This document shows, piece after piece, positions 1 to 64,000 of a stretch of DNA of 64,000 nt. Below the pieces are notes generated by a model that was not told where the DNA came from, made no database searches, and worked only from the letters and a program-made list of their open reading frames with translations. The stretch is from NCBI RefSeq assembly GCF_039654945.1, contig NW_027361810.1, positions 39,866,001 through 39,930,000 on the forward strand. Reading direction: 5' to 3'. Origin of the DNA: Dendrobates tinctorius (taxonomy: Eukaryota). How positions within the stretch are numbered: the stretch's first letter is position 1; each line of letters begins with the position of its first letter. A program made the translations under genes and the position numbers.

Positions 1-454
1 TTTTTTTTTTTTTTTTTGCAGAGTGTGCCCCCCCCCCAAAAAAAAAAAAATAAAAATCATGGAAACGTTCTTCTTTTATTCGAGTCACAGGTCAAAATCA
101 CCTCAACAAGTCTATGCTTCAGGAAAAATGTCTGATAGCACAAATTACCATCAATGTGCTATTTATGTGATGTCTAACATTAACAATGTAATGGATAGAA
201 GAAGATTTTTTTTCATATGAGAAAATCACTGATGAACCCCGAATGGTAAAAACTGATCAAAATTGGATCAAAAACACTGATGAAAAATCGGTAAAGTTTT
301 TTCTGTACCATTATAAAACTGACGTCTGAATGAAGCCTCAAGAAAAAAAAAATAATTTGTCCACAAGTCAACACAAGTTCACAAACCTTCTCACTCTTTA
401 AAAAATCCACCCAAGCAGGGAAATTCATGTCCCATGTAAGACCAAATGTGATCA

Positions 455-712
<258 letters not shown>

Positions 713-2732
713 TTAATGTACAGTGACAAAATGCTTGTTCCTCTTTGAGGACCTTTTTTCCATTAGATGCATGTAGTCGGGGCAAGAAATCATTTTTTTC
801 AATTGGGTTTCATTAAAAATTTTGCATAGTTTGGCTTTTATAGGTTCTTTGTGGGTTTTTTTTTGCAAGTTCAACTTTGATGTGGTCTGCGGTCATAAAT
901 CAGCTGAAATGAGCCCAAAAAACTAATAATGAACAAGCAGGCTGATGAAGGATTCTCAGTTAACTCCTTCCGCAGCAATAGACCATGCAATAGACAGATT
1001 ATAGAAGGCAAAGCTGCAAAATTTATTATGAAACCAAATTGCAAAAATGATTTTTTTTTTTTAGCTCCAATTTCATACATTTGACAAAAAAAAAAGTTGT
1101 ATCCAAAACATGGACAACCCCTAACAGAGCCCTTAAAAAAACTAGGAGCAAGACCATAATCATTTGGTTTTAAAGGGTTATACCCATCCTTAAGAGATAT
1201 TAATAAACCAAATGATATATAATAACTTGGGAATAACATGTGTGACCAGCGCCTTATTCTGGTGCTGGATCCAAAGGATAGGTGATGAGATGGAGATCAG
1301 AGGGAACCCACGGGTCTCTAATAAGGCATATGGCCACCTTAAAACAAGTCAGTATAGTGGCACTGTGTAATGTTCTGTATGTCAGATTTTAATAACCGCA
1401 TTCGTATCTGTATATGTCGTATAAGCAAAACCTGCAAAGCATACCTACGCGTCTATGACAAAATAATTGTTCAGGACCGGTAGCTTAAATTCAAACTGCA
1501 TCCATTATTAAATAGATATTTTAGACTTGATGAGACTGGTGTATTTACTTTGAAAATCCAAGTCAAAATGGCTGTATAATCCTCAAATAAAAATCTGCAT
1601 TTTATGCGTCCAACTAGACCTCATAAAATGCTCAACGGTAAGCAAGGAGACTTTTTATAAGAATAATACACCCATGTTGACATATATATTCTTCAAAGTA
1701 AATACACCCGCTCCATCAGGTCTAGGAATCATTTATTAACGTATACAGTTTCTATTGTGAAGTCCGGAGGTGTTTTAAATCTCACAGGAGATGGAAAATG
1801 ATATCAATCAGCTCATCGCTATTCTTATTGTTGGTAAGTCAATATTCTTGAACTGCATATCATCTTAGTCAACACTCCGGGACAGAAAAGCCTTCTTATA
1901 AGCAAAATAAGGACCAAATAAGAAACTTCTTAAATTGTTTAGTCTGGAGAAATCCCACAGTCATCAGTGGGAGGCACTCAGCTCCATTCCAAACCTAAGA
2001 AGCAAAGATGAGGTAAGTCGGTGATACAGGAGTTCAGATGGGCAAAGGGAGCTATAATAGGAGCAGTTCGTTTAAAGTTTTGCAGAATTTGTTTTCTCTC
2101 ACTTTTCTGCACTTCATTATTTGTTTCTTGGTTGTTACAGAAAAAAAAACATGTCAAAAACAATTTAATGGAAAAAAATAACTAAGGCTGGTTTCACATT
2201 TGCGTTTTTTTGCGCTGGAAAAAAACGCATACGTGCGCATGCGTTTTTTCCCCTATATTTAACATGGGTGCGCATACCTGCGCGCTGGCATGCGCACGTA
2301 TGCGATTTTCATGCGCTGCGTTTTTTTGGGGTGTGCGTTTGTATTTTACAGACGCAGCATGTTGCATTTTTTGGTCCTGCAAAAAAGCGCATGCGCACGT
2401 ATGCGCACGTTTTGCGCTAAAAATGGCCATTATAGCCTATGGATGCGCATACGTGCGCACTGGCATGCGCATGTATGCGTTTTTTTAGCGCTGCGTTTTT
2501 TTGGTGGTGTCCACTTGTTGTACTAGTTATAATCTTCTAAAGTCAAAAAAAAAAAGTCTATATAAAGGAGGTGCCTGCCAAAACTCTGCCACTACTACAC
2601 TGACAGATTGGAGAGCAGACAGTCAACAAGGAACCCATCTTCTATCAGCGAAGAATGTGAGTATATTACATTATATGCCTGTCCTTTTAAATTATGTATG
2701 TACTAATGATTTTTATTATTTTTACATGCAGT

Positions 2733-5351
2733 ATGTCTTCAGAATCCGAGTATTCCCCATCGCGGCAGGAATTGGCGCAAGCAGACCGTGAGGTGATTAT
2801 TTTCGTGCATCTGGTAAGTATATCTGCAGCTTCTCCAAATCTCTTACGTTTTTTTCAACTTTTTTAAGACATCGTCATCATCATCTTCTGCGGACGGGAC
2901 TAGTGAGGGCGAAGAGCAGGAGCAGCGAAGCCAAGTCCCGGTGGTGATACGGAATGTATGTATCAAATGATTTGTAATGTTCTTTATTTTTTATCTTCTA
3001 TTTTTACTCTTTTTAATGTTTCTTTTTTTTGTAACTTTTTATTCAATTTAAATTTGATTATTCTAATGAATGTGTTTTGTCTAGGTTCCACAACGTGATG
3101 AAGATGTCTACCTGGATAATGAGCAGCTCATCAGCCTGGTCCAGGAGCGTTCGCCGTTGTGGGACAGCCGTGACCGGCTGTACAAGGACATTGTGGTGAC
3201 CCGGCGGCTATGGAATGAGGTGGCCGCAGCGTTGATGGATGGCTGGGACAGCGCCACAGCATCCTCCAAAAAGGCGTTTAGTGAGTATTTCCCTGCTCTG
3301 TATTGTGCCGCAGTGACTGTTGTCCTTGATGGCACTGTTGGGTTTCGTGCTAGACATATTCTAGCAGGAAACCCAACAGTGTCATCGGGGTCTACAGTGA
3401 CTGCTTTGAGTATTGTATTGCTACATTGTGCCGCAGTGACTGTTGTCCTTGACGGCACTGTTGGGTTTCGTGCTAGGTGTATTCTAGCAGGAAACCCAAC
3501 AGTGTCATCGGGGTCTACAGTGACTACTTTGAGTATTGTATTGCTACATTGTGCCGCAGTGACTGTTGTCCTTGACGGCACTGTTGGGTTTCGTGCTAGG
3601 TGTATTCTAGCAGGAAACCCAACAGTGTCATCGGGGTCTACAGTGACTGCTTTGAGTATTGTATTGCTATATTGTGCCGCAGTGACTGTTGTCCTTGACG
3701 GCACTGTTTTTTTTTTACCAACAGTGGACAAAGTCCGAACACGTTGGCGTTCGATCAAGGACCGCTTCAACAGTGATGTTCGTGCTGAGGGCCAGGTTCG
3801 CAGTGGATCTGCGTCAAGGACCAGAACTAGATACCGTCACTATCACGCGTTGCAGTTCCTAAGACCGGTCCTTGCCACGAGATCGTAAGTATTATAAATT
3901 TTGGGTTTTTATTTTTATTAATCTGTGTTTTTCTAATCCACAGCTGATGCTTCTTGTAAAGGCATGGTAGTAATGATTTTCCTTTCTTCCACAGCACCTG
4001 GAGCAGCACCCTGCAACCTGGCCCTGGAGCGGTCCTTCCTCGGACGTCCTCTGACCCGTCCCAGCCATCCGACAGCCAGGAAGCACCTTGCAGGTCAGCC
4101 ACACACACAGCTGGTGACCAGGAAGCTGGGCCATCAGGTGTTCCCCTGTCCCAGGTCTCTGCCACTGGTTATGCGGGCACTACCCGCCAGCGGCAGAGGG
4201 CCTTGGACAGGAATGTCTTGCCCGAGTTTATGCATTTGAGCGAGGCCTTTAATTCCAGCCTCAAGTCACTGTCCGACAGAGTTGAAAGCGGTTTTGCACT
4301 CATGGAACGTGGTTTTAACCACTTTGAACACCGCTTCAATTCTGTAGAACAGCGCCTTGACCGTCTGGAGGCCGACCTCAACAGACCAGCACACCATTTT
4401 TTTAGTAAGATTGAAAAGGGCATGGCGGAACACCTTAGTCCTGAGCAACAGCTGAATGTGCTGCAGGCCTGCAACAATGCTTTCTTGCAGGCTATGCAGC
4501 ATAATCGGTACGGTCAGCAGTCAGTGGTGTCATTTCCACCTGTGCCACCATTGACTCGCTTCACCTCACTACCGACTTGTGCTGCATACCACTGCACGGA
4601 CACCTCTATTCAAAGCCAGGACACCCACCGTTACACCACCACAAGTCTGAGTGCAGCTGGTCACTTCACCGACACCACCATGGCAAGCGCTGCTCCTGTC
4701 TGGAGCACCACCTCCACTCCCATGCATGCGTGGAGCTCAGCCACCACTAGGCAAACATGGAACAGCCCTGCCGCTACAACAACATGTAGTAGCCCTGCCA
4801 CCACCACTCCGCAAACCTGGACCATCACTGCCGCCACCAGTCCTCCTGCAAGGACGAGCACTGCCAACGAAGAGCAGCAGCAGCAGCCACCTCAGCAGCA
4901 GCAGCAGCCACCTCAGCAGCAGCCACCTCAGCAGCAGCAGCAACCACCTCAGCAGCAGCAGCCACCTCAGCAGCAGCAGCAGCCACCTCAGCAGCAGCCG
5001 CCACCTCAGCAGCAGCAGCAGCCACCTCAGCAGCAGCAGCAGCCACACCAGCAGACGGGGGACCTACACTCAATATTTGCCCCTAGTTCAAGGCGAAATC
5101 TATCAAGGCGGGCATTGGGCCAAAGTCGGTCCAGGCACACAAGCCTACGGCGACATGCCATTACAACTAATGTACCTGAACAGATTTCCTCTCCTCCAAG
5201 TGTTCCTTGTTTAATTCCCTTAACTGGACTACCTTCCCCCACAAGTTTTGTTGCCCCTTCCCCTCAAACACCGTCTTCAACTGCAAGTGTTGCATATTCC
5301 CTGCACACCCCCAAATTGAAACCATCTGCCCCCAAACGCCGGAAAAAATAA
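2733..5351 (+). CDS. Harbinger MADF/Myb-like DNA-binding protein, spliced, about 619 aa; exons 2733-2792, 2869-2955, 3085-3280, 3725-3884, 3995-5351
   Basis: All introns GT-AG and frame-consistent (1860 nt total). MADF motif LISLVQERSPLWD...WNEVA...VRTRWRSIKDRF...LQFLRP; BESS-like helix HHFFSKIEKGMAEHLSPEQQLNV; poly-Q/P tract; C-terminal NLS PKRRKK; TATA near 2558; AATAAA near 5378. Confidence 0.85.
3296..3708 (+). repeat. 123-bp tandem repeat (about 3.3 copies), each unit a long hairpin, inside a MADF intron
   Basis: Hairpin starts at 3328, 3451 and 3574: GAYGGCACTGTTGGGTTTCGTGCTAG-7 nt loop-CTAGCAGGAAACCCAACAGTGTCATC. Confidence 0.93.
4874..5053 (+). repeat. Coding (CAG)n/CCACCT minisatellite giving a poly-Q/P tract
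   Basis: Repeated CAGCAGCAG...CCACCT in frame in the last MADF exon. Confidence 0.93.
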
Positions 5352-5474
5352 TTTTTTGGTTTATTTTTGTGATTAAAAATAAATTTACATTTGTGGTTCA
5401 CCATTACAAAGTTTCATTAATGTTGTTTGCGCCGCTCACACACACTGATGGGTAAATACATGTTAAAAACCAAC

Positions 5475-6265
5475 CCAAGGCCTAGTATAGTCATATGTGA
5501 AATAACACGGACTAGTATAGTCATACCAAGGCCCAGTGTAATAACTCGAGTTTTACCAACTTGGATCTGGTTTCATGAAAAACAAACTGTTGAAACTTGT
5601 CAAGTTTCACCAGTTTGTTTTTCGTGAAACAAGATCCTAGTTGGTAAAAATCGAGTAGGCCTTGGTATGACTATACTAGGCCGTGGTATTTCACATATGA
5701 CTATACTACTAGCCCCAAGGCCTACTATACTCATATTTGAAATACCACGGCCTAGTGTAGTCATTCCAAGGCCTAGTGTAATAACTCTAGTTTTACCAAC
5801 TAGAATCTGGTTTCATGAAAAACAAACTGTTGAAACTTGTCAAATTTCACCAGTTTGTTTTTCGTGAAACAAGATCCTAGTTGGTAAAAATCGAGTAGGC
5901 CTTGGTATGACTATACTAGGCCGTGGTATTTCACATATGACTATACTACTAGCCCCAAGGCCTACTATACTCATATTTGAAATACCACGGCCTAGTGTAG
6001 TCATTCCAAGGCCTAGTGTAATAACTCTAGTTTTACCAACTAGAATCTGGTTTCATGAAAAACAAACTGTTGAAACTTGTCAAGTTTCACCAGTTTGTTT
6101 TTCGTGAAACAAGATCCTAGTTGGTAAAAATCGAGTAGGCCTTGGTATGACTATACTAGGCTGTGGTATTTCACATATGACTATACTAGTAGGCCCAAGG
6201 CCTACTATACTCATATTTGAAATACCACGGCCTAGTATAGTCATTCCAAGGCCTAGTGTAATAAC
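5475..6265. repeat. 240-bp tandem array (about 3.3 copies) of palindromic units
   Basis: Period 240 (TTTCATGAAA at 5571, 5811, 6051); symmetry centres near 5600, 5840, 6080 (TGAAACTTG-T-CAAGTTTCA). Confidence 0.93.
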
Positions 6266-6608
6266 TTGTAAGTTGGAATTGAGCAGATTACATTCATCCA
6301 CTCAATGCTGACTTGTATTCCCCATGGACTTTCATTGGGGTTGGGTTTCAACTAGTTGGACAATTTTCTCTTGAAAAAAATTGGTTTCCTGATTCATGGC
6401 CTGCAGCTTTGCTCGTTCCAATATATTTCACGCAGACTAGCAATGCTGTATTTTAACTCATATGTGTATTTACCTGCCCAGGTGTGTGAACATCAAAAAA
6501 TTCAGTTATACATGGGAAGTTTTTTATTTAATTGGAGTTTAAAAAATATAGTGCACTCAGTAATGGTATCAAATAAGGTTTTTTTATTACCATAAACAAA
6601 CAAAAACA

Positions 6609-7996
6609 TTACACCATTTCATCTTGCCAGTGCACCCGTCCTACATCAGAAATAAAGTAGGCCGCAAATTGGTCCCTCATTTGGCCAACTTCAACGGATG
6701 ACCTGAGAGTGTGCTGAGTGAATTCAGGCAATGGGTTAGGAGCATCATCGTCCAGTTCAAAGGTCGGGTGCTCTTTAGCCATCACAAAGTTATGTAGAAC
6801 CACACAGGCCTTCACCACCTCATCGACTGTTTCAAGTTTAAGATTAATGGCCGTGCCCAGAATTCGCCATCTGGAGACAAGAATCCCAAAAGCACACTCG
6901 ACAGTTCTTCTGGCCCTGGTCAGCCTGTAATTAAATATTTTTTTGGTGTGGTCCAAGTCCCGGCTGGAGTAGGGTTTCAGTAAGTTTCCGCACATTTGAA
7001 AAGCCTCATCGCCAACCATTACAAAGGGCAGTGGCGGAGCTTCGGTGTGAGGAAGAGGCCGTGGCATAGGGAAATTAAATTGGTTGCCATACAACCTCCG
7101 GCCCATGTCTGAGTTTTTAAAAGCCTGTGAGTCATTACCACGGCCAAATGCTCCAATGTCCACTGCTACAAACATACATCCGGCATCCGCAATGGCCATG
7201 AGTACTATTGAAAAGTACTTTTTGTAATTATAGTACTCAGATCCCGTTCTTTGGGGTTTGATGATCCGTATGTGTTTACCATCAACAGCTCCCAAACAGT
7301 TGGGAAAATTGCATACTGTCCAGAATTTGTCAGCAATTTCCATCCACTTTTCAGCGGTGGGCAGGGGCATAAATTCTGGACAAAGAACATTCCAGAGAGC
7401 CCGGCAGGTGTCAGCAACAATTCCAGACAAGGTAGAGATTCCAATACGGTACTGGAAGTGTAGTGAAGATAGGGTTTCTCCAGTCGCCAGGAATCTGTGA
7501 ACAGACAAAGAAGTAAAATTAATATTTATGTATATTATTTTAAAAAACTATAAAATAAAATATTAGTACATTCACGAAAACTAATTACCCAAGGTTTTGA
7601 ATACTAAATTTAAAAAAAAAACATCAGACCGCACCCCTTGGTTTTTAAAACATACCGTAATGTCACCAGTAGCCGTTCCTCAGGAGGAATCGCACGACGG
7701 AGCTGTGTGTCCTGTCTCCGGATGGATTGTTGGACACGAGCAAGCAAATCCATGAAACTTTCGTGGGACATCCGGATATAATCTGTAAATTTCTCTGGGT
7801 TTGACTGGAGCTCGCTGTAGAGGGTGTGGTATGCCCCACAGCTCTCCCGGAGTTCAACAATCGGATGTATCCACATACGACGCCGTCTTCGCTGCCTCTC
7901 TCTCTTCCTTTGTTCATGGCAAGCAACTGCATACGCCTGAGCCATCGCGATGTCCAAATCCAAGTTGAAGTGAAAACTCTTCCAGCGTAGATCCAT
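6609..7996 (-). CDS. Harbinger/HARBI1-like DDE transposase, spliced (7996-7656 and 7494-6609), about 408 aa, intact
   Basis: GT donor at 7655, AG acceptor at 7495; the join reads LLVTLR-FLATG; motifs GAVDGKH, NYKKYFSI, VGDEAF, RRTVECAFG; 1227 nt with no internal stop. Confidence 0.94.
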
Positions 7997-8529
7997 GGTC
8001 ACGAGAAGAATCAAGCAAATGTGAAGAATACTGTAGACAGGGTCTATATATTAACATACCACACCCACAATGAAGTCCCATTGGTCTTGTGTGTTGTTGA
8101 ATGGTTGTTTTTTCTTTTTTGTGGGGTTTTTCCAAAATCTGTAAAAAAACGCAAACGCACAAAAAACGCATACAAACGCACAAAAACGCTGCGTTTTTTT
8201 CCTGCATGCGCATAAAAATGCTTGAAAAAAACGCAGCGTTTGTATGCATTTGTATGCGTTTTTTCAATGCGTTTTTTTGCGGGAAAAACACGCTGCAAAA
8301 AAAAGCAAGTGTGAAACTAGCCTAAATCACTTTTTTTACACCATTTACCATTTATTGAACATGTTGTTACGATTAAAACGATATCAAATATGCCCATGTT
8401 TTCTACTGGTTTGTGATTTTTATTTTTTTTTAAGTATATTAATAATCTCATCATTGTTTTTCCTTACTTTTTAGTAATGGGAAATAAAAAAATAATCTGC
8501 AGACTTATATTTTGCTTCCAATATACAGA

Positions 8530-9056
8530 TATATAAAGATATACAAGTATATTGAGATGTATCTCTAGGTGCCAGTACACTATGCCTGTAAAGAAGAATA
8601 TTATTTAGATCTTTAAGCACAGGACATCCCCCTATACTTAGCAGTCTACCATGTGGCTCACTGCTAGAGTTTCTGTTTGCCTGCTACAGGTTGTGAACGT
8701 AAAAGGTATCTAAAGATGTACAAGTATATTGAGATATCTCTGTGTGCCAGTACAATATACCCATAAAGAAGAATACTATTTAGATCTCTAGGCAGCGAAC
8801 ATCCTCCTACACTTAAGAGTGTACAGTGAGGCTCACTGCTAGAGTTTCTGTTTGCCAAGCTACAGGTTATGAGCTTAAAGGTATTTAAAAATGTACAACT
8901 ATAATGAGATGTATCTCTGTGTGCCAGTACACTATGCCTGTAAAGAAGAATACTATTTAGATCTTTAGGCAGAGAACATCCTCTTATACCAAGAATGCAC
9001 AGTGAGGGTCACTGCTAGAGTTTTTGCCTGCCATGCTACAGGTTGTGAGTTTAAAT
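8530..9056. repeat. Diverged tandem repeat, about 176 bp x 3
   Basis: TACAAGTATATTGAGAT...GCCAGTAC...AAGAAGAATA...CACTGCTAGAGTTT recurs near 8540, 8716 and 8890. Confidence 0.8.
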
Positions 9057-10269
9057 ACTGGGAAACACCACACTTTAAAGAAAAGCGCTAATGAATTCTC
9101 TTTAAGGGCATCTACTGATCACAGAGATGTTAAGTGGCCTTTCTCCCAACTGAGATTAATGCAGTGGAACTGGACTCCTATCCTCTAAAGGCCCACGTGT
9201 AAATGAGACGGCTGCACATGTGATATGTCTGCCCCTTAAGGCGTCCCCCTAATAACACTTAAAGCATTAAGTGGAAACCATTGTAGCAACTAAAAAGAAT
9301 TATAGAGACCAGACTACTAATAACTAAGCAATGTGACAGTCTGAAAAGGATGCCTGTATTTTACCAACAGATGTGTTTTCTATTATGCCGCAATATGTCC
9401 CTGCTTATGAGGCAATGGAAGCTGGAATACTTTTATACGGACCCATACTTCAGTCTCCATTGCCCTGTAGGGAGGAATTGCTGCTCTGCTGCTGTAAATT
9501 CTCCTTTTGTTACAATGTTGGCAAAATCAATATTCACAGATTCACTCATTTCTCTATGTTCCCCTATGGGAACAGTTTCTGGAGGAATTTTCAATTTGCT
9601 GCAATTTTGTGTTCTGTTTTTTTTTTTTTTTAAATATTTGAGATTTTTATTAATGAAAAGTCACAAAAAATAGATAAAACCAAAAATAAATCGCATTTTT
9701 GATATTTAATCGCGTGCGCCATTTTGAAGTTGCGTAAAAACGTCAGCGAACGCCACGAGACAAAAAAGAAAAATTACTTCAATAAATCACAAATTACGAA
9801 TTGTGCCCAAAGATACGATGTTTTTTTTCATTAACACTACTTGAAAACGTACATAATTATTTTATTTTATCCTCCCTGGATAAATAGAAAAATAAACTAG
9901 TGACATAAGATAATAAATAAATAAAGTTGCTACTTTTAAAAGGAATTTTTAGCAAAATAAGAGCTTAACATAATTGGTTGCCAAAAGCAAAAATCCAACT
10001 TGCCCTATTGTACCAGTATTTATATACTCCATAATGTGTCGCACAAGTTTCCATACCTCATGTTTATTTTTTTTACATGATTTGTGTTTTCCTACTTTTG
10101 ATAAGGACCTTCAGTTCCAACTTTCTCTTGGACAGTAACCCTGTTGTAGGGATTCAAAACTCTGACTCATTAGGTAAAATTAAGTGCATCCTGCACTTGA
10201 ACTTCTATTGCTATGGGTTGGTTTATAGTCAGATTATCACTAGTTTTATAGCGGACAAGTTCATAATCT

Positions 10270-10808
10270 TAATTCTGAGATATATTAAGAGAAACATTGA
10301 GTCTAGATCACATGAAGGAATTATTCCCCTTTACTCCTCCTTGATCAGACCTCATCTGGAATACTGTTTCTTTTAAAAATGTCATAGAAGAACTGAAGCA
10401 AGTTTGGAGAAGAGCTACCAGGATGGTGAGCGGACTGCAAAGTATGTCCTATGAGAAATGGTTAAAGGATCTGGGAATGTTTTGATCGCAAAAAAGAAGT
10501 CTACAAATATCTGAAGGGCTGTCACAAAGTAGAGGGATCATCATTACTCTCATTTCCACATGGAAACACGAGAAGCAATGGAATTAAACTGAAAGGGAGA
10601 AGATGCAGATTAGATATTAGAAAAAACTTGATAGTGAGGGTGATCAATGAGTGGAACAGGCTGCAACGAAAGGTGGTGAGTTCTCCTTCAATGGAAGTCT
10701 TCAAACAGAGGCTGGACAGATGTCTGAGATGGCTTAGTGAATCCTGCATTGAGCAGGGGGTTGGACACGATGACCCTTCCAACTCTGACATTCTATGGTT
10801 CTATGAAT
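10270..10808 (+). mobile_element. 5'-truncated CR1 LINE, 3' end
   Basis: RT C-terminal remnants (IIPLYSSLIRPHLEYC; RVINEWNRL...FKQRLD) and a TTCTATG-repeat tail. Confidence 0.85.
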
Positions 10809-12898
10809 CTTGGAGACACACAGATCGGCATAGGAGATGTATTCAGAAAATAATATTTTATTTTTCAGTTCTTTTTGCATCGAGGTGTTACATTTTTTAT
10901 ATGCCTGATAGGGGCAAAATTATACTGGCCAGATTTAATATAGATTCAAGCAGAAACGGAAGATGATGCCGCAATTGTTGACGATCTGACAACTGAAGAC
11001 TATCAGGTCCACATCGTTGCGCATGAGCAAATCTAGGTCTCCTGACACTCCTTAGCTAAACACAAACAGAATTTCTACGATATTAATGTAGCATCCGGGC
11101 CAAGAACAAAAGCAGTGCCTAAAGTAAATATTGCTCTAGCCAAAAGTAGGATGTGGAACGTCAGCGTAATGAGATGGAATTACCTCAAGGGGAAAGAAAG
11201 AGGATCATTACTTTCACATAGCCTGTCCGCGTCTCCGAGCTAAACAGCTCTACCAAGAGACACCGACATATACACGTACGGTGCGGATACACAGCACCAG
11301 ACGTAGACCCTACAGAGGAAGCAGAAGCATATTCTCCAAGGAGAAAGTAAAGAGGCTCTTCGTGGCTTCAAAAGTTTCAGCACAGATAGTCGTCACAGAC
11401 ATTGTGCTTAATCGAGCGCAGATCTGGGGGAGAATGTCATAATGGGGAGGGTGTACTTATATACACTGGTCTTCACTAATGAATTAACAAGCTGCGGACA
11501 CACACCTGTGTATGTTTCCTTTAAAGTGGATTTGCCATATTAATAGGTTGCATTAAGGGCGTTTTTGTGGTCTGAGTGCGATCGGAAAAAACATCCAATT
11601 ATACCAGGACCAATGTTATTCTATGGGTCGTGCCCATGTCCGATTTCTTTCCTTGTACAGAGCCGGTACGGGAAAAAAAAAATGGCAGCATGCCCGAGTT
11701 TAATACGTATTTGGATCACACTTGGCAATACAAGTTAATGAGTCAGTGGAAAACAATGCACTGCACTCCGATGACATCTGAGTACAATCCAATTTCCACA
11801 GATGGACAAAATGGAGAAGATGGAGTATTTTTTTTCTCCATCTCCTCCTCATCTGAGAGGTTGATCAGAGTGTGATTTGCATAATCGACTATTTTCTCGG
11901 ATGAGAGAACATACTGTCGTCTATACCTGCCCTAATGGACAGCATTGAACGGCTACTTCTAATTGCCAAACCGGCAAAAAAGTGTTATGCTGTTGGGAGA
12001 CCAAGTATGAAGAAAGATGACACTGGATACATAGTTTAACACTCCGACGTCGTCATGAAGGAGCTTCCCCCTATCCCTTTGGGTAATGATTTCTAGGCAG
12101 CTGGTCATACATGGGTGGGAGTAGGCAGGGAACAGGAGAGGTTAAGCGGGGGAGTAGGCAGGGGACAGGAGAAGTTAAGCAGGGGAGTGTTCTCATAAAC
12201 TGTAAATGCATAAAATGTGAGCCAGCGTAATTATTTTCAGGCTCCTACAAGACATGTTTACGTGCCAGTTTGGCTTCTAAAAGGGCAGACCTGTAGCTGT
12301 AATATGGCGCCCTTTCATAGGGCAGCGCAATAGGCCGACAGATCCACTTTAAGGTTTTAGAGTTCTAATTTGGGGCAGTTAGGGGTGGTGGGGCACTGTA
12401 CCCTCTAAATCAGGCAATCTTTTGCAGCCAGTAAATATTGTCATAGATCACCAAATTTCTAGCTGTGGCTAAGGTTAAATCTCTGAGCAGATGTTGGGAA
12501 TATTTGATTTGGAATGTTAGATTTCATTAGCGATCTAGCAAAGGCTTTACTCAGTTTTATAAAAAATAAAATAAAATTAAAAAAATTATGCTAAAGGAAT
12601 TTTCTGGGCCAAGTAGAATTTTTCATCATGAACTGTAGCAGTTCTAATAGTGTTGATCATGCACACTGTCAGGATTCAGCTCTGACTGTGAGTTAGAGCT
12701 TCTCGGTTTAAGTGACACAAACATTTTTTCCTACTTCTTTCAATGATCATATCCAGGAAAAATAAACCTAGTCGGCACAATACAAATAGTATATGAGTGG
12801 TCAGGTTACAACGGCTCGAACCGCCCATTACAGCCTAATCTTAGCAGTGTGTATATTTCACACTATAAGGTGTGCCATGCTATAAAGATTGCAAAAAA

Positions 12899-13789
12899 TA
12901 CCACAAATTTCCAAATGCAACTATGGGCAAAATAACACCTATATTCAGTCAATAATAAACCTAGTGAATATTAAAATAATACGTGCCCAAAAATAATCCT
13001 AATGGATAAAGTGAATGTAAATTCCAAACAGAATATGCCAAAAGAAGAAAAAGGAGTGCAATCCATATAATGAAGTGCAAAACAATTAATAGAGTGAAAA
13101 TAGCATTTATTAATTAATTACAAATAAATGTGTACAAAAATTAATTAAAATTGAGTATATCATACAACCCTAGTTGGTATATGTAGCCAGTGCAAACCAA
13201 GGCAACAAGACTCTTTAATGGCACATAATAAAATTATTTTACACAGAAGTGTTATAATGACCATAAAAAAGCGGTACTGTTACATGTATACAGGCAGAAA
13301 AAACTTTAATGGCACGTAATAAAATTATTTTACACCAAGGGTTATAGTAACCATAAAAACCAGTAGCGCTACATATATATAGGAACCAACCCACAAAGTG
13401 CTGCCAATAAAAATGCCAAAAAGAGCCAAGTGAAATCACTGCTTCTTAACGCTTACCCATATAGTATGGTGCCTGGTTGCTCTGGAGCCACGTGTCACCC
13501 TTGACGCGCGTTTCGCCCTTGGCTTTATCAAAAGGGATACCAGTAACAGTACCGCTTTTTTATGGTCATTATAACACTTCTGTGTAAAATAATTTTATTA
13601 TGTGCCATTAAAGAGTCTTTTTGCCTTGGTTTGCACTGGGTACATATACTAACTAGGGTTGTATGATATACTCAATTTTAATTAATTTTTGTACACATTT
13701 ATTTGTAATTAATTAATAAATGCTATTTTCACTCTATTAATTGTTTTGCACTTCATTATATGTATTGCACTCCTTTTTCTTCTTTTGGC
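12899..13789 (-). mobile_element. Penelope-like fold-back remnant with hammerhead ribozyme
   Basis: 248-bp inverted arms 13036-13283 / 13543-13790; about 15-bp TSD AAAGATTGCAAAAAA at 12884 and 13790. Confidence 0.8.
13498..13536 (-). ncRNA. Minimal type I hammerhead ribozyme, U3-A8 core variant
   Basis: Minus strand CCCUU UUGAUAA A GCC-AAG-GGC GAAA CGCGCGUC AAGGG. Confidence 0.7.
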
Positions 13790-14789
13790 AAAGATTGCAA
13801 AAAAAATTGCCCTGGCCTGGAAAACCTGTATAAGGACCTGAATGTCTCACAAAATAAATACCATAGAATGCCACAATATGTTGGCAAGGATCTCAGAACC
13901 GCTGGATCATCGCAACCTCTGGTTGGCCAGAGGTTTGTCAGAGTATCAAAGTATTTTTTGAAAAGAAGATGTTGAGCCATTACTTATAGCATACCCACAG
14001 GATTATTAAACGATTTTGTCGATACACTTTCCCCAAACTTCAGAACAGTTGCAAACTTCTAGCCATTTACACCATGCCTCCAGGGCTGCTCAAAATTGCA
14101 GTGTCACCCCCAAAATGCCCAACTTTGGGTTTGGCTTTACTAAGTGTTCCTTTAGCGACCCACTTTGTGGACACAATCATGGGGGGGGGGAAAGATCCTA
14201 CTTGGCAAGATCTTCATTGAATTCAGTGAAACAGTTGCCATTTCTCCATTGCAGTCTATGGGAAGTCACTAGGGGCGGTTCGCGCAGGAAGTGTAATAAG
14301 GGTCCGATGGCGCGGCCACAACTGAGTGATCCCTTTTCGGCTACAAGCCTGTGTGCCCTTTATCTGGATGGCATGCTCCTGATCTATTTGGACATCATAT
14401 CACTATGGAGACCATGGATAATTAATAGATATGTGAGACATTCCTACTGTCTAATTCCTTCTCTATTTATCATTACAATGAGAGTGTAAATTGTAGCAGA
14501 CACCGGCTACATTTCATGGCTGTACTGAGAAGAACACAACGGGGACGGTTTATGTAAACTAGCAAAGAGGGAAAGTGGAAAAGTTGCCAACAGCAACAAG
14601 ATTTAACGCTTTAATATTATATCTCTGCTAGAAACCCAAAGGCCTTATTCACATGAGTGCAAGAGTGAAATATAATAAGCAGCAAAAAAACAGAACCAAA
14701 ATATTGTCCTGGGAAATCAGGGATATGGAATTATAGAATTAGAAATGAAATTGAAATGCTGCCAGGACTTCTAGAAAACGCCTGTGATT

Positions 14790-15965
14790 CCTACACCACT
14801 CATCCAACATGGGGAAAGCATGAAAGACCTACATCCTCCACAGAACCATGCGAGTCCTACATATACTCCCCCATCATAGAGAAGCATGTGACTCCTGCAT
14901 CCTCTATCCAACATGGGGAAAGCATGAAAGTCCTACCTCCTCCATACAGCAGAGAACCATGCGAGTCCTACTTATATCCCACCCTTCATAGAGAACTATC
15001 TGAGCCCTACATATACAACACCCATCATAGAAAAGCATGAGCGTCTGGCATTCCCCACCCAACATGGGGAAAGCATGAGAGTCCTACATCCTCCACACAA
15101 CATAGAGAACCATGCAAGTCCTACATATACCCCCCAATCATGGAGAAGCATGTGAGTCCTGCATCCCCTATCCAATATGGAAAGCAGGAGAGTCCCACAT
15201 CTTCCACGCAACATAGAGAACCATAGGAGTCCTACATATACCCACCCATCATAGAGAACCACGTGAGTCCTACATATACTCCCCGATCATGGAGAGGCAT
15301 GTGAGTCCTGCTCCCCCACCCAACATGGGGAAAGCATGAGAGTCCTACATCCTCCACACAACATAGAGAACCATGCAAGTCCTACATATAATGGAGAAGC
15401 ATGTGAGTCCTGCTCCCCCACCCAACATGGGGAAAGCATAAGAATCCCACATCCTCCACACAATATAGAGAACCATATGAGTCCTACATATACCCCATCC
15501 ATCATAGATAAGCATGGGATTCCTGTATTTCCCACTCAACATAAAAAGACTATGTAAGTCCAGAGTTCCATATCCACTATAGAGAAATCATGTTAGTCCT
15601 ACATCCCACACACATTATAGAGAAAGGATGAGAGTCCTACATCCATCACCCAATACAGAGAAAGCATGAGTCTGTTCACATAGGCCAAAAGAGACAGTTG
15701 GTGTCCCTTAGGTTTCAGGGCCCAGTTGGGATTGCAACCCCTGTACTTATTGTAGTCATGCACCTGCCCACACCAAACATAGAGAAAGCCTGCGAGTCTT
15801 GCATCTCCAACACTTCTTAGAAAGAACATGTGACTGTAGCATCCTCCACCCAACATAGAGAAAGTTTGCGAGTCCTACATCTGCTACATAGAGAGCATGT
15901 GGGTCCAGCATCTATTATCCAATATAGAGAAAGCATGCGAGTCCTGGATCTCCCATCCAACATAG
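14790..15965. repeat. Diverged minisatellite, about 35-bp units
   Basis: Recurring CATAGAGAA(A)GCATG(Y)GAGTCCTACAT...CCC motif. Confidence 0.85.
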
Positions 15966-15971
15966 AAAGTA

Positions 15972-17602
15972 CAGTTGTGCTCAAAACTTTACATAGCCCG
16001 GCAGAATTTTTGCTTTCTTGGCCTTTTTTTTTCTTCAGAGAATATGAATGATAACACCAAAACTTTTTCTCCACTCATGGTTAGTGGTTGGGTGAAGCCA
16101 CTTATTGTCAAACTACTGTGTTTTCTCTTTTTAAATCATAATGACAACCCAAAACATGCAAATGACCCTGATCAAAAGTTCACATACCCAATTTCTTAAT
16201 ATTGTGTATTGCCCCTTCTAACATCAATGACAGCTTGAAGTCTTTTGTTGTAGTTGTGGATGAGGTTCTTTATTTTCTCAGATGGTAAAACTGCGCACTC
16301 TTCTAGGCAAAAAGCCTCCAGTTCCTGTAAATTCCTGGGCTGTCTAGCATGAACTGCGCGCTTGAGATCTCCCCAGAGAAGCTCAATGATATTGAGGTCA
16401 GGAGACTAAGATGGCCACTCCAGAACCTTCACTTTGTTCAGCTGTAGCCAATGAAAGGTTGACTTGGCCTTGTGTTTTTGATCACTGTTATGTTGGAACA
16501 TCCAAGAACGTCCCATGCGCAGCTTCCTGGCTGATGAGTGCAAATTTGCATCCAGTATTTGCTGATAACGTGCTTCATTCATGTTTCCTTCAATTATGAC
16601 CAAGTTTCCTGCGCCTTTGTAGCTCACACATCCCCAAAACATCAGCGATCCACCTCCGTGTTTTACTGTAGGGATGGTGTTCCTTTCATCATAGGCCTTA
16701 TTGACCTTTCTCCACATGTAACATTTATGGTTGTGGCCAAAAAGTTCAATTTTGGTCTCATCACTCCAAATTACCTTGTTCCAGAAGTTTTGAGGTTTGT
16801 TTCTGTGCTTTTTAGCGTATTGTAAGCATGATACTTTGTGACATTTGCGCAGTAATGGCTTTCTTCTGGTGATTTGACCATGCAGCCCATTTTTCTTCAA
16901 GTACCTCCGTATTGTACATATTGAAACATCCACATCATAAGTTTTCAGAAAGTCCAGTGTATTTGTGGGTTTTTCTTTGCATCCCGAACAGTTTTCCTGC
17001 CAGTTGTGGATGATATTTTAGTTGGTCTACCTGACCGTGGTTTTGTTTTTACAGAGCCCCTGATTTCGATTTGTTAATCACAGTTTGAACGCTGCTGACT
17101 GGCATTATCAATTCTTTGGATATCTTTATGTATCCCTTTCCTATTTTATACAGTTCAACTACCTTTACCCGTAGATCCGTTGACAATTCTTTTGCTTTCC
17201 CCATGACTCATAATCCAGAAACGTCAGTGGCTGGATGAAAGATGCAAGAGTCTGTCTGCATTCCAGAAACTCACTCAGATTTTATGCACACACAGTGATT
17301 ACAAGCAAACAGGTCACAGGTGAGGATGTTACCTTTAGTAGCCATTCAAACCCATCTGTGTCAACTTCTGTGCATGTTATCAGGCCAAAATCACCAGGGT
17401 ATGTAAACTTTTGATAAGGGTCATTATGTTTTGAGTTGTCATTATGATTTAAAAAGAAAAAAAACACAATAGTTTGACATTAAATGGCTTCACCCAATCA
17501 CTAACCATGAGTGGAGTTTTGGTGTTATCATTCATATTCTCTGAAAAAAAGGCCAAGAAAGCAAAAATTCTGCCAAGGTATGTAAACTTTTGAGCACAAC
17601 TG
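15972..17602 (-). mobile_element. Tc1/mariner IR/DR-type element with decayed transposase
   Basis: TA-flanked CAGTTGTGCTCAAAA TIRs of about 230 bp; ORF 16406-16933 has WSDETK and [12 protein letters not shown]; second catalytic D mutated, stops and deletions. Confidence 0.92.
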
Positions 17603-18163
17603 TATATGATTAATGATGCGCCAATTCTGGAGCAGCTTAGGGCTGGTATTTTTAGGCTGGCAAGTGCCCAATAATCAGGGACCTTCCCAGCCTGTTAATA
17701 TCAGCCTTCAGCTGTCTGCTTTACCTTTGCTGTTTATCAAAAATAGGGCAGACCCCATGTCATTTTTTTAAATTATTTATTAGGTTAAATAATGCTAAAC
17801 ACCCTTTAGTGCCACATGAATAGTACTAAAGGGTGCGAGATTAATAATATGTAGGGAACTTGTGAAATTATATATCTGCAGGATATCTATCTACTCTGTC
17901 TATCTATCTGTATGTGATATAAGATTGCTTTATTATTTTGGACCGCTAGATTTAATTTAAATAAAGTATTATAGCATATAAAAGAGGATTTTAAAAATGT
18001 ATGTCATTCGGATGCTAGGAGAGAAAAAAAAACGCACAGTCACATAGCACTTGTATGACATACGTATGACATTCGTCAACTTTTCTTTCTGAGAATCTGA
18101 GAGATTTTATATACGCAGATGTGAGTGAACCCTTATACCACCTCTTGGCTGGATTGCCATTAA

Positions 18164-18548
18164 ACGGAATCTATTTAATCTAACGACAGAATGACGTAGG
18201 AACTGAGACTCTGATTTCAGTGATGTGTCATTTATTAGGCTTTCTGCTGTTGTAACAATCAGTGTTTTATCAGCAGGAAATTATCACTCTTATACTAGTT
18301 GCCATGTGCCTCCAGGTCAAACCACACCCCGAGCACTGATTAGTAGCTTACTGTCAATATACAATGTATACAGTGGTCTTGGCGGAGTCAGCTTTTGAGC
18401 TCTGCTACATCTACAGCAGAGCAAACTCTGATTCTATCAAAACCACTGCACCCAGTAAACCAAGTGACACATCGCTGGAACTGGGGTCTCTTCCATTACA
18501 TTATGCTGCTCTCAGATGAGGAAGTAAAAACCTGGTGACAGATTCCCT
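18164..18548. mobile_element. TTAA-target T2/Kolobok-type MITE
   Basis: TTAA flanks; ends GGTGACAGATTCCCT; homologous to 19797-20190. Confidence 0.65.
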
Positions 18549-19796
18549 TTAATGAATCTCACAGCTTTCCATAATATTACTGCCACCTTTTCTAGACACT
18601 TATTATTCTAGTAGGGGTTTAAAAAGTGTCAAATTAATAATAAACTTGGTGAACGACATACAGAGTTTTGGTTAAAAATGAGCCACAATTTTCATTCTCT
18701 AATTGAGTTAAAAAGTAGACATTCCCTTTGTAGTACAGTGGGGACCATGTTAATGTCATGTATGATGAGCTGTAGGCTTTTCCTATATATATAGATGTGT
18801 CACTTGTGTTGACAAGTCTGGAAATAAACGTGATTTCATGATGCTCTGTCCAGAGATGTTTATGCTATAAGTATCTGTGTGACAACCCCAGTGGTTATAA
18901 CATGAACTGCAGCCTTTCGAAGCTTTTTGACAAGAGGGCAGATTAACTATTGCAAATGTGCAAAAATTCTGCCTTATATTTATTAAGTGGTTTAGACACT
19001 TCAGCGACTGTCAAGGTCGAGACTTAAAAGGCACAAAGTATAAGTCGTAGTCATAAAGTAAGTAGAACTATAGATGATGAGATTTGCATAAAGATAAGGG
19101 AGGACTCATCTGTACAGTCTACAACAGTTAAATGGACTTTAAAGGGATGTTGAAAAAAAATGGAGGTATCTGGAACTGCAGCTCATTTTCTGCAAAATCT
19201 ATCTATATACAATATATATGTTTTAGGACATAGGGTATTACATACATTTGGGCAAGCTGAGCTGGAGACAAGATTCTACAACAGGTCTACCTTGTCATAA
19301 ACATTCTGTCATTTTAATAAAAAGGTCACTCGACAGGAGCCTCTTGGACCTCCACCTCCCACACACCTTATTAACTATCTATTAATTACACTTGTATAAA
19401 TCCATTTTTTACTCTCTAATAAAAAATGACACAGAATGTCATTATATGCAAAATACAGGTGTCGTTATTATGCCCCAATCATCCCCTCTCAAAATATTGT
19501 CAGGGTACAATATTTATTCATTAGCCCAGGTAATAAATACGATTCAATATCATCTTTCTGATCATGTTTTCCGTCTGCTATCTAATGCCTGAGCTGCGAG
19601 GCAATCAGGTATAATTAGTCCAAACCCATTAAAACCACTCACAGGTGTTTGAAGAACAGCTGCTAATATCCGCACACCTGACAACTAGGGCGCTGCCGTG
19701 TCTCCACTGATCTGGATAGTTAATCACTGGTAAAAATCCATCATTATTTCATTTGTATAATAAGAGCTGTTGCTAACGAATTCAATAAATCATTAA

Positions 19797-20190
19797 AGGG
19801 AATCTGTCACCGGGTTTTCGCCTGATAATTAGAGAAGCAGCATAATGTAGAGATAGAGACCCTGATTCCAGCGATATATCACTTATTGGGCTGCTGGCTG
19901 TAGTTTTGATAAAAATCATAGTTTTATCAGCAGGAGATTATCATTGGAGGACTAGTAAACCTACTGCCGGGTAGTCCAACCACGCCCCCACCACTGATTG
20001 GTTTAATTCTGCCTGTACACAGAGAGCAGCCAATCAGTTATGTGGGTGGAGTTATACAGAGAATACGTAGATGTGTGGCTGTGATTTTGTCAAAACTGCA
20101 GCAAGCAGCCCAGTAAGTGACACATCATTGGAATCAGGGTCTTTTTCCCTACGTTATGCAGCTCTCAAAAACCTGGTTATAGATTCCCAA
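19797..20190. mobile_element. TTAA-target T2/Kolobok-type MITE
   Basis: TTAA-AGGGAATCTGTCACC start, AGATTCCC end, internal inverted symmetry. Confidence 0.7.
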
Positions 20191-21444
20191 TAATTAGTGA
20201 AACTGTATAGGCTGGAAAGTAAAGGAATTGGGGACAACAGTGGAAAACAAGTATTTATTTAAACTCTGGATGATGAGAAATAACAGAGATTGTTGGATCT
20301 GTGTGCTGCCATAAGGGCTTTGTACGTTTCCCTGTACACTGGTATGATGCAGAGAAAAGTATATAAAAAGTACATTATACAGGTAGCAAGAAAAAGCTAT
20401 TGAGGTGGAACCGGCTTTGATTCTGTGGTTTGTTACATTCACGGTCTATCGAGCAGTCAGGAAATTGTCAGTATGTAATGAAATCCTGTTCACAATAGAG
20501 ATCAATGATTCCTTCTTTTCTGGCAACCATTCATGCAGAGACCAGAACGCCGTATCTGTGACTGCCCTACAGGAAAATAAAGTAGGCAGTCTGACAGACC
20601 TTCCAAAAACACATAGGAGTATCCGGCAATTGTATTTGTACTCAAAATGCATGTATTTTTTCCTAAAAATAATTTACGAGCGATCTCCTTAAAGGGGTTG
20701 TCCACTACTAGTACTAGAACATCCCCTTCTCAATATGAATGCTTGCCCCCGTTAAAGTAAAAACATCTATACTCACCTCCCGTGTCGGTGTCATTCTGGT
20801 AGTGTCGGCACTTGCGTTTCCCAGATTCACGTACGGTTTTTAATCAGCACCGGCTTCCTATGGGGGTTTCCTAACTCTCCCCGATACATGGTTCCGGGGG
20901 AGATATGGATCTGGCTTGAAATCCACTACTTGATCTTTTAGTTGTCATGGTAGGTAAGACAAAGTCATCGGACTGCGCTCGGATGACATCTGAGTGCGTC
21001 TGATTTCCGCGCGCTGACCCAATGGAGAAGATGGAGAATTTTTTATTTGCTCCATCTTCTCCTCATCCTAAAGAATCCGATCACACGCTGATCAGAGTGT
21101 GATTGGCAAAATTGTCCCGATTCACTTGCATGAGAAAATCTACTGCCCTAACACTGAGAAACGAAAAGGTGGGAGCAGAAAGAGCCATCAAAATTTTTAA
21201 GATTATTACAAAAGCACTGGACTACATAAAAGACAGCGGCAAAATGATAGAAACATCGTCTATAAAGTTTTGACCGTTGCTTAATTTTTCATTTAACAAG
21301 TAACGTTTGCGTTTTAAATGGAACATGACCGTAGATTCAGCCGAGTATGTTTTACCCTGAAACCCTGGCATTTCAGAGAAAAAAAATACTATGAAAAGTG
21401 AGCCGAGGACTATGTATCTTAGATGACTAATCCGAGGTAGGTTC

Positions 21445-22312
21445 TGTTATGAATGGGTCACCAAGGAGGATGGCAGGAACAGGCTAAGCCACCAGGAAAC
21501 CAGAGAGGTTGGTAACTCAGCGGATTGCAGACCCCTGATCCTAACAACACACTAGCAGTAGCCGTGGAGCGTACCTACGATGCCCTAGATGCCTCATCAC
21601 GGCTGGAGAACTAACTAAGCCTAAAGCCAGAAAGGTGAAATCTAAACTGCCCCAGAGCAGATCCCCAAAGGAATAGACAGTCCCCAAACATATATTGTCA
21701 GTGAGACAAGATGAGACACAAACATAGGCAGCAAATAGACTGAGCAAATGATGGGGCCCAAACTGTCTAGCTAGGACAGGACAGAAAAGATACTGTCTGC
21801 AATCACGCAAAAACCCTAAAAATCCAACACATCTGATATACAAAAAACCTGAGGCCACATGACCTCACCTCCGCTAGATCAGCACTCTGGTGTAAACTGG
21901 AAGCAAAGCAAAAGATACTAATATAACAGGGGACTGAACAAACTGACACAAGCTGTAACATATGGAGCGGGGCCCAGTGCTGCCCCCAGCAGGGAGAACG
22001 CAGAACCCTCGCAACAAAGCAGAAAGCACAACAAGGCACAACCAGATTAGATGCAAAGGATTAGCAAAAGAATCACTTAACTGAACCATGCAGATCCGGC
22101 AGGAGACTGAAGAGCTCAAAATGCACAAGGAGGAAAATCACCAGCAATCACCAAGGGAAGCCTGCTCACTTATATGCTCCCAGCCAGAAATCCCAGATTC
22201 CCAATCATCATCATCAGGTGGCAAACTTCCATCAGACTGGCCAGCTCCACTACTCCCAGTAACCACCAGAGGGAGCTCCAGCTCAGAAGTCTGAGCAAGG
22301 GAATTCACAACA
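21445..22312 (-). mobile_element. Solo LTR, related to 41955-42746 and 60585-62207
   Basis: TGTTATGAA...TTCACAACA termini; AGGTT flanking duplication; shared internal sequence. Confidence 0.8.
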
Positions 22313-22444
22313 AGGTTACCTCCTCCGTGTCCAGATCCCATTGATTGACAGGTCTGTCCTTACACACACACACATAAGGAAAGATCTGTTTAGTGGAGAA
22401 GAAAGGGGAGACGCCACCTCGGACCAGTCAACCGAGACCAGGTG

Positions 22445-22726
22445 TGGACTGGGGCTGAAATTCAGCCCTGGCATTTGAAATCACACAGGTCCATGCTGTC
22501 CACATCCCCAAGCACCGGATGGGATATATTACTAATATTACCCTGGATGGAGGAAAGCAAGATTTACTACAAGACCAATAATTCTAATGATACCTCAATC
22601 ACAACTCTTAACAGTGTGGGTGTCTTGAGAACACCGATTCTGCTAACAACGTAGCAGACAAGGCAGCCTACAACCAGACAGGCCCTTCTGGCATTTGCCT
22701 GAATTGCCAGATGGCCAGTCCGGCCC
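22445..22726. repeat. Dispersed MITE-like repeat, copy 1
   Basis: GGACTGG...CCAGTCCGGCCC ends; second copy near 26985-27310. Confidence 0.6.
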
Positions 22727-23539
22727 TTACCGAGACACATAGTTCACGGCCGGTTTCCAAAATACAGAAATACTGACGCACTTCAGAATAAACCATAAAA
22801 AGTTTCAGTACCAATCAGTGACTGGTTCGTCCGGCTTCTGGTTATGGCAGTATGAATCTATCAGGTTCCCTTTAAGTTCACACATTTTTTAGATTTTACT
22901 TGATCATTTTTTTCTAATAGCTCAGAAAATCCTATTACCGTAATCACAATTTTTCCTAATTGAACCTAAAATGTTACTTCAGTCCAGATTCAACCTGCCC
23001 GGTCTTCATTATTATTCCATTTCCAAGAGGCAACACAAAAGCTTCCAGATAACAAGATGCTTTTGTTAGACACATTTCTCAAGGTCACTGTGACTTTGCA
23101 TTAGTTCAGCCGACCATCACTGTGCGGTATCAATAGGTTCGCTGCTGGCTACAGTCACATAACCAGATACCAGCAAAGTCATTACAACTCTGGCATAAAA
23201 TCTATGAGGGGCCTCATTAATTCTTAAAGTCAACGTTCATTCTACAAAATGTTTTGTCATCAAAATAGGTTTAAAATTATGTGCAGAATATAAAATATAT
23301 CATAAAATAACATTTCCAAAGTTCTGTTCATCATCGCCTTTGCTCCTGTCTTTTGTGCCTTTTCTGTTTGCACCCAATGTGCCTTTTCTGTACTTTTTTT
23401 TTTATGTGCTTGCCTGTTTTTGGTTTTTTAATTTTTTCCGCTTTGTGTCTAGCGACTTATGATGTTTTAGTCTTTCTTAAAACTTGCAAAATTTGGTGCA
23501 ACTCTACTCCGGTTCCCCCTGGAGTGATTTTCTGTACTT

Positions 23540-24275
23540 CAATCAATCAATCAATCAATCAATCAAATCAAATTTATTATCGCCAAGTACATATTACATA
23601 TATACAAGGAATTCTTTGTGGCAAAGAGGCAACATAATATATAACAACAGATACAACAAGTAACATCTAACAAGACAGATACAGTATATAGTCTACACAT
23701 GACGATTTAATTGTTGAACAGAGAGTGGATAGAAGCTGTTCATATGGCGGTTGGTGCTGCATTTGGGGACTCTGAAGCGACGTCCTGAAGGGAGTAGTTG
23801 GAATGAGGAGTGTCCCGGGTGAGAGGGATCGGATGAAATTTTCAATGCGTGGGATCGAATACTCTTATCATAAAGATCCTGGATTTTAGGCAAGGGGGAA
23901 CCTATAATTCTCTCTGCTGTTCTGAAAGTCCTTTGTAAGCGGAGTTTGTCATGCGCAGTGGCTCCCCCATACCAGACTATCAGAGAGGAACAAATCACAG
24001 ATCTGATGACAGCATTAAAGAATAAGATCAGCAGATACTTAGACAAACCATATCTTTTCAGCTGACGCAGGAAGAACATCCTCTATTGTGCTTTCCTTAT
24101 AACAGCATCCACGTTTTTCCCCCATTTAAGAGCATGAGAGATGATAACACCAAGGAATTTGGTCTCTGTGACCCTAAGAACCACTTCGTCATGGATGTAG
24201 ATTGGAAGTATCTCATGTTGATCTTTCCTAAAATCCACAACCATCTCAGCAGTTTTTTTTTAGTGTTGAGTACAA
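23540..24275 (-). mobile_element. 5'-truncated Rex1/Babar LINE
   Basis: Minus-strand EMVVDFRK...KFLGVII...AQ*RMFFLRQLK...FQLLPSGRRFR; (TTGA)n tail at 23540-23570; possible TGTACTT TSD. Confidence 0.85.
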
Positions 24276-24557
24276 GATTATTGGCTTATTATTGGCTTAT
24301 TGTACTTAGAACAAAAGTCGTTTATCTTTTGCAACATTTTGAAAAACTTGTGATTTTTTGCTCAGTCGGTAAAAAAAAAGTTAAGTGAGAAGAAAAAGCC
24401 CATTTTTGACAGAAGCTGAAGCCCTGCTCTGTGTAGCACAGGCAATCAGATGATTGCAGCTTCTAGGCTCCGATGGAGACTATTGAACCAAGTAATTAAA
24501 AAAGTTTTTTTTTTTTTATTTATATATATATAAATTTAAAAGAAAAAATTACACATA

Positions 24558-26186
<1,629 letters not shown>

Positions 26187-26984
26187 TATTTGATGACGCC
26201 CGATCTATCAATGTACAAAAAGAATTATTCAGATTGGTAAACTGTGTAATGAGAAAACAAGACAAAACATCAGAATTACTTTTTTTGTTCGCCATTGCAT
26301 TAAAATGTAATAACTGGCGATCAACATATTGCATCTACAGCAAAATGGTATCAACAAAAACTTCAGCTCAGCGCGCAAAAAATAAGCCCTCACCCAACCC
26401 CAGATCATGAAAAATGGAGACACTACAGGTGTCAGAAAATGGCGATTTTTTTTTTTAAGAAACTTTGGATTTTTTTTTCTTCACTTAAACAAAGAAGAAC
26501 CGAGACATGTTTGAGATCTACGAACTTGTAATGACCCGGAGAATCATAATGGCAGGTCAGTTCTAGCATCTGGTGAACATGGTAAAAAAATCCAAACAAC
26601 AGTTGTGGAATTGCACTCTTTTTGTAATTTCACCGCACTTTCAATTTTTTTCCCCCAATTTTCCAGTACACTATATGGTAAAACAAACAGTGGTATTGTT
26701 CAAAAGTACAACTTGTCTCACAAAAATCAAACCCTCACATGGTCATATTGATGAAAAATAAAGTTATGTCTCTGGGAAGAAGGGGAGCGAAAAAAAATGG
26801 AAACTCGCAAATGGAAAAAACTAAAGTTGGTGAAGGGGTTAAACAATCTTTTAACTCAAAGAAAGAATTATTTGGGATCCCGACATGTCAGTGTCCACGA
26901 GTGATCTGCAGGTGCACATAGACGCATTGTGGACATGGGAGACGAGTTCGAGAAATTGCATCCACTGTGCTGGAACACAGGTAC

Positions 26985-27310
26985 GGACTGGGACTGAAAT
27001 TCAGCCCTGGCATTTGAAATCACACAGGCCCATGCTGTGCCTGTACCCAAGCACCAGATGGGATACATTACTACTAATATTACCCTGGAAGGAGGAAAGC
27101 AAGATTTACTACAAGACCAATATGTCTAATGATTCCAGTGGCCTACTGGGGTAAGTAACGGAGTCAGTGACTTTGTGCTCCATCACAGCTCTTATCACTA
27201 AGGGCATCTTGAGAACACCGATTCTGCTAATAACATAGCAGACAAGGCAGCCCATAACCAGACAGGCCCTTCTGGCATGTGCCAGAATTGCCAGATGGCC
27301 AGTCCGGCCC
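26985..27310. repeat. Dispersed MITE-like repeat, copy 2
   Basis: Homologous to 22445-22726. Confidence 0.6.
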
Positions 27311-27563
27311 GCTGCGGGTCCGATGCTGCATAAATACACAAAGTTAAACTTGCAACAGTTCCTGATCATGTGTACGTACCCTTAATGACAGAATTGGTGG
27401 TGGTCAATGGTATAGAAGGGGTAATATCTTGGTTGGAACTAAGGCAGCTAAGGTGGTTACATTTCATACCTGGGGTCTGCCTGATTCCTCACCTCTCCAG
27501 GTGGTGTACGAGGGAGGACAACACAGGTGTAGCCATTTCTTCAGAGGAACGCAGAAGCTGTAA

Positions 27564-27746
27564 GGCTGGGGTCAGACATGCGAGAAACTCGCACGAGTCT
27601 CGCATGTCAATACTCGGCACTCGGACAGGAGTGTGCAGCTACATGTATTTCTATGCAGCCGCACGCTCCGGTCCCGAGTGCCGGTGGCAGTGCCGGGTAT
27701 TGACATGCGAGACTCGTGCGAGTTTCTCGCATATCTGACCCTGGCC
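27564..27746. mobile_element. Palindromic Harbinger-type MITE
   Basis: TAA TSDs; GGCTGGGGTCAGA / TCTGACCCTGGCC TIRs; nearly fully self-complementary. Confidence 0.85.
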
Positions 27747-28964
27747 TAACTGTACAGCTGCCCCATAATCTCGGCGCTCAGGCAGGACATTTCAGGAGTA
27801 CTCTGGATGATCATCAGCATGTGACCGCTGCTGCCAATCAGGACTGCTAATCAGCTGCAGCGTTCATATTCTGCCATGGTGTCTTACAACCCGGCTCCTT
27901 TGGGCTACCAGTGTGATGCACCCGATCCCATGCTGTTCTGTCCTAACATATGATGGGGATTTCTCACCAAGTGAGGAGCAGTAATTGGCACAGAAATCCT
28001 TATGGGGAGCAGCAGCCGGTGCTGAATCCAGGAGGTTTGGTCCCCAATGATCAGTCATAGACCATGAGGCTATGTTCCCAGGAGGAGCTTTTGGTGAGTT
28101 TGCAGATTTTCTGCCCCTATTTAGTAAATTAGGTTACTTGCATTTTTTAGTGCATTTTTACATCATGTGTATTTATCACGTTTTTGATGCTGCGGTTTTG
28201 GTCTCTTGATAAAGCTGATTTGTTTTTGATTTTTGCCAAAAGTTTATCCATATACTTAGCTGTGGATTACATATGTGTTGTTCTTCTTTTTGTGTGTGTG
28301 TGTGTTTTTTGCAGCAGAAATGCACTAAAGACACCATAGGTTTTCTACCTGCAGATTTTCCTCTGTAAATGCAACTCTATGGGGAAAATCTGCCCAGAAA
28401 AACTTTCCGCAAGGGAAATTGACACGTTTCATAATTGAAACCCGCACGGCAAGTCACTTTATGCTGAGTAGAGATAAGCGAGCCCAAACTTTAAAGTTCA
28501 GGGGACGTACTGGACACATAGTGTGTGATGCTGACGAGCGCGAGAAATGGAATTCAAACTCCAAATGTTTGGGTCCTCATTGAGTACAATAGGGTTCGGG
28601 TACAGTTCTGGTACCTGAACTTTGAACTAAAGTTTGGTAGGGTACCAGAACCCAAACTTCCATGTATCCGCTCATCCCTAATGGTGAGATTAAAAAAATA
28701 AATAAATACAAAAAACAAAAACCACAGACGGCAGGAGATCTCTAATACCGTCCACTTTGCTGGAACTGTAAGACGCTGCATTTTTGGCGCAGTGAAAATA
28801 CAGTATGTATCAAAGTCTCATTGTGGACACACCTCTGGTACACCTTTACGCCATGTTCCCATTTGCAAAAATGCAGTTTTGGGTTTTTTTTGTTTGTTTT
28901 TTTTTCTGCAGCTGTTGGGACAAAAATGAACAATAAAAATCTGCTCGGACTATTGTGGTATCTG

Positions 28965-30521
28965 TGTGGGGAGGAGGACCCCCATATAGTGTTTGGGCCG
29001 GAACCAAGGGGACCGCCATCAGAATTATTGAAGGAAGCACAAGAGGGGAATTACAAAGGGAGACATGCGACTGAGGTTGTCAGGGCAACAGGGGGAGGGG
29101 CTAGGGTAAAAGGAGCAGGGGACGCGCTGAAGTGGCAGTTGGGGAAGAGAGGGAGTGAAGGCAAGACGCAGGGTGACTTGCAGGGGCACCGAGAGGAGCC
29201 TGCGAGGAGAAAGCGACCGATTTACCGACAAGAGACGTGAGAGACTGTGCCCAGAGACTGCTCCCCGCTCCCGTTCTGAGAGAATTATCCCCGCTAACCC
29301 CCGCCTTGAAGGGAGAGGAACTATACCTCCGGTTGTGGCCGTGAGTACCGGTAACCAGGCCTCAGAGACCTGGGCCCTTCCCCCCAGCCTTCCCCCATCA
29401 CGCCGACCCGGCCATCATCGGCCTCAAGATACGCCACATTGTCACAGGCGGGATAAAAGGCTCGCTACCCTGGCTTAGGAAGAGACTCCTTGGTAAAGGA
29501 CGGCTACAGGCCTTTCTGGGGAACTGCGTCATCACCGCGCGCCACCTCCATCATTTACTTCAGGGCCCGTTGAGCCCCAGCGGCAGCGTTTTCTTCAGGG
29601 CCTGTTGTGCCCCAGCGGCAGCGTTATCTACAGGGCCTGTTGCGCCCCAACGTCCCCGTTTCCTTCAGGGCCTGTTGCGCCCCAGCGGCAGTGTTTCCTT
29701 CAGGGCCTGTTGCGCCCCAGCGGCAGCGTTACCTTCAGGGCCTGTTGCGCCCCAACGTCCCCGTTTCCTTCAGGGCCTGTTGCGCCCCAACGTCCTTGTT
29801 TTCTTCAGGGCTTGTTGCGCCCCAATGGTATTATTTTCTTCAGGGCCTGTTGCCCCCACCGACGTCACTTTCCTCAGGACAGCCGCCTCAGCGACCTCAA
29901 CACGGCCACACTACTGAACCCCGCAGTCCCTGGAAGGCTAAGTGAAGCTATATTTGGTTAAGTTTGTTGAGTCCCTGCGTGGACTGTTGATGTTGTTTCT
30001 TTAACCTTGTTTTGTTCAGCCTAGCCCATCGGCTAGAGTTATATAAACGTGATTTCGAAAACCACCATTCGTCTAGTGTCTCGTCACTGCATCCTGCCGA
30101 CTACGCCAAGTGTAGGGTCGGACAGGTTCGCAGGATGCAGTGACGAGACACTAGACGAATGGTGGTTTTCAAAATCACGTTTCGGGGGTTAGCGGGGATA
30201 ATTCTCTCAGAACGGGAGCGGGGAGCAGTCTCTGGGCACAGTCTCTCACGTCTCTTGTCGGTAAATCGGTTGCTTTCTCCTCGCAGGCTCCTCTCGGTGC
30301 CCCTGCAAGTCACCCTGCGTCTTGCCTTCACTCCCTCTCTTCCCCAACTGCCACTTCAGCGCGTCCCCTGCTCCTTTTACCCTAGCCCCTCCCCCTGTTG
30401 CCCTGACAACCTCAGTCGCATGTCTCCCTTTGTAATTCCCCTCTTGTGCTTCCTTCAATAACTCTGATGGCGGTCCCCTTGGTTCCGGCCCAAACACTAT
30501 ATGGGGGTCCTCCTCCCCACA
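28965..30521. mobile_element. Gypsy-LTR-derived fold-back element with inverted U3 ends and a central tRNA-Ser PBS
   Basis: TG...CA ends; 4-bp TSD TCTG; inverted arms 28965-29303/30183-30521 and 30045-30097/30130-30182; PBS at 30091-30108. Confidence 0.85.
29559..29860 (+). repeat. About 31-33-bp tandem repeat inside the LTR arm
   Basis: CTTCAGGGCCTGTTGCGCCCCA repeated about 9 times. Confidence 0.9.
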
Positions 30522-30827
30522 TCTGCTGCATTTTTTTACTACTTTTTCTCATTTTTTTTTTTAATCCACTTTTAGTGCAGAAACACTGAGACTCTGCACT
30601 TAAAAAACGCAACTGAATTTTTTACATTAAACTTACATATACAAGGAACTATAGTGACACCTAAATATCTGTAACCATGAGAAATTAGATTAATCGGTGC
30701 CAGCACGACAGCAGTACAACACACTTGGATCAATTGAAAGAACCAAAAAGAGAAGGGGGGGGGTGAGTAACCGTTTAATGGTATTTTTTTTATAAAAGGG
30801 TAAGTTTTGTAAAATAGCCTTTATTTA

Positions 30828-31278
30828 GGGCAGTTTCACACGTCCAGATAATTCCGGTACCGGAAAAACCGGTACTGGAGCTATCCGTGTCCGTGTGCAT
30901 ACGGAGGTCATCCGTGTGCTGTCCGTGTGCTATCCGTATGTCCGTGTGTACCATCCAAGTGCTGTCCGTGTGCTGTCCGTATGCTGTCCGTGTGTCCGTG
31001 TTTTTGAAAAATTATTTTTAATATTAACCCTTTGATTTTTTGTCCGTGTGCGGTACGTGTTTACACGGACCCATTGACTTGTATGGGTCCGTGTGATCCG
31101 TGCTGTTGCACAAAAACGGACATGTCAGCGTGTTTTGCACACGGACACACGGTCCGTGAAAACACGCTGACATCTGCATAGACACATTCATGAGAATGTG
31201 TCTACGTGTATCAGTGTCTCCGGTACGTGAGAAAACTGTCACTACACGTACCGGAGACACTGACGTGTGAAACTGCCC
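30828..31278. mobile_element. Harbinger-type MITE
   Basis: TIR GGGCAGTTTCACACGTC / GACGTGTGAAACTGCCC; TTA/TAA flanks; internal TCCGTG repeats. Confidence 0.88.
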
Positions 31279-33035
31279 TAAGACAAATATCCGGCCAAAA
31301 GGTGGCTGTTCCGACAGCGGCAACCCATGCAGGGATTATCTGTTTGTTAGGCTATCCCTGCATGTGTTGCAGCTGTCGAACATCCATGAGACATGCAACC
31401 GCGGGGACTCGAGCATACCGTATTATTCGAGCACGCCAAAGACACTCTGCTAGCACTAAGCACGCTCAGATAACGCCTTATCCCAGCATCGCTCATCACT
31501 ACTCGTTATAAAACTTTAGAAAAAGCTTTTTTTTTTTTCCCCATGCCATCATCCAGACCTAGGACATTCATATGTATAATATGAAGACAATCCATAATTA
31601 TACTAATAAGACTAGATATCTGCACCACACTCTACGTTTAAAGAAATACAAAGAGCAAAAAAAAAATCTCTTACACACAGACATAAGGAATTTGTAATTT
31701 CAGATAAACGTTAGGAAATATTTATCTTCCGCAGCGGAGAAAAGCCCGACAATAACTTACATTTATCTTCCTGGAGCAGGTGTTCCATAAAACGCCGATA
31801 TAGATCGGTAGAATTAAATTCCCATTATCACAAAGGGGAAATGACTCGTCTCTTAGAGGAGAACACCAAGAATGACATTAAAGGGAAAGTGGCAGTAGGT
31901 CCGAGCTGTCCGAACCAAGCGCAACATGAATTACCGACCGGCTGCGCTTTGCTGTCGCGTATGTAGGATATTCTGGCCAGGTACAATGCCAAAGCCGGTC
32001 GCTGGCGGCATGTGTGTATATAGAGAGCGGGGAGGAGAGAAGCTACCTTGGAACTGTGTGTGATCCATGATGAATCTGAGCATTGATGAGGATGGTGATT
32101 GGTGGGGATATGCACACCTATGCTTTGGATAGTTCATCAACAAAAGGTTGTGGGTGTCCGAAAGTAAAAACGTACGGAGCAGAACACTACAGCTCTGCAT
32201 ACTGTTCAGCAGTCTCTGCCGGGCGCTTCAGAATAGCTCCTGATCTGTAGTACCTGACAGCGGCCACTTAGTGCATGGTGCTGTTGAGTTATGCTTCGTT
32301 CACTTTTTACATTGATCGTCGAAAATCCACACGTCACACCCCAATAATTCGGAAATAATTCATTAATATAAGTGTGGGACCACCCCTTTAAGAATCACAC
32401 ACTGGGACACCTTTATCAAATGAAACAAGCTAAAATTCAATATATATGAAAGACTTAAACGAGCAGTCCACCGGATATGGGATAACTACTAGAGGTCTGA
32501 CCACTGAGACCCCACTGATCTAAAGCACTTATTACCTCACACAGAAGACAGAGCTGTGTGTGTAAAAAAAATAAAAATAAAAAAATATTGTGCCATATAC
32601 AGTACAGTAAACCATTTCATTTCATGTTTTTTTTATATGTCTTTCATTAGTAATTAGATGAGGGTTGATGTGTAAAATTTGGGAGGTGTAGGTGTTAATT
32701 TAATGGGTTAATTTGATGTAAAAAAATGTGTGGGCTCCAGCGGTAATTTGTCAACCAGAGAGGAAAAGCAGGTGAGTGAGGGCAGATTTTAATAGCCATG
32801 AGAGGGACCATTGTTTTTGGCCCCTCCCCTGGCTACAAAAATCTGCCCCCAGACACCCCAGAAATGGTGGTAAAAAACGCATTTCCAACTATATTTTATG
32901 ACACTGGGTATGCTCCAGAAAAAAACGCATAAAAAACACGCAGAACAAAATGTGTTTTTCCTGGGAAGGAGTCCGGTTTTTAGTCAGGAATTTTCCGCAT
33001 ACGTGGGTACATAGCCTTACTGTTTAACTCCATAT

Positions 33036-33862
33036 CAGCATGGGTTTATGAGGAATCGCTCCTGTCAAACCAATCCAATCAGTTTTTATGAAGAGGTAAG
33101 CTACAAACTGGACCAAGGTGAGTCATTGGACGTGGTATAGCTTGATTTTTTTCAAAGCGTTTGATACCGTCGCACACAATAGGTTGGTACACAAAATGAG
33201 AATGCTGGGCCTGGGGGAAAATGTATGTAAATGGGTAAGTAACTGGCTTAGTGATAGAAAGCAGAGGGTGGTTATAAATGGTATATTCTCTAACTGGGTC
33301 GCTGTGACCAGTGGGGTACCGCAGGGGTCGGTGTTGGGACCTATTCTCTTCAACATATTTATTAACGATCTGGTAGAAGGTTTGCACAGTAAAATATCGA
33401 TATTTGCAGATGATATAAAACTATGTAAAGCAATACAAGAGAAGATAGTATTCTGCTACAGATGGATCTGGATAAATTGGAAACTTGGGCCCAAAGGTGG
33501 CAGATGCGGTTTAACATTGATAAAGGTAAGGTTATACACATGGGAAGAATTACACACTGAATGGGAAACCACTGGGTAAATCTGACATGGAGAAGGACTT
33601 GGGGATCCTATTAATGATAAACTTACCTGGAGCAGCCAGTGCCAGGCAGCGGCTGCCAAGGCAAACAGGATCATGGGGTGCATTAAAAGAGGTCTGGATA
33701 CACATGATGAGAGCATTATACTGCATCTGTACAAATCTCTGGTGAGACCGCACATGGTGTACTGTGTACAGTTTTGGGCACCGGTGCTCTTGAAGGATAT
33801 AATGGAACTAGAGCTAGTACAAAGGAGGGCAACGAAATTAATAAAGGGGATGGGGGAAGTAC
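33036..33862 (+). mobile_element. CR1 LINE RT fragment, decayed
   Basis: FKAFDTVAH, SGVPQGSVLGPILFNIFINDL, FADD, LYKSLVRPH motifs with frameshifts. Confidence 0.9.
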
Positions 33863-34080
33863 AGGGATGGGGGAACGACAATACCAAGAGGGATTTCTGG
33901 TTTCCAGATGTTTTCAACACCTTTTAGAACACTGCACATTTGTATGCTAATATCCTCCATAAGCCCCTAGAGAGATTTTGTGCACATGTAAATTTTGCAC
34001 AAATTTTTTTAGGTTCTGAAAATTTATGCAAAATGTTTAGCGATTACTGTACTTGTATAGAGTTTCATCATCTTTACTAG

Positions 34081-34482
34081 TGCAAAAAAAAAGGGGGAGA
34101 CAAAAAAGCGCAATAGGGTCTTATCCACGTTACAAAAGACAGTATATCATGAAATATGCTCACCTGGTTAGGATGAGATAAGAGCGTGTAGGTAGCGGCT
34201 GCTGCAGATCCACAGGTCTTCAGCGACCAAAGAAATCATGAATCCAAAGGGAGTTTGTAGCTATATTCCGCGCTGCCGCTTTAGACAAATTCCAGGAGAA
34301 TGCTGTATGATTGCAGTGGTTTTATTCTACGTGTTTCAGGGGTCTCATTCCCCCTTCATCAGGAAATACCACCATACTTGGTGAAACGCGTAGAATAAAA
34401 CCACTGCAATCATACAGCATTCTCCTGGAATTTGTCTAAAGCGGCAGCGCGGAATATAGCTACAAACTCCCTTTGGATTCAT
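34081..34482 (-). mobile_element. Penelope-like fold-back remnant with hammerhead ribozyme
   Basis: 101-bp inverted arms 34238-34338 / 34382-34482; 17-bp TSD TTCATCATCTTTACTAG at 34064 and 34478. Confidence 0.82.
34323..34368 (-). ncRNA. Minimal type I hammerhead ribozyme
   Basis: Minus strand UAUUUC CUGAUGA AGGGG-GAAUGAGA-CCCCU GAAA CACGUA GAAUA; the opposite arm retains ACGCGU. Confidence 0.75.
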
Positions 34483-34594
34483 CATCTTTACTAGCACAGA
34501 CCTTTAATGGTAGGTAGAATAAAGTATAACTGCTAGATTATAATATATAGTGTTGGACAACCCAAATATTTGTAAAAGTACAAGAAATAATTAA

Positions 34595-34968
34595 AGGGGT
34601 TGTATCGGGACTTTTAACATTGATGGCCTATCCTTAGGATTGATCACCAATGTCTAAACCCGCCGATCAGCTGTTCCTGGGGCCGGCAGAGGGCGGAACT
34701 ACTCAGTTACAGAGTTGCATAGCACCGACTACGGAATAATGGCCACTTCTGGGTACTGCACATCCATCCCTTATTGATCTGAATATGGGACGGATGTGCA
34801 GTACCCGGCCACGGCCACTATACAGTTAATGCAGCTCCGTAACTGAACAGTTCCGACTGCCACCGACACTGGAAACAGCTCATTAGAGGGAGTGCCGGTT
34901 GTTGCACACCCACCGATCAGACATTGATGACTTATCCTAAGCCTAGGCTATCACATGTTAAAGCCCCT
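34595..34968. mobile_element. T2/Kolobok-type MITE
   Basis: TTAA-AGGGGTTG ... CCCCT-TTAA with internal inverted symmetry. Confidence 0.75.
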
Positions 34969-36271
34969 TTAAGAATACAAAGTCAATATTATTTATCATC
35001 TCTATTGAAATGATTTTTAATACTCTTCACTTGAAGGGGTTGGTGACTAATTTTTTATTGATGGCCTTTGGTTAGGATAGGCCATCAATAAATGATTGGT
35101 GGGGGTACGACACCTTGCAACCCCACCAGCAGTAGCCGAAAATTCACACAGCAGCTCTGTCAATGTGGTACTAGCAGGTACGCAGGATGCAGTGACGAGT
35201 CGCGAGACGATTTGGTGTTTTTGTAATAACGTTTATGGGCCTAGAGGTGACTTTCCTCAGGCTCGGCCTGACCGGCAAAAACGGGGAACACGGGTTGCCC
35301 TTGCAGGGGCTCAATACAAATAAACACAAACGATAGAACACAACTACTTCCGGCAATAGCCGGTCACTATAGGGCCACGGTATGGCCGACTATGGGTCCT
35401 TAATCATAAAGTCAACTTAGCCGTTCAGATGTCCCTCGCCGTTCGGATTGGTGGTCTGTCGGCGTAGTAGTTGCTGGGCCCAGTTGCTGAGACAATGGCG
35501 AAGTCTTCGCGCGCTCCGGCGCACTGATGACACTGAAGCCTCACAGGCTCCGGCGGGGTCCTTGGACGATTGGGCCGCAGCCCCCGGCTTGGGGCAAGCG
35601 GCAGCGATGGGTGGTGGCAGGTGACAGGCCACCTGCGCAGCCAACGGCTGCGACAGGGAGTCCGCTGTCAGCAGAGGCCCGGCCCCTGCTGCGGACCGGA
35701 GCGGGACAGTGATGGCCGCCGGCAGTGCTGTACTTGCCGCAGCCACTCGTGAGGACAGGGCGGCTGCCAGCAGCGGGGAACAGGCCACCGACATGGGCTC
35801 AGGAGGGATGGCAGCGGCCGTGGGTGACCGCGAGCAGGCCGCAGCCGCGGGCTGAGGGGAAGCAGCAGCGGCCGCGAGTTAGACTGGGGCCACAGTGGCT
35901 GCGGGCTGGAGCGGGGCAGCAAGTCCCAGATTGTCATCTGGAGTCCTCGGTGAGCGTCCTCCCTGGCACTGGTGAGTCGCTCTCCCTTGCAGCAGCTTCC
36001 ACTGTCTCCTGCTCTCTCTGTGTCGGTCTGCTGACTCATCGCCCCGGGAATTCCCCACCTTCTTTATATTGGTCCCTCCCCCAGCCCATCTGTCTGCCAC
36101 AGTGGTCCGTCCCTGAATCCTGTCCCCCGGGGACAGTTTACCCCGGAACCCAGATGACGGCTCCCATGGTTCCGGCCCGGGCACTCGACAGGGGCCGTTC
36201 CTCCCACACTCCCCTGCCTTGTATGCTCGCCAGTCCTCTGGCGAGGGTTTTTGTAGACTCGGACTAGTCTT

Positions 36272-39200
36272 TCAGGACGCCAGTCCTTGTCGCCATATGA
36301 ACTGGTCCTGTTCGTAACGTTCAGGGGGTTTGCCAGCTGTTGACCGCTCGGAGCGTCGAAGCTCGGGTATCATGGAGTCTTCTGGGGTGGTGGAGGGTGG
36401 TCGCATAGTGGGTTCTGGTGGGATGTCCGGGTCTACTGGAGTGCCACTACTGGGGCGACCCGCAGATGTGACGGGGGAGTCCTCTTCGTCATCCAGGCCC
36501 CAGACTGTGGGTAGGGGGTTGGGGACCTGGAGGGTCGGTTCGAGCTGCGGGAGATCGGTAGACGTACAAGGTCGCAACATGTTGCGAGGAAACAACTCGA
36601 GTGAGGTGCGTTGTCTCCTTCTGATTGTATTTCGTACACAGGCCCGTCGGGGCTTATTTGGCGCAACACTCAGTACGGATTCACCTCCCACCGTGGCTCT
36701 AACTTGTTTTGGGGACGTTGATCAAGTACGAGGACCCGATCCCCAGTCTGAAAGTCAATGGGTGGGGGCAGGGCTCCCCCCTGGTGTTCTAGATCCTGAA
36801 GTTTTGTGTGGACAATACGGTGAAGGGTCTGCAGCCAGTGCCGGTGGTTTCGGACCCACGAGGATACCCCGGTCCAGGGTAGGGGCTCCTCCAGGTTCAA
36901 CTCCACCTCAGTAATTCCTTTGCCTTCCCGTCCGAACAACAATGAGTAGGGGGTGTAACCAGTCACTCGATGCACCCGATTGTTGTATACCCACACCAGC
37001 TCGGGGACATATTCAGGCCAGCGGGCCTTGCGGTCGCTCTCTAGAGTATGCAGCATTTGGATTAGCGTGCGATTGAATCGTTCGCAGGCTCCGTTTCCCT
37101 GCGGGTGGTACGGCCTAGTCCTCGACTTATCGATGCCGTAAAAATGGTGTAGCTCTTCCATGACTTTTCCTAGGAAGCATGCTCCTTGGTCCGAATGTAT
37201 CCGTTGTGGACAGCCGTACACTTGAATAAAGTTCTTACAAATCGCATAGGCGGCCGACTCCGCTGTTTGGTCTCGAGTGGGGGTGACCACGGCGAATTTG
37301 GTGAAATGGTCCACCATAACGAGACAATGTTCATACCCCTGATAGGCCGGACCTATAGTCAGATAGTCCACCGTAAGAAGCTCCAGAGGGGCTGATGTTA
37401 CGATAGTTTGCACCGGGGCTCGTTGCGCGGGGGGGGTTTAGTGAGCTCGCACGGGCAGCAGGTTCGACAAACTTCTTCTACAGCAGCGTGCAAGCGTGGG
37501 TGGTATGCTATCTGCTGCAACCATTGTAAAGTCTTTTGAGCCCCAAAATGAGCTCCCTTCTCGTGGGCTTCCCGGGCCAGTTGGTTGAGATGGGCTCCCG
37601 GCACGATCACCTGCCATATTGTAGCCGACCCTGGTTCGTGACACGGCTTTTTGATACAAAAGTTCCTTTTTGATGATTAGTCTTTCCCACTGGCGCAACA
37701 TTAGCAACATATCTTGGGTTAAAGCCTGTCTCTGTGAGCCCATGGGCAATTTGCTGGTGGCCACCCATCGGCGCAGGAGTCCAACTTCTGTATCTTCCTG
37801 TTGCTGTTGAATCCATTTGTCACGGGGCTGTTCCAGCATCCTTCCTAGGAGCCCTGGATGAGGCACTTCCTGCGTGTTGACTGTAGGTGCGGCGGGGGTG
37901 ACGGCGAACGGCGTCTCGTCTGTTTCTAATTTGTTGTCTCGACTTCGCCCTGGGGTGGGGTGTCGGATTCTGGAGAGCGCGTCGGCGTGCACGTTTTCAG
38001 CACCCCGTTTGTAGTTGATCTTATACTTGAATTTGGCCATCTGAGCCACCCACCACTGCTCCAGGGCCCCCAGTTTGGCATTCTCCAAATGGGCTAATGG
38101 GTTATCGGTCCGCACTACTACTTCGGAGCCCGCCAGGTACTCTGCGAATCGTTCCATCATTGCCCACACTACCGCGAGGAGCTCGAGCTTAAAGGAGCTG
38201 TAATTGTCCGGGTTATGTTCTGAGTCGTGCAGTGACCGGCTACCGTAGGCGATCACTTTCTCCCGGCCGTCCTGCACCTGTGACAACACAGCTCCTAGTC
38301 CCTGAAGGCTCCCGTCGGTATGTAGGATGAATGGTTGTGAGAAATCCGCATATGCCAATACCGGGGTGTCCGAGAGTGCAGCCTTAAGATCTTGAAACGC
38401 ATCCTCTTGCGGTTGCTGCCACTGGATCTTCCGACCATTCGCCCCAGCGGGAGCCCCCTTCAGCAGGTCCTGCAGGGCTCGAGCTCGGTGTGCAAAATTT
38501 TTCACGAACCGACGGTAGTAGCCGGCCAGCCCCAAGAAGGCCTGCACGTCCTTCACCATCTTGGGGGTAGGCCACCCCTGGACTGCAGCGACCTTTTCCA
38601 GGGATGGTCGGACACCTTCCGCCGAGACGTTATGCCCCAGGTACTCGATTTGGGTGCGGAACAGGTGGCATTTCTGGGGCTTTACCTTTAACCTGTACTT
38701 CTGCAGCCGGCCGGGCACCTGCCCCAACCGCTTCAGGTGGTCCTCGAACGTGGCGGAGTAGACGATAATATCATCCAGGTATTTCAACGTGTCTTCAAAG
38801 TTGAGGTCTCCTAGACACCGCTCCATCAACCGCTGGAAAGTTCCTGCCCAAACGGCATCCGATTGAACTCGAACAGTCCCATGGGAAGGATGAATGCCGT
38901 CTTGGCCCTGTCTTCCTCTGACATCGGCACCTGCCAGTACCCACTGTCCAGGTCAAGGGTTGAAAAGTACGTTGCGTTCCCCAGGGTGGACAGAGACTCT
39001 TCTATGCGGGGCAGTGGATACGAATCCTTGATGGTGCAGGCGTTCAACTTCCGATAATCCACGCAAAAACAAAAAGTGCCATCTTTCTTCCAAACCAGGA
39101 CAATAGGGGCTGCCCAAGGGCTTTGGCTCTCTCGTATGACCCCCTTCCGAAGCATTTGGGCTAACAGAGTTTTCACTTCCTGGTATAGCTGCGGTGGTAT

Positions 39201-41118
39201 TTGCCGATATCGCTCCCGGATGGGGGCCGCTCCTGCTGTGGGGATCCCATGCGTGATGGCCGTGGTACATCCAAAGTCGTCCTCGAGGCTGGCAAAGACA
39301 CTGTAAAATTGTCCGAGAATTGTCTCTACCTGGAGAAGTTGGGCTGGCGCTAGGCCGGAAAGTTCGGCCCGCATTCTCTCCAGGATGGCTCGACCTTTCT
39401 CCTGGGTCAAGGATACGGCAGTCTGTTGGGTTCGTACCGTTGCTGCCCAAGGATTTTCGGGCTGCACCTTCAACTTGACCGCGGGGTCCGGCAGCATCTC
39501 CTCCAATGGTCGTACTAGTTTGGCCATTTCGGCCTGGGGCTTCAGAGCGATATCCTGATCTTCCAGGTTGACACAACGTGCCAAAACAGTCCCCTCCCGC
39601 ACTGTGGCCAGGGAGCAGGCCACCAGGATGCCAGGGTGCAGGCGCTCCACGTAACATGGTTCCACCTGCACCTCCATGCCCTTCAGTGGTATCGGAGCGC
39701 GGATCGGCAAAGCTACCACCGTCTGCCCCGGAGGAAGCATGAGTGGGGAGCTCGACGGTGCGTTGACCTTGCCCAGCGCCTCACCCTCCTGACACTCCTG
39801 GAGCACTCACGCCTCCCGTACCAACCGCTGGAAGACCTGCCCCTGGGCCGTGCGAGAACCCCAGTGGCTCAGAGTCTCTTGTGTAGGTTCATTGAGGAGG
39901 AGGTGGCCGAACTCTCGTAGTACGTTCATACCCAGAATAACCGGATGTTTGCTGTTTGCATCTCCCTGGGTCAGGACCACTCCCCAGCGGCCGAGTGATT
40001 TGCCGCTTATTGAAATCTGCATCCAGGCTACTCCGACGACAGGAACTGGTAGCTGGTTGGCGGCTACCCACTTTATCACTGTTCCCCACTGAGGTCTCAC
40101 TGCTTCGGGAAAATATTGCCGAAAGTAAGTCTTTGGCATGGTCGTAACTTGCGATCCCGTATCTATTAGGCATCGCACGGCATGGCCTTCGATCTCTGCC
40201 CATACCACTGGGCACCGCGCGACCAAGTCTTCGTGACTTCCTCCACCCTGTGTGATGAGCTCCAGCTCCGGGCGGCGTCCCCCCGGCTCAGGGTCCTCTG
40301 CTCCTCTTGGCCAGCGGGGCAGGTTCCCCCTGGAACGTGGGCACTCCCGGGCGGAGCGTCCCAATTTTCCACTATCGCAACAGGCAAATGGTCGTGGGGA
40401 CTGACTTGGGTGGGGGCTACGATGTTTCATGCCTCCTTCACCCGGCCCTGGCCGACTCCTTGTGGCCGCTTTTTTGGCTTCGGCCAGTTCACCCTTAATA
40501 CTCTGCATCTCTTTCTTCAGCTCTCGTACCCAGTGGGGTTCGCTCAGGGCGTTTACGGATGCTTCGACACCGAGCCATCCCCATGGGAACCATCACCTCT
40601 TGCTCCTGCTCCCGAACCCATGCCTCCTTCCCTATCTCTGAAAAGGTCAGACGTGGGTCCACTTGCACTCGCTCTCGCAAAGCCTGTCTTGTCAGGGTGT
40701 CTCGTAACCCAATCACTAACATGGCTCCTAATGTTAAGTCCACGGTCCCCACGCCGACTCCGTCCTTCCTTTCAATGGCTAAAAACAGTTCCTGCAAAAC
40801 ATTCATATACTGGGTCACTGTTTCCCCCTCTTTCTGCATGCATCTAAACATCTGGGTTCTCAGTTCCCCCACATCGGTTGGGTCCCCATAGGCCTCTTCT
40901 AAGAGCTGTAACACCCGGACGAAGGTGTTGTGCTGCCCCCGGGGCCTCAACATTATGGTATCCCAGGCTTCCCCGTCCAATGCCATCAGGGCCACTTCTG
41001 CCTCTAGGTCAGGGGTAAGCGGGTGCATCCTGAATAACCCACGCATTCGCTCCGTCCAGTTCCACAGCATAGTATTGCTACCGGAGAACCTGGGTAGATT
41101 GCTTAGCATGACCCCCAA
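36272..41118 (-). pseudogene. Frameshifted gag-pol (gag, protease, RT, RNase H, integrase)
   Basis: LIDTGSQV protease; VDYRKLN and YLDD RT; TDGS RNase H; HSDQG and GNGACERFN integrase, split over six ORFs. Confidence 0.92.
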
Positions 41119-41163
41119 AGAAATGCTGGGCCGGGGCCCTCGTTGTCCGCGCTCGGAGACTGC

Positions 41164-41181
41164 ATCCTGCCGACTACGCCA
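41164..41181 (-). promoter_or_regulatory. Primer-binding site complementary to the tRNA-Ser 3' end
   Basis: TGGCGTAGTCGGCAGGAT is the complement of vertebrate tRNA-Ser ...ATCCTGCCGACTACG-CCA and starts 2 nt after the LTR CA. Confidence 0.9.
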
Positions 41182-41954
41182 AATGTGGTACTAGCAGGTA
41201 CGCAGGATGCAGTGACGAGTCGCGAGACGGTTTGGTGTTTTTGTAATAACGTTTATGGGCCTAGAGGTGACATTCCTCAGGCTCGGCCTGACCGGCAAAA
41301 AGGGGAAACACGGGTTGCCCTCACAGGGGCTCAATACAAATAAACACAAACGATAGAACAAACCAGTTGCTGAGACGATGGCGAAGTCTTCGCGTGCTCC
41401 GGCGCACTGATGACACTGGAGCCTCACAGGCTCCGACGGGGTCCTTGGACGATTGGGCCGCAGCCCCCGGCTTGGGGCAAGCGGCAGCGATGGGTGGTCG
41501 CGGGTGACAGGCCACCTGCGCAGCTAAAGGCTGCAATGGGGAGTCCGCGGTCAGCAGAGGCCCGGCCCCTGCCGCGGACCGGAGCGGGACAGTGATGGCT
41601 GCCGGCGGTGCTGCACTTGCCGCGGTCACTCATGAGGACAGGGCGGCTGCCGGCGGCAGGGAACAGGCCGCCGACGCGGGTTCAGGTGGGACGGCAGCGG
41701 CCGCAGGTGACCGCAAGCAGGCCGCAGCCGCTGGTTGAGGGGAAGCGGCAGCGGCCGCGGGTTTGACTGGGGCCGCAGTGGCCGCGGACTGGAGCGGGGC
41801 AGCAAGTCCCAGATAGTCGCCTCGGTACCGTCCCTCTGGAGTCCTCAGTGAGCGTCCTCCCTGGCACTGGTGAGTCGCTCTCCCTTGCAGCAGCTTCCAC
41901 TGTCTCCTGCTCTCTCTGTCGGTCTGCTGACTCATCGCCCTGGGAATTCCCCAC

Positions 41955-42746
41955 TGTTGTGAGTTCATTTTCCCCTCTGTCACTGAGGCCTGGTGAACTC
42001 CCTATTCTAGTGAAGGAAGGTAGTGAGCCTGATTATCAGGCACCTGGGACTAATGAAGACGATTGGCTGAGTGGAGTCACTGACTGGATTTAAGGCAGCC
42101 TACGCCCTTTCTGCCCTGCGGGTGATTTCTCTGTGGACTCTTGGACACCAGTCTTATTCCTGCTCTCCTAAAGCTAAGTTTTCTGTTTTGCCTTTTGCAT
42201 TTAAGATTTGCTTTTGTTTTTCTTGCTTTTTGGATTCTGCCACTCCCTGCTGGAGTGTGCAGTGTTCCGTTAGCTCTGTCTTCTGAAAGTACCTGAGTGA
42301 TGATTTAGTTTTTGAAGCTTAGTTGCTTCAGGGCCATTTTTATATCAGCTTGTTGGCTTTTGTCTCTGATAGGGTTTTGGCAGATTGCAGACAGCAGCCT
42401 TCCTATCCGTTCCTATCTAGGTAGTTTTTGGGCCCCGTCTTTGCTCAGCCTGTCTTTCTGTCTGTGTAAGTGTTTTCATCTTGCTTCACCGTCATTATAT
42501 GTGGGGGGCTGCCTATTGCTTTGGGGTCTGCTCTGGGGCAGATAGATTTCCCCTTTCCTTCTTTAGGCCTATGTATCTCTCCGGCTGTGATCGAGGGGTC
42601 TAGGTCATCGTAGGAACCCCCCACGGCTACTGCTAATTGTGTTGATAGGTTCAGGGGTCTGCAATCTGTTAGTTGCCAACTTCTCTAGTTTTCTGGACTT
42701 AGCTAGCATTTCTGTTTTTGCCTCCTACGATGACTCAATCATAACA
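41955..42746 (+). mobile_element. Solo LTR nested in the Gypsy 5' LTR
   Basis: TGTTGTGAG...CATAACA; CCCCAC duplication; absent from the sister LTR near 36053. Confidence 0.88.
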
Positions 42747-43221
42747 CCCCACCTTCTTTATATTGGTCCTTCCCCCAGCCCATCTGTCTGTCACAGTGGT
42801 CCATCCCTGAATCCTGTCCCCTGGGGACAGTTTCCCCGGAACCCAGATGACGACTCCCATGATTCTGGCCCGGGCACTCAACGGGGGCCGTTCCTCCCAC
42901 ATCAAGACTTTAGTGGCCATGTCTCGGTACTGCAGGTCCACCCCATATTCAAATGAATAGGTAATGGAGGTACAGTACCCAGCCATGGCCACTTCAGTAA
43001 TGATGGAGCTGCTGTGTTCTGACAGCATATGAGAACTTCCTGTGCCAGACACAAGCTGATCGGCAGTGGTCTCCCCCCACCAATATATTGATGACCTATC
43101 CTAAACAAAGGCCATCAATAAAAAAAAATGAAGGTCAACCCCTTTTAAACTAGAGAACACATTGGGTTACATATTTCTCACTTAGATTGTGGTCCCGCCA
43201 TCTCTCCACAACAGTATAAGG

Positions 43222-44207
43222 CAGAGGTCCTCAAACTACGGGCCGCGGGCCACATGCGGCCTGCCGAGGACATTTATCTGGCTCCTGGGCCCGGCCGACA
43301 TTGAGCTTCACTACCATTCAATGGAGGCAGGCTCTGTAATCGTGGGCGGAATGACAAGGTGGCGAGGAAAGGCGATGCGCTGCCACTCCAGAAGGCTTGC
43401 GGCCCTCTGTATGCAGCACAGACGATGGGATTGTCATGACACCGCCTGTGCAGCCTGATGCCGTCACGCCGCCTGTGCCAGAAGAAGACTGAGTTGAGCA
43501 GGCGCTTCTTCAGAGCAGCGGGGGACATAGATGAGTACTGATATTTTATTTTTTTTTTTTTTTTTAATGCCGGATGCGGTCTATCATGCCTATTGGGGAC
43601 CTTTGCTGCCTATTGGGGACATTTACCTGCCTACTGGGGACCTATGCCTGCCTATTGGGGACATTTACCTGCCTATTGGACACATTTACCTGCCAATTGG
43701 CGACTGTCGCATGACACCAGTCTAAGCCTGAGGTAAAAGTGGAGTTCCACCAATATGGGCACTGGTGAGGCTGAAATGATATGGACTGGCAAGGCTGCAT
43801 TGATGGGCACTGACCAGACTGCATTGATGGGCAGTGCAGTCTGTATGTCTGTGTGGGCAATTTTATTGCTGGTATATTGTTTATGTAGCACTGTATATTT
43901 ATTGGTATATTTCTAATGGCAATTTGGAATCCCTAGAAAATAATGATATAAAGAAAGAAAAAAAATTGACTCGGAGTGTAGGATATTCAAAGAACCCATT
44001 GAAATACCGGTAAGTTTGTTGATTTAACTTTACTTGTTCTTCATTTTAAATATTGTATTTGTTCCTGTTTTATTTTTTTACTTCAAAATATGTGCAGTGT
44101 GCATAGGAATTTGTTCATAGTATTTTTTTTTTAAACTATATTCCGGCCCTCCAATTGCCTGAGGGACAGTGAACTGGCCCCCTGTTTAAAAAATTTGAGG
44201 ACCCCTG
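43222..44207. mobile_element. Non-autonomous hAT (Charlie-like) element
   Basis: TIR CAGAGGTCCTCAAA / TTTGAGGACCCCTG; 8-bp TSD GTATAAGG/GCATAAGG; internal 21-bp repeats near 43590-43700. Confidence 0.85.
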
Positions 44208-47200
44208 GCATAAGGTATAGGAATTATGTTCTTCTCAGCAGATCATGGAATTATGATGTGTCCTCGTCTTCTGGTGTCAATAATGCATTTCCAGTGATCT
44301 GAATGAAGTCATCATGCTGTTGACCTAATCGTGTTGAGAGCAATCGCGGACAGAATAAAATAAATCACATCTTGAAAGCTGCTCACAAGGAGACAGGAAA
44401 GTGACATTCAAGGAGAATAAGGGAAATAAAAAATCTTCCATTGCTGGTATTAAAATGCTGGAATGGGACGCGGCTCACTTAGGCGATGAAGTGGCGCAGT
44501 AGACTGGTATCACCGGTGATCATCAAAAAGACTGTAGAGTCCGACATAAGAAACCACAACATAGGATACTCTTATCTGTGTATGCCCCACAGAACATGTA
44601 AGGTAGTTTTCCCACTGACTGCAAATCTATCTATGTACAGTATTATAGTCTATGGAGCTGTTAAATTTTTGTGTCTTGTATGTTAGCAAAAAAAAAATTT
44701 AAATTTTTTTTTAAAAATGTCAGTTTCTGATCCAAGTCCCGGATCAAACTCACCACTGCAAGTCTAGGGGTTGGAGAAAAACTCGGACAGCGTTCAGGTT
44801 ACATCCCAGTGTCTGATTTTCACTGACTGCTAGGAAAAGCTTAAGAAACCACCAGCATTTTATTTTGCATGCAAAAAAATAAGTCACCTCACCGCCTGCC
44901 TCTCCGGATAAACCCGTCTGAACCCTGAAGCATCTTTTGATCTCTGCCACTTGCACTGAAATCTCTGGGTGTCTTGCAATGGGCTGGGATACTCTGGCTT
45001 TGAGGCCGGTGAGGATTCTGCATATGCATGCAAGGTCATGGTCCACTTAGTCACATTTTGACGCCATGGCGTTTCGTGCATGTGTGCAGAACCCTCCAGG
45101 GTCCTCCTCAAAGCCATTTTCCAAATAAGCAAAGATCATCTGGTGAAGACTGGACGAGTGACACGGAGGGGCTGGAAAGGTTAGCGGTAAGGTAAGCATA
45201 AGGATTTTTTATGGCCTTTTACGGTTAGGAAAAAAGGCATCTGGCAGCGCCACTTTGCTGAATCCACGCGGAAGGGAATGTAGAGTTTTGCAAGTTTCAA
45301 TTCCACGCAAATGTATTCACTCAATCTCTTGTCATCAGTATAAGGGCTAAGGGCTCTTTCACATGAGAGAATAAATGGTACGAGTGCAATGCGATAAAAA
45401 AATCGGATTGCATTCGGACCAATGTTATTCAATGATTCAGTGCTCATCTGAGATCTTCTTCTCAGCTGAGATGGGATTGCGATCGGACTGATAAAAAAAA
45501 AAATCCAAGCTTGCTGTCAGAGGATGCAATCGCCAAAAGAAGCCAATGGATGCGAGAAAAAAACAATTGCACGGCACACAGGCTATGCGTGTGCTGTGCG
45601 ATTTGTATGCACCCATAGGAAACCTGACATTTCGTTAGCCAAGTACAGTAAAATCACAGCGTGAATTATCAGCATAGAATAGATAGAAAGATGTCAGTGA
45701 GATGCAGTGCATGTGTAGTTTTCTGTACTTATTTCAAAACGAAAAGAAAAAATGGAGTAGGGTACCCATAATTTAAAAAAAACAGCTGAAGGAAAGCAGA
45801 CAACTGAGAGCTGGTCTTAATAGCCTGGGAAAGGGGGTAATAAGCATCAAGCTTTTCAGGCTATAAATATGATCTCACAACTGTCTGCATGGCCTTAGGG
45901 GTTGGGGACCCCCCAAAAATTATTTGGTATCCCCCTATATTTAATAACCAGCAAAGGCTAAACAGACAGCTGCAGGCTGATATTAATAGCCTGGGAGGGG
46001 GCCATGGATATTTCTCCCCTCCCAGACTAAGAACACCAGCCCTCAGCCACCCCAGAAATGGCACATCCATTAGATGCACTATTTCTGGTGCTTAGCCTAG
46101 ACTCTTCCCACTTGTCCCAATCCAGTCCCAAGTGGGGTAATAATTTTGGGTTTGATGTAAGCTGGTTTGTCTGCTGATATCATAACATCCCTGGGCTTGG
46201 AGAGGCATCTATAAGACACCCCCCCATTACTAACCCCATAAGTTTAGTTAAAAAAATACTCAGACTAAAGTCCTTTATTTGAGCAAAACACTCCCTGACC
46301 CTCTTTAACCTATTTGTTAAGATCAAAATAAAAATGAAAACACAAAGTAATTCTCACTGGTGATGCTGTCCCATGAAGAACCCCAGCTCTGCTACATCCG
46401 GATGGTTTGTTGAATGGTGGCATGATGCGACAGCTCAGCAAGCCAGCCGGACACTGAAGTCAGTAGCGTAAGAATGCTCCTGTAGTGTCTAGTGCTGCCA
46501 GGAGTAAGGTTACCGAAGTACATAGCCGATTAACTCCGGTCACCTAACTGACGTCGCTACTCGCATCCTGAGACAATTCTTACAATGGGGAAAAGATGGT
46601 TGGAACCCAAGTCATTTTTTTGGGGGGGGTCCCCACTTTGTAATAACCAGTAAAGGCTACACAGACAGCATGTTTATTACCCCCTTCACAAGCTATTAAG
46701 ATCAGCTCTAAGCCTTCTGCTTTCCCTTAGCTGGTTAATAAAAATTAGGGGGATCCCATGCCATTTTTTATTTATTTTATAAATAAATACAACCACAGAA
46801 AACTGCACATAAAGCACCGATTATGGTATATATTTCAATGCCATCTTTCTATATATCTCTATCCGTATATAACATTGTTTTATTAGTTACAAAAATAGTT
46901 TGAAATTACATAGAGAAGTCCTGTATGTAAAACCTGTTAAAAACGCATTGCATACGTAATGTCAGACGGATGCTATTTGATAAAAATCGCATTGTCCTTG
47001 CATGACACTTGTCCAACTTTTCTGGATTACCAAGGTACCGATAGTAAAGTAGCGGGGCAACACTTTAACTACTTTTTAATATTCATCAGTGTTTGGTTCA
47101 ATTCATATTTTGCAACTTTAGTATAGTTTTCATTTTCCTTCTTGTTAGCCAATGACCGGAGGTGGGCAAACAGAAAGGAAAATTAAAACAGAAAGCTTTA

Positions 47201-50155
47201 AATTATTTAAATAGAAATTTCCATTAATTTCAAGCATTTTCTACAAATCTGATTTTAATGTAGCCTCCCCCACCACTCAAAAAAATAAAAAATTAAAAAA
47301 AGAGTAAAGTGGAAAGGAATCAGCTGTCCTATGATTAAACCTGTTCTTAAAAGATGACATCAATTTCCCAAGAGGGTGAATGTTTTAACGAAAGGATTAA
47401 AGTGAATTATAGTCGTCTTTCATGGGTAGATGTTTCAGTTCAGGTATTCCATTACCATGTGAAAATCAGCTTGTCCTCTAAGATGTAGATCAATCCCTTC
47501 TTTATCACTATTTCAGCTCCTCGGGTGGCACTTATATTCCTGGGAATATTTGCTCTATGATAGATTTGTGCAGATTAGCAAACGGCAAAGTCAGAAAATT
47601 CTTAAAGATTCTAAAGGCCGTTTTTAAAAATAATTAAAAGGCTGTTTTTGTTTACTAGAGCTTTGCTTTAAAGGCTAGGCACACCTCTGCCTAGGATTTT
47701 TTAAATTGTTCATTCGTTTCCTAAAAGCAACTTTTTAAATAATCTTCATTAAAAAGCGTTGCACCATTTCCTGCTGTAGAGCGCCTGTAAAGCCTTTATT
47801 TTGTTCAGTGCTTTTAAAACAAATGTTTCAAATCAGTCGTCTCTGCTATCCTTTCCCTTAACTCAGTGGTAGAGATAGCAGGAGGGAGAACTGTCAGGGA
47901 GCACTGCAGAGGGGAGAAAGTAGCTAAAGTTTCATGCAAAGATGAGACTACAAGCTACAGACAAAAAGGAAAGCACGTGGATAGAACATAAGTGCAGGAT
48001 AGAAGCTCTGCTGATACATGAAAGCAAGTGAAGACCGCAGAACTTTGGATACACACAGAGCCCACATCCAGCATGTATTACAGGGAGAGACACTGTCACA
48101 CAAAAAAATTAACACTTTGATAAGGTAGTCTGAAATAAACGAATGGATGAAGACTCAAGAGTGAAACTAAGGGCAGTGTTATTGACTAAAGGTAGCCACT
48201 AACATTTGTTCCTTGTCAAAGATGTCTATGACATTTAGGTTTCTTCATCTTTTGGAAAGTTGCATAGTTTAGCCATCATAGTCAATAATTGACTGAGTGG
48301 CCTCCAAAAACATTACTGGAGTTAACGGGCGCCAATAAAACATGGAACTTTATGACCACTTGGTTAGTCCCTCAATTTAAACATTGGTGATGGTCTGCCC
48401 TTTAGGACACCCAGCAATCACCTGAATGAAATGGTAGAACATTTTGTGATGGTCCCGCTCACTAGCTGCAACACATGACAAATGCCACTCCCTTACAGAA
48501 AACCCTTCACCTCAAAGGCATGGCTCACAGGGACACTGGAACTGGGACCCTAACTGTTACGGGGGGTACTCTTGATGGTAGATTCTCCAACCATACTATG
48601 TTCCTGTTAAACCCGGATCTGTCCTCTCCCCCACCCCATGAGGCATGGGACAAAATGAAATGTAAACAAGACACAGACAAAGCAGAGATGACAGAAAATC
48701 TCTATCATACAAAAGCACTAGCCAACAATAGGGAGGAGGATAGAATTGGGGAGGAATAAACTAAATGGGAACAGGGACCAGGAGATAAACACACACATAC
48801 TATAGCAAACCACAGAACACTTCTACTCCAACCACTTGGCTTTAGCACACATCACAGGAAGACAAATCTTTCAGCAGAATGGACAAGAAGGTCTAACCAG
48901 TTTTTATAGGAAGAGGTAATGACCAGATCAGAAGCAGCTGTAATGGAACTGCATGTTTCTAACCACCATAGAAAGGGTTATCCTCTTCAGCACCAGAAAA
49001 AATTAAATCTATTTAATATGGGAAACAAATCACACCATCTCTAAAGACCTGCGATCCACTACCCGACGTGACCATCTAACTACAGGTCTTCCAGGGGAGC
49101 GTGACACCCTCATGACATTGTGCCCAACATTTCCTTCTTTTTAAACTTTTTTTTATTTGAGTTAAGAGACCCTGACCCTTTAAGGCCATAAAGATGAAAG
49201 TCACCAAAGCTTACCTCCAGAGGAGACCAGATGAATGAAATCCAACTTCAATTATGAAAATATTATCTGTCCAACTTTAGACTAACATCATATCAAAAAC
49301 CCTAAAACTTTATACTTTATTCTTTATTAATAAAAGAATCCAACAAGGGGTCACACCACACAGTGAACACAACAAAAAAAACAAACAAAGTGCCCAAAGA
49401 AATATAATTAAAATGGGGATTTCCTAGGAGTCCCTGATGCAATCTAACACTCATGCCTTCCTTGCCGCGGAGGTTGGCACCCTAGGGGGGACGTTGTGGC
49501 GCCCCCGCTTAACGATGACTTTCCCTAGGAACGCTATTCCACCCTGCAGCCACTAGGTGATCCCTTTCCCAGTGCTAAAGGGACCTCTATCGCTATACAG
49601 AGGTATTTCTGTGATAAGGAGGACCCTACACCCCAAAAAGTTAAAAACATATATAGGAACACACCGGCAGTATCATGGCGTATTAAGGTGAGAAATCAAT
49701 ACAAAGATGCCAAACCCTCCTTTGGAAGAATACCCAGAGGATATGGTGTCAGTTAAATCACCACTCAACATGTAGAGGAACGATGAGAGATATACTGTAA
49801 ATTTTCAGTTCTAGATTTTAAATTATTACCATATACATCAGCTCAGATAATTTTAGCACAAAAATAGAAATAGACAGTAAAGGGAATCACCCTCAAAAAT
49901 ATACCTTGTCCCATGAAAAAGGTCAATACCTCTGATCAGATAGTTTTGGCACAAGATTGACAGCATAGGGGGTCACCCTCAGATACATAGTGCATTTTAT
50001 CCCAACAGGGATCAATGTCCACTGAACCTATAACCACTGTATTAAACAATGAACCCCATACGGGGTCAGACAATGATGTGCAGATACAACCAGTGGACTG
50101 CTAAGATATATATGGTTTAAATACTCATTGTATCACCCGCCTCATAGCTTATAGC

Positions 50156-50195
50156 GCCTCAACGCGTTTCGCCCCGTCTGGGCTCATCAGGAGGC
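50156..50195 (-). ncRNA. Minimal type I hammerhead ribozyme
   Basis: GCCUC CUGAUGA GCCC-AGACG-GGGC GAAA CGCGUU GAGGC. Confidence 0.85.
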
Positions 50196-51019
50196 CTGAT
50201 GTCATCATAACTTGTGTCCTGATGTGGTACAATAGCTGGATCGCCTCGATATCCCCCTCCATTTAAGCATACAGCCACAACGTCCGCCAGCCCCGGACGT
50301 TATCCAGGAACACACCCCTTTCCTGAGTGCACATGTCGGTGGGGCGTGTATTCCACATCTCACGCCATGACACGCGATATTCACACCCCTTACTCTCAAT
50401 GCGCATGTCATTGAGGTGTGTATTCCACAACTCGCGCCGTAACGCGCGATACTGACGTCACCATACCGGAACTATCTTATCATTTCTGGATAACTGGGCT
50501 ACTGAATTCGCGCCCACCCACCGCGCATGCTCGCGAGATCGATACACATCAATTACCATGCCGTGGAGCGCAAGTCTCATTCAATGTCAGAGGCACAGGC
50601 TCAGAGTGAACCGCACCACCATGACAGGAGATATCATTAATATACAGTTAACCAGTGCGCAGACTCAGTAAGCCACCCCACCATGACAGAGGATGTAAAT
50701 ACACAATATGAGACGTCCTTATTGTGACGACTCCTGGAGTGGACCCTCTGGGTCGTGACACCAACCCTCCCAGGGCGAGCTGACCTAGTGAAGACCACCC
50801 CCTATACAGGGAGCGTCAGGGGCAAGCCCCAGGGGGTGAGGCACCACGACTGCTGGCACCAGGCGGCCGGCTCACAGGAGACACGAGTGGGTGAGAGTGT
50901 CTGCAGGAACGTGTAAAGTGTGGACACGGGAACACGTGGTATACAGAGACTTCGTTCGTCCGGGTGTGAGTGAAGCAGGAAGCGTGCAAGGAGCACGTCA
51001 GAGCACTGAGTCAGGCATC

Positions 51020-51345
51020 AGGTGTGCCAGGAGGTGTAACAGAGTAAGAGACTGAGTACAGGATCAGAGTGTGTGCCCGGAGGCACAACTGAGTATAAGA
51101 CAGAGCACGGAATCAGAGTGTGTGCCAGGAGGCACGACTGAGTATAAGACGGAGTACAGGGTAAGAGCGTGTGCCAGGAGGCACAACCGAGTATGAGACA
51201 GAGTACAGAGTCAGAGCATGTGCCAGGAGGCACAACCGAGTACGAGACAGAACACCGGGTCAGAGCGTGTGCCAGGAGGCACAGCCAAGTACAAAGCAGA
51301 GTGCAGATTCAGAGCGTGTGCCAAGAGGCACAACAGAGTGCAAGG
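51020..51345. repeat. About 47-bp tandem repeat in the LTR (also near 56012-56337)
   Basis: GAGYGTGTGCCAGGAGGCACAACCGAGT unit, about 7 copies. Confidence 0.85.
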
Positions 51346-51530
51346 CAGAGGACCTGAGTACAGCGCACAGCCAGGCAGGGACACGGCAGACCAAGCCAGG
51401 AAGCACAACAATAATCAGGCACCTCCCCTAGGGGGAGGTCGTCTGATATAGCACATGACTATTACTGGTTCCGGGTCAGGACCTAGCCAGAAAGCACATG
51501 ACCACTACAGGTTCCGGGTCAGGTCCTCCA

Positions 51531-54500
51531 TTACCATAGAGAGGACCGAGCCCTATACAGCACTGACAGGAGCGCGCAAGCGCAGACGTGACATGTAGGA
51601 GGAGACCCGGGGACGAGAACTGCGCGTGCGCACCCTACGGGACCCCCGGAGTGACCGCAGCTCCGGAAGAGATGACGTCGGGACCGAGGTCCCGCCCCCA
51701 GGTGAGCACGGCGTGACAGTACCCCCCCTTTACGCCCCCTCTTTCTAAAACTGGAGAGGAACTTAGACAAAATCTGGGGTGCGGGGATATTCTCCCTGGG
51801 TTCCCATGACCTCTCCTCGGGGCCAAAACCCTTCCAATCGACCAGGAACATGGTTCTCCCTCTTACCTTCTTCATGGCCAAAATGTCATTCACCTCAAAC
51901 TCATCCCCCAAGCCAACAGGCTGGGGTGTGTGGCCTGGAGAAGGATGAAATCGGTTAAGAACCACAGGTTTTAGGAGAGACACATGGAAGGAATTGGGAA
52001 TACGGAGTGAAGGAGGCAGCTTCAATTTGTAAGCAACATCATTAATCCGCCTGAGGACCTCAAAAGGACCAATGTAACGGGGACCCAGTTTGTAAGATGG
52101 TACCTTAAGGCGGACGTATTTGGTGGAGAGCCACACCTTGTCACCAGGGAGAAATGGAGGAACGTCCAGGCGCCTCTTGTCAGCGTGTAATTTCATTCTG
52201 TCCCGTGCTTTCTCGAGAGCGGTTTTGGTCTCCTGCCATACCCTGGAGAACTCCACAGACTGAGAATCGGCAGCAGGTACCCCCGAGACAGGAAGTACCG
52301 GTAGAGGCACATTGAGATGCTGTCCAAAGACGATGAAGAAAGGAGACTTGGTAGACGATTCACTGGAGTGATTATTGTAGGCGAACTCAGCCCATGGAAG
52401 TAGACCGACCCAGTCATTCTGATGAGCATTAGAAAAATGCCGGAGATAGGATGTAAGGATCTGGTTGGTACGTTCCACCTGCCCATTGGTTTGGGGGTGA
52501 TAGGCGGAGGAGAAATCCAATGACACTTTCATGAGTCCGCATAGAGCTCTCCAGAACCGGGAGGTGAATTGGACCCCTCTATCCGACACGATGTGCTGGG
52601 GGAAGCCGTGAATCCTGAAGATATGGGAAATGAAGATCTTCGCCAAGTCAGGAGCAGAGGGTAGTCCGGGAAGAGGAATGAAGTGAGCCATCTTTGAAAA
52701 TCGGTCTACAACCACCAAGACCACAGTACAACCGGAAGAACAAGGCAGATCAGTAATGAAATCCATGGCTATGTGCTGCCATGGAGCCGACGGAATGGGA
52801 AGCGGGAACAGAAGACCGGAGGGTGGTTGTCTGGGTATCTTGTTCTGGGCACAGGACGGGCAAGATGCTACAAAGTCTTTAACATCCTGGGAGAGTGAAG
52901 GCCACCAATAATGGCGAGAGATTAAGTCCAAATTCTTTTTGACACCAACGTGGCCGGCAATCTTGGACGAATGTCCCCAATTTAGCACTCGTTTTCGGTT
53001 ATTCTCAGCCACAAAGGTTCTTCCCGGAGGTAACGTGGTTAACTTGACAGGAGCCACAGTAATTACTTTGGATAAATCAATGATATGAGAGGGTTCTTCC
53101 TCTGCATCAGACGACAGGAATGATCTTGACAATGCATCCGCTCTAACGTTCTTATCGCCGGGCCGAAAATGTAGCTCAAAGTCAAAGCGGGCGAAGAATA
53201 GGGACCACCTGGCTTGCCGAGGATTGAGCCTCTGTGCGGACTGGATGTACGCCAGGTTCTTGTGGTCTGTGAAGATCTTGAATGGATGTATGGCACCCTC
53301 CAGTAAGTACCTCCACTCCTCCAAGGCCAACTTAATGGCCAATAGCTCTTTGTCGCCGATGGAGTAGTTCTGCTCAGTGGAGGAAAATACTTTAGAAAAG
53401 AAGCCACAGGTGACAAAACGTCCAGAAGAGGATTTCTGCAGAAGGACTGCGCCAGCCCCAGTAGAGGATGCGTCTACCTCGAGAGTGAAAGGTCTACTAA
53501 CCTCAGGTCGGTGAAGCGCCGGAGCAGCGGCGAAGGCTTGTTTCAACGACTGGAAGGCCTCTTCAGCCTCAGAGGGCCAAGCCTTTGGGTTAGCTCCCTT
53601 GCAGATAAGGGACGAGATGGGGCGAACCAACGAGGAAAAATGAGGAACGAACTGTCGGTAGTAGTTCGCAAAACCAAGGAAGCGTTGGATTGCCTTCACC
53701 CCATGGGGCTGTGGCCAATCGAGGACGGCGGACACTTTTTCCGGATCCATGCATAGACCTGATTCTGAGATAATGTACCCCAAGAATGGCAGGGACGTTT
53801 GCTCGAAGGCACATTTCTCGAGCTTGGCATAAAGGCGGTTCTCCCTCAGGCGCTGGAGGACTTGACGCACGTTCTTTCTGTGGGCGGAGAGGTCTGGAGA
53901 AAAAACGAGGATGTCATCCAGATAGACTACCACGCAGGAGTACAGCATATCCCGGAAGACGTCATTCACGAACTCCTGGAAAACCGCTGGGGCATTGCAG
54001 AGGCCGAAGGGCATGACCAAGTACTCGTAGTGACCGTCTCTGGTGTTAAAGGTGGTCTTCCACTCATCCCCGGAACGAATGCGGATCAAGTTGTAGGCCC
54101 CACGAAGATCCAGTTTGGTGAAAATTCGAGCTCCTCTAAGTCAGTCAAAGAGCTCCGGGATCAATGGCAATGGGTACTTGTTCTTGACCGTGATATTGTT
54201 CAGGCCTCGGTAGTCTATGCAAGGACGGAGGGAGCCGTCCTTCTTTTTTACAAAGAAAAATCCCGCTCCCGCGGGCGAGGAGGACTTACGGATGAAACCT
54301 CTAGCAAGGTTCTCCTGGATATAGTCAGACATAGCTTGGGTCTCAGCAGGGGATAGCGGGTATATCCTACCCCTGGGTGGCATAGAACCAGGAATGAGGT
54401 CAATCGGACAGTCATATGGCCGATGGGGGGCAGAGTCTCGGCCTCCTTCTTGTCGAAGACATCTGCAAAGGACCAGTAAGCCGACGGCAGACCTGTAGGT

Positions 54501-54964
54501 GCCGGGGATGGAACGGCAGAGTTCATCAGACGGACGGGCAACAGGCACTTCTCCTGACAGAACGGTCCCCACCGGAGTATCTCGCCCGACCGCCAGTCCA
54601 GGGTTGGCTCATGAGTCCGTAGCCAAGGGAGGCCTAGAAGAAGTGCGTGAGACATGGTGGACAAGACGAGGAAGGAGATCTTCTCCAGGTGCAGGGCTCC
54701 GATCTGTAGCTCGATCTCTTCGGTGGCCTGGGTAACGGACTCCAGCACGGACGTACCATTGACCGAAACAATCGACCGAGGAGTCTCCAGGGATCTGACA
54801 GGAATCCGGTATTTTTTAACCGCCTCGAGTGTGATAAAATTCCCCTCCGCGCCAGAATCCAGGAAAGCCTCCTCAGAATAACGCTTGGCACCGAGATTCA
54901 ATAATACGGACACGAGCAGGGGCGGAGAGGAATCACGTACACCTAGGGAGGCCTCTCCTATCAA
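51531..54964 (-). pseudogene. pol (protease, RT, RNase H, integrase, chromodomain) with one frameshift and one stop
   Basis: FLDSGA, YLDD, VDAS, HHCC, VSDRG, GPF and chromodomain FLVDWKGFGPEERSWEP; frameshift near 54425, TGA at 54141-54143. Confidence 0.93.
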
Positions 54965-54966
54965 CC

Positions 54967-55701
54967 CTAGGTGGAGAAGTTTCCCGGCTTCTTGGAGCAG
55001 GAACGGAGGAGGTGAGAGGAACTCCTCTCTCTGGCTAATTCACGGGCACGTTCCTGAAACCGCAGGTCGATGCGTGTCGCCAGTGAGATCAGATCCTCTA
55101 AAGAGGTGGGAGTATCCCGACCTGCCAGTACGTCTTTGATCCGACTGGACAGGCCACGCCAAAAGATCCCTACGAGAGCCTCGTTGTTCCAACCGAGTTC
55201 GGAGGCCAAGGTACGAAAACGGATGGAATACTGTCCTACCGGTAGCGTACCCTGATGGAGGTTAAAGAGGGACTCGGTGATAGAGGCCAGCCGACCCGGC
55301 TCGTCGAAGACCTTGCGGAAGGTGTCCAAAAAGGTGGAAAGCCGAGAGACGAGTGGGTCATTGCACTCCCAGAGGGGGTTCACCCATGCTAATGCCTCCC
55401 CCTCTAAGTGTGAAACAATAAAGGCAATTTGGGCGCGCTCAGTGGGATAGTGCTGCGGCAAAAGCTCAAAATGTAACCGGCATTGGTTCAGAAATCCTCG
55501 ACAAAACTTAGGGTCCCCGCTATATCGGGGTGGCTTGCCGAGGCGCGGCATCGGGTGCGGGGCCGAGGACTGGGCAGAAACGGATTGTATGGCCGACAAA
55601 CGAGACTCCATGGATTTCAAAAAGACCATAATCCTGGTCTGACTCTCCCGTAGGAACACCAGTTCCTTTTGGATGGAGGTGGTGGCACCAGCGGGGTCCA
55701 T
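54967..55701 (-). CDS. Sushi/PEG10/RTL1-like Gag
   Basis: PPRYSGDPKFCRGFLNQC, LEGEALAW, LHQG...YSIRF, GLSSRIKD motifs. Confidence 0.88.
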   Translation of the reverse strand: MDPAGATTSIQKELVFLRESQTRIMVFLKSMESRLSAIQSVSAQSSAPHPMPRLGKPPRYSGDPKFCRGFLNQCRLHFELLPQHYPTERAQIAFIVSHLEGEALAWVNPLWECNDPLVSRLSTFLDTFRKVFDEPGRLASITESLFNLHQGTLPVGQYSIRFRTLASELGWNNEALVGIFWRGLSSRIKDVLAGRDTPTSLEDLISLATRIDLRFQERARELARERSSSHLLRSCSKKPGNFST

Positions 55702-56993
55702 GGCCTGATTATACTGTGACGACTCCTGGAGTGGACCCTCTGGGTCGTGACACCAACCCTCCCAGGGCGAGCTGACCTAGTGAAGACCACCCCCTATACA
55801 GGGAGCGTCAGGGGCAAGCCCCAGGGGGTGAGGCACCACGACTGCTGGCACCAGGCGGCCGGCTCACAGGAGACACGAGTGGGTGAGAGTGTCTGCAGGA
55901 ACGTGTAAAGTGTGGACACGGGAACACGTGGTATACAGAGACTTCGTTCGTCCGGGTGTGAGTGAAGCAGGAAGCGTGCAAGGAGCACGTCAGAGCACTG
56001 AGTCAGGCAGCAGGTGTGCCAGGAGGTGTAACAGAGTAAGAGACTGAGTACAGGATCAGAGTGTGTGCCCGGAGGCACAACTGAGTATAAGACAGAGCAC
56101 GGAATCAGAGTGTGTGCCAGGAGGCACGACTGAGTATAAGACGGAGTACAGGGTAAGAGCGTGTGCCAGGAGGCACAACCGAGTATGAGACAGAGTACAG
56201 AGTCAGAGCATGTGCCAGGAGGCACAACCGAGTACGAGACAGAACACCGGGTCAGAGCGTGTGCCAGGAGGCACAGCCAAGTACAAAGCAGAGTGCAGAT
56301 TCAGAGCGTGTGCCAAGAGGCACAACAGAGTGCAAGGCAGAGGACCTGAGTACAGCGCACAGCCAGGCAGGGACACGGCAGACCAAGCCAGGAAGCACAA
56401 CAATAATCAGGCACCTCCCCTAGGGGGAGGTCGTCTGATATAGCACATGACTACTACTGGTTCCGGGTCAGGACCTAGCCAGAAAGCACATGACCACTAC
56501 AGGTTCCGGGTCAGGTCCTCCATTACCATAGAGAGGACCGAGCCCTATACAGCACTGACAGGAGCGCGCAAGCGCAAACGTGACATGTAGGAGGAGACCC
56601 GGGGACGAGAGCTGTGCGTGCGCACCCTACGGGACCCCCGGAGTGACCGCAGCTCCGGAAGAGATGACGTCGGGACCGAGGTCCCGCCCCCAGGTGAGCA
56701 CGGCGTGACACTTATAAATACTAACGCCATTTAAAAAAACAAACATTAATATCAATCCGCGCATTGTTTGAAAGTGAGGGTTTTATCCAAATGAGATTAA
56801 CATTGTAAGCAATTTAATGTAAATTAATATAGGCTCATATAGAGATCACCGACATGCACACCGGGGGAAGGGGTGTGTTCCTGGATAACGTCCGGGGCTG
56901 GTGGACGTTGTGGCGGTATGCTTAAATGGAGGGGGATATCAAGGCGATCCAGCTATTGTACCACTTCAGGACACAAGTTATGATGACATCAGG

Positions 56994-57031
56994 CCTCCTG
57001 ATGAGTCCAGACGGGGCGAAACGCGTTGAGG
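56994..57031 (+). ncRNA. Minimal type I hammerhead ribozyme
   Basis: CCUC CUGAUGA GUCC-AGACG-GGGC GAAA CGCGUU GAGG. Confidence 0.85.
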
Positions 57032-58717
57032 TGCTGTAAGCTATGAGGCAGATGGCGGGTGATACGATGAGTATTTAAACCATATATATCTGAGCAGTCC
57101 ACTGGTTGTATCTGCACATCATTGTCTGACCCCGGATGGGGTTCATTGTTTAATACAGTGGTTATAGGTTCAGTGGACATTGATCCCTGTTGGAATAAAA
57201 TGCACTATGTATCTGAGGGTGACCCCCCTATGATGCTGTCGATCTTGTGCCTAAACTATCTGATCAGAGGTATTGTCCTTTTTGATGGGACTAGGTATAT
57301 TTTTGAGGGTGATTCCCTTTACTGTCTATTTCTATTTTTGTGCTAAAATTATCTGAGCTGATGTATATGGTAATAATTTAAAATCTAGAACTGAAAATTT
57401 ATATCTCTCATCGTTCCTCTACATGTTGAGTGGTGATTTAACTGACACCATATGCTCTGGGTATTCTTCCAAAGGAGGGTTTGGCATCTTTGTATTGATT
57501 TCTCACCTTAATACGCCATGATTCTGCCGGTGTGTTCCTATATATGTTTTTAACTTTTTGGGGTGTAGGGTCCTCTTTATCACAGGAATACCTCTGTATA
57601 GCGATAGAGGTCCCTTTAGCACTAGGAATGGGATCCCCTAGTGGCTGCAGGGTGGAATAGGGTCCCTAGGGAGAGTCATGGTCGAGCGGGGGCGCCACAA
57701 CGTCCCCCCTAGGGTGCCAACCTCCGCGGCAAGGAAGGCGTGAGTGTTAGATTGCATCAGGGACTCCTAGGAAATCCCCATTTTAATCTTATTTCTTTGG
57801 CACTTTGTTTGTTTTTTTGTTGTTGTGTTCACTGTGTGGTATGACCCCTTGTTGGGTTTTTTTATTAATAAAGAATAAAGTATAATGTTTTAGGGTTTTT
57901 GATATGATTTTTGGCTAGAGACCCTGGTTATATCTTATATTCAGAGTTTTGTCAACTTTAGACTAACAACAGAAAACGTCTTCAAAAGAAGTCAATAGTT
58001 ACTGCAGCTTTAAGAGGAATAAGATAAAGATTGCAAGCGATGACTGTGGGTAGAAAATGATCATGCAAAATCCCACAGTCAGCACTTCTTAATATTCCTG
58101 TGTCTCAGCTTATCACCGACACCACAACCTCACGCCTATTATCAGTTATAACTTCCCCTACAGAAATGACGGTCACAGAAAATATAAATAGCAATTAACA
58201 TACAGAAGGAAGTCTGGAGTGTTCAGTGAGAGTCAATTCGTCACATTCTGGGGAAAGAACTTGAAAAACAGACCTGATATTCTTCAAAATCCCCATGGAG
58301 AAACTATGATGAAAAGTAATTTTCCCTCCTTTCTTCACCACCACAAATGGCCCAATTTTACTGTATATGCGCTAAAATTTGCATAAATGTGTTTCCCAAG
58401 TACTGTAGGTATCCCCTTCTAATACATTACAGCAATGCGCACCCAAGGCCATGAACATACTATGTGCTTCACCTATTAAAAGCGCAGCATGAGAACATGT
58501 CAAGAACCTACTACGGTAGATCCATGATGTGCAGCATGAATCAGAGACTTTTTGCATGATGGCAACCAGGTATATTTTTCTCATAAATACTCAGAGAAAA
58601 TATATTAGAAGATCCAGTCGGGGACCATAGGGATGGACAAGTGTAGTCCGCCACTGCCCCTGGATGACTTTTACCAGCCCTGCTCTAGGTGATTGATAGG
58701 GCTCTCGCTATGGGAGA

Positions 58718-59115
58718 TATCTATGAAGAAGTTGGTGCCCAGATGATGTAGAACAAAGATGATTTATTTGCAATCCACGGTGACCATATATGACGTTTCG
58801 GTCTCGGTTTAGACCTTCTTCAGATATACGGATTGCAATAGAAGTATATAGGACTTAATTCCGAAACTATATAAAGGATACAGCCCGACTAGAGAGTAGG
58901 AATACCACTAGAGGTATGGTGCCCATAGGAGTCAACATATATCTTAAGAAGGTCTAAAATAAACTGAGACCGAAATGTAATATATGTTCAATTTCGATCG
59001 CAAATAAATAATCCTTGCTCTGCATCATTTGAGTACTGAGTTCTTCATTGATAATATACTACGGATTGGGCTCCTATTTGTGCACCTGCTTTCAGGAGTG
59101 TCGTGTGCTACTACT
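58718..59115. mobile_element. Older Penelope-like fold-back remnant
   Basis: Diverged inverted arms about 58718-58828 / 58938-59053; degenerate 16-bp TSD TCTCGCTATGGGAGAT / TCTCGCCATGAGACAT. Confidence 0.65.
58787..58828 (-). ncRNA. Minimal type I hammerhead ribozyme
   Basis: UAUAU CUGAAGA A GGUC-UAAACCGA-GACC GAAA C GUC AUAUA; decayed inverted copy at about 58938-58985. Confidence 0.72.
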
Positions 59116-59789
59116 TCTCGCCATGAGACATTAGGTCGTTCTGTGCTGACAAAGTCCCTTTAAGTTTAACATGAAAAATGCCAGCTGTTAATGAATCGGG
59201 CCATAGAGTCAACGAATATCTACATTATTCCGTCTGGAAAGTTCTCTGCTGACTGCTGGTAAATCCTATAGTGGTATCATTATAGTCTTCACTGACCAGG
59301 AGGAAAATCATTTACAGCCAGTTATATGGTAGTCGGAATAGAATCCTCTTAAACAGAAAACAATCATGGATACAATTATTGGTGTGTGCAATTATTCTGT
59401 AACTATCTTTTATAAAATTAGAGAGAGAATGACAGGAAGCGGCATATTCCCAGTATACTAAAAAGCTTGCGGTAACATCCATGCCGGTAACCATCTCATC
59501 CACTTCCATCTCTGTCTCCGGAAACATGTCTGACACTTATAATTCTGCCCCTGGCTTTGACCTCATGGTAATGGCGCCACGTAACTACCATTCTTGCCAC
59601 CAGATTGTTCCACCAACCAGTAGCCTACTTTGTGGCTCCAACTCAGGGGCACCTGTGTGAGTCCAAATCCCTGTACAAGGGCTAAAGGACAAAGGCCAGG
59701 CCCTCTTAGATCTGTAGACTGAGTGGCTTGCGCTAAGCCTGTCTGTGGAAGCTCTATTAAGGCTGTCACTGTGTCCATGTTATACTTGG

Positions 59790-60000
59790 TTAATAACTGG
59801 ATGAACCATGGTCAACAGGGACAATATGCAGCCTATTTTCAAGTGCCTCTTTATTGTGCATCTCGAAACAGCCACACTGCTAGTTTTCGGAGAGTCCAGT
59901 ATTTCAGCTGATGTTATTTGTGGGGTTTTCTTTGCATCACGAACAATTTTCCTGGCATTTGTCACAGGTCACAGGTGAGGATGTTATCTTTAGTAGCCAT
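59790..60000 (-). mobile_element. Deleted Tc1 fragment related to 15972-17602
   Basis: Shares GTTTTCTTTGCATC...TTTTCCTG and CAGGTCACAGGTGAGGATGTTA blocks with that element. Confidence 0.65.
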
Positions 60001-60584
60001 GATGTTATCAAAGCTAATATACAGTCACGTGGTTCAGAAGACGACCAAAAGGCACTGAAAAATGGGAATTTACTACAGGTATATTCCAAAGGGATTAGGA
60101 AATAAAAATGTAGCTGCAAATGCTTCTATATGCATCTTTCTAAATAGTTTTCATTAAAAGTTTTCTACTGTTTTGCTGCTGCAGAGTGTGCAGTGTCTAG
60201 AAGAGGTTTCTCTAGCTGTTTGATTTTGCAAAATCAGAACTTCTTCTGCTCCCCTGTTCCTTCTCTCAGGGGTAGTAATGCAGGGCCGGGACAAGGCATT
60301 TTGGTGTTCTGGGTGTCATGATCCAAGGTGGATCTGACAAGTAAATGGACAATGTGAACTTTTTTTTCCTTTGGCTTGGTGCCAAAGTGGGTTGATTGCC
60401 CCCGGTGGCCATTAGAATTATTACACGTGGTGTCGTTTGTTCTAAGTTGCCCCGGTGGTGGTGAGTGGTATTACACTTTAGTTTTAATGTGCACGTATTA
60501 CAAATCAGGTGTGAGGCTCTATAAAAGAGTTTCAGGTGTGTTTGATGATTGTTGGTGATATTGATAGTCATTTACAAGGAAGCC

Positions 60585-62207
60585 TGTAATGAATGAGTCA
60601 CCGAAGGAGGAAAAAACAAAAATACAAGCTAAGTCCAGAAAACCAGAGAGGTTGGTAGCTACCGGATTGCAGACCCCTGATCCTATCCACAACAACTAAC
60701 AGTAGCCGTGGGGGGTTCCTACGATGCCCTAGACCCCTCGATCACAGCCGAAGAACTAAATAGGCCTAAAGAAAGAAAGGGGAAATCTAAACTGCCCCAC
60801 AGCAGACCCCAAAGCAATAGGCAGCCCCCAACATATAATGACGGTGAAGCAAGATGAAAACACTAACACAGATAGAAAGATAGGCTGAGCAAACGAGGGG
60901 GCCCAAGCTGACTAAAAAGGACAGGATAGAAAAGCTGCTGTCTGCAATCCGTAAAAAACCCTACCAAAAAATGTCCCAACCGTCTGATAGGAAAAACAGG
61001 CCCTGAAGTCGCTGGGACTTCAAAAAGACTATATCAGCTGTTATGAATGAGTCACCGTAGGAGGCAAAAACAGAAATACTAGCTAAGTCCAGAAAACCAG
61101 AGAAGTTGGCAACTATCGGATTGCAGACCCCTGAACCTAACAACAACTAGCAGTAGCCGTGGGGGGTTCCTACGGTGCCCTAGACTCCTCGATCACAGCC
61201 GGAGAACTACATAGCCTAAAGACAGAAAGGGAAATCTAAACTGCCCCAGAGCAGACCCCAAAGCAATAGCCAGCCCCCAACATATAATGATGGTGAAGCA
61301 AGATGAAAAAACACTCACACAGATAGAAAGATAGCTGAGCAAATGATGGGGCCCAAGCTAACTATATAGGACAGGATAGAAAAGCTGCTGTCTGCAATCC
61401 GCCAAAACCCTCTCAAAAACAAGAGCCAACAGACTGATAGGGAAAAAAGCCCTGAAGACGCTAGGCTTCAAAAAGACAATATCAGTACTCAGGTATTTTC
61501 TGAAGACAGAGCAAAAAGGAATTCAGCTCACCCAGCAGGGAAAGGCAGAAATCAGAAAAACAAGGAAAAACAAAACTAAAACACAAATGCAAAAAGCAGA
61601 GCAGAAAAACTTAGCTTTTGAGGAGCAGGAATCAGACTGGTCTCCAAGAATCCCTCAGAGAAATCACCCGCAAGGCAGAAGGGCGTCGGCTGCCTTATAT
61701 CCAGTCAGCAATTCCAGTCACCCAGTCATGATCATTCTGCTCAGGTGCTTTGTAATCAGCCTCACTACCTTCCTTCACCAGAAGAGGGAGTTCATCAGAC
61801 CTCAATGGTGAAAGGGAAAATGAACTCACAACAATCAGTACTCAGGTAAGTTCTGAAGACAGAGCAAAAAGACAAACTGATCAGAGACAAAAATGGAACT
61901 CAGCACACCCCCGACCGGGGATGGCTGAACTCCAAAAAACAAGGTAAACAAAACAAAACTATAAGTTCAATAGCAGAGCAAAAACTTATCTTTGGGAAGC
62001 AGGAATCAGACTGGTCTCCAAGAATCCAGCAGAGAAATCACCAGCGACTCAGAAGGGCGTCGGCTGCCTTATATCCAGTCAGAAATTCCTGTTACCCAGT
62101 CATCATCTACCAGATCAGGTGTTTGGTAATCAGCCTCACTACCTTCCCTCACCAGAAGAGGGAGTTCATCAGACATCGACGGTGAAGGGGAAAATGAACT
62201 CACAACA
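60585..62207 (-). mobile_element. Solo LTR containing a second solo LTR of the same family (61039-61833)
   Basis: Both have TGT...ACAACA ends; GAAGC(C) outer and ATCAG inner duplications. Confidence 0.88.
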
Positions 62208-64000
62208 GAAGCCTGGGTGAAAGATGGAGCTGAGCTAGAGTCCTGGGCAGCCCAGCCAGATGGGACGAGTGCCAGCTATGGATTCTGCAAGAAGGGCTGG
62301 CATGGCGTGGTGGAGTCGCAGTTTATGGTGTCAGCAGGAGGGGCTTGCATGGCTTGGTGGAGTGGCGACTATGGTGAGAGTTGCACTCAGCATGCTGGAC
62401 TTGGTTGCTGAAAGCTGGACTCAAGCATGCTGGACTTATTGGCAGAAAAGTTGGACTCAAGCATGCTGGCATTTTGGCAGAAGCTTGACTCATCTTTGGG
62501 ACTCTGTTTACTGGGCAGCTGCAACTGGTGGTGGACTCTGCTCCAAGGCTGCACTATGGTGATGGATCCAGTTATGGTGATGGATCCGGTTGGAGGAGAA
62601 GATGCACGCAGGTGGTGGGCTCTGTTGCTGGGAGCGTAAGCAACAGAGCAAAGCTAAGTGGTGTCCCCCTGTTTTGTCACTTTCCCTTATGTGTGTTTAG
62701 TGCAGTGGTGGGATTAGTTTCCGCACCGACCAATTCCCTAGTGAGGGTTTAGGTGCAGGGCGAGACAGGTTTGAGGTACGCGTGCGTCGCCCGATGCAGA
62801 ACCGGCATAGGGAACGTTAGGAGTGCAGGGACACTGGCTCAAGGGAGTACAGGAGGTCTCCACATCCCTATTCCCGATCGCAGGGCCCACCATTGTTATT
62901 GTTACCCAGGTTTCCCCTTTATTACCTAAATTCGCCAGTTGGAGGCGGTGTATCCAGCTGCACGTTTTATTTTAAATCGCCCTACAGAAGGCGGTGTATC
63001 CAGGGTCACGCGTGTCATGGGTTCGCCTTGCGGTACTCGCTGCGTCCAGACACACGTGACCATGACACTGGGCAAATGAAGCCAATGGCACCCCTTCCTT
63101 CCCTTCCTAACGTATCCCTGCACCCCTCCAGATGTGTTGTAATAAGTAGGTGCTGGGATGCAGTAACACAAATGCTGCAGAGCAGGGATCAACTATATTT
63201 TATTATTTAACAGTGGGAAAACTCCTCACAGGGAGATAGCAGGGTAAACAAAGAGTACAAAGGTCAAACTAAGTAAGAGTTGGTTAACTAAGCAGTCTCT
63301 TGTTAATGGTTTCACTTATCGTGACTCCGCAACCTGTCACTCGCTGAAGGTCTCGTGGGTAGCAGGATGCTGGTGGCAGTCGGTGTGGTGTCTGCTGGCG
63401 TCCTTGCCTAGCACATGGTCCTTCTTCTGGCGGCAGCGGTGGTCTTCGGTTTTGCACGCTGAGCCCCTAGTCTATATATCTGTGGAGTAAGAGAAGAGAG
63501 TAGAGCTCCCCACAAGATTCCTCTCGGCGTGGGTCTCCTTGAGTAGCCGCCGTGATCTGAAGGGCTGCGCTGCAATGCTTTACCCGATGTGCGCCTCTGG
63601 ATATCAGCCGACAACCGGACGTTCGTACTGCGATGCTCCGTTGATCGTACGCTCCCCTGCACACCCGCCGGTTTCGGTAAGGCCCTTTCTCTTCACGTCG
63701 CGATCTGTCGCTCCCCAGTGGTTGCAGTCTACTCCTCATTGGCATTCTGGCGGGAAGACCGCTTCAGTTGCCGTGCAACCCATTTTACCTCACATTGCCT
63801 GGCCACACCCCCTTCACCCTGGTTACCGGCTCGCTCCGGCTGCAATCTCGTTCCCCCCAGGAACTGGAGGTTCGGCCCCAGCAGTTCCAGACCCGTCGCT
63901 TCAGCAGCTGTAGCAGCCCAGTTCTCCCTTCTACAGTGTCACATAAGAAGCTCTGACCGCCACTTCCACTAGAATTGTTACATTTTTCACCAAGGCTTTA

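Follow-up and report, generated by a model that had tools for sequence, protein, structure and literature searches.

A near-palindromic insertion of 1.56 kb was found at positions 28965-30521 of the window, the 64,000-nt stretch of Dendrobates tinctorius DNA analyzed here (NCBI RefSeq assembly GCF_039654945.1, contig NW_027361810.1, positions 39,866,001 to 39,930,000). It consists of two head-to-head copies of one LTR, which meet at a tRNA-Ser PBS. The features of this fold-back element, and of the Ty3/Gypsy element with which we compared it, are given below; the labels U3, R and U5 on the fold-back arms are approximate.

28961-28964, no strand: left copy of the target-site duplication (TSD), TCTG (flank sequence)
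28965-30097, plus strand: full-length arm, a plus-orientation LTR from the U3 terminus TGTGGGGAGG to ...CACTGCATCCTGC
28965-29303, plus strand: left outer inverted-repeat arm, the first 339 nt of the LTR (repeat pair)
29304-30044, plus strand: 741-bp LTR segment present in the left arm only (repeat search and contigs)
30045-30097, plus strand: left inner inverted-repeat arm, R-U5 part (repeat pair)
30091-30097, plus strand: ATCCTGC, 7-nt overlap between the plus-orientation LTR and the PBS in reverse complement
30091-30108, minus strand: 18-nt PBS, TGGCGTAGTCGGCAGGAT, complementary to the 3' end of tRNA-Ser(AGA/UGA)
30098-30129, no strand: non-palindromic 32-nt core, made up on the minus strand of the final 19 nt of U5, CT and the first 11 nt of the PBS
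30109-30110, minus strand: CT spacer between the U5 end and the PBS (sequence reading)
30111-30521, minus strand: deleted arm, an LTR in minus orientation with the full U5 end (...CCGACCCTACA) and without the 741-bp segment
30522-30525, no strand: right copy of the target-site duplication, TCTG (flank sequence)
35164-42901, minus strand: Ty3/Gypsy comparator, separate from the fold-back element, with TSD TTGA, PBS at 41164-41181, and homologous U3 start and R-U5

A repeat search of the window resolved the palindrome into two pairs of inverted arms. Each outer arm (28965-29303 and 30183-30521) spans 339 nt, and the two are 99% identical, with 2 mismatches; the inner pair (30045-30097 and 30130-30182) measures 53 nt per arm and is 98% identical, with 1 mismatch and an interval of 32 nt between the arms. 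The three mismatches lie at 29024 and 29215 (outer arms) and at 30056 (inner arms) and amount to 0.8%; two of the three are CpG transitions in the right arm. That the arm differences are so few, and that two of them are CpG transitions, suggests that the event was fairly recent.

On the minus strand, the center reads ...CACTGCATCCTGC-GAACCTGTCCGACCCTACA-CT-TGGCGTAGTCGGCAGGAT-GCAGTGACGAG... or, in a second delimitation, ...GTCTCGTCACTGCATCCTGC-GAACCTGTCCGACCCTACA-CT-TGGCGTAGTCGGCAGGAT-GCAGTGACGAGAC... The order is thus the LTR end (ACA), a 2-base spacer, the 18-nt PBS, and then the same U5 in reverse complement, which overlaps the final 7 nt of the PBS. The full-length arm (28965-30097) lacks the final 19 nt of U5, and the U5 end at 30111 is TGTAG in reverse complement. 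The insertion starts with TGTGG (28965) and ends with CCACA (30521), in agreement with the TGTNR pattern. The flanks read ...GGTATCTG/TGTGGGG on the left and CCCCACA/TCTGCTG on the right, giving TCTG as a 4-bp duplication. The initial annotation had described inverted ends of about 340 bp, TG...CA termini, the TSD TCTG, and U5-ACA-CT-PBS running on into reversed U5, and both the repeat search and the reading of the sequence confirmed this structure.

No purine tract adjoins either arm. The left flank contains neither a purine tract nor internal sequence, and the left arm is therefore not the 3' LTR of an ordinary element. We found no internal region and no gag-pol between direct LTRs; the LTRs are inverted and there is no ORF of note. 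Since the fold-back element lacks a PPT, a 3' R and coding capacity, it would have been dead on arrival, unable to retrotranspose. No second copy of the element or of its LTR family was found within the window.

We placed Logan contigs from four runs, belonging to four studies, on the fold-back region; the results refer to the contigs listed, and the run with the best coverage is probably the assembly's own sample. In run X1, the depth over the LTR was in the thousands, compared with 5-10 in the unique flanks, a difference that marks the LTR as a high-copy family. In three other runs, contigs continued across 29303/29304 without interruption (records 10, 18 and 26), and contigs of other runs crossed 30044/30045 in the same way (records 23 and 30). 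The 741 bp are therefore part of the normal LTR, and it is the right arm that carries the deletion. Thus, the earlier observation that 741 bp (29304-30044) are absent from one arm was correct, and the family norm now identifies the deleted arm. Within the 741-bp segment, a 35-bp unit is repeated in tandem 8.7 times (29554-29858); a TATATAA motif lies at the right edge of the segment, and the deletion junction in the right arm (30182/30183) shows no microhomology. Contigs with unrelated flanks began at 30109-30111 and ended at 30521/30522, indicating that the termini of the family LTR are 30111 and 30521, where the initial annotation had placed them.

At the outer right border, an X1 contig at single-copy depth spanned 30495-30852 with no differences (record 8). 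It has 27 letters on the LTR side, and our rule for bridging called for at least 31 letters on each side. Among the contigs listed for the four runs, none crossed 30097/30098, 30129/30130 or 30182/30183, and none represented an empty-site joint. An exact-ORF look-up across the deletion junction returned nothing on record. Scans of metagenome and viral collections for the U5 end plus PBS, for the PBS plus GCAG and for the U5 motif plus PBS gave no match, and hence no parent copy or relative. The 35-bp array at 29554-29858 differed widely in repeat number and joints among contigs of other copies; its length varies within the LTR family. Directly to the right of the insertion, short tandem repeats (TCCGTGTGCTG-like units, e.g. 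30911-31000) occupy 30766-31100; their depth was very high in all runs, and they occurred in many length variants.

The PBS sequence occurs twice in the window, at 30091-30108 (minus) and in the leader of the Gypsy element at 41164-41181 (minus), with 0.03 occurrences expected by chance. In the fold-back element it lies two nucleotides after the LTR end (ACA-CT-TGGCGTAGTCGGCAGGAT); the Gypsy at 35164-42901 has TT where the fold-back element has the CT spacer. Plus-strand strong-stop DNA usually stops at tRNA position 58. The PBS is the exact complement of the final 18 nt of tRNA-Ser-AGA-1-1 and tRNA-Ser-TGA-2-1, the sequences of which are printed in PMC10359600, and by a count on the sequence given there the 18 complementary nt stop just short of position 58. 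We also observed that the final 18 nt of U5 (AACCTGTCCGACCCTACA, 30111-30129, minus) resemble the tRNA-Ser 3' end. A DNA fold pairs the U5 end with the PBS (30091-30108, minus), CCTG-CCGAC with GTCGG-CAGG.

The Gypsy at 35164-42901 has domains in Gypsy order: its Pfam matches are a PNMA-like Gag, protease, RT, RNase H and integrase. The first ∼60 nt and the last ∼75 nt of the fold-back LTR align with the LTRs of this element, and 19 nt, CTCGTCACTGCATCCTGCG, are identical in the two LTR families. The homology of the U3 start and of R-U5 indicates that the LTR from which the fold-back element was built is of the Ty3/Gypsy type and belongs to a related family. A likeness to this Gypsy in PBS and in TSD length had been pointed out before, and it holds: the PBS is the same, and the duplication there, TTGA, is also 4 bp long. 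A homologue search with the Gypsy gag ORF gave no match.

After the PBS, the Gypsy leader continues with GCAGT, and U5 ACTGCATCCTGC thereby pairs with GCAGGATGCAGT. This pairing of U5 with the PBS and the following 5 nt is perfect over 12 bp and lies inside a 23-bp interrupted stem. In an RNA fold of the leader (41125-41250, minus), the 23-bp interrupted U5:leader stem encloses the PBS, with a folding energy of -53.2 kcal/mol and z = -5.2. The leader thus has the appearance of a retrovirus-like extended PBS stem with an adjoining PAS-like motif that matches the complement of the tRNA-Ser T-arm at 8/9 positions.

Other features of the Gypsy element were noted in passing. Its 5' LTR (41182-42901) measures 1720 bp and its 3' LTR 1047 bp, with ∼800 bp extra at 41955-42746. 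The extra piece is 76-84% identical to 61039-61833, 60585-61036, 61892-62208 and 21445-21844, an identity which indicates nesting: a member of a different repeat family has inserted into the LTR. Short palindromic MITE-like repeats flank the element on both sides (34731-34826, 42900-43005, 35051-35103 and 43073-43125); they have the form ATTGATGGCCTATCC...GGCCATCAAT and are accompanied by a 45-52-nt hairpin unit.

The initial annotation had placed the switch between the two LTR copies where the last 7 nt of the PBS meet ATCCTGC in U5, and this was borne out. Within the 1133-nt arm, the join is the only place with ATCCTGC, and even the shorter ATCCT is found just once. The heptamer is complementary to the last 7 nt of the PBS copy (GCAGGAT), and the arm contains no other such site. 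Directly after ATCCTGC, the U5s of both the fold-back element and the Gypsy match the complement of tRNA-Ser positions 49-57 at 8/9 nt. In retroviral leaders, a segment of U5 pairs with the PBS region, and an adjoining 8-nt PAS motif complements the T-arm of the primer tRNA (PMC1865047). The same arrangement is present in the fold-back U5 and in the neighboring Gypsy. Accordingly, ATCCTGC would be no chance microhomology; in a conserved, extended PBS stem it would form the U5 strand, a function for the motif in this clade that we infer. The retroviral stem is a regulatory structure of the RNA, whereas in the fold-back element its DNA copy appears to have been the priming site. The conserved stem motif with its PAS-like neighbor suggests that this clade is built so as to permit the fold-back error.

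The position of the join also bears on the claim that the element arose from strong-stop DNA. A join within the last 7 nt of the PBS speaks for that origin, but the terminus is ambiguous, since the complementarity may run 5 nt past the PBS. Were GCAGT to follow the PBS in the parent leader as well, the switch could have occurred anywhere within 12 nt and as far as 5 nt past the strong-stop terminus.

The evidence supports the view that the fold-back element is a derivative of an LTR with two U3 termini and a 4-bp TSD. The 4-bp flank match taken alone has a probability of 1 in 256 by chance. The exact U3 termini, the duplication of the length characteristic of the clade, and the two different unique flanks together indicate one concerted integration of two U3 ends. 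We consider it probable that the locus represents a single integrase-mediated insertion of an aberrant RT product, namely an inverted dimer of a Ty3/Gypsy-type LTR with U3 attachment ends at both termini. Because plus-sense U3-R-U5-PBS is contiguous only in strong-stop DNA or its immediate extension, the dimer most likely arose at or just after the strong-stop stage.

In the proposed sequence of events, a plus-strand DNA that is the strong-stop product or slightly longer, with U3-R-U5 and a copy of the first 18 nt of the tRNA primer, would fail to undergo the second transfer. Its 3' end would instead anneal to ATCCTGC in a plus-sense U5 and be extended back to the U3 end. Most economically, two plus strands, for example from two co-packaged genomes, would each prime on the other through ATCCTGC/GCAGGAT. 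The product of such mutual priming would be a linear duplex that ends in U3 on both sides and has a 32-nt bubble at its center; integrase would insert this duplex in concert, and replication would resolve the bubble. The arms would have been identical at birth, and their three differences would have been gathered after insertion. The asymmetry of the arms requires an extra event under this reading. The 741-bp loss could stem from a deleted, co-packaged template, which would make the arms unequal from the start, or, more simply, from a later deletion in an unstable palindrome.

The initial annotation had offered two routes, a snap-back of strong-stop DNA on its own U5 or priming on another LTR. 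Of these, the version with two molecules fits better. A strand folded back on itself is a hairpin with one open end; it is not a two-ended substrate for integrase and its arms would be equal, and we therefore disfavor it. A strictly intramolecular snap-back would need an additional second-strand step. In a DNA fold of the last 92 nt of the model strong-stop strand, the PBS paired with the U5 end and left the 3' AT free, and the snap-back pairing was not preferred; thermodynamics alone thus lends no support to the intramolecular version.

Other histories might have left a similar locus. Two incomplete LTR duplexes, each a plus-strand strong-stop DNA on minus-strand DNA, might have been co-integrated and their inner ends joined by microhomology repair in the host. 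This would give an equal sequence outcome, with the join at 7 nt of homology at a PBS 3' overhang, and it permits arms that were unequal from the start, the 741 bp having been lost from one fragment. It is indistinguishable by sequence from the insertion of a ready-made dimer, but since it needs an intasome on two separate molecules followed by repair in the host nucleus, we regard it as unlikely. A history that dispenses with any aberrant RT product has two LTRs of the same family inserted independently head to head and then brought together by a deletion through the 7-12 nt of natural homology, the match of TCTG being coincidental. In a high-copy and apparently young family, two insertions 99% alike are conceivable, microhomology-mediated deletion is common, and the right arm already has one unrelated deletion of 741 bp. 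Such a course nevertheless needs a nearby pair in opposite orientation, a deletion of everything between them, including both far LTRs, and the 1/256 match of the outer flanks at exactly the duplication length of the clade. In addition, CpG transitions account for two of the three differences between the arms, a pattern to be expected of arms identical at birth. We judge it very improbable.

The initial annotation had suggested that the element, if multi-copy, would stand for a MITE-like class; membership in such an amplifying family of two-U3 elements seems to us slightly less credible still. The termini would fit, as TGTNR ends with a 4-bp TSD are common to Gypsy elements and Ginger DNA transposons (PMC2836005). 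Against this, the window contains no second copy, there is neither a PPT nor a 3' R, and the PBS is wrongly placed. Amplification of this kind is mechanistically unlikely and would require repeated independent formation; we know of no excision activity of integrase. An artefact of assembly or sequencing must also be weighed, because palindromic chimeras occur in long-read libraries and the contigs listed include no independent bridging read. An artefactual fold-back, however, would be centered arbitrarily and would mirror the flanking DNA, whereas here the arms end exactly at the U3 termini of the LTR. The two flanks are different and unique, the 4-bp duplication is present, the arms differ by the 741-bp deletion and 3 substitutions, and the pivot falls on the PBS. 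Moreover, the single-copy X1 contig enters the LTR end from the right flank over 27 nt, short of the 31 that the bridging rule calls for. An artefact is thus extremely unlikely.

Four further origins were considered and rejected. The inversion of one LTR within a normal element would need a breakpoint exactly at the border between LTR and TSD. A chromosomal palindrome formed from a break would mirror the flank, and autointegration yields circles. Membership in the DIRS group was rejected on the basis of the 4-bp TSD, the lack of a tyrosine recombinase and of a coding region, and the homology of the LTR to an integrase-type Gypsy.

DIRS elements have a tyrosine recombinase and an internal complementary region and are not known to make a TSD. 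As in the fold-back element, inverse LTRs bound a retroelement in DIRS retrotransposons (PMC3950715, PMC7192593); unlike them, the fold-back element has TG...CA ends, a tRNA PBS, a TSD and an LTR related to that of an integrase-encoding Gypsy. A TSD around an abnormal LTR complex is an accepted sign of the single integration of a template-switch product (PMC1950507). The complexes described by Sabot and Schulman in 2007 (PMC1950507) likewise have one TSD, derive from mis-made cDNA, and have near-identical outer LTRs. They are direct LTR-internal-LTR-internal-LTR arrays, whereas the fold-back element is an inverted dimer with no internal region, joined at the PBS; inverted forms are not mentioned in that report. 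In HIV-1, aberrant second (plus-strand) transfer, including read-through of tRNA-Lys3 (PMC12657518), involves the same failing step, and there too a PBS/tRNA copy marks the junction. The HIV-1 products, however, are internally deleted proviruses with normal U3...U5 ends, and inverted or palindromic products are not mentioned in that study. Ginger DNA transposons (PMC2836005) have TIRs with TGTNR termini, 4-bp TSDs and a Gypsy-like integrase. The fold-back element shares their type of ends and TSD, which is a resemblance only: Ginger encodes a transposase and moves as DNA, whereas the fold-back element is non-coding and shows no sign of excision or of further copies. A search of the accessible literature, mostly that outside subscription journals, found products of aberrant transfer and no description of an inverted two-U3 LTR insertion.

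The fold-back element looks like a rare molecular fossil of an RT error and not like a new kind of mobile element; it would define a new class only if recurrence were shown. Its value is mechanistic and comes from one locus. Integrated products record the mistakes that RT makes in vivo and the ends that integrase accepts. The locus would be natural evidence that a plus strand terminating at the PBS can prime on U5 in place of the second transfer, that a U3/U3 substrate can be inserted in concert in the germ line, and that a regulatory RNA stem (U5:PBS) carries a cost at the DNA stage. A broader proposal, that the tRNA-Ser-primed Gypsy elements of this genome repeatedly turn their LTRs into TIR-bounded elements inserted by integrase, by way of the conserved U5 strand of the PBS stem, is doubtful in our view. 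If such conversion did recur, the long hairpins could be a source of small RNAs that silence the parent family, and a route from the ends of LTR retrotransposons to Ginger-like TIR ends would be illustrated.

The central hairpin (30061-30164, minus) was also compared with Rfam. Its match to mir-9261 was full-length and reached 54.9 bits (E about 1e-10; gathering threshold 86), and ∼14 letters of the outer stem were identical. The hairpin matched mir-2066 (30.3 bits, threshold 70) and mir-2067 (26.7 bits, threshold 100) less well, and these two matches share CUGCAUCCUGC; all three miRNA families scored below the gathering threshold on this hairpin. Such similarity may be no more than what any perfect hairpin would show; alternatively, it may point to an origin of some annotated miRNA precursors as fold-backs of TEs.
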